Origin: Ferroglobus placidus DSM 10642
GTDB lineage: Archaea > Halobacteriota > Archaeoglobi > Archaeoglobales > Archaeoglobaceae
DNA: 32,000 bases
Assembly: GCF_000025505.1 (NCBI RefSeq)
Contig: NC_013849.1
Location: 1-32,000 of the forward strand
Direction of reading: 5' to 3'
Shown in pieces: positions 1 to 32,000 of this stretch. The notes beneath the pieces are model-generated. The model saw only the letters and a list, made by a program, of their open reading frames with translations. It did not search any database and was not told the origin of the DNA. Positions within the stretch are counted from its first letter, which is position 1, and every line of letters starts with the position of its first letter. The position numbers were made by a program, and so were the translations under genes.

Positions 1-124
1 AGTTTCAAGTTTATTGGAGATAAGCCGAACAGAGGGTCTTTTAATATCCAACTTCTAATTCTCGAAGCAGAGTGAGAATAGCAAAGCTCATAAATTCCAC
101 AAGCGAATTCTAATTCACCAACCG

Positions 125-1369
125 GTGATGCTTATGGTCGAGAACATTTTTGAAAAAATGCTCAAAAAAACGAGAATTTTCAAGAACAGGGACGTTTTAA
201 GGCACTCTTACACTCCCGAATACTTGCCCCACAGAAAAGAGCAGATCGAAACGCTTGCATCTCTCCTTTTACCGGCTTTGCAGGGGGAGACTCCTTCGAA
301 TATACTAATCTACGGGAAAACTGGCACCGGAAAAACGGCTACGGTAAAATTCGTGGGCAAGCAGCTTGAGGAAGCGAGTAGAAAATTTAATGCACACTGC
401 GTTATCCACTACTTAAACTGCGAGATTATAGATACGCAATACAGGGTTCTCGCTTCTTTGGCAAAAACTCTCGGAAGAAACGTTCCGATGACTGGCTGGC
501 CGACCGATCAGGTTTACGAGGAAGTAAAGAGGGCGATAGATTCGAGGGATCAGACGGTGATAATCGTCTTAGACGAGATCGATAAGCTCGTTAGGAAAGG
601 AGACGAGGTCCTCTACAGCCTTTCGAGAATTAACTCAGAATTGAGAAGGGCGAGGGTTAGCTTAATAGGAATATCCAACGATTTGAAGTTCAAAAACTTC
701 CTCGATCCAAGAGTTTTGAGTTCGCTGAGTGAGGAGGAGATAGTCTTTCCGCCGTATAATGCGGAGCAGCTTCAGGACATCCTTGCTCAAAGAGCTGAGC
801 TGGCATTCTATGAGGGAGTGCTCGAAGACGACGTTATTCCTTACTGCGCAGCTTTGGCTGCTCAAGAGCACGGAGATGCGAGAAAGGCTTTGGATTTGCT
901 TAGGGTGAGCGGAGAAATTGCCGAAGCTGAAGATGCGGATAAAGTCACGAGGGAACACGTGAAGAAGGCGATAAAGAGAATAGAAACAGACCACGTTGTT
1001 GAAGCTGTTAAAACCCTTCCAACTCAAAGTAAAATCATTCTCTACGGAATAATCTTACTCCACGAAAACGGAAAGAGAAAGATGACGACTGGAGAGGTTT
1101 ACGCTGTTTACAAAATTTTGTGCAAGAAGATAGGATTTGACGTTTTAACGCAGAGGAGAGTTAGCGATTTAATTTCCGAGCTCGACATGCTCGGAATAAT
1201 AAACTCCATAGTAATATCGAAGGGTAGATACGGAAGAACGAGAGAGATAAGACTCGACGTTCCGATTAAGCCTGTGAAAGAAGCTATTCTCGACGACTAC
1301 CGACTCGAAGCTCTAAGAGACATGGAGAAGTTCATAAGGAGCCACATCACGCTGGAGTTCTTTGACTGA
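125..1369 (+). CDS. cdc6: Orc1/Cdc6 replication initiator (AAA+ ATPase with C-terminal winged helix)
   Basis: 414-aa ORF with Walker A GKTGTGKT and Walker B IIVLDEID, followed by a C-terminal wHTH-like segment. Length and motif order are typical of archaeal Orc1/Cdc6. The first codon is GTG at 125, with ATG at 128. Confidence 0.9.
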   Translation: MMLMVENIFEKMLKKTRIFKNRDVLRHSYTPEYLPHRKEQIETLASLLLPALQGETPSNILIYGKTGTGKTATVKFVGKQLEEASRKFNAHCVIHYLNCEIIDTQYRVLASLAKTLGRNVPMTGWPTDQVYEEVKRAIDSRDQTVIIVLDEIDKLVRKGDEVLYSLSRINSELRRARVSLIGISNDLKFKNFLDPRVLSSLSEEEIVFPPYNAEQLQDILAQRAELAFYEGVLEDDVIPYCAALAAQEHGDARKALDLLRVSGEIAEAEDADKVTREHVKKAIKRIETDHVVEAVKTLPTQSKIILYGIILLHENGKRKMTTGEVYAVYKILCKKIGFDVLTQRRVSDLISELDMLGIINSIVISKGRYGRTREIRLDVPIKPVKEAILDDYRLEALRDMEKFIRSHITLEFFD

Positions 1370-1382
1370 TTTAAGCAAAACA

Positions 1383-1390
1383 TTAAAGTA
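1383..1390 (+). promoter_or_regulatory. TATA-like box (TTAAAGTA) centred ~26 nt upstream of the cofG GTG start
   Basis: An A/T box lies in the 42-nt cdc6-cofG spacer. The spacing fits an archaeal TATA box driving a leaderless or near-leaderless transcript. Judged by sequence inspection only. Confidence 0.3.
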
Positions 1391-1411
1391 TTTTTCACAT
1401 TCATTTAAGCT

Positions 1412-2374
1412 GTGGTAATCACCTACAGCAGAAACGTGTTCCTACCTTTAACGAGATCCTGCAGAAATCGCTGCTACTACTGCGGATTTAGGAGAGAGAA
1501 CGACGGCTTAATGAGCCTCGACTCGATAATCTCTTTGCTAAGGAAAGCGAAAAACGCAACCGAAGCCTTGCTCACGTTTGGAGAACAACCAGAGTTCAGC
1601 GAGAAGGTAAAAAAAGATCTTAAGGCTTTAGGATTCAGCAGTTTTTCGGATTACGTTAAGTCCGTCTGCGAAATTGCAATTAAGGAGGGCTTTTTACCCC
1701 ACACGAATCCGGGAGTCGTTGATACTGACTTTTTGAAGAAGGTTAAAGATTTCAACGCTAGCATGGGGCTTATGCTTGAGCAAGCGGTTGAACTGGAGTG
1801 TCACAAAGAGAGTCCCGGAAAGAAGCCGGAAGAAAGAATAAAATTCATAAAAAAAGCTGGAAAGCTGAAAATTCCTTTCACCACCGGAATTTTAGTGGGG
1901 ATAGGTGAAAAGTTCGAAGACAGAATTTACTCCCTCGAAGTTATAGCAGATTTACACGACAACTACGGACACATTCAGGAGGTGATAATCCAGAATTTTT
2001 CACCGAAGAAGGGAACAAAAATGGAAAACTTTAAACCCCCTTCTACTTCCGAAATGCTTGAAACTGTCAAAGTAGCCAGAAAGATTATTCAGAAGGATGT
2101 AGCGATCCAAGTTCCTCCGAACTTGGTGAAGGAAGTTGAGGTGTTCGTGAAAGCCGGAGCTAACGATCTTGGAGGAATTTCTGACGTAACTCCAGACTTC
2201 ATAAATCCCGAACATCCATGGCCGAAGGTTGAGGAGATATCCGAGAGGTTGAAAGGGTACGAATTAAAGGAGAGGTTGCCAATCTATCCAAAATTCGTGG
2301 TGGAAGGTTGGTACAGCGAAAAAATCGCTCCGCTTATTGAAGCTTATTCAGACGAGGAGGGTTACAAATGCTGA
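1412..2374 (+). CDS. cofG: FO synthase subunit 1 (7,8-didemethyl-8-hydroxy-5-deazariboflavin synthase, CofG), radical SAM
   Basis: 320 aa with an N-terminal radical-SAM CxxxCxxC motif (CRNRCYYC) and a GANDLGGIS motif shared with the following paralog. It overlaps cofH by 7 nt (ATGCTGA). Confidence 0.85.
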
Positions 2375-3387
2375 AAGAACTTCAACTCGTTAAGGAACCG
2401 TTCAAAACGTTCGAAATAGCTAACAAAATCAGAGAGGAGGAAGTAGGAGACGTGGTAACTTACGTCGTTAATAGGAACATAAACTTCACGGACATCTGCA
2501 TTAACTCCTGCAAATTCTGCTCATATCGGAACAGAAGGAAGTTCGTTTTGTCAACCGACGAGATAAAGAAGAAGGTTGAAGAAGCCGTAAATTACGGCTG
2601 CACGGAAGTTTGCATTCAAGGAGGACTTTATCCTAATGCTGATGTGGAATTTTACAAATCTATTTTAAGAGCGGTGAGGGAAGTTTCGAAGGACATTCAC
2701 ATTCACGCATTCTCTCCAATGGAAATCGTGCACGCGGCAAGAAACTCTGGATGCGATGTTGAGGATGTTTTGAGAGAGCTTAAAAAAGCGGGATTGAATT
2801 CTATGCCGGGAACAGCTGCTGAAATTCTTGACGACGAAATAAGAAGAATAATCTGTCCGGATAAGCTTTCGGTGGAGGAATGGGTCGACGTTATTAAGAC
2901 CGCCCATTACTTGGGAATTCCGACGACAGCAACCATAATGTACGGGCACATCGAAAGCTGGGAGCACAGAATAAAGCATCTTATGATCATAAGGGAAATT
3001 CAGGAGGAAACTTCCGGATTCACCGAATTCATTCCCCTCCCGTTCATGAACAAAAACAACGAGCTCGGGAAAATAGCAAGGCAATCCTCCGGTTTCGAAG
3101 ACCTGTTGATGATTTCAATCGCGAGAATAATTCTCCATCCGGTTATCCCGAACATTCAGGCTTCGTGGGTTAAGCTTGGAATAAAACTTGCTCAGGCAGC
3201 TTTGAATTTCGGAGCAAACGACCTCGGAGGAACATTGATGGAAGAGAACATTTCGAGGCTTGCTGGCTCCACTTCCGGAGAGTTTCTTCCGAAAGAGGAA
3301 ATGGAAAGATTAATACTGAACGCCGGCAGAATCCCGGCTGAGAGAGATACGCTTTACAGAATAATCAGAGTTAGAGAAAATGTCTGA
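2368..3387 (+). CDS. cofH: FO synthase subunit 2 (CofH), radical SAM
   Basis: 339 aa with CINSCKFC radical-SAM motif and a GANDLGGT motif. It is paralogous to and adjacent to cofG, the canonical split FO-synthase arrangement. Confidence 0.85.
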
Positions 3388-4921
3388 AATATCACTTTAC
3401 AGCGTTTTCGCAAACTGGAGCGAGCGAAGCGTTGAGCAGAGGAACATTCTTTCGAAGGTGAAACTTCCCCTAAAAGTCGTCGAAGTGGATAAAGATTTGT
3501 TCCCCGATAAGGCTGAGGAACTTGAGGAGATAGGAGCCTCCTTCGGCGTTCACGGCTTGCCATTAAACGTCCTCTTTTACAAAGATATACCAATTTACGC
3601 GAGCGGATTTTTGAGCGAGAAAGACGTTTTAAAGTTAATTGAGGTAACGAAATCGCTCTTAAAAGCGGACGAAAGAAAAGTCTTAGAGGAAGGAAGGAAA
3701 GTAATTGAGAAAGTCGAAAACAGAAAAAAGGGTAAAGAGGGTTTAGCTGGATTAGAGCTTCTAAAAAGCTCTTTAGATAGGATTCTCAACGCTTTCGACT
3801 ACACCTACGGAGGGTTCGGGTTCGACTTGAAGTTTCCTTTTCCATTTACCCACATCTCCCTCCTACTTCTCAGGAGGTTCAGAGAGGTCGAAATTTCTGT
3901 GAGCGAAATGATAGACGGGGGAATAAGAGATCACATTTTTGGAGGATTTTTCAGATACTGTTTCGAAAGAAGCTGGGACAGTCCTGTTAGAGTAAAAACT
4001 ACTGTCGAAAACGCTGAAATTCTAATTTTACTATCCTTGGCTTACAGAAAACTCGGAGTAGGAAGGTTGAAAGGCGTTGCGAGGGAAACTGTGGATTTTC
4101 TCTTCAGCGTTAAAAAAGACTTTTTCGGAAACTGCTTAAGCATAGAAAAAGTTGAATTTGCCAATCTCGATGAGCTGGAGAAAAAGCTTCTAAACTCTTA
4201 CTACGGATTCGACAAACTTGGCTACGCGAGAATAATTGCGTCGAGGGAGTCGATAGCGGAGGAGTTGGGGTTAGACTACGAAGAGGTGGGAGAGGTAATA
4301 AAAAATTTGAAGAAAAAGGCTAAAGCGAAAGCTCGAGTCGACGATAGAGAGATTAGCTCTTATAACTTCCACGTGGCTACAGCTTTGAATTACTACTCCG
4401 CAATATTCGACGAAAAAGTAGGGGTCGAAGACATTCTCAAAAAAATTCTGAAAAAGAGATTCGAAGACGTCCTCTACAGATACGAAGATGTGGAGGGGAA
4501 ATTTGAAGACTACTCCTACGGAATATTTTCGCTCGTAGTCAACCATTACCTGAACGACTGGGGGCTGGAAGAGGCGGAAGAACTTTTTAAACTTTCCGAT
4601 GATCACTGGAAAGTTTTCGATTCGAGAACTGCATCTCCGCTCTCTCTGAAAATTTTATCAGCTCTCCACCTATACCACCTCACGGGAAAGAGGGAATACA
4701 GAGAATACGCGAAGGAGAAGCTGAAAAAATTTGCCGGCTACGAGCACAACATATACTCCGGAGCTTACCTCGTGGCGTTGAAAGCGTACCTCAGACCGAT
4801 ATACGCTCCGAAAATAGAAAAATTCATCGCTCCCGACGTTTTCTTCTGGGAAAAGGACTGGATCGAATATGCCGGAAAAAAATTTAAGTCAGACGAAATT
4901 AGAGCTGTGTTAGATGGTTGA
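3380..4921 (+). CDS. DUF255/YyaL-like protein (thioredoxin-fold N-terminus plus alpha/alpha-toroid-like body), lacking a CxxC motif
   Basis: 513 aa. The N-terminal segment [11 protein letters not shown]...GLPLNVLF resembles the thioredoxin-fold part of DUF255. [10 protein letters not shown]...W..P...[10 protein letters not shown] resembles the D-x-GGF-x-RY...W..PHFEK..YDNA core. No redox cysteine pair is visible. It is coupled to cofH (8-nt overlap) and aroK (8-nt overlap). The family assignment is from memory of motifs. Confidence 0.5.
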
Positions 4922-5735
4922 AGGGAAAGCTTTCGCTGCCGGAACGATCGTAAACGCTCTCGCAGCTTTGAAAGGAGTAGCATTCGCCCTAAACTTGAAA
5001 ACGAGAGTCAGGATTATTCCGGGAAAGGAAGGCGATTTTGAAAGCAGAGCTCTTGAATGCGTGGTTAAAAAAGTCTTCAGAAGCTTGAACATAGACGGAA
5101 AAGTTAAAGTGGAGAGCGAAATTCCGAGGAGGAGCGGATTGGGGAGTAGTAGCGCTGTTGTGAACGCTTTGATGTGTGCCGCTTACAAGTATCTAAACAA
5201 AGAACTTGAGGCTCACAGCATCTTAAGAGCCAACGCGAGAATCAGCTTGGAATGCGGTATGAGCTACACAGGAGCCTTTGACGATGCCTCAGCTTCTCTT
5301 CTCGGAGGGGTCGTTTTTAGCGACAACGCGAAGATGAAACTTTTCAAGAGGGAAAGTTTGGAAGGAAAAGCAGCCATACTCATCCCCGCTTGGGAACGAA
5401 AGAACGTCGATCTAAAGAAAATAAGGGAGAGAAGAGAGGAAGTCGAGAGGGCTTTTAAATTGGCGATGGAAGGAAAGCTTAGAGAAGCTATGTACGTAAA
5501 CTCCTACGAATACTGCAGAGCTTTGAATTTACCTTTCGAGCCGGTCGTAGCAGCTTACAACCTCGGACTTAATGCCGGTTTGTCGGGAAACGGACCGAGC
5601 TACGTGGCTTTTGGAGAGAACGTCGAGGACGTTAAATCCGTCTGGGAAAGCTTCGGAAAAGTTATTTTTGTAGACATCGTTAACGTTCCGGCTGAAGACG
5701 TTAAAATAAGTGGTTCTCTGTTTATTCAAACCTGA
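4914..5735 (+). CDS. aroK: Archaeal-type shikimate kinase (GHMP kinase superfamily)
   Basis: 273 aa with the GHMP motif PRRSGLGSSSA. The N-terminus [17 protein letters not shown]... is typical of archaeal GHMP-type shikimate kinases. Confidence 0.75.
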   Translation: MVEGKAFAAGTIVNALAALKGVAFALNLKTRVRIIPGKEGDFESRALECVVKKVFRSLNIDGKVKVESEIPRRSGLGSSSAVVNALMCAAYKYLNKELEAHSILRANARISLECGMSYTGAFDDASASLLGGVVFSDNAKMKLFKRESLEGKAAILIPAWERKNVDLKKIRERREEVERAFKLAMEGKLREAMYVNSYEYCRALNLPFEPVVAAYNLGLNAGLSGNGPSYVAFGENVEDVKSVWESFGKVIFVDIVNVPAEDVKISGSLFIQT

Positions 5736-6843
5736 GAGCCACGATTGGATCGAGCTTGCTTGCCCTGTAAGCAGGATAAAGACCGCTTACTAAAGCTGTG
5801 AGTATTCCAAAAAAGAGACCGAAGAGAGCGTACAGCGCTGAAGATAGGGAAAACACGTACTCGGTTTTCCCGACTATTAAGCCCGTTATTCCGTAGCCGG
5901 CAACGAAGCTCAGACAAGCACCTATAACGCTTCCGAAGACTCCGAGAATTAAAGCTTCGTATAGGAATATTTTCAAAACATCACTCCTTTGAGCGCCGAT
6001 AGCTCTGAGAATGCCTATTTCCTTCGTTCTCTCTATAGTAGACATCAACATAACGTTGAGAATACTAACTCCGGCTACGAGGAGCGAAACCCCGGCTATA
6101 GCCATGAGAAACAGATTTATCTGAGCAAAAGCTTTCTCTATCCTTTCAAGAATCGACTTCATCTCGAAAACGTCAACAACCTTTTCCTTGTAGTTTATTC
6201 GACTTTCCACGTATTCCTTAAACCTCGAAACGTCTTCTATGCTTTTCACCTTTACTATCACTATGTCGTATCCGTCTCCAAAGAGCTTGTCGAAATCTTC
6301 TCGGGAAATTATAACTGCGTAATTTGGATTTACGTCGAATCTCGCACCTTCAGCTTCGAGAATTGCCGAAACCTTGAAGAGCTTACCGCTTACGTATATT
6401 TTGCTACCAACTCTTAGTTCGAGAGCTTCTGCGAGCATTTTTCCAACGACGCACCTTCCACCGAAAGAAATTTTTCCAGACTCTGCTTTAAACATCTCTC
6501 TCGCATCGTCTTCGTCCAATCCGTAAACAGTGGATATCGTTCTCTTTTTCGAGATTATTTCTGCTGCTGCTGATTTAACGGGAATTATCTCGGATATGTA
6601 AGGAGATTTCTCTATTTTCATCAAAGTTCTTTCATCTATAGCAGAGTAGCCGTGAGTCCTCGAAGGGGTAATTATCACTTCGTTTGCGAGATCTTTAAAG
6701 TTCTCAAGCACTGCATTTTTCAAACTCTCTCCGAAGATCCCTATTGAAGCTATAGCCGTAACTCCTATGATAACTCCAACAGCAGCCAGAACGCTTCTAA
6801 CCTTAGCTCTTCCGAGATTTCTAAGAGCCATTTGAAGATACAT
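5722..6843 (-). CDS. ABC transporter permease, FtsX/MacB type
   Basis: 373 aa with an N-terminal TM helix, a large extracytoplasmic domain and three C-terminal TM helices (FtsX-like). It overlaps the upstream ATPase gene by 23 nt. Confidence 0.85.
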   Translation of the reverse strand: MYLQMALRNLGRAKVRSVLAAVGVIIGVTAIASIGIFGESLKNAVLENFKDLANEVIITPSRTHGYSAIDERTLMKIEKSPYISEIIPVKSAAAEIISKKRTISTVYGLDEDDAREMFKAESGKISFGGRCVVGKMLAEALELRVGSKIYVSGKLFKVSAILEAEGARFDVNPNYAVIISREDFDKLFGDGYDIVIVKVKSIEDVSRFKEYVESRINYKEKVVDVFEMKSILERIEKAFAQINLFLMAIAGVSLLVAGVSILNVMLMSTIERTKEIGILRAIGAQRSDVLKIFLYEALILGVFGSVIGACLSFVAGYGITGLIVGKTEYVFSLSSALYALFGLFFGILTALVSGLYPAYRASKLDPIVALRFE

Positions 6844-7507
6844 CCACGATCATCCCGTCTCTAAGCTTTACAACTCTCTCAGCATATCTTTTCAAGCTTT
6901 CGTCGTGGGTAACCAAGATAACGGTTACTCCCTCTTCGTTCAACTCTTTTATTGCTTCCATAACTATCTCGCCGCTCTTGCTGTCTAAATTGCCTGTAGG
7001 CTCGTCGCAAAGGAGTATGGATGGTTTGTTTGCCAAAGCTCTCGCTATCGCAACACGCTGCTGCTGTCCTCCGCTGAGTTCAGCAGGCTTTCTTTCGAGA
7101 AGCTCGTAGATACCAAGCTTTTCAGCAAGTTCTCTAACTCTTCTTTCCCTCTCTTCCTTTGAAATCCCCTTGAAAACCATCGGCAGCTCAATGTTCTCCT
7201 CAACCGTGAGAGTAGGAATTAAATTGTACTGCTGAAAAATAAATCCGATTTCGTCTCTTCTGAGCTTCGTCAACTCTCTGTCAGAAAGTTCCCTCGTCCT
7301 CCTTCCTTTAATGATCACTTCTCCTTCCGTTGGCTTATCCAAACACCCCACGAGGTTAAGCAAAGTGCTCTTACCACTACCGCTCGGACCCATTACAGCG
7401 ATAAATTCTCCGAGCTCAACTTCGAGATTAACGTTTCTCAAAGCCACGACCTCGTAGTATTTAGTTTTGTAAACCTTCGTAACGTTTCTAAGCTCTACCG
7501 CTTTCAT
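6821..7507 (-). CDS. ABC transporter ATP-binding protein (MacB/LolD-like)
   Basis: 228 aa with Walker A GPSGSGKST, ABC signature LSGGQQQRV and Walker B ILLCDEPT. Confidence 0.92.
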   Translation of the reverse strand: MKAVELRNVTKVYKTKYYEVVALRNVNLEVELGEFIAVMGPSGSGKSTLLNLVGCLDKPTEGEVIIKGRRTRELSDRELTKLRRDEIGFIFQQYNLIPTLTVEENIELPMVFKGISKEERERRVRELAEKLGIYELLERKPAELSGGQQQRVAIARALANKPSILLCDEPTGNLDSKSGEIVMEAIKELNEEGVTVILVTHDESLKRYAERVVKLRDGMIVDVSSNGS

Positions 7508-8772
7508 CTTCTCCTCAAAGCAATTAACGCAAGAGAGATTATCACGAGGGCTGCAACAACTGACACAATTATCGGCAGCGGAGAAGCTCTTCTTTCTTCA
7601 ACTTTGACCTTCTCTAACTTAACTTCCTTTTCCAATTCAAGCAGATCTCCGGCAGCGTTTCTCCACTGAAGCTTTAAAGTTCCTGTTGTGTTCTTCGCTT
7701 TGATTTCGAAGATTTCGAAGTCTCCAGCTGCAACGCTTCCAACGAAAGCTTTCTCTTCGCCGAAAAACACGACAACGCTCGAAATTTCGCTCGCCCCTCT
7801 GTTGCAAATCTCCCCTCTCAGCACGTCCTCAGAAAACTCGTAGCTGCAAACGTCTACCGCGCTTTCGTTCAGAACTTTCACTTCAATGCTCTTTGTCTCC
7901 CTCTTGATCTCCTCATTCTCGTAGCTCAATTCCACGTTAAAAGTGAAGACGCCCGGTTTGAATGCCGTGACGTACATCGAGAAGTTCTTGCTCTGGCTCG
8001 GTAAAAGTACCGGGTAGCTGAAAACTCTGTCGAGGGCTTTGAGCCTTATATTATAGACGGCCTCTCTCTTCAAGTTAGTCACGAAGATGTCAACTTTTAC
8101 CGCATCGTAAACCATAACCTTTTCCGGAGCTCTAACTTCGAAGTAAACCCCTCTGCTTTCTTTCCACTCGACCTTAAACTCTTTCACGTACTCGTGGTAG
8201 TTCCTTCCGTTGTAGAAGTAAATTTTGAACGCTATCTTTTCCCTTTCCTTCGGATAGTATTTGAACACCGCTTCTCTTCCGTAAGCAACTTCTGGAGTTG
8301 CGTTGAAGAGTGGTTTGATGTAAACGTCAAAGTCCGCGTTCACGCTTACCTTCAAAAGATTTACCTCGTTGAGGTATATCGTAGTGTTCTGCAACACCAC
8401 TTCCGGCATCTCCTTTTCTACAACGAAGGGAACGTAGTAAGTTGTTGATCCGTTCGGAGTAGACACCTTAACCTCAACCGAGAACTTCCCGGGTTTTTCT
8501 GCTTTAAACGTGAAAGGAAGTTCGTAAGTAGAGAGGGGGGGAATTACACCTATGTCAGTAATAATTCTCGGTTCGACGAGATCGCTGTAGAAAACGATGC
8601 TGGAAATTTTCTCTGCGAAAGAATTTTTGTTTTCCAGAACGATGGAGCAATCTACCTCGTCTCCAACGAATATCCTGTCGAGCCCCACTTTAACTTCTTT
8701 GACCGTCACCTGAGCTGAAGAGGGGACAATAATGAAGAGCGACGCAAACAGTATCGTTAAAAATTTCTTCAT
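7504..8772 (-). CDS. Exported beta-sandwich-repeat protein with C-terminal TM anchor (CARDB/COG1361-like), ABC-exporter associated
   Basis: 422 aa with signal peptide MKKFLTILFASLFIIVPSSAQV and repeated beta-rich segments. The C-terminal hydrophobic helix is followed by RRR. A 4-nt ATGA overlap joins it to the ATPase gene. The family name is tentative. Confidence 0.6.
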   Translation of the reverse strand: MKKFLTILFASLFIIVPSSAQVTVKEVKVGLDRIFVGDEVDCSIVLENKNSFAEKISSIVFYSDLVEPRIITDIGVIPPLSTYELPFTFKAEKPGKFSVEVKVSTPNGSTTYYVPFVVEKEMPEVVLQNTTIYLNEVNLLKVSVNADFDVYIKPLFNATPEVAYGREAVFKYYPKEREKIAFKIYFYNGRNYHEYVKEFKVEWKESRGVYFEVRAPEKVMVYDAVKVDIFVTNLKREAVYNIRLKALDRVFSYPVLLPSQSKNFSMYVTAFKPGVFTFNVELSYENEEIKRETKSIEVKVLNESAVDVCSYEFSEDVLRGEICNRGASEISSVVVFFGEEKAFVGSVAAGDFEIFEIKAKNTTGTLKLQWRNAAGDLLELEKEVKLEKVKVEERRASPLPIIVSVVAALVIISLALIALRRR

Positions 8773-8808
8773 GCTGGCAAAATTTATTTTTTGAATTTAA
8801 GCCTTTCT

Positions 8809-9222
8809 CTAAAACTCTACAGCATCAAAATCGAAGTCGACGTCCACGAAATCTTCTAAAGAGGACAGCATCAGAAGGTCGATCATTCCGAACGTTACGA
8901 GGAGGGAAAGCAAGAATGCATGAGCTCTGAGTAAATTCTCAATCTCCTTTAAATCCCCCATATCCCGAGCCAACCTGATTCTTTCCGATATCTCCTTCAA
9001 TTCGTTTAAAAGCTTCTGAGCTTCGTTATATCCTCTTTCGGTAAGTTCGTAAACATCTTTTTTGAAAATTAAACCTTCTCTTCTCCTTACTACCAATCCC
9101 TCCGCTTCCAAACTGTTTAACGCTGAGATAACGTCTTCCAATCGCACGTTCAAAACTCTTGCTATTTCCTCAGCTCTTCTAAATTTGAGGAGGAGCACGA
9201 GGACACTTTCTCTTAATTCCAT
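8809..9222 (-). CDS. Winged-helix transcriptional regulator with hydrophobic segment and acidic C-terminal tail
   Basis: 137 aa. wHTH region EIARVLNVRLEDVISALNSLEAEGLVVRRREGLIFKKDVYELTERG, then a helical linker, a hydrophobic patch (AFLLSLLVTFGMIDLLML) and an acidic tail (EDFVDVDFDFDAVEF). It is the first gene of the ABC-exporter string. Confidence 0.6.
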   Translation of the reverse strand: MELRESVLVLLLKFRRAEEIARVLNVRLEDVISALNSLEAEGLVVRRREGLIFKKDVYELTERGYNEAQKLLNELKEISERIRLARDMGDLKEIENLLRAHAFLLSLLVTFGMIDLLMLSSLEDFVDVDFDFDAVEF

Positions 9223-9349
9223 GAAGTAAGCTTAAAAGTGAATGTTGAAAACTTTTCGGCTTTCAAAAAATTTCACAAAGGGTTGAAAAAACTTACTCGC
9301 TCCCTTAGAGGTCTGGATGATGGGACACATTCCGTTTAAAGCCGTCAAC

Positions 9350-9510
9350 TCACGTGGCTAAGACCGAAGCTCTTCGCTTCATCAATTCCTCTTCCACGAA
9401 TTTGACAAGTCCGAGCATTTCGAGAATTTCCAGATCTTTGATTACGTTCCTCCTGTTCCCCCCTAACAACTTAGCGACTTCTTAAACGCTTTTCAGCTCG
9501 CACTTTTTTA
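9350..9510 (-). pseudogene. Remnant of a small wHTH gene, interrupted by an in-frame TAA and N-terminally truncated
   Basis: My minus-strand translation reads ...KKCELKSV*EVAKLLGGNRRNVIKDLEILEMLGLVKFVEEELMKRRASVLAT*. This is HTH-like, but no intact start or frame exists. Confidence 0.25.
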
Positions 9511-9597
9511 TTCACACGTATGAAACCTTAGACTCGCGTCGAAACGAAGTTAAGAGAATACGTAATTTTGGCAAAAAACGGTTTAATGGGAATTAAA

Positions 9598-9670
9598 TGG
9601 GCTCGGCCGGATTCGAACCGGCGATCTCCGCCTCGTAAGGGCGGCGTCATAACCGCTAGACCACGAGCCC
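9598..9670 (-). tRNA. tRNA-Val (anticodon UAC)
   Basis: The reverse complement GGGCTCGTGGTCTAGCGGTTATGACGCCGCCCTTACGAGGCGGAGATCGCCGGTTCGAATCCGGCCGAGCCCA folds as a cloverleaf. It has a 7-bp acceptor stem, anticodon stem CCGCC/GGCGG with loop CTTACGA, T arm GCCGG-TTCGAAT-CCGGC and discriminator A. No CCA is encoded. Confidence 0.92.
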
Positions 9671-9693
9671 TTAAAGAGTAGAGCGAGTAGTTG

Positions 9694-9701
9694 AATTTAA
9701 G
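9694..9701 (-). promoter_or_regulatory. TATA-like box (CTTAAATT on the minus strand) ~27 nt upstream of the tRNA-Val 5' end
   Basis: Position and composition fit an archaeal TATA box. The same A/T box could also serve the divergent rnp4 gene. Confidence 0.4.
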
Positions 9702-9715
9702 ATTATCGCTCAAAA

Positions 9716-10060
9716 ATGTTAAAACTCGCTTTTGGGATTTTTCTGTTAATGCCTTTGAAAAGAGAGAAAGACCTCGAAAGGAAAATTGCAAAAGAACGTA
9801 TTGAATTTCTTCTGAACAAAGCTCAGGAAATTAAAAAGGAGAACTACGAACTTGCAAGAAGATACGTGGAGTTGGCTGTGAAAATAGCGAAGAAGTACCG
9901 GATCAGACTCGGAAAGCTCAAGGTTTTTTTCTGCAAAAAGTGCCTATACCCTTACTCTGAGGGGAAGTTCAGAGTGAGGATTCACAAGTCGAGGGTAATT
10001 GTAACTTGTCTCAACTGCGGATACGAAAGAAGAGTTCCAGTAAAACCGAAAAAAAGTTAA
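9716..10060 (+). CDS. rnp4: RNase P protein component 4 (Rpp21/Rpr2 family zinc-ribbon protein)
   Basis: N-terminal helical part KERIEFLLNKA...LARRYVELAVKIAKKY, then zinc ribbon CKKC...17 aa...CLNC. The likely true start is the ATG at 9749 (MPLKREK...), because the first 11 codons are hydrophobic and abut the tRNA promoter. Confidence 0.8.
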   Translation: MLKLAFGIFLLMPLKREKDLERKIAKERIEFLLNKAQEIKKENYELARRYVELAVKIAKKYRIRLGKLKVFFCKKCLYPYSEGKFRVRIHKSRVIVTCLNCGYERRVPVKPKKS

Positions 10061-11046
10061 ACGTTCCTCAAGTTCATCTTGCTGTAGAGTACTTTCACTT
10101 CTTCAACTCCCTCGATCTCTCTAACTTCTTCGGCAATTTTCTCTATAGTCTCCCTTTCGAAAGCGTGCACCATGAAGTACAGTGGATAATTCCAGTTCTC
10201 CGGACACTCCCTCTCAACTAAATGCGTTATCTGAGGAAATTTTTCGAGCAAAATTCCTGCGATTCTTTCCGGATTCTCGGTTCTTATTAAATTCATACCG
10301 TTCTCCTTAAATCCTGCTCTCTCTCCGTTTAGCACAGCGTAAAAGTCTCTCACCACTCTTTTCTCTATTAACTCTTTGAGCAGATCCACTATTTCCCCTG
10401 CTTTCATCCCGTATTTTTCGGCAAACTTTCTGAACGGTTTTTCTTCAACGGAAAAGTTCTTTTCCATGTCTTTAAGGAGTTCCGGGCTTATTCCGAGCTC
10501 TTCAACCAAAGGAACTCTCTCGTTTTTCTCAACTCTGTAGCTCCAAGACACCCCTTTGTAAAGGTCGTATTTCACGTCCATCTTGTAAACTCTCTTGCTC
10601 GGTAAAACCACGTAATCTTCTACTCTACACTTCTCCATCAACGCTTTAATCTTTTCAAATAAAACCTCTCTGTCTCTTGCTTTTATCGTGTACCAGACGT
10701 TATAGTTTTCGTCCTCTCTTAAGAAGTTGTGCTTCACGCCTTTTTCTTTATTTATCATTCTCGCAACCTCGAAAATTCTGCTCTCCTCAACCCTCGCTCC
10801 AACCAAAGCCGCTACGCTCTCCCCTCTAAACGCTTTATAGTTCAGCTGGGGACCTATTCTGATTATCAGACCTCTCTTCAAGTATCTTTCAAGCTCGTTT
10901 TTTACGTAATCGAAACTAACTCCGAGCTTTTCCGAAAGAGCTACGAAAGGCTCTTCCGTCAGAGGCATGTTGTACTGAGCTGCCATCAGCAAATCGACAT
11001 CAAAATTGAATTCTCGTTTTTGACTCATCCAGATCCCTCTCCCCAC
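10057..11046 (-). CDS. ahbAB: Siroheme decarboxylase, fused AhbA/AhbB (NirD/L/G/H-like, Lrp/AsnC-type fold duplicated)
   Basis: 329 aa made of two NirD-like halves, each with an HTH-like start (PLTEEPF... / FSVEEKPF...) and an AsnC-type C-terminal part. It sits next to sirC. The probable start is the ATG at 11028 (MSQKREF...), which still overlaps the sirC stop. Confidence 0.7.
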   Translation of the reverse strand: MGRGIWMSQKREFNFDVDLLMAAQYNMPLTEEPFVALSEKLGVSFDYVKNELERYLKRGLIIRIGPQLNYKAFRGESVAALVGARVEESRIFEVARMINKEKGVKHNFLREDENYNVWYTIKARDREVLFEKIKALMEKCRVEDYVVLPSKRVYKMDVKYDLYKGVSWSYRVEKNERVPLVEELGISPELLKDMEKNFSVEEKPFRKFAEKYGMKAGEIVDLLKELIEKRVVRDFYAVLNGERAGFKENGMNLIRTENPERIAGILLEKFPQITHLVERECPENWNYPLYFMVHAFERETIEKIAEEVREIEGVEEVKVLYSKMNLRNV

Positions 11047-11701
11047 TCAAGTATTCCCTTAAAAAGTTTACAGCATAAGCTTTAGCGTCCTCAACTTTAC
11101 CGCTCTTAACGAGTTCGAGAAACTTTTCGTCTGAGCTTATGGCGAAGTACATCTTCATTCTGATATCGACGGGAACATCTTCCTCTTTCATGTACTTCTT
11201 AAAGAAGTCCATCGCTTTTAAAAGGTTTATAGTTTCCCTGTCGCTTTTTACCATTTCGAGTATTTTGTCTCTAACGATTCTCGCAACAACTCCACTCTTC
11301 CCCTCAGTCGTTACGGCTATTTTTATTCCCTCGACTTCCCCTTCGAAAGGAACTACAACTTCAGTTTTTTCCGCATCGTTGGCGAAGTTTTTGAGGAATT
11401 TGTACTTTTTCGAAAGTCTCTCCACGACTTCGTTCACTTTCTTGCTTCCCACGGCTACAACTACCATAAAAGCATCCTTCACGTATCTTTCGAGAAAGTC
11501 GACGTTCTTTGCGTCACCGTAAACGAGCTCTACTTTCCCCTCTTTTTCGAGCTCTTTCAGCTCATCGGAAAAATCGAGGCTTATGACAACGACGTTTGCT
11601 CCGTAGTTCAGAAACTTCTTCGCTCTGCTCGTCCCAACTCCGCCCCCGCCGATTACGACTATTTTCTTTCCTTTTAGTTCTATGTAAAGCGGTATTCTCA
11701 T
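11000..11701 (-). CDS. sirC: Precorrin-2 dehydrogenase / sirohydrochlorin ferrochelatase (SirC/Met8-like, CysG N-terminal-domain family)
   Basis: 233 aa with N-terminal Rossmann motif KKIVVIGGGGVGTSRAKKFL. Size and context next to ahbAB fit this family. Confidence 0.75.
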   Translation of the reverse strand: MRIPLYIELKGKKIVVIGGGGVGTSRAKKFLNYGANVVVISLDFSDELKELEKEGKVELVYGDAKNVDFLERYVKDAFMVVVAVGSKKVNEVVERLSKKYKFLKNFANDAEKTEVVVPFEGEVEGIKIAVTTEGKSGVVARIVRDKILEMVKSDRETINLLKAMDFFKKYMKEEDVPVDIRMKMYFAISSDEKFLELVKSGKVEDAKAYAVNFLREYLSGERDLDESKTRIQF

Positions 11702-11749
11702 CCAAGAATCAGTGGATAAAAAGCTTTAAAACTTTTTTATTGCAAATTT

Positions 11750-12121
11750 CTAAACTGCCAGCGTTATCGCAGTTCCCTCGGAAATAACTTCTTCTCCTCT
11801 CTTTACCCTGATGATGAAAAAAGCCGTCCTTTTTCCGCTTATTTTTTCTGCTTCCGCCACGAGTTTGTCTCCTTCTTTAGCGCCTTTAAAAAAGTTAATT
11901 GAAATATTTATCGCAACTCTTTTCGTGTCGTAGTTTGAGGCTAAAGCAAGAGCGAAGTCTGCTAAAGCAGTAATGTAAGCTCCGTGAGCAGTTCCGTGGA
12001 TGTTTAAAAACTCCTTCTTCACGACTCCGGAAACCCTCGCGTAACCTTCCCTAACCTCCTCCACTTCCGCCTCTAAGAATTCGGCGAAAGGATCAGATTT
12101 CAATTTTCTCACCTCTCGCAA
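11750..12121 (-). CDS. Hotdog-fold thioesterase (PaaI/YbgC-like)
   Basis: 123 aa. The motif NIHGTAHGAYITALADFALALA and overall length are typical of PaaI-type hotdog proteins. Its start overlaps the upstream U32 gene by 29 nt. Confidence 0.65.
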   Translation of the reverse strand: MREVRKLKSDPFAEFLEAEVEEVREGYARVSGVVKKEFLNIHGTAHGAYITALADFALALASNYDTKRVAINISINFFKGAKEGDKLVAEAEKISGKRTAFFIIRVKRGEEVISEGTAITLAV

Positions 12122-13040
12122 CTCCCATAAGTTCCAGAGTTCTCCTCAATCTTTCGGCATCTCTTCTCTTAGCAATCTCCGCAAGCTTTCTTTCCCACTC
12201 CTCGAAAACGACGTTATCGCTCTCTACTGCCTCTATAAACTCTTTATAGAATTTCACGATTTCGTAAATAAGATCGGTGCTGTACTCTCTCCCCTGAATT
12301 TTCAAGCAGTCGACTCCAGCTTTAATCAAATCGGGAATTTCTCTGAGAAGCAAAAACATGTCGTTCGGCAAGTTCCCGATGGAGTGGTTGTTCAAACACC
12401 AGTTAGAGAGGCAAGGTCTGAAACAAACTCCACCCCTGTTTGGACTTCCAACGTAGTAGGACTTTTCACCTATTTTCTCGTATCTCAGCGACTTGTAGCT
12501 GCTCATCCAGCACTTGCCGAGGTAGGTGAAATCCGTGTTGGCGTGAATTAAAATCTCTATTCCTATTCCTGCCTTCTCCTTAATTTCTCTTATCTCATCC
12601 AAAGTGAGCTTGCAGTCGGCTACGAGCATAGAAGCTCCAGCTTCTTTGTATAACTTAGCTTCTTCGTAGTTTATCACGTTACACCCTATGCTCGCCACGA
12701 TTTTTAAATCGGGATAGTTCTCTTTCACGTACCTCATCAAACCTAAATCGTTGAGAATGACGGCATCAACTTCAGCGGAATGCAGGAACTCCATTCTTTC
12801 TTTGAACATTCCGAACTCGGCTGGCTTTGGAAAAGCGTTCAGAGCAGCTCTCAGCTCTCCGCCAAATTCGTGAGCGATTTTAGCAGCCTCGATAATTTCC
12901 TCATCCTCAAGCTCGTACTTCTTACTTCTCCTACTCCACCCTTTCACTCCGACGTAAACGCTATCAGCTCCCGCTTCGAAAACCTTTCTAACCATCTCCA
13001 AGTTTCCTCCGGGACCGAGAAGTTCAACCATCTTCATCAC
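12093..13040 (-). CDS. Peptidase U32 family protein (UbiU/UbiV/TrhP/RlhA-type, putative Fe-S protein)
   Basis: 315 aa. The N-terminus VELLGPGGNLEMVRKVFEAGADSVYVG is typical of U32. It has the U32 signature fragment GKCWMS and the Cys cluster C-x30-CFRPCLSNWC. Confidence 0.8.
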   Translation of the reverse strand: MMKMVELLGPGGNLEMVRKVFEAGADSVYVGVKGWSRRSKKYELEDEEIIEAAKIAHEFGGELRAALNAFPKPAEFGMFKERMEFLHSAEVDAVILNDLGLMRYVKENYPDLKIVASIGCNVINYEEAKLYKEAGASMLVADCKLTLDEIREIKEKAGIGIEILIHANTDFTYLGKCWMSSYKSLRYEKIGEKSYYVGSPNRGGVCFRPCLSNWCLNNHSIGNLPNDMFLLLREIPDLIKAGVDCLKIQGREYSTDLIYEIVKFYKEFIEAVESDNVVFEEWERKLAEIAKRRDAERLRRTLELMGVARGEKIEI

Positions 13041-13900
13041 CTCGAAACGTAGATTTGACCGGCTTTGTTAAAGTAAAATCCGTTGCAGAGTCCGATTTCC
13101 GCAAGCTCGATCAACTTCAAAAAGTCCTTTTTGTCGAACCCTTTTTCGATTCTTCTTCTGTATATCCTGCCGACCTCTTCTCTGTAACCGACTCTTTCTG
13201 ATAAAGCCTCTACTCTTGCCGCATCGACGAACTTCAGCTTTTCCAAGTGCTCGTACATACAAACGTCCTTTCCGCTTAGTGTAACCTGTCCGAAAGGCTT
13301 CAGAACGAGGTCTTCGCTTTTGTACCACAGCTTTTCCTTGCAAAGCTTCGGACATCTTTTTCCAATCTCCCTCTCGAACCTTTTAACGAAGCACTCATGA
13401 GAGATGCCGAGGGGTATTTTGCCGTGGATGACGACTTCAACTTCAACGCCAACCTCTTTAATCTTCTCTACATCCTCAATCGGCAGCTCGTAAGCTGGCA
13501 TAATCCTGTCGATGCCCAAAGAGTAAAGAAGCTCCGCCGTCGAAGCTGTGTAAACGTTCGCAAGCCCTCCGAGGTGAACTCTCGCATCGTATTCGTCCTT
13601 TATCTTCTTCGCAACTCCGAGGTTGAAAACTTCGAAAGCGTCAACTTTTGCTTCCAACCCAAGCTCAACGACGTAAAAAACCCTTTCCAAATCCTTGTTC
13701 CTTGGAGCAGCGTACAAGCTTAAATAGGCTTTTTTTCCGAGTTCCCTTAAAAGCTCGACTCCTTCTTCGATGTCGTTGCCCGAGGAAAAGCTCCCCTCGT
13801 AATCCCAGCAGTAGGGCATTCCCATGTATATTCCATCGTAATGCTTCAGGCTGCACTCGCTCATGCTTTCAAGATTCGGAACGTTCGTCGTTAATTCCAC
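13037..13900 (-). CDS. Peptidase U32 family-like protein (divergent paralog)
   Basis: 287 aa with a TIM-barrel-like alternation similar to its neighbour. Cys pattern HECFVKRFEREIGKRCPKLC plus DVCMYEH. A 4-nt ATGA overlap joins it to the next gene. An alternative start at 13864 (MSECSL...) would remove the overlap with the upstream gene. Confidence 0.6.
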   Translation of the reverse strand: MELTTNVPNLESMSECSLKHYDGIYMGMPYCWDYEGSFSSGNDIEEGVELLRELGKKAYLSLYAAPRNKDLERVFYVVELGLEAKVDAFEVFNLGVAKKIKDEYDARVHLGGLANVYTASTAELLYSLGIDRIMPAYELPIEDVEKIKEVGVEVEVVIHGKIPLGISHECFVKRFEREIGKRCPKLCKEKLWYKSEDLVLKPFGQVTLSGKDVCMYEHLEKLKFVDAARVEALSERVGYREEVGRIYRRRIEKGFDKKDFLKLIELAEIGLCNGFYFNKAGQIYVSR

Positions 13901-14501
13901 AACTCATCACCCCTATTTTAGAGAACTGCCTACCTTCGAACTTTAGAATATCCGCATTCACATCGTATTCCACAAGCTTTGGAGGAAAAGATACCTCGAA
14001 TTCTTTCTCTTTAAACACGACTTTCCACCTTCTGCAGCACTCTTTTTTACAAACACCATCTCTCTTTGCGCTAACTCCGGAGAAGTAAGCTGAAAGCAAA
14101 CATTTTCCTTTGTAAAACATCTCGACGTAGGCCCTTTTAAAAGCTTCAATTTTAACGCCGCAGCCTTTCAATTCTTCGACATTCTCATTTATCTCCGGCG
14201 GAATCACAACGGCATAAGCTCCGAGCTCTTTTAAAAGTTCTAAATCGAGAGAATTCAAAGGGTTTAATCCGACGCTTGCGATAACCTTCTTGTCCTCTAT
14301 CCTTTTAATAGCAGCAATTTCGTTCACGATAACACCAGAAGCTTTGAGATTTTTCGCAGCTTTTTCAATTTCATCCGCTTCCTTCACCCTATTCAGGGCG
14401 ACGAAAACTTCTTCGTTTTCCGCTAATCTGTTAATCTCCTCGACTGTCAGGGCTTTTTCGTCTCCGTACTTGCTGAATCCCTTCAACCCAACGTATTTCA
14501 C
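13869..14501 (-). CDS. Short peptidase U32 family-like protein
   Basis: 210 aa with a GTG start. It has the U32 signature fragment GKCLLS and Cys cluster C-x17-CKKECC. A TATA-like TTTAAATAT lies ~25 nt upstream. Confidence 0.6.
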   Translation of the reverse strand: MKYVGLKGFSKYGDEKALTVEEINRLAENEEVFVALNRVKEADEIEKAAKNLKASGVIVNEIAAIKRIEDKKVIASVGLNPLNSLDLELLKELGAYAVVIPPEINENVEELKGCGVKIEAFKRAYVEMFYKGKCLLSAYFSGVSAKRDGVCKKECCRRWKVVFKEKEFEVSFPPKLVEYDVNADILKFEGRQFSKIGVMSCGINDERSES

Positions 14502-14533
14502 AGAATGAAACGCTAAATTGTGATATTTAAACT

Positions 14534-15487
14534 TTAGGAATTCTCTTCAACAAGTTCAACAACTTCCGACGGAAGCACGTTCAAATACCTCTTTCCCTTA
14601 TAAACCACCGCCACAACCTGCCTTGCCCTCTCTCTGTTTATCCCGAAATATTCCCTAAACGGAGCCTCGTCGTATCTCAGCTCTTTCCTACTCAAAACGA
14701 GTTCTTCGAAATCTTTCGAGTAATCGTAAAAGTCAAGCTTGTTTCCTTTCGCATCAATTATCTCAACTTTCATGAAGTACTCTCTTCCGTCTCTTCTCAC
14801 ACAGTAGTTCTCCTCGTGGTTTATTCCGAGAACCGGATTGACGTTAATTCTTTCATTCCCCTCGAAGTAATCGAACATTCTTACGAATCCTTCAATTTGA
14901 TATCTGAAAAGTTTTTTAGGCGTGCTCGAAAGCCACTCAAACTGCTCGTAGTTAACTCCTTTAAATGAAACATCCACGTCCACCCTCAGATTTTCCAACT
15001 TTTCGAGCTCTTGAAAATTTATTTTTCCCATTCCAGCGAGTATTCCGTTCGTCTCGATGATTACTTTCAGTTTTTCCGCTTCATCGCTTTTATCGAGGAG
15101 CTTTAAAACTTCCAAGATGTGATCCCATTGTAAAGTAGGCTCGTTTCCGGTAAACCTCACCACTCCAACTCTGTACTTTCTCTTTTTAACAAGCCTGTCA
15201 TGCGAAACCCTTTCTATCTGGCAAAGAACGTCCTTAACCACCTCTTCTGGCATCTTTCTTACCTCGCTGTTTTCGAATCGTATCTTCCACCCCCAGCAGT
15301 ATTTGCAGTTTAAGTTGCATCCCTTAACGTCAAGAACTACCTCCAGTATTTTTCCTTCAGCTAAACCACACGAAGCTACGCATCTATGCTCTTCATAAAC
15401 TTTGCAGCACCTGTGCCAGCCTAAACCCCTCCTCTTTAACGGCACCCACCTCGTCGGATAGTAAAGGTTCGAATAAATTCCGATCAT
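14534..15487 (-). CDS. Radical SAM protein (activase/QueE-like core) with extra N-terminal Cys cluster
   Basis: 317 aa with CNLNCKYCWGW (CxxxCxxC) and the SAM-binding-like motif FTGNEPTLQ. There is an additional HRCCKVYEEHRCVASC upstream of the core motif. The specific function is not assignable. Confidence 0.8.
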   Translation of the reverse strand: MIGIYSNLYYPTRWVPLKRRGLGWHRCCKVYEEHRCVASCGLAEGKILEVVLDVKGCNLNCKYCWGWKIRFENSEVRKMPEEVVKDVLCQIERVSHDRLVKKRKYRVGVVRFTGNEPTLQWDHILEVLKLLDKSDEAEKLKVIIETNGILAGMGKINFQELEKLENLRVDVDVSFKGVNYEQFEWLSSTPKKLFRYQIEGFVRMFDYFEGNERINVNPVLGINHEENYCVRRDGREYFMKVEIIDAKGNKLDFYDYSKDFEELVLSRKELRYDEAPFREYFGINRERARQVVAVVYKGKRYLNVLPSEVVELVEENS

Positions 15488-15529
15488 CTCGTAAAGTATT
15501 TAGTTTGAGAGGGAATTTAAAGAGTTTAG

Positions 15530-15988
15530 ATGCTGCCAATTCAAGAGTTAAGACGTGCTCTCTGGAAGGAGTTCAATTTGAAGCTGAAATTGCCAGAGAG
15601 ATTTGAAGATGTGGAGGAAGTTGCAGCAGCAAAAATCGTGAAAAGGATAAGGTGGAAATACAGCTATCCCCGAGAGCACAGATGCTTTTTTAAATGGACG
15701 AAGTTCTGTCCGGAATTTTGCAACTTTGAAAAACCTTGCGAAGATTTGGTGGAAGACTTTGGAGAAGATGAGAGCTTAGAGTACGGCTTTCTCATCAAGG
15801 CTGGAGGAGTTTACTACTTTTCCAAAGAGTTCGAAGTGAATGAAAATGAGCGAGTTTTAGTTTTCCATCCGAGTGTGAAGCTCGGTGAGGACAGATTCGC
15901 GTACAAAGTTGAAAAGGAAATTAACAAGTTCGGTTTCGTTGAAGTTGAAAGCTCAATCACACCTTACGAGGTTTTGTGGGAAGGTTAG
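15530..15988 (+). CDS. Hypothetical Cys-rich protein
   Basis: 152-aa ORF divergent from the radical-SAM gene across a 42-nt spacer. It contains CFFKWTKFCPEFCNFEKPC, a possible metal site. I recognise no family. Confidence 0.45.
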   Translation: MLPIQELRRALWKEFNLKLKLPERFEDVEEVAAAKIVKRIRWKYSYPREHRCFFKWTKFCPEFCNFEKPCEDLVEDFGEDESLEYGFLIKAGGVYYFSKEFEVNENERVLVFHPSVKLGEDRFAYKVEKEINKFGFVEVESSITPYEVLWEG

Positions 15989-16043
15989 CTTGTTAAATTC
16001 GGCAAATCCGTAGATCTCAAACTTCTGAAAAATCTAAAGTAAC

Positions 16044-16053
16044 CTTTTTATCC
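16044..16053 (+). promoter_or_regulatory. TATA-like box (CTTTTTATCC) ~26 nt upstream of the antitoxin ATG at 16075
   Basis: Composition and spacing fit a promoter driving a leaderless TA operon. Confidence 0.35.
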
Positions 16054-16074
16054 AACTTTACGAATTTGGAAGTA

Positions 16075-16290
16075 ATGAGCGAAATTATTGAGATTCTAAA
16101 GGAGATTAAAGAGAAACTTGAGGATATGGACAAAAGACTTAGAAGGATAGAGGAGGAACTATTCGAAGAGTTAAGCGAGGAGGAGCTTGAAGAAATCAAA
16201 AGGGATTTAGAGGCTTACGAAAAGGGGGAACTTGAGACGATAACCCTTGAAGAGCTCAAAAAAGAGCTTGGGATTGAAGATGAAGTTTAA
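16075..16290 (+). CDS. Putative antitoxin (acidic coiled-coil, archaeal RelB-like partner of the downstream RelE)
   Basis: 71 aa counted from the ATG at 16075 (the ORF track begins at a TTG at 16066). It is highly E/K-rich, ends in TLEELKKELG, and overlaps the toxin start by 11 nt. Confidence 0.55.
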   Translation: MSEIIEILKEIKEKLEDMDKRLRRIEEELFEELSEEELEEIKRDLEAYEKGELETITLEELKKELGIEDEV

Positions 16291-16540
16291 GATCGTTTTG
16301 AAGAAAGGAGTCTCCAAGGATTTGAAAAAGCTCGACAAAATAGATCGAATAAGAATCTACAAAACCCTCGAAAAGCTTGAAGATCCCTTTTCTCTCGACA
16401 TTAGAAAGCTTAGAGGGCTTGAAGATACCTACGCCGTCAGAATCGGAGATTTCAGAATCATCTTCAAGATTTATTTTGATAGGAAGGTTATTTTTGTAAC
16501 GAGAATAGATAAAAGAGGAAGGGTTTACGATCGCATTTAG
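16280..16540 (+). CDS. relE: RelE/ParE-family type II toxin
   Basis: 86 aa from the ATG at 16280 (MKFKIVLKKGVSKDLKKL...). The C-terminal YAVRIGDFRIIFKIYFDRKVIFVTRIDKRGRVY matches the RelE/ParE Y-x-R-x-G-D-Y-R-hydrophobic...R...Y pattern. Confidence 0.8.
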   Translation: MKFKIVLKKGVSKDLKKLDKIDRIRIYKTLEKLEDPFSLDIRKLRGLEDTYAVRIGDFRIIFKIYFDRKVIFVTRIDKRGRVYDRI

Positions 16541-16572
16541 CGGACTACGGGGAAGGAAAGCTTCTCAACGAT

Positions 16573-16736
16573 TCAGGATTTTGGAAGTAGAATTTCGATT
16601 CCGATGGTCTCCCCCTTTTCGTCCAAGTCGAAGATGATTATATCGTTTGAGAGAGGCTCGGAAATCTCAACATTCTCCTCCTTGATCTCTTTATGTAGAT
16701 CGCATTAGCCTCGGGATCAAACTCCACCGAAACCAT
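16573..16736 (-). pseudogene. Frameshifted DUF2283-like small gene (antitoxin-like family)
   Basis: The minus strand reads MVSVEFDPEANAIYIK, and after a 1-nt frame change KEENVEISEPLSNDIIIFDLDEKGETIGIEILLPKS*. Joined, this matches the DUF2283 pattern (YDxEADALYI...IDxDxxGxxVGIEIL). The span is 164 nt, which is not a multiple of 3. Confidence 0.5.
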
Positions 16737-16805
16737 ACTTAATCCACTAATTGGTTCAGCTGTTTAAAAGATGAAACTTGTAGCCTTTTATTATGATGCC
16801 ATGAT

Positions 16806-16941
16806 ATGGGACTAATTCAGGTTAGAGTTCCCGACGAGCTTGAGGAGATTCCGAGAAGACACTTGCCCGCCAAAGAAGGTGCATTAAGCAAGTTTGTCGT
16901 CTCCGTAAATCAAAGAGAAACTTGAGAAGGAAGGAATATAA
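16806..16941 (+). pseudogene. Degraded ribbon-helix-helix (CopG-like) antitoxin-type gene
   Basis: The plus strand reads MGLIQVRVPDELEEIPRRHLPAKEGALSKFVVSVNQRET*, and a shifted frame continues IKEKLEKEGI*. This resembles the RHH pattern I-x-V-x-hydrophobic-P-x-E-L...LAKEEG-x-S-x-S. The span is 136 nt, which is not a multiple of 3. Confidence 0.3.
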
Positions 16942-17032
16942 GGTAAACAAGGTTATTAAAGAGCGAAACATCTGAAATGTCCCCGAAATGCCATAATGGA
17001 ATTACCAAGTTAAATTATGAGAGCCGACGGTA

Positions 17033-17105
17033 TGCGGCCGCCGGGATTTGAACCCGGGCTACGGGCTCGGGAGGCCCGTGTCCTGCCAGGCTAGACTACG
17101 ACCGC
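17033..17105 (-). tRNA. tRNA-Gly (anticodon CCC)
   Basis: The reverse complement GCGGTCGTAGTCTAGCCTGGCAGGACACGGGCCTCCCGAGCCCGTAGCCCGGGTTCAAATCCCGGCGGCCGCA folds as a cloverleaf. It has a 7-bp acceptor stem with one G-U pair, anticodon stem CGGGC/GCCCG with loop CTCCCGA, and T arm CCGGG-TTCAAAT-CCCGG. Confidence 0.92.
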
Positions 17106-17131
17106 TCGGTAGAATATTGAGGCTTGCGATG

Positions 17132-17139
17132 ATTAAAAA
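17132..17139 (-). promoter_or_regulatory. TATA-like box (TTTTTAAT on the minus strand) ~30 nt upstream of the tRNA-Gly 5' end
   Basis: Judged by position and composition only. Confidence 0.35.
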
Positions 17140-17185
17140 CTTTCGGTATAGCAACGCTTATTTTTCTCCGAAAAAACTTTAGAGG

Positions 17186-17896
17186 GTGAACGCTTTAGAA
17201 GCTCTCAAGGCTGTTGAAGAAAAGATCAGAAGAGGAGAAAATGCGAGAGAAGATTTTTGGAAACTGGTTGGAATTGTGAAAAGATCTAAAAGCGTCGATG
17301 AAGAAACTTTGGTGAGAATCGCAAAAATCAGAGAGGAAATTTTCGATAAAAAACTCGTTCTTTCTTTAAAAAGCGGCACAGTAATCTTTGCTTCGTTGGT
17401 AGTTCTATCCAACATGCTCTTTCTCCTCATCTCTTTCAAAAACCTTCAGTTTTTATTGAAAGCAGCGTTGCTGTTTGCCGTTGAGTCGGCAGTAATCTAC
17501 TCCTCCTTCATCGTGGGTAGGCTGATAGGCTCTCTAATTACGGGGATAAAAATATTGGGATTCTACAGATACAACCCACTTGAGCTCGGAATGAAACTGG
17601 ACATCGTTAGTTACCTAAAAGCCGAGCAGAAAAATCGCGTGATCTTCTTCTTAACGCCAATAGTTTTCGAAAATTCAGTTTTCCTTTTTCAAAGCCTATT
17701 GTTGGTTTACTTTAACAACGAATTCTACTGGGTTCCACTGCTCTTAGCGATTTCCAATTTACTCCTCTCCTACGCGGTCTACAAGATCAAGAAAACCGGG
17801 GAGCTTTACAGGCTTATCAGAGAAATAAAAATTCTTAGAGAGCTATCTGAAAAACCTTCTGCTGAGAAAAACCAAGAGCACCGCAAGAAAAGCTGA
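17186..17896 (+). CDS. Hypothetical multi-pass membrane protein
   Basis: 236 aa with a GTG start and an N-terminal soluble helical region, followed by about four hydrophobic helices. The C-terminal 54 nt overlap the convergent MFS gene, so the true 3' extent is uncertain. Confidence 0.45.
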   Translation: MNALEALKAVEEKIRRGENAREDFWKLVGIVKRSKSVDEETLVRIAKIREEIFDKKLVLSLKSGTVIFASLVVLSNMLFLLISFKNLQFLLKAALLFAVESAVIYSSFIVGRLIGSLITGIKILGFYRYNPLELGMKLDIVSYLKAEQKNRVIFFLTPIVFENSVFLFQSLLLVYFNNEFYWVPLLLAISNLLLSYAVYKIKKTGELYRLIREIKILRELSEKPSAEKNQEHRKKS

Positions 17897-19021
17897 AAGA
17901 GCTGCGAGATAAAAGGCGGAGGTGTAGCTTCTCATCACATCTCTTATCAACCCTCCAGCGTACGGAGCTACAAGTCCAGAAAAACCCCAAGCTGTGAATA
18001 TCGCCCCGTAAATTCTTCCGGCATACTTTTTCCCGAAAAATATGGCTGTAGCTGAAGGAAATATTGCGAGAGCACCGCCGTAGTTAGCGTAAATTATCGA
18101 AGCGAGGGGGAAAACGAGGAGAGTTGAGAAAGCTTTCGAAAGAGCTAAAGAAGATGCGGCTGTTGTCGCAAAATTCAAAAGCATGGAATTTACAACTCCT
18201 ATTTTATCGAGTAGCAATCCCCAAATAAGTCTTCCCAAAGCGTTTGCAAATGACGTTATTATGAGAAAAGCGGGAATTAACTCTGCAAGCTCCGGAGTTT
18301 GTTTAGCTCCTTCTCTAAGTATAGGTGCTGCGTTTCCTATAACCATCAATCCGGCGAAAGTTGAGAGGAAAAAAGCAAGCCAGAGAACGTGAAACCTTCT
18401 GTCTCTTAGCGTTTCAGAGAGGTTCAAAGAAATTTCTTCATCTTTTTTCTCAATTTTGGGGTCTCTCATGGGAATTGCACAGAGAGAAATAACGACCAAG
18501 TAAATCAATCCCACGTATATGAACGTTTCAAAGACTGAAGTTACGCTTAGGAAGTAGGAAATAATCGGGGTCATCACCGCAGCTCCGATGCCGAAGCCTA
18601 CGGCAACTATCCCTACAGCGGTTCCAGTTTTATCTGGGAACCACTTAGAAACGAGAGGGCGCGGAACTGAATCGACGAGGGCTATTCCCAAGCCTAACGC
18701 AACCCCAAGTCCCGAGTAGTAGAGAAGTTTAGCTGTGTCCCATTCGAAATATCTCATTTGCGAGGCGATAAAATATCCGATAAATATCACGAGCGCTCCG
18801 AGGAATAGGGGTACTCTCGGACCGGTGCGATCGTACAAAACTCCAGCTGGAATTATGAAAATTGAATAAGTTAAAGTTATGAGGGAGAAGGCGAGCGTAA
18901 GAGGAGCGATGTTTTCTATCGAATAGTACTCCTGAATTGGAGCGTAAAAAAGACTGAAAGTGTAGATTCCTCCGAGCATGGTTAAAATCAGCATCCCCAA
19001 CGGAGGGTAAATCCACCTCAT
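17843..19021 (-). CDS. MFS transporter (oxalate/formate-antiporter-like subfamily, tentative)
   Basis: 392 aa with about 12 predicted TM helices in a 6+6 layout and a central charged loop (RDPKIEKKDEE). This is typical MFS architecture. Confidence 0.8.
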   Translation of the reverse strand: MRWIYPPLGMLILTMLGGIYTFSLFYAPIQEYYSIENIAPLTLAFSLITLTYSIFIIPAGVLYDRTGPRVPLFLGALVIFIGYFIASQMRYFEWDTAKLLYYSGLGVALGLGIALVDSVPRPLVSKWFPDKTGTAVGIVAVGFGIGAAVMTPIISYFLSVTSVFETFIYVGLIYLVVISLCAIPMRDPKIEKKDEEISLNLSETLRDRRFHVLWLAFFLSTFAGLMVIGNAAPILREGAKQTPELAELIPAFLIITSFANALGRLIWGLLLDKIGVVNSMLLNFATTAASSLALSKAFSTLLVFPLASIIYANYGGALAIFPSATAIFFGKKYAGRIYGAIFTAWGFSGLVAPYAGGLIRDVMRSYTSAFYLAALSAFLAVLLVFLSRRFFR

Positions 19022-19042
19022 GGAAGAATTTGGAATTAAAAT

Positions 19043-19052
19043 TTTATAAAAA
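19043..19052 (-). promoter_or_regulatory. Palindromic TATA box TTTTATAAAA ~26 nt upstream of the MFS ATG
   Basis: Composition and spacing suggest a leaderless MFS mRNA. Because the box is palindromic it could in principle fire in both directions. Confidence 0.35.
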
Positions 19053-19145
19053 CATTATTGTTTGCCCGATGAGCCCACGGGGTCTCACTTTTCAACCCCG
19101 CCGGTTCTTCGGGCGTAATAATATCTTACTTGGTGATTAAAAAAT

Positions 19146-19355
19146 CTACCGCTTGTCTTTCAAAGCTTTCAGGTTTTCCTCGCAGAACTTGAAGAGTTCA
19201 ATGGCTTCCTCTTTTGTTATTTCCCCGTTTGATAGGAACGAACCTATATACGGATAAATCAAGTAATCAAGTTCGTACTGAACTTCTTCGTAACTCAGAC
19301 CCTTCTCTCTAACTTCTTCGAAGTACCTTTTAATGGCTTCGAAGAGCTCTTCCAT
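19146..19355 (-). CDS. Small hypothetical helical protein (69 aa)
   Basis: The ORF has a balanced charged/aromatic composition, a T6 tract immediately after the stop, and a TATA box at the right distance upstream. I recognise no family. Confidence 0.4.
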   Translation of the reverse strand: MEELFEAIKRYFEEVREKGLSYEEVQYELDYLIYPYIGSFLSNGEITKEEAIELFKFCEENLKALKDKR

Positions 19356-19374
19356 ACATAGACTTTGGCAAGGG

Positions 19375-19384
19375 TTTAATATTA
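19375..19384. promoter_or_regulatory. Single shared TATA box TTTAATATTA, equidistant (~24.5 nt) from two divergent start codons (19355 minus, 19404 plus)
   Basis: The divergent spacer is only 48 nt long and this is its only A/T box. The distances were counted directly from the sequence. Confidence 0.35.
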
Positions 19385-19403
19385 CTTACCCAAACTATCG
19401 TAT

Positions 19404-21071
19404 ATGCTAACCTTCAAAGAATTTGCTGAATTTTGTAGCGTGATAGAGAAGATCTCGTCAACTCTTGAGCTAACGGCGAGAATCGCAGCCTTTATAAGAA
19501 AAATAGAGGATGAAGACGATCTTTACAACGTTATTCACTTTCTCATGGGTAGAATCTTTCCTCCTTGGGATGAAAGAGAGATTGGAGTTGGAGTTGGGCT
19601 AATCTACGAGGCTCTCAGACAGGTTACCGGCGTTAGCAAAAGCAGGATAGAGCAGCTGGTAAAGGAAACCGGCGATCTCGGCTTGGCTGCTGAAAGGCTT
19701 TTGAAAGAGAAAAAACAGACGACTCTATTTCAGGAAGAGCTTACGATAAAAAGAGTGAAAGAAATATTCGAGGAGATGGCTAAGCTTAGCGGAGAAGGAA
19801 GCCAGAAAAGGAGAGTAATGCTTTTAACGGATCTCTACGTCAGCGCAACTCCCATAGAGACGAGATACCTCACAAGGCTAATACTTGGAGAGATGAGGCT
19901 CGGTGTTGGAGAAGGGATTATTAGGGATGCGATAGCAAGAGCTTTTGGAATAGACTCTTCGATAGTCGAAAGAGCTTACATGCTAACAAACGATTACGGA
20001 AGAGTTGCAGTCGTGGCTAAGAAGGAAGGAAAGGATGGTTTAATGAGAATGAAGATACAACTTCACTATCCAGTAAAAATGATGCTTGCTCAGGTGGCTG
20101 AGAGCGTTGATGAGGCTTTGAGGGAGATGAGGGAGGCTGCTGTGGAGTGGAAGTACGATGGCTCAAGAGTTCAGGTTCACTACGGAAACGGAAAAGTAAC
20201 TATTTTCTCAAGGAGGCTTGAAAACGTAACTTCCGCTCTTCCAGAAATCGTCGATGAAGTAAAGAAATGCGTTAGAGAGAACGTGATTCTGGATGGGGAG
20301 GTTATAGCTGTAAAAGACGGAAAGCCTATGCCGTTCCAGCAGGTTTTAAGGAGGTTCAGGAGGAAGCACGAGATATCTAAGGCTATGGAGAGAATTCCGT
20401 TGATAGTCTACTTCTTCGACATTCTCTACGACGGAGAAATGCTCATAGACCTTCCGCTTAAAGAGAGGAGAAAGAAGCTCGAGGAAGTTATCGGCGAAAG
20501 CGAGATAATAAAAGTAGCTCAGCAAGTAATAACGAGCGATCCGAAGGTTGTTGAAGAGGAATTCAATAGGGCAATAGAGGCTGGACACGAGGGTTTAATG
20601 CTTAAGAGGCTCGACTCTCCGTACACACCGGGAAAAAGAGGCAAATTGTGGCTTAAACTGAAAGCGGTCATGGAAACCCTCGACTTGGTTGTTGTCGGTG
20701 GAGAGTGGGGAGAAGGAAAGAGAAGCCATCTTCTCAGTTCATTCGAATTGGCTTGCAGAGATGAAAACGGAAGGTTGCTGAGGGTCGGAAAGGTAGCTAC
20801 CGGCTTTACTGACGAGGACCTCGAAGAGCTTACGGAGCTTTTCAAACCGCTTATAGAGTATGAAGAGGGGAAGAGGGTTGTTTTCCAACCCAAGTACTTG
20901 TTTGAAGTGGCTTATCAGGAGATTCAGAAGAGTCCGAAGTACGAGAGCGGATTTGCGTTGAGATTCCCGAGATTCGTGAGGTTGAGAGATGATAAGAGTG
21001 TTGAAGAAGCCGACACCCTCGAAAGAATAGCTAAGCTCTACGAGATGCAGTTCAAAAGCAAGGGTGGATAG
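19404..21071 (+). CDS. lig: ATP-dependent DNA ligase
   Basis: 555 aa with adenylation motif I EWKYDGSRVQ (KxDG). Downstream motifs are DGEVI, LMLKRLDSPYTPGKRG.LWLKLK, and an OB-fold C-terminus. Confidence 0.93.
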   Translation: MLTFKEFAEFCSVIEKISSTLELTARIAAFIRKIEDEDDLYNVIHFLMGRIFPPWDEREIGVGVGLIYEALRQVTGVSKSRIEQLVKETGDLGLAAERLLKEKKQTTLFQEELTIKRVKEIFEEMAKLSGEGSQKRRVMLLTDLYVSATPIETRYLTRLILGEMRLGVGEGIIRDAIARAFGIDSSIVERAYMLTNDYGRVAVVAKKEGKDGLMRMKIQLHYPVKMMLAQVAESVDEALREMREAAVEWKYDGSRVQVHYGNGKVTIFSRRLENVTSALPEIVDEVKKCVRENVILDGEVIAVKDGKPMPFQQVLRRFRRKHEISKAMERIPLIVYFFDILYDGEMLIDLPLKERRKKLEEVIGESEIIKVAQQVITSDPKVVEEEFNRAIEAGHEGLMLKRLDSPYTPGKRGKLWLKLKAVMETLDLVVVGGEWGEGKRSHLLSSFELACRDENGRLLRVGKVATGFTDEDLEELTELFKPLIEYEEGKRVVFQPKYLFEVAYQEIQKSPKYESGFALRFPRFVRLRDDKSVEEADTLERIAKLYEMQFKSKGG

Positions 21072-22055
21072 TTATTCAAAAATTCTTTTTATAAGCCAGT
21101 CCGGATCGAACTTAACGAGATCCTCGTAATTTTGTCCCGTCCCCACGAATAGTATGGGTTTCTCCGTAACGTAGCTTATGGAGATCGCACATCCACCTTT
21201 CGGATCCGCGTCGATTTTTGTTAGAATGCTTCCGTCTATTCCAATAGCCTCGTTAAACATTCTCGCTCTTTCCACCGCATCGTTTCCAGCCAAGCTTTCG
21301 TCGACGAAAATCGTTAAGTCAGGATTGGTAACTCTCTTTATCTTTTCGAGCTGGTCTATTAAATTCTTCTTCGTGTGCATTCTTCCAGCGGTGTCTGAAA
21401 GCACTACGTCGATTCCTTTACTTTCAGCATGCTTGATGGCATCGTAAATAACTGCTGCCGGATCGGCTCCGGGTTTATGCTTTATCACTCTAACCCCAAG
21501 CTTCTTCCCGTGCTCTTCGAGCTGCTCTATCGCTCCAGCTCTAAAAGTGTCTCCGGCTGCTAAAACAACGCTCTTACCGGATTTTAAAAGTCTGTAAGCG
21601 AGCTTAGCTATTGTCGTCGTCTTTCCTGTACCGTTTACTCCTACGAAGATTATGTGCAAAGGTTTTTTCTCCTCCAACTTTTTCTCCACAAACTCGTCGA
21701 AATCGAAGTAATTTTTACTCAGTATTTCCCTCAAAATTTCCTTAAGCTCTTTTAGAACGAGGGAAGATAAACTTTCTCCTATACCTTTTCTTCTCCCGAC
21801 GAGTCTCTCTTTCAGTCTCTTGCTAATTTCATCGACGACTTCAAAAGCCACGTCGCTTTCGAGGAGGATCATCTCAAGCTCTGGCAGAACTTTTTCGAGC
21901 TTCCCCTCATCTATTATTATTTCTCTCTCAAGAATGAGTGTTGCGAGCTTTTCTTTTAACCCTATTTTTTCTTTTTTAGCTATTTCCTCCCCCGCTTCCT
22001 CATCAACCTTTTTCCTGAAAGAGGAGAGCTTTTCCTTTAAAGCTTTAAACATCAC
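21072..22055 (-). CDS. ftsY: Signal recognition particle receptor FtsY
   Basis: 327 aa with an acidic N-terminal region and an SRP-GTPase NG domain. Motifs present are GVNGTGKTTT, DTAGR and TKIDADPKGG. Confidence 0.92.
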   Translation of the reverse strand: MMFKALKEKLSSFRKKVDEEAGEEIAKKEKIGLKEKLATLILEREIIIDEGKLEKVLPELEMILLESDVAFEVVDEISKRLKERLVGRRKGIGESLSSLVLKELKEILREILSKNYFDFDEFVEKKLEEKKPLHIIFVGVNGTGKTTTIAKLAYRLLKSGKSVVLAAGDTFRAGAIEQLEEHGKKLGVRVIKHKPGADPAAVIYDAIKHAESKGIDVVLSDTAGRMHTKKNLIDQLEKIKRVTNPDLTIFVDESLAGNDAVERARMFNEAIGIDGSILTKIDADPKGGCAISISYVTEKPILFVGTGQNYEDLVKFDPDWLIKRIFE

Positions 22056-22483
22056 TTCTCAGCCTCTTTCGAAAGCTCTGCTATTTCTCTCTGCAAACTT
22101 TCCATTCTCGAAGCAATCGATCTTATAGCTTCTTCAATCTCGGCTCTCGTTTTTTCCATGTTCTCCTTCTTTCTGTTGAGAAAGTCTATAGCCTCTCTAA
22201 GCTCCTTCTCGATGACGATCCCGCTTCCGACGTCAACGAGGAACTTCTTCTTCTCAACGATATCAACGTAGGCAAAAACTCCGCCGCCGAGGTTCATCAA
22301 CGCTTCAGTTTTTCCTTCAGACTTTTCAAAGAATTCCAAGCTTTCAATAGTCCTCTCAAGCTCCGATTTGAAAAGCTCTATCTCCACAAGTCTTCTTTGC
22401 AAAGCCTCAGCTTGCTCTCTAAGCTGCTCCAGTAAAATTAACCTCTGCTGGATTTCCCTCTCCTTGCTCATGGTATCACTCAA
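22052..22483 (-). CDS. pfdA: Prefoldin alpha subunit
   Basis: 143 aa with a coiled-coil / beta-hairpin / coiled-coil layout. It occupies the conserved archaeal position between rplX and ftsY and has an ATGA overlap with ftsY. Confidence 0.8.
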   Translation of the reverse strand: MSDTMSKEREIQQRLILLEQLREQAEALQRRLVEIELFKSELERTIESLEFFEKSEGKTEALMNLGGGVFAYVDIVEKKKFLVDVGSGIVIEKELREAIDFLNRKKENMEKTRAEIEEAIRSIASRMESLQREIAELSKEAEK

Positions 22484-22652
22484 GCTTCTTCACTTCTTCA
22501 ATTTTTATAAGATTTCTCTTCACTTTGTGGTTGCTTCCGATTATCGAGTAAACTTTTTCCAGAGCGAATCTTTCGTTGTGTGCCTCTACGATTTTCTTGA
22601 ACTTATTCCACCCACCGGCATCCCTAAACATACCCCTCACTTCGAAGAGCAT
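22476..22652 (-). CDS. rplX: 50S ribosomal protein LX (eL20/L18Ae family)
   Basis: MLFEVRGMFRDAGGWNKFKKIVEAHNERFALEKVYSIIGSNHKVKRNLIKIEEV matches the LX pattern (F.V.G.F....F.KEV.A..E..A.EKVYS..GS.H.VKR..I.I.EV). I chose the start at 22652 because GAGGTGGTG lies just upstream and it avoids overlap with eif6. The ORF-track start is 22688. Confidence 0.75.
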   Translation of the reverse strand: MLFEVRGMFRDAGGWNKFKKIVEAHNERFALEKVYSIIGSNHKVKRNLIKIEEVKKLE

Positions 22653-22662
22653 GCCCACCACC

Positions 22663-23319
22663 TCAAACAAATCCAAGGGCTTCCTCAATCAAACCAAGCT
22701 CAAAACCCGTTGTATCTTTTCCGGCTACATAACCTTTCGAGTTTGCAACAACTCCGGTCCCAACCATGTCGCTCCCGAAGTTTACCGTTCCTGTTGCAGT
22801 CTCTATCTCAAGAGTCTCCTCGACTCTCTTCACCTCCCACTCGCTGGCGTTCGGATTTAGCAAACCTCCGGAATTTGTGACTACCGCTGCCATTCCAACG
22901 GTTTTTATCCCCCCAACGGTACCTTTTGCCACTTTCAGCTTTAGTTCATCCTTCAGAACGTTTATTATGCTCTCTTCAACTTCCGGATGGACTATTGCAC
23001 CTCTGTCGTTCATTAGTATTACGTTTCCCATGCACGTCATTTTTGAGCTTACCTTGTAAACGTCTACGTATTTCTCTATTTTCTTAAGCTCTTTTTCAAG
23101 GATTAAGTCGCTTACTATCGCTCCACTTGAATTCATCGCGAGCATCGCTCCAACGAGCTCAGAGCCGAGAATCGTGCTTCTTATGACTTTTACTTCCAGC
23201 TCTTCCTTTATAGCCTCTTCAGCCTTGTGATCTCTAACTCCGATAATAGCGTAATCCTCGTTCGCTCTTACGTACATTCCTATCAGTGGACTTCCGTGTA
23301 TTGCTAAGAGTTTCGGCAT
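22663..23319 (-). CDS. eif6: Translation initiation factor 6 (aIF6)
   Basis: 218 aa with a pentein-like five-fold repeat containing recurring G.(L/I/V)(V/I)G motifs. The N-terminus and length are typical of aIF6, and it occupies the conserved operon position. Confidence 0.85.
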   Translation of the reverse strand: MPKLLAIHGSPLIGMYVRANEDYAIIGVRDHKAEEAIKEELEVKVIRSTILGSELVGAMLAMNSSGAIVSDLILEKELKKIEKYVDVYKVSSKMTCMGNVILMNDRGAIVHPEVEESIINVLKDELKLKVAKGTVGGIKTVGMAAVVTNSGGLLNPNASEWEVKRVEETLEIETATGTVNFGSDMVGTGVVANSKGYVAGKDTTGFELGLIEEALGFV

Positions 23320-23320
23320 T

Positions 23321-23596
23321 TTACTCCAACAGTTCAGCCTCTACTACTCCGTCGTCGAATTTAACCGCTCTAATCCTTATTTTCGTCGGTGGTTTTTGAG
23401 CCCCCCTTTCCCAGATTTTCTCGTTTATCTTCGTGTCAAGCCTGATCTTGTCCTCGTCGGCTTTCATATGTTTGCTGAGGAATCTTCTAACGTAGCGAAT
23501 CGCTTTCTTGGCTCTCAGCCATCTCGGATATCTCTTCATTTTGTGCTTGAGCCTTATACTGTAAACCCTCTCCAGCACGATCTCAGCCATACCCAT
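23321..23596 (-). CDS. rpl31e: 50S ribosomal protein L31e
   Basis: RVYSIRLKHKMKRYPRWLRAKKAIRYVRRFL...INEKIWERGAQKPPTKIRIR is typical of L31e. The ATG at 23596 overlaps the L39e TGA (TGATG junction). The ORF track starts at a GTG at 23599. Confidence 0.85.
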   Translation of the reverse strand: MGMAEIVLERVYSIRLKHKMKRYPRWLRAKKAIRYVRRFLSKHMKADEDKIRLDTKINEKIWERGAQKPPTKIRIRAVKFDDGVVEAELLE

Positions 23597-23748
23597 CACA
23601 CCTTAAGCTTGGTATGCCTCCAGAATCTCCTCTTCGGACTCGTAACGACCCTTCTCTTGGTTTTAAGAATAACCCAAACCGGGGGTCTTCTGTTCTGCTT
23701 CAGGAACTTACCGAGCCTTTTTTTAACTCCGACAGTCTTCTTCCCCAC
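23596..23748 (-). CDS. rpl39e: 50S ribosomal protein L39e (50 aa, absent from the supplied ORF track)
   Basis: My hand translation of the minus strand gives (GTG)[50 protein letters not shown]. This carries the L39e hallmarks KQNR..P.W...KT and R.WR..KLK. GAGGTG lies upstream, and the span is 153 nt (51 codons). Confidence 0.85.
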
Positions 23749-23757
23749 TTTCCCACC

Positions 23758-24093
23758 TCACTTCCTTATTATTCTCGTTTCCCTCCTTTTCGGCATTATC
23801 CTCTTTAGAATTTCGACGAGCATTTCGTCCGTAATCTTTTTCGTAATCCTTCCGGATTGGGCTAAAGCTATGAGCTGATTTTCGACGGCTTCAGCAATAT
23901 CCGGATGAGCGAGCTTTATTCTTGAAAGCCTCTCTCTCGCTTCGGGCTCGAGAATTGCTCTAAGTATGGCTTTCTTTTGCATTTCTATTTGCCTCTGCAT
24001 CTCCTGCTGTTTTGCAAGTTCCTCAAGTTCTTTCTCCCTTTTAGCCTGAAGTTCCATCAGCTTCCTTCTCCTAATTTCCTCTAACTCGTCCAT
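23758..24093 (-). CDS. PDCD5/TFAR19-family DNA-binding protein (COG2118-like)
   Basis: 111 aa. RRRKLMELQ...[41 protein letters not shown] is characteristic of the archaeal PDCD5-like family, and it occupies the conserved position next to rps19e. Confidence 0.7.
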
Positions 24094-24126
24094 AGTATCA
24101 CCTTGATTACTTGTCTCTCAAGTTAT

Positions 24127-24576
24127 TTAGTATTTTTCTAAAGCCGGGATCTCTTTGACGAGCTCTTTCTTAATTTCGGCTGCTATTTTATCGAGAAATG
24201 ACCTGCCCTTCGGAGTTACGATTCTTCCTTCCTTTGTCCTCTGAACGAAACCGGCTTTTTCAAGCTGCTGAAGAGCTTTCCTTATTATCGAACCGCTTCC
24301 TTTCCTGAACTTCGGAGGTTTTACCCCTCTCCTCTTTCTTCCTCCGTAGAACGTCCTTAACCTTTCAATTCCTACCGGTCCGTCCGTGTAAACCTTTCTG
24401 AAGATTGCAGCAACTCTCGTGTACCACCAGTCCTCTTGCTCCGGAGCCCTTTCTTTATGAACTCCAGTTTTAACGTACTTAGCCCACTCCGGCGGGGTGA
24501 ACTCTTCCATCTTCTTAAGTTCCTCAGCCACTCTTGCGATCAGCTTATCCGGAGGTACATCATAAACCGTCGCCAT
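24127..24576 (-). CDS. rps19e: 30S ribosomal protein S19e
   Basis: 149 aa. [10 protein letters not shown]...[33 protein letters not shown]...[31 protein letters not shown] is typical S19e. Confidence 0.9.
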
Positions 24577-24577
24577 C

Positions 24578-24811
24578 TCAACACCTCTTGAAAGTTAGGA
24601 CGAATCCCCTAAAGTCTATAAGCTTTCCGTTAACCTTAGAAGCTATTTCCTGAGCGAGCTCCTTTTTATGCTTACCTCCAGCGGTAAAGTTTCTAAAGTT
24701 TTTGAGCATCCTAACCTTAACGATACCCTTCTTTTCCAGAGTAGCGTTAATCTCTTTTATGACCTCATCAGTTATGCCTTTCTTTCCGATGTTTATCGTG
24801 ACCACTTTCAT
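24578..24811 (-). CDS. YhbY-like CRM-domain RNA-binding protein
   Basis: [36 protein letters not shown] matches the CRM/YhbY GKxGxT...KVK pattern. I set the start at the ATG at 24811, 77 aa, rather than 24880 because a TATA-like box lies ~26 nt upstream of 24811. Confidence 0.7.
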
Positions 24812-24831
24812 GAAGTTAAGCTTAAAGGAGT

Positions 24832-24842
24832 GATTTAAAAAA
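24832..24842 (-). promoter_or_regulatory. TATA-like box (TTTTTTAAATC on the minus strand) ~26 nt upstream of the first gene of the YhbY-to-FtsY gene string
   Basis: Judged by composition and spacing only. Confidence 0.4.
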
Positions 24843-25142
24843 TTTTGCTTCCTCAGCGGAAAACTTTCTGAGAGATGCAAGGACTTTCGCCTTTCGACAT
24901 CGGCTCTTTGACGAGACCCGTAAACTTAACACGAACAACCTCAAGTGGTTATAATATCAACATGAACAGTTTTACAAATCTCAATCTTCTGCTTGAGAGA
25001 ACCGCTTAGAACTTGGGTTGGACGAAACTCTGAACTATATAATGCTTGAGCCATTTTGTATTTTCGTTCAACATCGAAACATTTTTATTTGTTAATTATC
25101 AACCATAAGGTAATTTGATTCCCTGAAAAGTAGGTGGGGCAC

Positions 25143-26195
25143 ATGTTTTGCCCTAATTGTGGAGCAAAAGTTTCTGAAATACACAAATTTTGCTATAATT
25201 GCGGGCAGAAGCTCGATTTCAATCAAATAGAGACTGAAAAAAGCGTTAAAGCAAAAAAAGTTGGTAGTAAAAAAGCCAACCCGAGAATTAAAATCAAATG
25301 CACAATTCAAGGAATGACAAGGATTTTTAAGCCAAACGGCTCTTACAAAGTATACAACTTGGGAAAGTTGTCTCTGAATGAAGCAAAGGAGATCCTAAGA
25401 AAAATGCCCAGTAGAGCTGATTTTTCACAAAAACTTCTCAAATCCATTAAAAATGGAGAAGATGTTTGCCCACCTCATGTGATTTTTTCAGAGGGAGATT
25501 TTTCGCTGAACTTCTTTACAACAGATGGAAAATCACTGGAGGTTTACTGCGACGGATTAAAAAGACTAGGGAAAATCACTTTCGAACCGAACAAATCTCT
25601 TGAGGTAACGCTTGATGAAGCTGAAAACATCTTAGAAGAGTTTTATAACAAAATCGCCAAGTTCAGGAAAGTTAAAACAGAGTTGTCTCCTTTGCAGATA
25701 GCCATACTCTCTGCAGTAGATAATGGAGTGTCGAATTCAAATGCTATAGCTGCAATGACAGGAAAAAGTGTTTTTGAAGTTAAAGAAAACATCAGGAAGC
25801 TTTACTACGATGGGTATCTTGTAGCCAAGAAAAAGGGCTTTTTCAGGAAGAAGTATTACTACGAGCTGACCGATAAAGGGAGAAAAACGCTACAAAAGGA
25901 TGTGGGGAAAGTCGAAGCTGCTGTGAGGGAAGATAGGGATATAATGGACAACTTTGCTGTCGCATACTGGCTGTGGTATTCAATGAACGTCGTTCCCGAT
26001 TCTGTTACTTCCGATGAGATTGTGGATACGATTGGGGAACCTCCAGCGACGGATGAGCAAATTGCTGAATTGGTTTCCGATTCTGCGGATCATGCTGAAA
26101 GCTTAGCTTACGACACGGATGTGGACATAGGAGATGGAGATCACGGAGATGGAGATGGGGATTGGGGAGATGGTGATGCGGATGGAGATTGGTAG
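25143..26195 (+). CDS. Zinc-ribbon / duplicated alpha-beta module / winged-helix protein with (G/x)D-repeat acidic tail; putative regulator
   Basis: N-terminal zinc ribbon MFCPNCGAKVSEIHKFCYNCGQKL, and a wHTH region LSPLQIAILSAV...IRKLYYDGYLVAKKKGFFRKKYYYELTDKGRKTL. The C-terminus is DTDVDIGDGDHGDGDGDWGDGDADGDW. The ATG at 25143 is preceded by AGGTGG, whereas the ORF track starts at a GTG at 25134. Confidence 0.6.
   Translation: MFCPNCGAKVSEIHKFCYNCGQKLDFNQIETEKSVKAKKVGSKKANPRIKIKCTIQGMTRIFKPNGSYKVYNLGKLSLNEAKEILRKMPSRADFSQKLLKSIKNGEDVCPPHVIFSEGDFSLNFFTTDGKSLEVYCDGLKRLGKITFEPNKSLEVTLDEAENILEEFYNKIAKFRKVKTELSPLQIAILSAVDNGVSNSNAIAAMTGKSVFEVKENIRKLYYDGYLVAKKKGFFRKKYYYELTDKGRKTLQKDVGKVEAAVREDRDIMDNFAVAYWLWYSMNVVPDSVTSDEIVDTIGEPPATDEQIAELVSDSADHAESLAYDTDVDIGDGDHGDGDGDWGDGDADGDW
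26118..26192 (+). repeat. Imperfect GGAGAT-type hexanucleotide tract encoding the (G/x)D tail
   Basis: The codons read GAT GTG GAC ATA GGA GAT GGA GAT CAC GGA GAT GGA GAT GGG GAT TGG GGA GAT GGT GAT GCG GAT GGA GAT TGG. The candidate starts of the next gene lie inside this tract in another frame. Confidence 0.7.
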
Positions 26196-29022
26196 ATACA
26201 AACCCGTAAGCCTGTTTTTAATAGTAGTACTGGTATCTACTATATTTTTGAGTGGGTGCGATGAGGATAGGAGAGAAGATAATACCGGTTTGAAATTTGC
26301 TAAAGATAAAATTTTTGAGGAGACAATTAATGCTGAAGAAACAAGAGAAATTGATTTTGGTGATGGAAAGGTAGTAATTCCCTTTGGTGCTTTTGAAGGA
26401 AACCAAACTATAACGATCTCAAAGTTAACTGAGTTCCCATCGCCAGTAGATGCTGAAATTATCAAGGCTTACAGTGTGGAAATAGGAGATATTCACAAAT
26501 TGATGGGGTTCATTGAAATAAGGCTGAAAAATGATGGCAACAACGACAATCTCGTGGCTTTAACATACAACGAATCGTCCCAAGAGTGGGAGAGCATATT
26601 GTACCATTTGGAGGGAGAGGAGGTAGTAATTTACACGAATCATTTATCTCATTTTGCATTGGCGAGTGTTGAGGAATCCGTTGCAAAACCTAACGCGAAG
26701 ATTAAATATGTAAGGTGGCCGTCCATCTCCATAGACGAAAATACAGCTATAAAAGTTCTTGAAGAGTATATTGACAATAACTACCAGCCAGGTCCTAATG
26801 CTTACAGAGTTGGGTGGGACGCTGCAGTAGAAGCGTTAGGAGTGGAATCCCAGTATCTAACTATTGCTCAGCACGGTTATGGAATTCAGTCGGTGGAGAG
26901 AATTAACAACTGGATAGCTTACACTGGTGTCGGTATAACAGTTGCACAGCTCATGATTGATCTAAATTCTGGTGACACCACCGGAGCAGGATTGAACTTC
27001 ATGAAGAATGCCATCTACAACTATGTCAGCCTATACGGTTCACCACTTCTCCAGCTTACTTTCGTAGGTGTTTTCTGCATTGACTATTCGATAACGAAGT
27101 TTCAGAGTGAAATCTTATCCACTGAAGAGGAAATTTGGAAAAAACTGCAGAATGCGTACTACAGAAAGTATGGACGAAGTGCAAAGGACTGGTACTACAT
27201 TTTTTACGAGATTTGTAAGGATTCCACTAATGCCATAGAAGCAAAAGAAAAGATAGATAAAGAAATAGACCGCTATGTCAACGAATTTTGGGATTTTGTT
27301 AACGGGAAAGACAAGAACGGATATAGCTACGAAGATTTAGTCATGGACGTTTACGGGAAGAAACTTAAGGAAAAGGGTGAAGCTTCAATACTTGAGCAGA
27401 TACCTCATGTAAACGTTAAAATGAAGCTTAAAGAAAATCATAAAGCTGAGCTTATCTATTCCCTACAGCCCGTCTTTTATAAATTAAGCAAAGATTTAAC
27501 ACTTGAACAGGAAGAGAAGGTATTCCAAACACTCAAGAAAATCGCTAAGGAGCTTAATAAGGAGTACAAAATAAAGGTGAAAGTTAACGGTCCGAGCAAC
27601 GTTATTTCCGGTTTGAAAGTATACATTCCCGTAGCAAGGAATCAAGGGCTCTGGACGTGGGAAACCAACGAAAATGGGGAATGTTACATAACCCTTACAA
27701 TGTACGGCTATGCAAAGGCTCAGGCAGCCAATAAAATTGTTCTGGTGCTTAACAACGGAGAGACGATGGAGAAGGAATTCAAAATAACTTCCAGAACCAC
27801 TGAAGTTACCTTCGACCTTGGAGGAAGCTTGGATGTGAGCGTGGAGCCCAAGCAGGTGAGCATTGGAGACACATTTACAGTCACCGTAAAAATTGACCCG
27901 CCAACATCTACAGAGCTTCACATAAAAATGTACAACCCCTCCACAGGATATGGAAGCAGAAGTGAACCAACAGTAGTTAAAACAGACGAGAACGGAATCT
28001 GGAAGGGCACCTTCAAAGTTCCCGCCAAAGACATCGACAAAAAGGTTGGTGAAAATGTAGTGGAGGCTTATGCACCTGAGCTCGACAGCAAAGGTTCAGA
28101 CACATTTGTAATAGAGAAGCCAGAAATTTCGGTTACCGCTTCCCCCTCAACAGTCACCCCCGGTGAAAAAGTGGTTATAAAGGCTAAGGTCTCACCTCCG
28201 GGAGTTTACAACGCAAGATTGACAGTAATGAACGCTAATTCTGGAGCATCAAAGACGTTTGAAAAGAAAACCGACAGTAACGGAAATCTCGTTTTCAGGC
28301 TGAGCGTCACTGAAAAGAATCTTGAAAGCAAACTGGGAAAGAATGTCGTAACGGTGGATATACCAGAGCTCGGCATTTATGGTAGTGCGGATTTCTATAT
28401 CGAGAGTGGTGAGGTTGTGCCGACTGAGACACCAGCTGTAACTCCAGAAATACCGCAATGTTCGGAGAACGAGGAACTTACCTATATAGAAGGAATTGGC
28501 TGGTTTTGCGTTCCTTTGGAAACTACTATTACTCCAACACCCACACCTACAGAAACGCCTTCTGAAAGTCCATTTGATCCAAACAAAAAATATAGGGCCG
28601 GTTATATATTTAGGATAGAGCTCGTTGATGGGAGAATATACGATGCTCCCTTTAACACTATGGATTATGGCGACCGGATATCTGGCGGTGGCACCTACCA
28701 TGTAAAATATACAAATGATATCATGTGGGCAATCCAGTACGCAGAACTAACAATTACCTTCGATGAAAACTATAGAATCACATCTTTGCATTCATGGTAT
28801 AAACTAGTTGACAAAGAGGGGAGGTTACGTGAAGAGACAACATTATCGTGTAGTGACCTTAAGTTGGAACCTCCTGTGATAGGTGAAAAATATCCTGATC
28901 ATGTAGGATATGGGGGCGGAGGTGATGCGGTGTCTTCATGCGTATTAACTACAACGGAGAGTGAACTGCAGATGAAAAGACCAGTCCAACTATACATTCA
29001 GTTTGATAAGATAGGAGAATAA
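26182..29022 (+). CDS. Large predicted lipoprotein with tandem Ig-like repeats, Thr/Pro linker and unknown N- and C-terminal domains
   Basis: From the ATG at 26182 the protein begins MEIGRYKPVSLFLIVVLVSTIFLSGC, a signal sequence plus lipobox L-S-G-C. It carries two ~96-aa homologous repeats (27829-28119 and 28120-28407), a CarboxypepD_reg-like segment and the linker ITPTPTPTETPSESP. The start is ambiguous (26134, 26170 or 26182). Confidence 0.6.
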   Translation: MEIGRYKPVSLFLIVVLVSTIFLSGCDEDRREDNTGLKFAKDKIFEETINAEETREIDFGDGKVVIPFGAFEGNQTITISKLTEFPSPVDAEIIKAYSVEIGDIHKLMGFIEIRLKNDGNNDNLVALTYNESSQEWESILYHLEGEEVVIYTNHLSHFALASVEESVAKPNAKIKYVRWPSISIDENTAIKVLEEYIDNNYQPGPNAYRVGWDAAVEALGVESQYLTIAQHGYGIQSVERINNWIAYTGVGITVAQLMIDLNSGDTTGAGLNFMKNAIYNYVSLYGSPLLQLTFVGVFCIDYSITKFQSEILSTEEEIWKKLQNAYYRKYGRSAKDWYYIFYEICKDSTNAIEAKEKIDKEIDRYVNEFWDFVNGKDKNGYSYEDLVMDVYGKKLKEKGEASILEQIPHVNVKMKLKENHKAELIYSLQPVFYKLSKDLTLEQEEKVFQTLKKIAKELNKEYKIKVKVNGPSNVISGLKVYIPVARNQGLWTWETNENGECYITLTMYGYAKAQAANKIVLVLNNGETMEKEFKITSRTTEVTFDLGGSLDVSVEPKQVSIGDTFTVTVKIDPPTSTELHIKMYNPSTGYGSRSEPTVVKTDENGIWKGTFKVPAKDIDKKVGENVVEAYAPELDSKGSDTFVIEKPEISVTASPSTVTPGEKVVIKAKVSPPGVYNARLTVMNANSGASKTFEKKTDSNGNLVFRLSVTEKNLESKLGKNVVTVDIPELGIYGSADFYIESGEVVPTETPAVTPEIPQCSENEELTYIEGIGWFCVPLETTITPTPTPTETPSESPFDPNKKYRAGYIFRIELVDGRIYDAPFNTMDYGDRISGGGTYHVKYTNDIMWAIQYAELTITFDENYRITSLHSWYKLVDKEGRLREETTLSCSDLKLEPPVIGEKYPDHVGYGGGGDAVSSCVLTTTESELQMKRPVQLYIQFDKIGE

Positions 29023-29029
29023 AATTGAG

Positions 29030-29392
29030 GTGATAGGCAGATCGGAGGAATTAAATGTGAAGAAGCAAAAACTAAAATTCTACCGCCAGAAAGAAGGAAA
29101 AGAGGAGATAATTGAAGGCTACCCCATAGACTTAAACACAGCAATCAATGCAGTGAAAAACCTGCGGTTATCTCCTAAAGAAGTGGAAATCCCGGAAATG
29201 ATTGGTTTCATGCGTGAAAGGGCTTTCATCGAGTTTACGAAGCTTACTGATGGCTATCAGGTCAGATACGAGAATCCTGACACAAACCAGTATCTAATCG
29301 GAGAGCTGAGCGAAAAAGAAGCTATCGACTGCCTTGAAGATTTTTTCGAAGGCAGAGATATGAGGTGGGAAAGCAGGCTGGAAAGATACTGA
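29030..29392 (+). CDS. Small cytoplasmic hypothetical protein resembling the central module of the 25143 protein
   Basis: The ORF is 111-120 aa. The better start is probably the GTG at 29057, which has GGAGG 8 nt upstream. It has no signal peptide or TM helix. Collinear motifs LN.A, TDG..V.Y and L.E...(I/C)LE(E/D)F(Y/F) are shared with residues ~60-175 of the 25143 protein. Confidence 0.45.
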   Translation: MIGRSEELNVKKQKLKFYRQKEGKEEIIEGYPIDLNTAINAVKNLRLSPKEVEIPEMIGFMRERAFIEFTKLTDGYQVRYENPDTNQYLIGELSEKEAIDCLEDFFEGRDMRWESRLERY

Positions 29393-29401
29393 GGTGTGAA
29401 A

Positions 29402-30211
29402 ATGACCTCATGGAAAAAGGCGGTGCTGATATCTCTGGGAGCAATTCTGCTGATTTCTTTCATTCTCGGCTCGTATCTCTATAATGGTATTATAGAGCGA
29501 CCGATTGTGAGCGAACTGCCTGGAGCTATTACAAAAGTTGCGACGGTAAACGAATCCTCTCCTTATTATGTGGGGGTGGAAATCAAGCCCGATGTAATTG
29601 AAATGGACGTGAATGAAACGGAGACTGTAAATATTAACATTTTAAACGCTGAGAACGTTCACGAACTTCTACTGTATCTCGCTTACAATGACAGATACAT
29701 AGAGATCGTTAGCATCTCTTCCGATTACGGGTTGAATTTCTCAAAGAGCTGGGCTTACGACCACTACGCACTGCCGTTAATTAAGATAGAAGGTAAGCTT
29801 GATGGAGTCAACAATACAACTCTTGCTAAGATTACCTTTAGAAGTACCAGCGACGGAAAAACAGCCCTTTCATTTTTCAATGGAGAGTTATACGATGCCG
29901 AAGGGAGAAAGCTGAACCACATACTTCACAGTGCTGAAATCATCATCGGAAATCCAGAACTTAGTGAGGAGTCAAAAAGTTTCGACCCCATAAACTTTGC
30001 GATGGTAACTTTCGGATACGTAACCCTTCCGCTTGCGATAATCTATGGTTTGGTGTTCGCAATAGTCTTTGCGATCGGAAAGGTGATTTTAAGAATAAAA
30101 AAGAGCGATAGGGGGATAATTTACTACTGCATAGCAATAAGCTTACTTCTTTCTTTGATAGCTTATCTTACAATCCTGATCGGACTTTACAGTCTGCTTG
30201 TTGGGGGATAG
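29402..30211 (+). CDS. Membrane protein with cohesin-like extracellular beta-sandwich domain
   Basis: The ATG at 29402 is preceded by GAGGTG. It has an N-terminal TM (KKAVLISLGAILLISFILG) and a ~150-aa domain fitting the cohesin pattern (ETVNINILNAENVHELLLYLAYNDRYIEIVSIS...TTLAKITFRSTSDGKTALSF). There are at least four N-x-S/T sequons, and C-terminal TM helices separated by KKSDRG. Confidence 0.55.
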   Translation: MTSWKKAVLISLGAILLISFILGSYLYNGIIERPIVSELPGAITKVATVNESSPYYVGVEIKPDVIEMDVNETETVNINILNAENVHELLLYLAYNDRYIEIVSISSDYGLNFSKSWAYDHYALPLIKIEGKLDGVNNTTLAKITFRSTSDGKTALSFFNGELYDAEGRKLNHILHSAEIIIGNPELSEESKSFDPINFAMVTFGYVTLPLAIIYGLVFAIVFAIGKVILRIKKSDRGIIYYCIAISLLLSLIAYLTILIGLYSLLVGG

Positions 30212-30212
30212 A

Positions 30213-31139
30213 ATGATCGAGCTGTGGCGAGATGATCTGATTTACTGGGTTAAGGATGTTGTTATTTCAGAGAAAGGTGTTGTAGCTCTATCACACGGTG
30301 CAGTTTACTACTACAATCACGAAGGTGAGCTTTGCTGGGAGGAAGATATAGATGCAACTTCAATCTCACCACACGGCGATGGGATGATTGCTGGATGCGA
30401 GGATGGGGAGGTATACTGTTTTGATAATGGTGGAAAAGAGCTCTGGAGATGTGATGTTGGAGAAAAAATTAAGAAAGTCTGTTCTGCAAGCTCTATAACC
30501 TGTGCTGCAACTTCAAAGGGGAAAATAATCATTATTAAAAAAGGAAAAATATTGTGGGAATACAAGGCAGGAAGGAAAATTGATGATGTTGCCATTTTCC
30601 CTGAGCTGTATGCTGCTGTGATAGCAAAAGACCTCATTACTGGCAGAGTCTTGTTATTTGATGTTTCCGGCAGGATTCTCTGGAATTCAAAAATAAATAC
30701 TCATATCGGAGAAGCTTCCTTAGACATCTCTTCAAGATTGATTGTAGTGGGAACTCTGCAAGGAGTCTATCTGTTTGAGAAAAATGGGGATAGAGTATGG
30801 AGAAATGCCCTGAGCGGGATCAGAAGTGTAGCAATAACCTCTGACGGAAAATATATTGCAGCGGGAGCCGTTGATGGCAAAGCTTATCTCCTAAGCTATA
30901 GGGGAAAAATCGTTTGGAAAAAAGTACTCTCTAGTGCCGTGAGAAAAGTTCTGGTAACTGATGAGGGAAACTATGTATGTAATGACGGGAAAGGTCTCCG
31001 TATTTTCAATCCTCAGGGAGCACTGATATGGAAATTCGAGGGAGATGTTAGCGCTTTTGACATAACCCCTGACCTCTCGAAAATCGTCATTGGCAAAGAA
31101 GATGGTCAACTTATTTTGTTTGGATGGGATGGCAAATGA
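30213..31139 (+). CDS. Eight-bladed PQQ/WD40-like beta-propeller protein with no signal peptide
   Basis: It has about eight ~39-aa repeats, each ending in G-x-hydrophobic-(L/I/V)-W-x (GELCW, GKELW, GKILW, GRILW, GDRVW, GKIVW, GALIW, terminal GWDGK). The ATG at 30213 lies 1 nt after the previous stop. Confidence 0.7.
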   Translation: MIELWRDDLIYWVKDVVISEKGVVALSHGAVYYYNHEGELCWEEDIDATSISPHGDGMIAGCEDGEVYCFDNGGKELWRCDVGEKIKKVCSASSITCAATSKGKIIIIKKGKILWEYKAGRKIDDVAIFPELYAAVIAKDLITGRVLLFDVSGRILWNSKINTHIGEASLDISSRLIVVGTLQGVYLFEKNGDRVWRNALSGIRSVAITSDGKYIAAGAVDGKAYLLSYRGKIVWKKVLSSAVRKVLVTDEGNYVCNDGKGLRIFNPQGALIWKFEGDVSAFDITPDLSKIVIGKEDGQLILFGWDGK

Positions 31140-31879
31140 TGACTAAAATGAACATAACTATACTTGCAATACTGTTTCTCTTTGTTTTTCCAGCAACCGC
31201 TTTACCCGAGATAAACTTCAACAAAATTCTTTATTTCGATAGCGTAGGTGAAAGCGAGACCCTGAACATCTCTCTCCTGAATGGCTCACCTCTCAGCGAG
31301 CTGACCATCACATTGTATTACAAGAAGGGAATAGAATTAACAAACATAACCTCTGCCTATCCAATCCTGAAAAAGGAATTAAACGAGGAAAATGGAAAAT
31401 TTCACCTCTTCTTAAACTTTCTTACGAAAAACCTCACGGACAACGAAACGGTCATTGCTTCAATTGAAATCAAAGCACTTTCTAAAGGATATTTTCCCAT
31501 GAAGATTGAGGCGTCTGGGCGCTATGAAAACGGGACAACCGTTGACGTTCTCGAAAGGTATTATAGTGTAGAGGTAATATCGGGAGAAGAGAATATCCCC
31601 GAAGCTCAGACTGTAGTGGGTCCTTTATTGATGTTTATGGTGATATTCGGTATGGTCGTTAGTATAGCGATAGTTGCCGGAGTGTTAACACTGCCGATTC
31701 TTATCGTTTACGCTGTCTTGAAAGCAAAAGGAAGAAATATCGATGTTAGATACCTCATCATTGCTTTTGTGTTTGTTCTGCTCTTGGCCTTTACGATGAT
31801 ATTTTGGGGTGTTGTGTATGGGCAAGCTGAAGTTCTTTCTGGCAGCAGTAATTTTGCTTGCTCTGTGTGGGTGTATTGA
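31136..31879 (+). CDS. Membrane protein with cohesin-like extracellular domain (paralog of 29402-30211)
   Basis: Signal peptide MMTKMNITILAILFLFVFPATA, then a domain ETLNISLLNGSPLSELTITLYYKKGIELTNITS...ETVIASIEIKALSKG. The ectodomain has six N-x-S/T sequons. The C-terminal TM helices are separated by KAKGRN, giving the same architecture as 29402-30211. The ATG overlaps the previous TGA (ATGATGA). Confidence 0.5.
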   Translation: MMTKMNITILAILFLFVFPATALPEINFNKILYFDSVGESETLNISLLNGSPLSELTITLYYKKGIELTNITSAYPILKKELNEENGKFHLFLNFLTKNLTDNETVIASIEIKALSKGYFPMKIEASGRYENGTTVDVLERYYSVEVISGEENIPEAQTVVGPLLMFMVIFGMVVSIAIVAGVLTLPILIVYAVLKAKGRNIDVRYLIIAFVFVLLLAFTMIFWGVVYGQAEVLSGSSNFACSVWVY

Positions 31880-32000
31880 GGAGAAGCAATCTGCAACCCA
31901 TGTGAATTTCGAACTGATATCGGTAATGAAAGATAACTCCACTTACAAAGCGGTTGTATTTATCAAATCAATTGAGCGTAATAAATCCATTCCTGTTTCA
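31818..32000 (+). CDS. Predicted lipoprotein, 5' part only (runs off the window)
   Basis: My hand translation gives MGKLKFFLAAVILLALCGCIEEKQSATHVNFELISVMKDNSTYKAVVFIKSIERNKSIPVS..., a signal sequence with a lipobox-like LCGC. There is no stop before the window end. It overlaps the previous ORF by 62 nt. Confidence 0.4.
   Translation, partial: MGKLKFFLAAVILLALCGCIEEKQSATHVNFELISVMKDNSTYKAVVFIKSIERNKSIPVS

Follow-up and report, generated by a model that had tools for sequence, protein, structure and literature searches.

The seven genes Ferp_0035–0041 of the hyperthermophile Ferroglobus placidus (here g1 to g7) form a real, rare and previously undescribed operon-like module. They are seven plus-strand ORFs, overlapping or nearly abutting, that run from position 25143 to approximately 32882. 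This is beyond the edge of the window (the whole 32,000-nucleotide stretch analysed), and the remainder of g7 was taken from the Logan contig L001. For six of the seven products, homologues occur together, in shuffled order, on about 15 contigs of Hydrothermarchaeota, unclassified vent archaea and Palaeococcus; the genes therefore represent a conserved, horizontally spread module. No known system claiming these proteins was found in searches of Pfam, NCBIfam, PADLOC, PHROGs and the PDB. The features are as follows (g2 residues are numbered from the alternative start, 26134).

25082..25142, plus strand: putative promoter and leader of the operon, read from the sequence (TATA box, position of the transcription start and a leader of ~30 nt all presumed)
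25143..26195, plus strand: g1 (Ferp_0035-type, 350 aa), assigned by Pfam and profile comparison with the PDB
26182..29022, plus strand: g2 (Ferp_0036, 946 aa from 26182; alternative start 26134), large lipoprotein (AF2 models, Foldseek, identity with Ferp_0036)
26248..26259, plus strand: g2 lipobox L-S-G-C, Cys codon 26257–26259, kept in homologues
26299..26673, plus strand: g2 N-terminal β-sandwich, residues 56–180, GAIN-B/ZU5 ('MAIN')-like fold (AF2, Foldseek)
26641..26649, plus strand: predicted autoproteolysis site H170-L171-S172, cut between Leu and Ser (motif conservation, model)
26731..27558, plus strand: g2 helical domain, residues ~200–475, the part best conserved with bacterial homologues
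27562..28401, plus strand: g2 three tandem Ig/macroglobulin-like β-sandwiches, residues ~477–756 (pLDDT 75–87)
28411..29019, plus strand: g2 Thr/Pro-rich linker (residues ~760–815) and C-terminal domain (residues ~816–962), from sequence and locus comparison
29030..29392, plus strand: g3 (Ferp_0037-type, 120 aa), small acidic cytoplasmic protein, the most conserved module member
29402..30211, plus strand: g4 (269 aa), N-terminal TM anchor, extracellular cohesin-fold domain with 5 sequons, two C-terminal TM helices
30213..31139, plus strand: g5 (Ferp_0039, 308 aa), cytoplasmic PQQ/BamB-type β-propeller with 8 repeats (Pfam)
31136..31879, plus strand: g6 (247 aa), g4 paralogue with signal peptide, cohesin-fold ectodomain with 7 sequons, two C-terminal TM helices
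31818..32000, continuing off the window to ~32882, plus strand: g7 (Ferp_0041, 354 aa), second lipoprotein, lipobox LCGC, 9 sequons

The first-pass annotation had described a single co-directional operon-like cluster, and the ORFs and junctions that it listed are all in place. The end of g1 overlaps g2 by 14 nt if g2 starts at 26182, or by 62 nt if it starts at 26134; the former start has GGTGA 5 nt upstream and gives a complete lipoprotein signal. A 7-nt gap separates the g2 stop (29022) from the GTG of g3 (29030) and a 9-nt gap the g3 stop (29392) from the ATG of g4 (29402), which has GAGGTG upstream. The g4 stop (30211) and the g5 ATG (30213) are 1 nt apart, g5 and g6 share an ATGA overlap (31136–31139), and the g7 ATG (31818) lies 62 nt inside g6, which stops at 31879. 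The AT-rich upstream spacer, previously put at about 260 nt, measures 262 nt (38.2 % GC). A TATA-like TTTTTATTT box is present ahead of g1 at 25082–25090, and the leader does carry the Shine-Dalgarno-like AGGTGG (25132–25137, 5 nt before the g1 ATG). Downstream of the operon end, a 175-nt gap precedes a B12-radical-SAM gene.

The central product is g2 (~105 kDa), with only 8 homologues in the 5.8e9 proteins searched. It consists, in order, of a lipobox, a MAIN/GAIN-B/ZU5-like β-sandwich, a helical domain, three Ig/MG-like β-sandwiches, a Thr/Pro linker and a variable C-terminal domain. Overall g2 models are of low confidence (pLDDT 58–59) and reliable for the β-sandwich domains only; the N-terminal sandwich was modelled by AF2 at pLDDT 70–90. 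Its top Foldseek match in the PDB is the CD97 GAIN domain (9mqr_A, E 6.8e-5), and ankyrin ZU5 domains are also among the top matches (3ud2, 4d8o, 3kbu_D with TMt 0.59, and 6m3q; E 8e-5 to 1e-3). Ankyrin ZU5 domains have the same fold and do not cleave themselves. At the sequence level, HMMER identified no ZU5, GPS or GAIN family in g2.

The motif T-x-H-[L/F]-S is invariant in g2 homologues (8/8), including the bacterial examples with ~23 % identity. In the AF2 model, H-L-S lies in the turn that links the final pair of strands (E163–170 and E173–179), and H170-L171 is followed by the strand SHFALASV. It matches the HX(S/T) site of GAIN and MAIN domains (PMC6137404; bioRxiv 10.64898/2026.05.12.724683). 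GAIN domains are cleaved between their last two β-strands, with a Stachel peptide TNFAVLM… (PMC6137404); MAIN domains, with their HX(S/T) site, are found in bacteria and archaea and adjoin an envelope anchor (bioRxiv 10.64898/2026.05.12.724683). ZU5 and GPS belong to one superfamily, with ZU5 N-terminal in large surface proteins (PMC3482391). The order anchor–MAIN–ectodomain in g2 is reversed relative to virtually all published MAIN proteins. From motif and model, g2 probably carries a self-cleaving domain of the GAIN-B/ZU5 type directly after the lipobox. The original statement that the cluster includes no recognisable enzyme holds for conventional enzymes, no signature of which was found among the operon products, but it overlooked this predicted domain.

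The helical domain, modelled with low confidence, includes two paired hydrophobic helices (VGVFCIDYS motif) and gave no fold match. Foldseek matches of the Ig/MG domains (α2-macroglobulin and complement MG domains, RbmA) are generic, with low TM-scores. The C-terminal domain, 68 % identical to that of P. ferrophilus, is replaced or absent at five loci (L005, L013, L021, L011, L022). Some loci have big lipoproteins lacking the MAIN domain.

On balance, we favour a cell-surface complex built around lipid-anchored g2, a releasable adhesin that would cut itself near its anchor, with cohesin-type membrane partners and a dedicated regulator. The MAIN-type domain would cut between Leu171 and Ser172 by an N→O acyl shift, leaving a lipid-anchored stub of ~130 residues and an ectodomain of ~790 residues (helical domain, three Ig-like domains, Thr/Pro stalk and variable tip). 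The two would be joined only through the last β-strand, so that the ectodomain could be shed by force or heat. Shedding of this kind is documented in bacterial MAIN proteins and in adhesion GPCRs, and self-cutting beside the anchor would resemble animal adhesion receptors.

The regulator candidate, g1, comprises an N-terminal Zn ribbon (Pfam Zn_Ribbon_1, 30.6 bits > 25), a Lys-rich linker, a family-specific middle domain (residues ~50–175), a MarR/PadR-like wHTH (residues ~172–273) and an acidic tail. By profile comparison with the PDB the wHTH matches MarR 3f3x (E 4.5e-5) and AspA (E ~1e-3), and the Gly/Asp tail (...GDWGDG..DGxW) is kept in 7 homologues. The propeller g5 matches PQQ_2 (63.6 bits against a cutoff of 27.6) through eight ~38-aa W repeats and has no predicted signal peptide. 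Both proteins are thus as the first-pass annotation had them, as are the lipoboxes of g2 and g7. The likeness that it drew between g3 and the middle of g1 is not supported: comparison gives a BLASTP E of 7 and an hhalign probability of 0.5 %. No match to g3 was found in Pfam, NCBIfam or the PDB, and none to g7 in Pfam or the PDB.

These components could also be read as an outside-in (mechano)signalling system, likened to adhesion GPCRs or to the SEAL-domain RsgI anti-σ factors of bacteria. Once force had removed the g2 ectodomain, the stub and its last strand would be exposed or freed, g4 and g6 (with g7) would sense this, g3 and g5 would relay it and g1 would alter transcription. Components of all four kinds (extracellular, membrane, cytoplasmic and DNA-binding) are indeed always linked, the GAIN-type site adjoins the anchor, g1 ends in a conserved docking-type tail and always lies directly upstream of the big lipoprotein gene, and autoproteolytic sensor domains that signal provide a precedent (bioRxiv 10.64898/2026.05.12.724683). 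We nevertheless think this unlikely. No TM segment is predicted in g1, the cytoplasmic loops of g4 and g6 span only ~10–18 residues, and the C-terminal TM pair is missing altogether from the cohesin proteins of Hydrothermarchaeota. Many loci are without g5, which occurs in a subset only, and the operon includes no transducer such as a kinase or a protease. The authors describing MAIN domains themselves favour release over signalling (bioRxiv 10.64898/2026.05.12.724683).

The membrane proteins g4 and g6 are paralogous (28 % identity, E 1e-9), cohesin-like and rich in sequons (enrichment P = 0.035 and P = 0.0005, respectively; P < 0.0005 for g7), as had been proposed. Two members of their family (P0022 and P0023) score above the cutoff of Pfam Cohesin and its weaker profile matches are all bona fide cohesin proteins. 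A canonical scaffold, in which these cohesins would bind dockerin-bearing proteins (for example, through the g2 C-terminal domain) in a cellulosome-like surface complex, could build on this relationship and on the known archaeal cohesin–dockerin pairs (PMC9012536, with Bayer 1999, Haimovitz 2008 and Peer 2009 cited there). The cohesin fold and lipobox of the earlier scaffold proposal stand, but its dockerin half is absent: neither g2, g7 nor any other exported operon product has a Dockerin (Dockerin_1) Pfam match or a D-x-[DN]-x-[DN]-G calcium loop, and no other recognisable cohesin ligand is present among the operon products. Moreover, the g2 tip varies or is missing while g4 is constant, and g2 and g7 already own lipid anchors. 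We regard such a scaffold as an unlikely explanation.

Variation of the g2 tip raises a further reading, that of a polymorphic-toxin or contact-dependent competition locus in which g2 would be displayed at the surface, with a ZU5 releasing peptidase at its N-terminus and an exchangeable toxin at its C-terminus, and g3 would be the immunity protein. Such toxins typically have ZU5 at the N-terminus of a large surface protein (PMC3482391), the domain after the Thr/Pro linker is swapped between closely related loci, and a small cytoplasmic gene lies directly behind g2 in F. placidus and P. ferrophilus. This is distinctly improbable, however: g3 is ~60 % identical (59–66 %) at all loci whatever the tip and at several of them does not neighbour g2, the tip domain is essentially missing from L013, no family of toxins, immunity proteins, RHS proteins or secretion systems was detected, and the constant membrane partners and regulator are unlike toxin cassettes.

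The gene-neighbourhood comparison recovered g1, g2, g3, g4/g6 and g7 (with or without g5) together in L002/L012/L019, L005, L006/L017, L011, L013, L014, L015, L016, L018, L020, L021 and L022. The Palaeococcus copy (P. ferrophilus, L008–L010) is decayed. Operon proteins are 55–69 % identical to those of Palaeococcus ferrophilus, and have only a handful of homologues among 5.8 billion proteins. Lower GC had been taken as a hint of horizontal origin. The compositional part is weak, with GC only modestly lower (41.1 % against 43.4 % for 1–25000) and GC3 about 1.5 SD below (0.437 against 0.490 ± 0.034); horizontal origin itself is supported, more by the phyletic pattern than by composition. That unrelated hypothetical genes merely lie side by side, or are the remnant of an integrated virus or plasmid, would fit the slightly low GC and GC3 and the patchy distribution, but is very improbable and largely refuted by synteny, since linkage is kept across at least four lineages despite shuffled order, no integrase was found at the locus, the tRNAs (9598 and 17033) are not adjacent, and PHROG and PADLOC searches gave no meaningful matches to the operon products and no defence or phage signature.

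In the favoured reading, a self-cutting surface complex, the cohesin-fold domains of g4 and g6 would hold or organise g2 and/or g7, the latter a second and presumably heavily N-glycosylated lipoprotein at the surface; g3 and the g5 propeller would be cytoplasmic partners; and g1 would control the operon and probably dock onto a partner through its conserved acidic tail, which ends in Trp. This archaeal cell-envelope module is conserved, has spread horizontally and has a patchy distribution among a few other hot-vent archaea; its biological role may be adhesion with release.

The ORF listing for the window shows seven ORFs on the + strand between 25134/25143 and the window edge, the last of which starts at 31818 and leaves the window. 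This last gene was completed from the public Logan contig SRR019237 (L001): its product has 354 aa and it ends at about 32882 in window numbering. Since it is followed on L001 by a 175-nt gap and then by a B12-binding radical-SAM gene, the operon consists of exactly seven genes. A co-directional operon of at least seven genes had been proposed in the first-pass annotation, and all junctions are as given there. The genes (g1 to g7, Ferp_0035 to Ferp_0041) are arranged as follows.

Genes and junctions of the operon, with the tRNA genes of the window
25143-26195, + strand: g1, zinc-ribbon/winged-helix protein
26182-29022, + strand: g2 (Ferp_0036), large predicted lipoprotein; 14-nt overlap with g1, or 62-nt overlap with the alternative start at 26134
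29030-29392, + strand: g3, small cytoplasmic protein; 7-nt gap after g2
29402-30211, + strand: g4, cohesin-like membrane protein; 9-nt gap between g3 and its ATG at 29402
30213-31139, + strand: g5 (Ferp_0039), propeller protein; 1-nt gap after g4
31136-31879, + strand: g6, paralogue of g4; ATGA overlap with g5
31818 to about 32882, + strand: g7 (Ferp_0041), second predicted lipoprotein; 62-nt overlap with g6
9598-9670, - strand: tRNA-Val(TAC)
17033-17105, - strand: tRNA-Gly(CCC)

L001 was relied on solely where it codes for the same proteins as the window. At its 5' end (L001 1 to about 450 against window 25289 to about 25740) the two do not match, with 432 mismatches from the first overlapping bases. 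Misassembly at the end of L001 is the probable cause.

Shine-Dalgarno-like GGTG/GAGGTG motifs lie 5' of the starts at 25143, 26182, 29402, 30213 and 31818. The spacer 5' of g1 (262 nt, 38 % GC) has a TTTTTATTT box roughly 57 nt 5' of the g1 start codon and AGGTGG 5 nt 5' of this codon; from these positions a g1 leader of about 30 nt is plausible. The compositional difference from the surrounding DNA is small (GC 41.1 % in the cluster against 43.4 %; GC3 0.437 against 0.490 ± 0.034). The two tRNA genes are the only RNA genes found in the window and neither flanks the cluster. In the existing annotation g2 and g7 are hypothetical and g5 is a 'PQQ-like repeat protein'. Neither Ferp_0035 to Ferp_0041 nor an arCOG-level account of this neighbourhood turned up in literature searches. 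Scans of all seven products with Pfam, NCBIfam, PADLOC and PHROGs gave nothing beyond the domains reported here, and PDB sequence and profile searches with g2, g3, g4/g6 and g7 found no relatives.

We think it somewhat probable that the operon specifies a cell-envelope module in which a sheddable, self-cleaved g2 display is combined with g7, cohesin-fold membrane proteins and a dedicated g1-type regulator. The large lipoprotein g2, stalked by Ig-like domains and with a polymorphic tip, would be displayed on a self-cleaved, non-covalent joint, and would be sheddable because this joint holds it. A second, predicted glycosylated lipoprotein, g7, may act together with g2. The cohesin-fold membrane proteins would organise or retain the two lipoproteins, and the zinc-ribbon/MarR-type g1 would regulate the module as a whole.

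The central component is g2, which has 946 aa from 26182 and a lipoprotein signal of the classical type, ending in LSGC. Its signal peptide (...STIFLSGC) and that of g7 (...LLALCGC) fit the lipobox [LVI][ASTVI][GAS]C, which most homologues keep, and both are predicted to be lipoproteins. AlphaFold2 (AF2) models g2 with confident β-sandwiches at residues 56-180 (numbered from the start at 26134) and three more at 477-756. The helical region between them (200-475) is poorly modelled, and a Thr/Pro linker leads to a C-terminal domain of low confidence. Two models were made, of the whole protein and of its N-terminal half, and both are of low confidence outside the β-sandwich domains. The Thr/Pro-rich linkers are possible O-glycosylation sites. 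N-glycosylation sequons are depleted in g2 (2 observed, 6.8 expected from shuffles), whereas g4, g6 and g7 are strongly enriched.

Eight g2 homologues were found among 5.8 billion proteins, three of which are bacterial lipoproteins at 22-25 % identity. No relative was matched by exact g2 peptide patterns in GTDB representative genomes; F. placidus DSM 10642 is a type strain, and the source region may be masked there. The motif T-x-H-[L/F]-S-x-[F/Y]-A is invariant in an alignment of the eight, including the bacterial proteins; the F. placidus sequence is YTNHLSHFALASV. A ZU5/GPS-type domain was first predicted from this motif, and the N-terminal half was then modelled separately and searched against the PDB with Foldseek. 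The N-terminal domain (pLDDT 70-90) matched the CD97 GAIN domain best (9mqr_A, E 6.8e-5), followed by ankyrin ZU5 domains (3ud2, 4d8o, 3kbu_D and 6m3q, E ≤ 1e-3), and nothing else in the PDB at E ≤ 1e-3. Its TM-score against 3kbu_D is 0.59, normalised to the 156-residue ZU5 chain. In the model H170-L171-S172 (HFS in the homologue P0003) occupies a β-turn flanked by the last two strands, 163-170 and 173-179, and the lipobox ends 14 residues before the domain, so that export signal and anchor adjoin it.

This is the arrangement of the GAIN/GPS-ZU5 superfamily (adhesion GPCRs, PIDD, bacterial ZU5-RHS proteins), in which a β-sandwich carries an H-hydrophobic-S/T motif in a turn between the last two strands. 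We presume that NHL/SHFAL of g2 resembles NHL/SSFAIL of CD97/EMR2. GAIN domains are cut between the last two β-strands, the strand past the cut beginning T-N-F-A-V-L, and the latrophilin Stachel is TNFAVLM (PMC6137404); the post-cut S-x-F-A-L of g2 is similar to the T-x-F-A-V-L of the GPCR Stachel. ZU5, GPS and Nup98 autopeptidases belong to a single superfamily, and ZU5 occurs N-terminally in large bacterial surface proteins (PMC3482391), an order that g2 resembles. Microbial GAIN-B-type autoproteolytic (MAIN) domains have just been described (Brogan & Rudner, bioRxiv 2026, 10.64898/2026.05.12.724683). In bacteria they were shown experimentally to cleave at HX(S/T), with the fragments staying associated. 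They also occur in archaea, adjoin an envelope anchor and permit the release of large ectodomains. Like these proteins, g2 is exported and large, and its domain lies beside the anchor and is joined to Ig-like, adhesion-type domains. The g2 N-terminal domain fits the MAIN/GAIN-B/ZU5 family in its fold, in its motif and where this lies, and in being exported close to an anchor, and we infer that g2 would cleave itself at H-L-S. The first-pass annotation, which saw no protease in the cluster, was thus incomplete: no conventional protease family is found, but g2 carries this predicted self-cleaving domain.

There are several differences. The g2 domain has Thr in place of the Cys of the C-x-H motif and no detectable HMM-level similarity to the superfamily. 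Pfam ZU5, GPS and GAIN profiles did not match the isolated domain even at E ≤ 10, and HMMER searches of PDB and Pfam with the domain, or with a 44-residue peptide around the motif, gave chance matches only. Weak sequence conservation of MAIN domains is noted by their describers (bioRxiv 10.64898/2026.05.12.724683). The published MAIN proteins run signal peptide, ectodomain, MAIN domain and C-terminal anchor, whereas g2 runs lipid anchor, MAIN domain and ectodomain, and its anchor is an archaeal lipobox instead of a sortase signal, SLH domains or 7TM. Because the lipid anchor comes first, a small stub would stay on the membrane and the releasable piece would be the ectodomain of about 790 residues with the last strand. 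Finally, g2 is one member of a conserved module of several genes that includes a regulator, a setting undescribed for MAIN proteins.

Two of the distant bacterial homologues of the N-terminal half, P0006 (contig L003, 10001-13091) and P0008 (L007, 8982-11801), are lipoproteins with an HLS motif. In both cases lgt, encoding prolipoprotein diacylglyceryl transferase, lies directly 3' of the gene. P0006 and P0008 are closely related, so this adjacency amounts to about one independent observation.

The remainder of g2 recalls the α2-macroglobulin-type lipoproteins of bacteria (E. coli YfhM) and the complement/thioester proteins in being large, predicted lipid-anchored and built of tandem macroglobulin-like β-sandwiches. 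Unlike them, it lacks the thioester motif C-x-E-Q and has neither a thioester domain nor a bait region. Foldseek with the whole model matched generic tandem macroglobulin/FnIII sandwiches alone, with TM-scores of 0.1-0.16, so the likeness is one common to tandem sandwiches. An α2-macroglobulin or thioester protein was ruled out on these grounds.

The cohesin-fold membrane proteins g4 and g6 are paralogues (28 % identity, E 1e-9). Each has an N-terminal TM segment or signal peptide, an ectodomain of about 160 aa and two TM helices, and is enriched in sequons relative to shuffles (P = 0.035 for g4, 0.0005 for g6). A word-indexed homologue search with g4 returned g4 alone. When a g4+g6 profile was run with HMMER over all 1.84 billion representatives, only nine family members had E < 1e-10, and the weaker matches (P0027 to P0031) are exclusively genuine multi-cohesin proteins. 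The window g4 and g6 do not match Pfam Cohesin (PF00963, cutoff 24.1 bits), but the family members P0022 and P0023 exceed the cutoff (25.5 and 25.8 bits) and P0021 matches weakly. The cohesin-like call of the first-pass annotation was therefore very probably right, g4 and g6 themselves being too divergent to score; its topology, lipobox and propeller calls were likewise confirmed. Like the cellulosomal scaffoldins and the non-cellulosomal archaeal cohesin proteins (PF00963; for example, in Archaeoglobus fulgidus), the g4/g6 family has an extracellular, membrane-proximal domain, here very probably a divergent cohesin. It differs in having one cohesin per protein, and in being anchored by the N-terminal TM segment or signal peptide and two C-terminal TM helices instead of SLH or sortase-type anchors.

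Such proteins might suggest a canonical cohesin-dockerin scaffold, and a dockerin-type partner had been anticipated for them. We consider this unlikely: Dockerin_1 (PF00404) matches none of the seven operon products and D-x-[DN]-x-[DN]-G calcium loops are absent from g2 to g7. The search of the operon products thus lends no support to the anticipated partner, in contrast to cohesin-dockerin systems, and g2 and g7 were ruled out as carriers of a canonical dockerin.

The first gene product, g1, has 350 aa, a zinc ribbon above the Pfam cutoff and no TM segment. A family profile from seven homologues matched PDB entries over residues ~172-273 (MarR 3f3x, E 4.5e-5; the archaeal winged-helix (wHTH) protein AspA, E 8e-4), whereas the wHTH of the window protein alone falls below the Pfam cutoffs. 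It is predicted to be a winged-helix, DNA-binding regulator. It thus resembles the MarR/PadR-type regulators and AspA of pNOB8 over this region, but adds the N-terminal zinc ribbon, a family-specific middle domain of about 125 aa and an acidic Gly/Asp-rich tail. This tail (GDWGDGDADGDW in F. placidus, window 26080-26195, with homologues in contigs L002, L011, L013, L014 and L022) ends in GDWGDG(D/G)xDGxW-stop in all but one of the recovered g1-family sequences, the L017 copy ending in ...SYDEW. It resembles a docking peptide for a partner or an autoinhibitory one, and is also present on a short paralogue without the middle domain. In Hydrothermarchaeota this paralogue (zinc ribbon, wHTH and tail) belongs to a second, divergently transcribed pair (L002 6387-8782; L014 10717-11388), the other member being a TM-anchored protein of 557 aa with homology to g7 over its C-terminal half.

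Of the remaining products, g3 is an acidic, cytoplasmic protein of 120 aa with no known relatives in Pfam, NCBIfam or the PDB. A resemblance to the middle of g1 had been suggested, but neither BLASTP nor hhalign bears it out, and this relationship was ruled out. Eight [LIVC]W repeats with a spacing of about 38 aa make up g5, which scores 63.6 bits with PQQ_2 (cutoff 27.6). It is not a BamB orthologue since, unlike BamB, it has no signal peptide or lipobox, and it scores 62.5 bits with TIGR03300 against 285. The predicted lipoprotein g7 (lipobox LCGC) carries nine sequons (P < 0.0005 against shuffles). It has two homologues in 5.8 billion proteins and no detectable relatives outside this module.

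An outside-in signalling device is also an improbable reading. In its favour, extracellular, membrane and cytoplasmic parts invariably occur in linkage with a DNA-binding one, and the g1 tail is of a docking type, but there is no TM connection or transducer, and two of the parts are optional: g5 occurs in only some loci and the C-terminal TM pair is missing from the cohesin protein of Hydrothermarchaeota. The closest parallels are the SEAL-domain RsgI anti-σ factors and adhesion GPCRs, which also place an autoproteolytic (here predicted) extracellular domain beside a membrane anchor and have a genetic link to a transcription factor and, in clostridia, a tie with cohesin/dockerin biology. In the module, however, no TM link runs from the cleaved protein to the regulator, and both a site-2 protease and G-protein machinery are absent; the likeness is one of logic only. 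A more specific version, slightly less probable still, is an archaeal mechanosensory or surface-contact pathway, in which a force-shed g2 ectodomain would be sensed by the cohesin-fold proteins and g7 and relayed via g3, g5 and the GDWGDG...W tail to g1. A genuinely new kind of signalling system is a minority possibility for the module.

The tip of g2 is variable. The g2 domain past the Thr/Pro linker (window 28411-29019) is swapped or missing in five loci (L005, L011, L013, L021 and L022), and between loci with differing tips the Ig domains ahead of it reach 78 % identity. As loci that are otherwise close relatives carry different tips, the tip behaves as a recombining, polymorphic module. 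A variable tip and an N-terminal ZU5 domain would also fit a polymorphic toxin locus, but this seems quite improbable: g3 does not co-vary with tip type, and the Pfam, NCBIfam and PADLOC scans detected no toxin family. A role for g3 as immunity protein was ruled out because it is invariant while the tip varies.

Homologous loci were located using g2 homologues, the g7 homologue and, as an anchor in GTDB genomes and JGI metagenomes, the highly conserved g3, and all seven proteins were then mapped by tblastn. Co-occurrence of the genes was seen in about 15 contigs. This, together with family, defence, phage and PDB scans that revealed no known system, upholds the earlier view of a conserved and undescribed cluster. 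Overall the first-pass observation stands, and its interpretation is borne out in part. The main gene orders are as follows.

Gene orders in homologous loci
Ca. Pyrohabitans JdFR-16/17 and another Hydrothermarchaeota MAG: g3–g4–g7'(−)–[g1 paralogue(−)]–g1–g2–g5, with no g1 paralogue detected in L013, the other MAG
Unclassified archaeal MAG and several vent metagenome contigs: g1–g2–(x)–g7–g3–g4–g6
L005: g1–g2'–g2–g7–g3–g4–g5

Since the gene set is kept while its order is shuffled, functional linkage is indicated rather than recent common descent. In some loci a different big lipoprotein without a MAIN domain replaces g2 or is added to it. Palaeococcus ferrophilus (Thermococci; L008 7322-10792, LANF01000019) carries a decayed copy, 55-69 % identical to that of F. 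placidus. Its big lipoprotein (696 aa) shares the Ig repeats and a C-terminal domain (68-69 % identical) but lacks the MAIN and helical parts; g3 is 61 % identical, g4 is a 67-aa N-terminal remnant, and g7 is broken by an in-frame stop codon. This suggests a recent inter-class transfer followed by erosion. High identities across classes in such extremely rare families point to horizontal spread among hydrothermal archaea. Chance adjacency or a mobile-element remnant is most improbable, being contradicted by the synteny and by the lack of an integrase, adjacent tRNA or phage signal. PADLOC and PHROGs were without signal, and a defence system or prophage remnant was ruled out.

The cohesin, GAIN/ZU5, Ig-like, PQQ propeller and MarR wHTH folds are already known. 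What is new is an archaeal, lipobox-anchored GAIN/ZU5-like domain in inverted order, its fixed association with cohesin-fold membrane proteins, the novel families g3 and g7, a cytoplasmic propeller and a regulator, and the patchy, HGT-like distribution of the module. At least three annotation-free protein families (g3, g7 and the g2 helical domain) are defined by it, and it documents the transfer of an envelope module between Archaeoglobi, Hydrothermarchaeota and Thermococci. GAIN-type autoproteolytic domains outside eukaryotes were recognised recently, as stand-alone release devices. The GAIN/ZU5-like domain of the operon is unusual in coming from an archaeal hyperthermophile, in being lipid-anchored in the inverse orientation and in being locked into a conserved module. 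This provides a small, testable system for asking whether self-cleavage occurs at about 85 °C, what single archaeal cohesins bind without a dockerin, and whether shedding is coupled to regulation in archaea. If the mechanosensory pathway were true, prokaryotes would have a counterpart of adhesion-GPCR logic that uses transducers of a wholly different kind.
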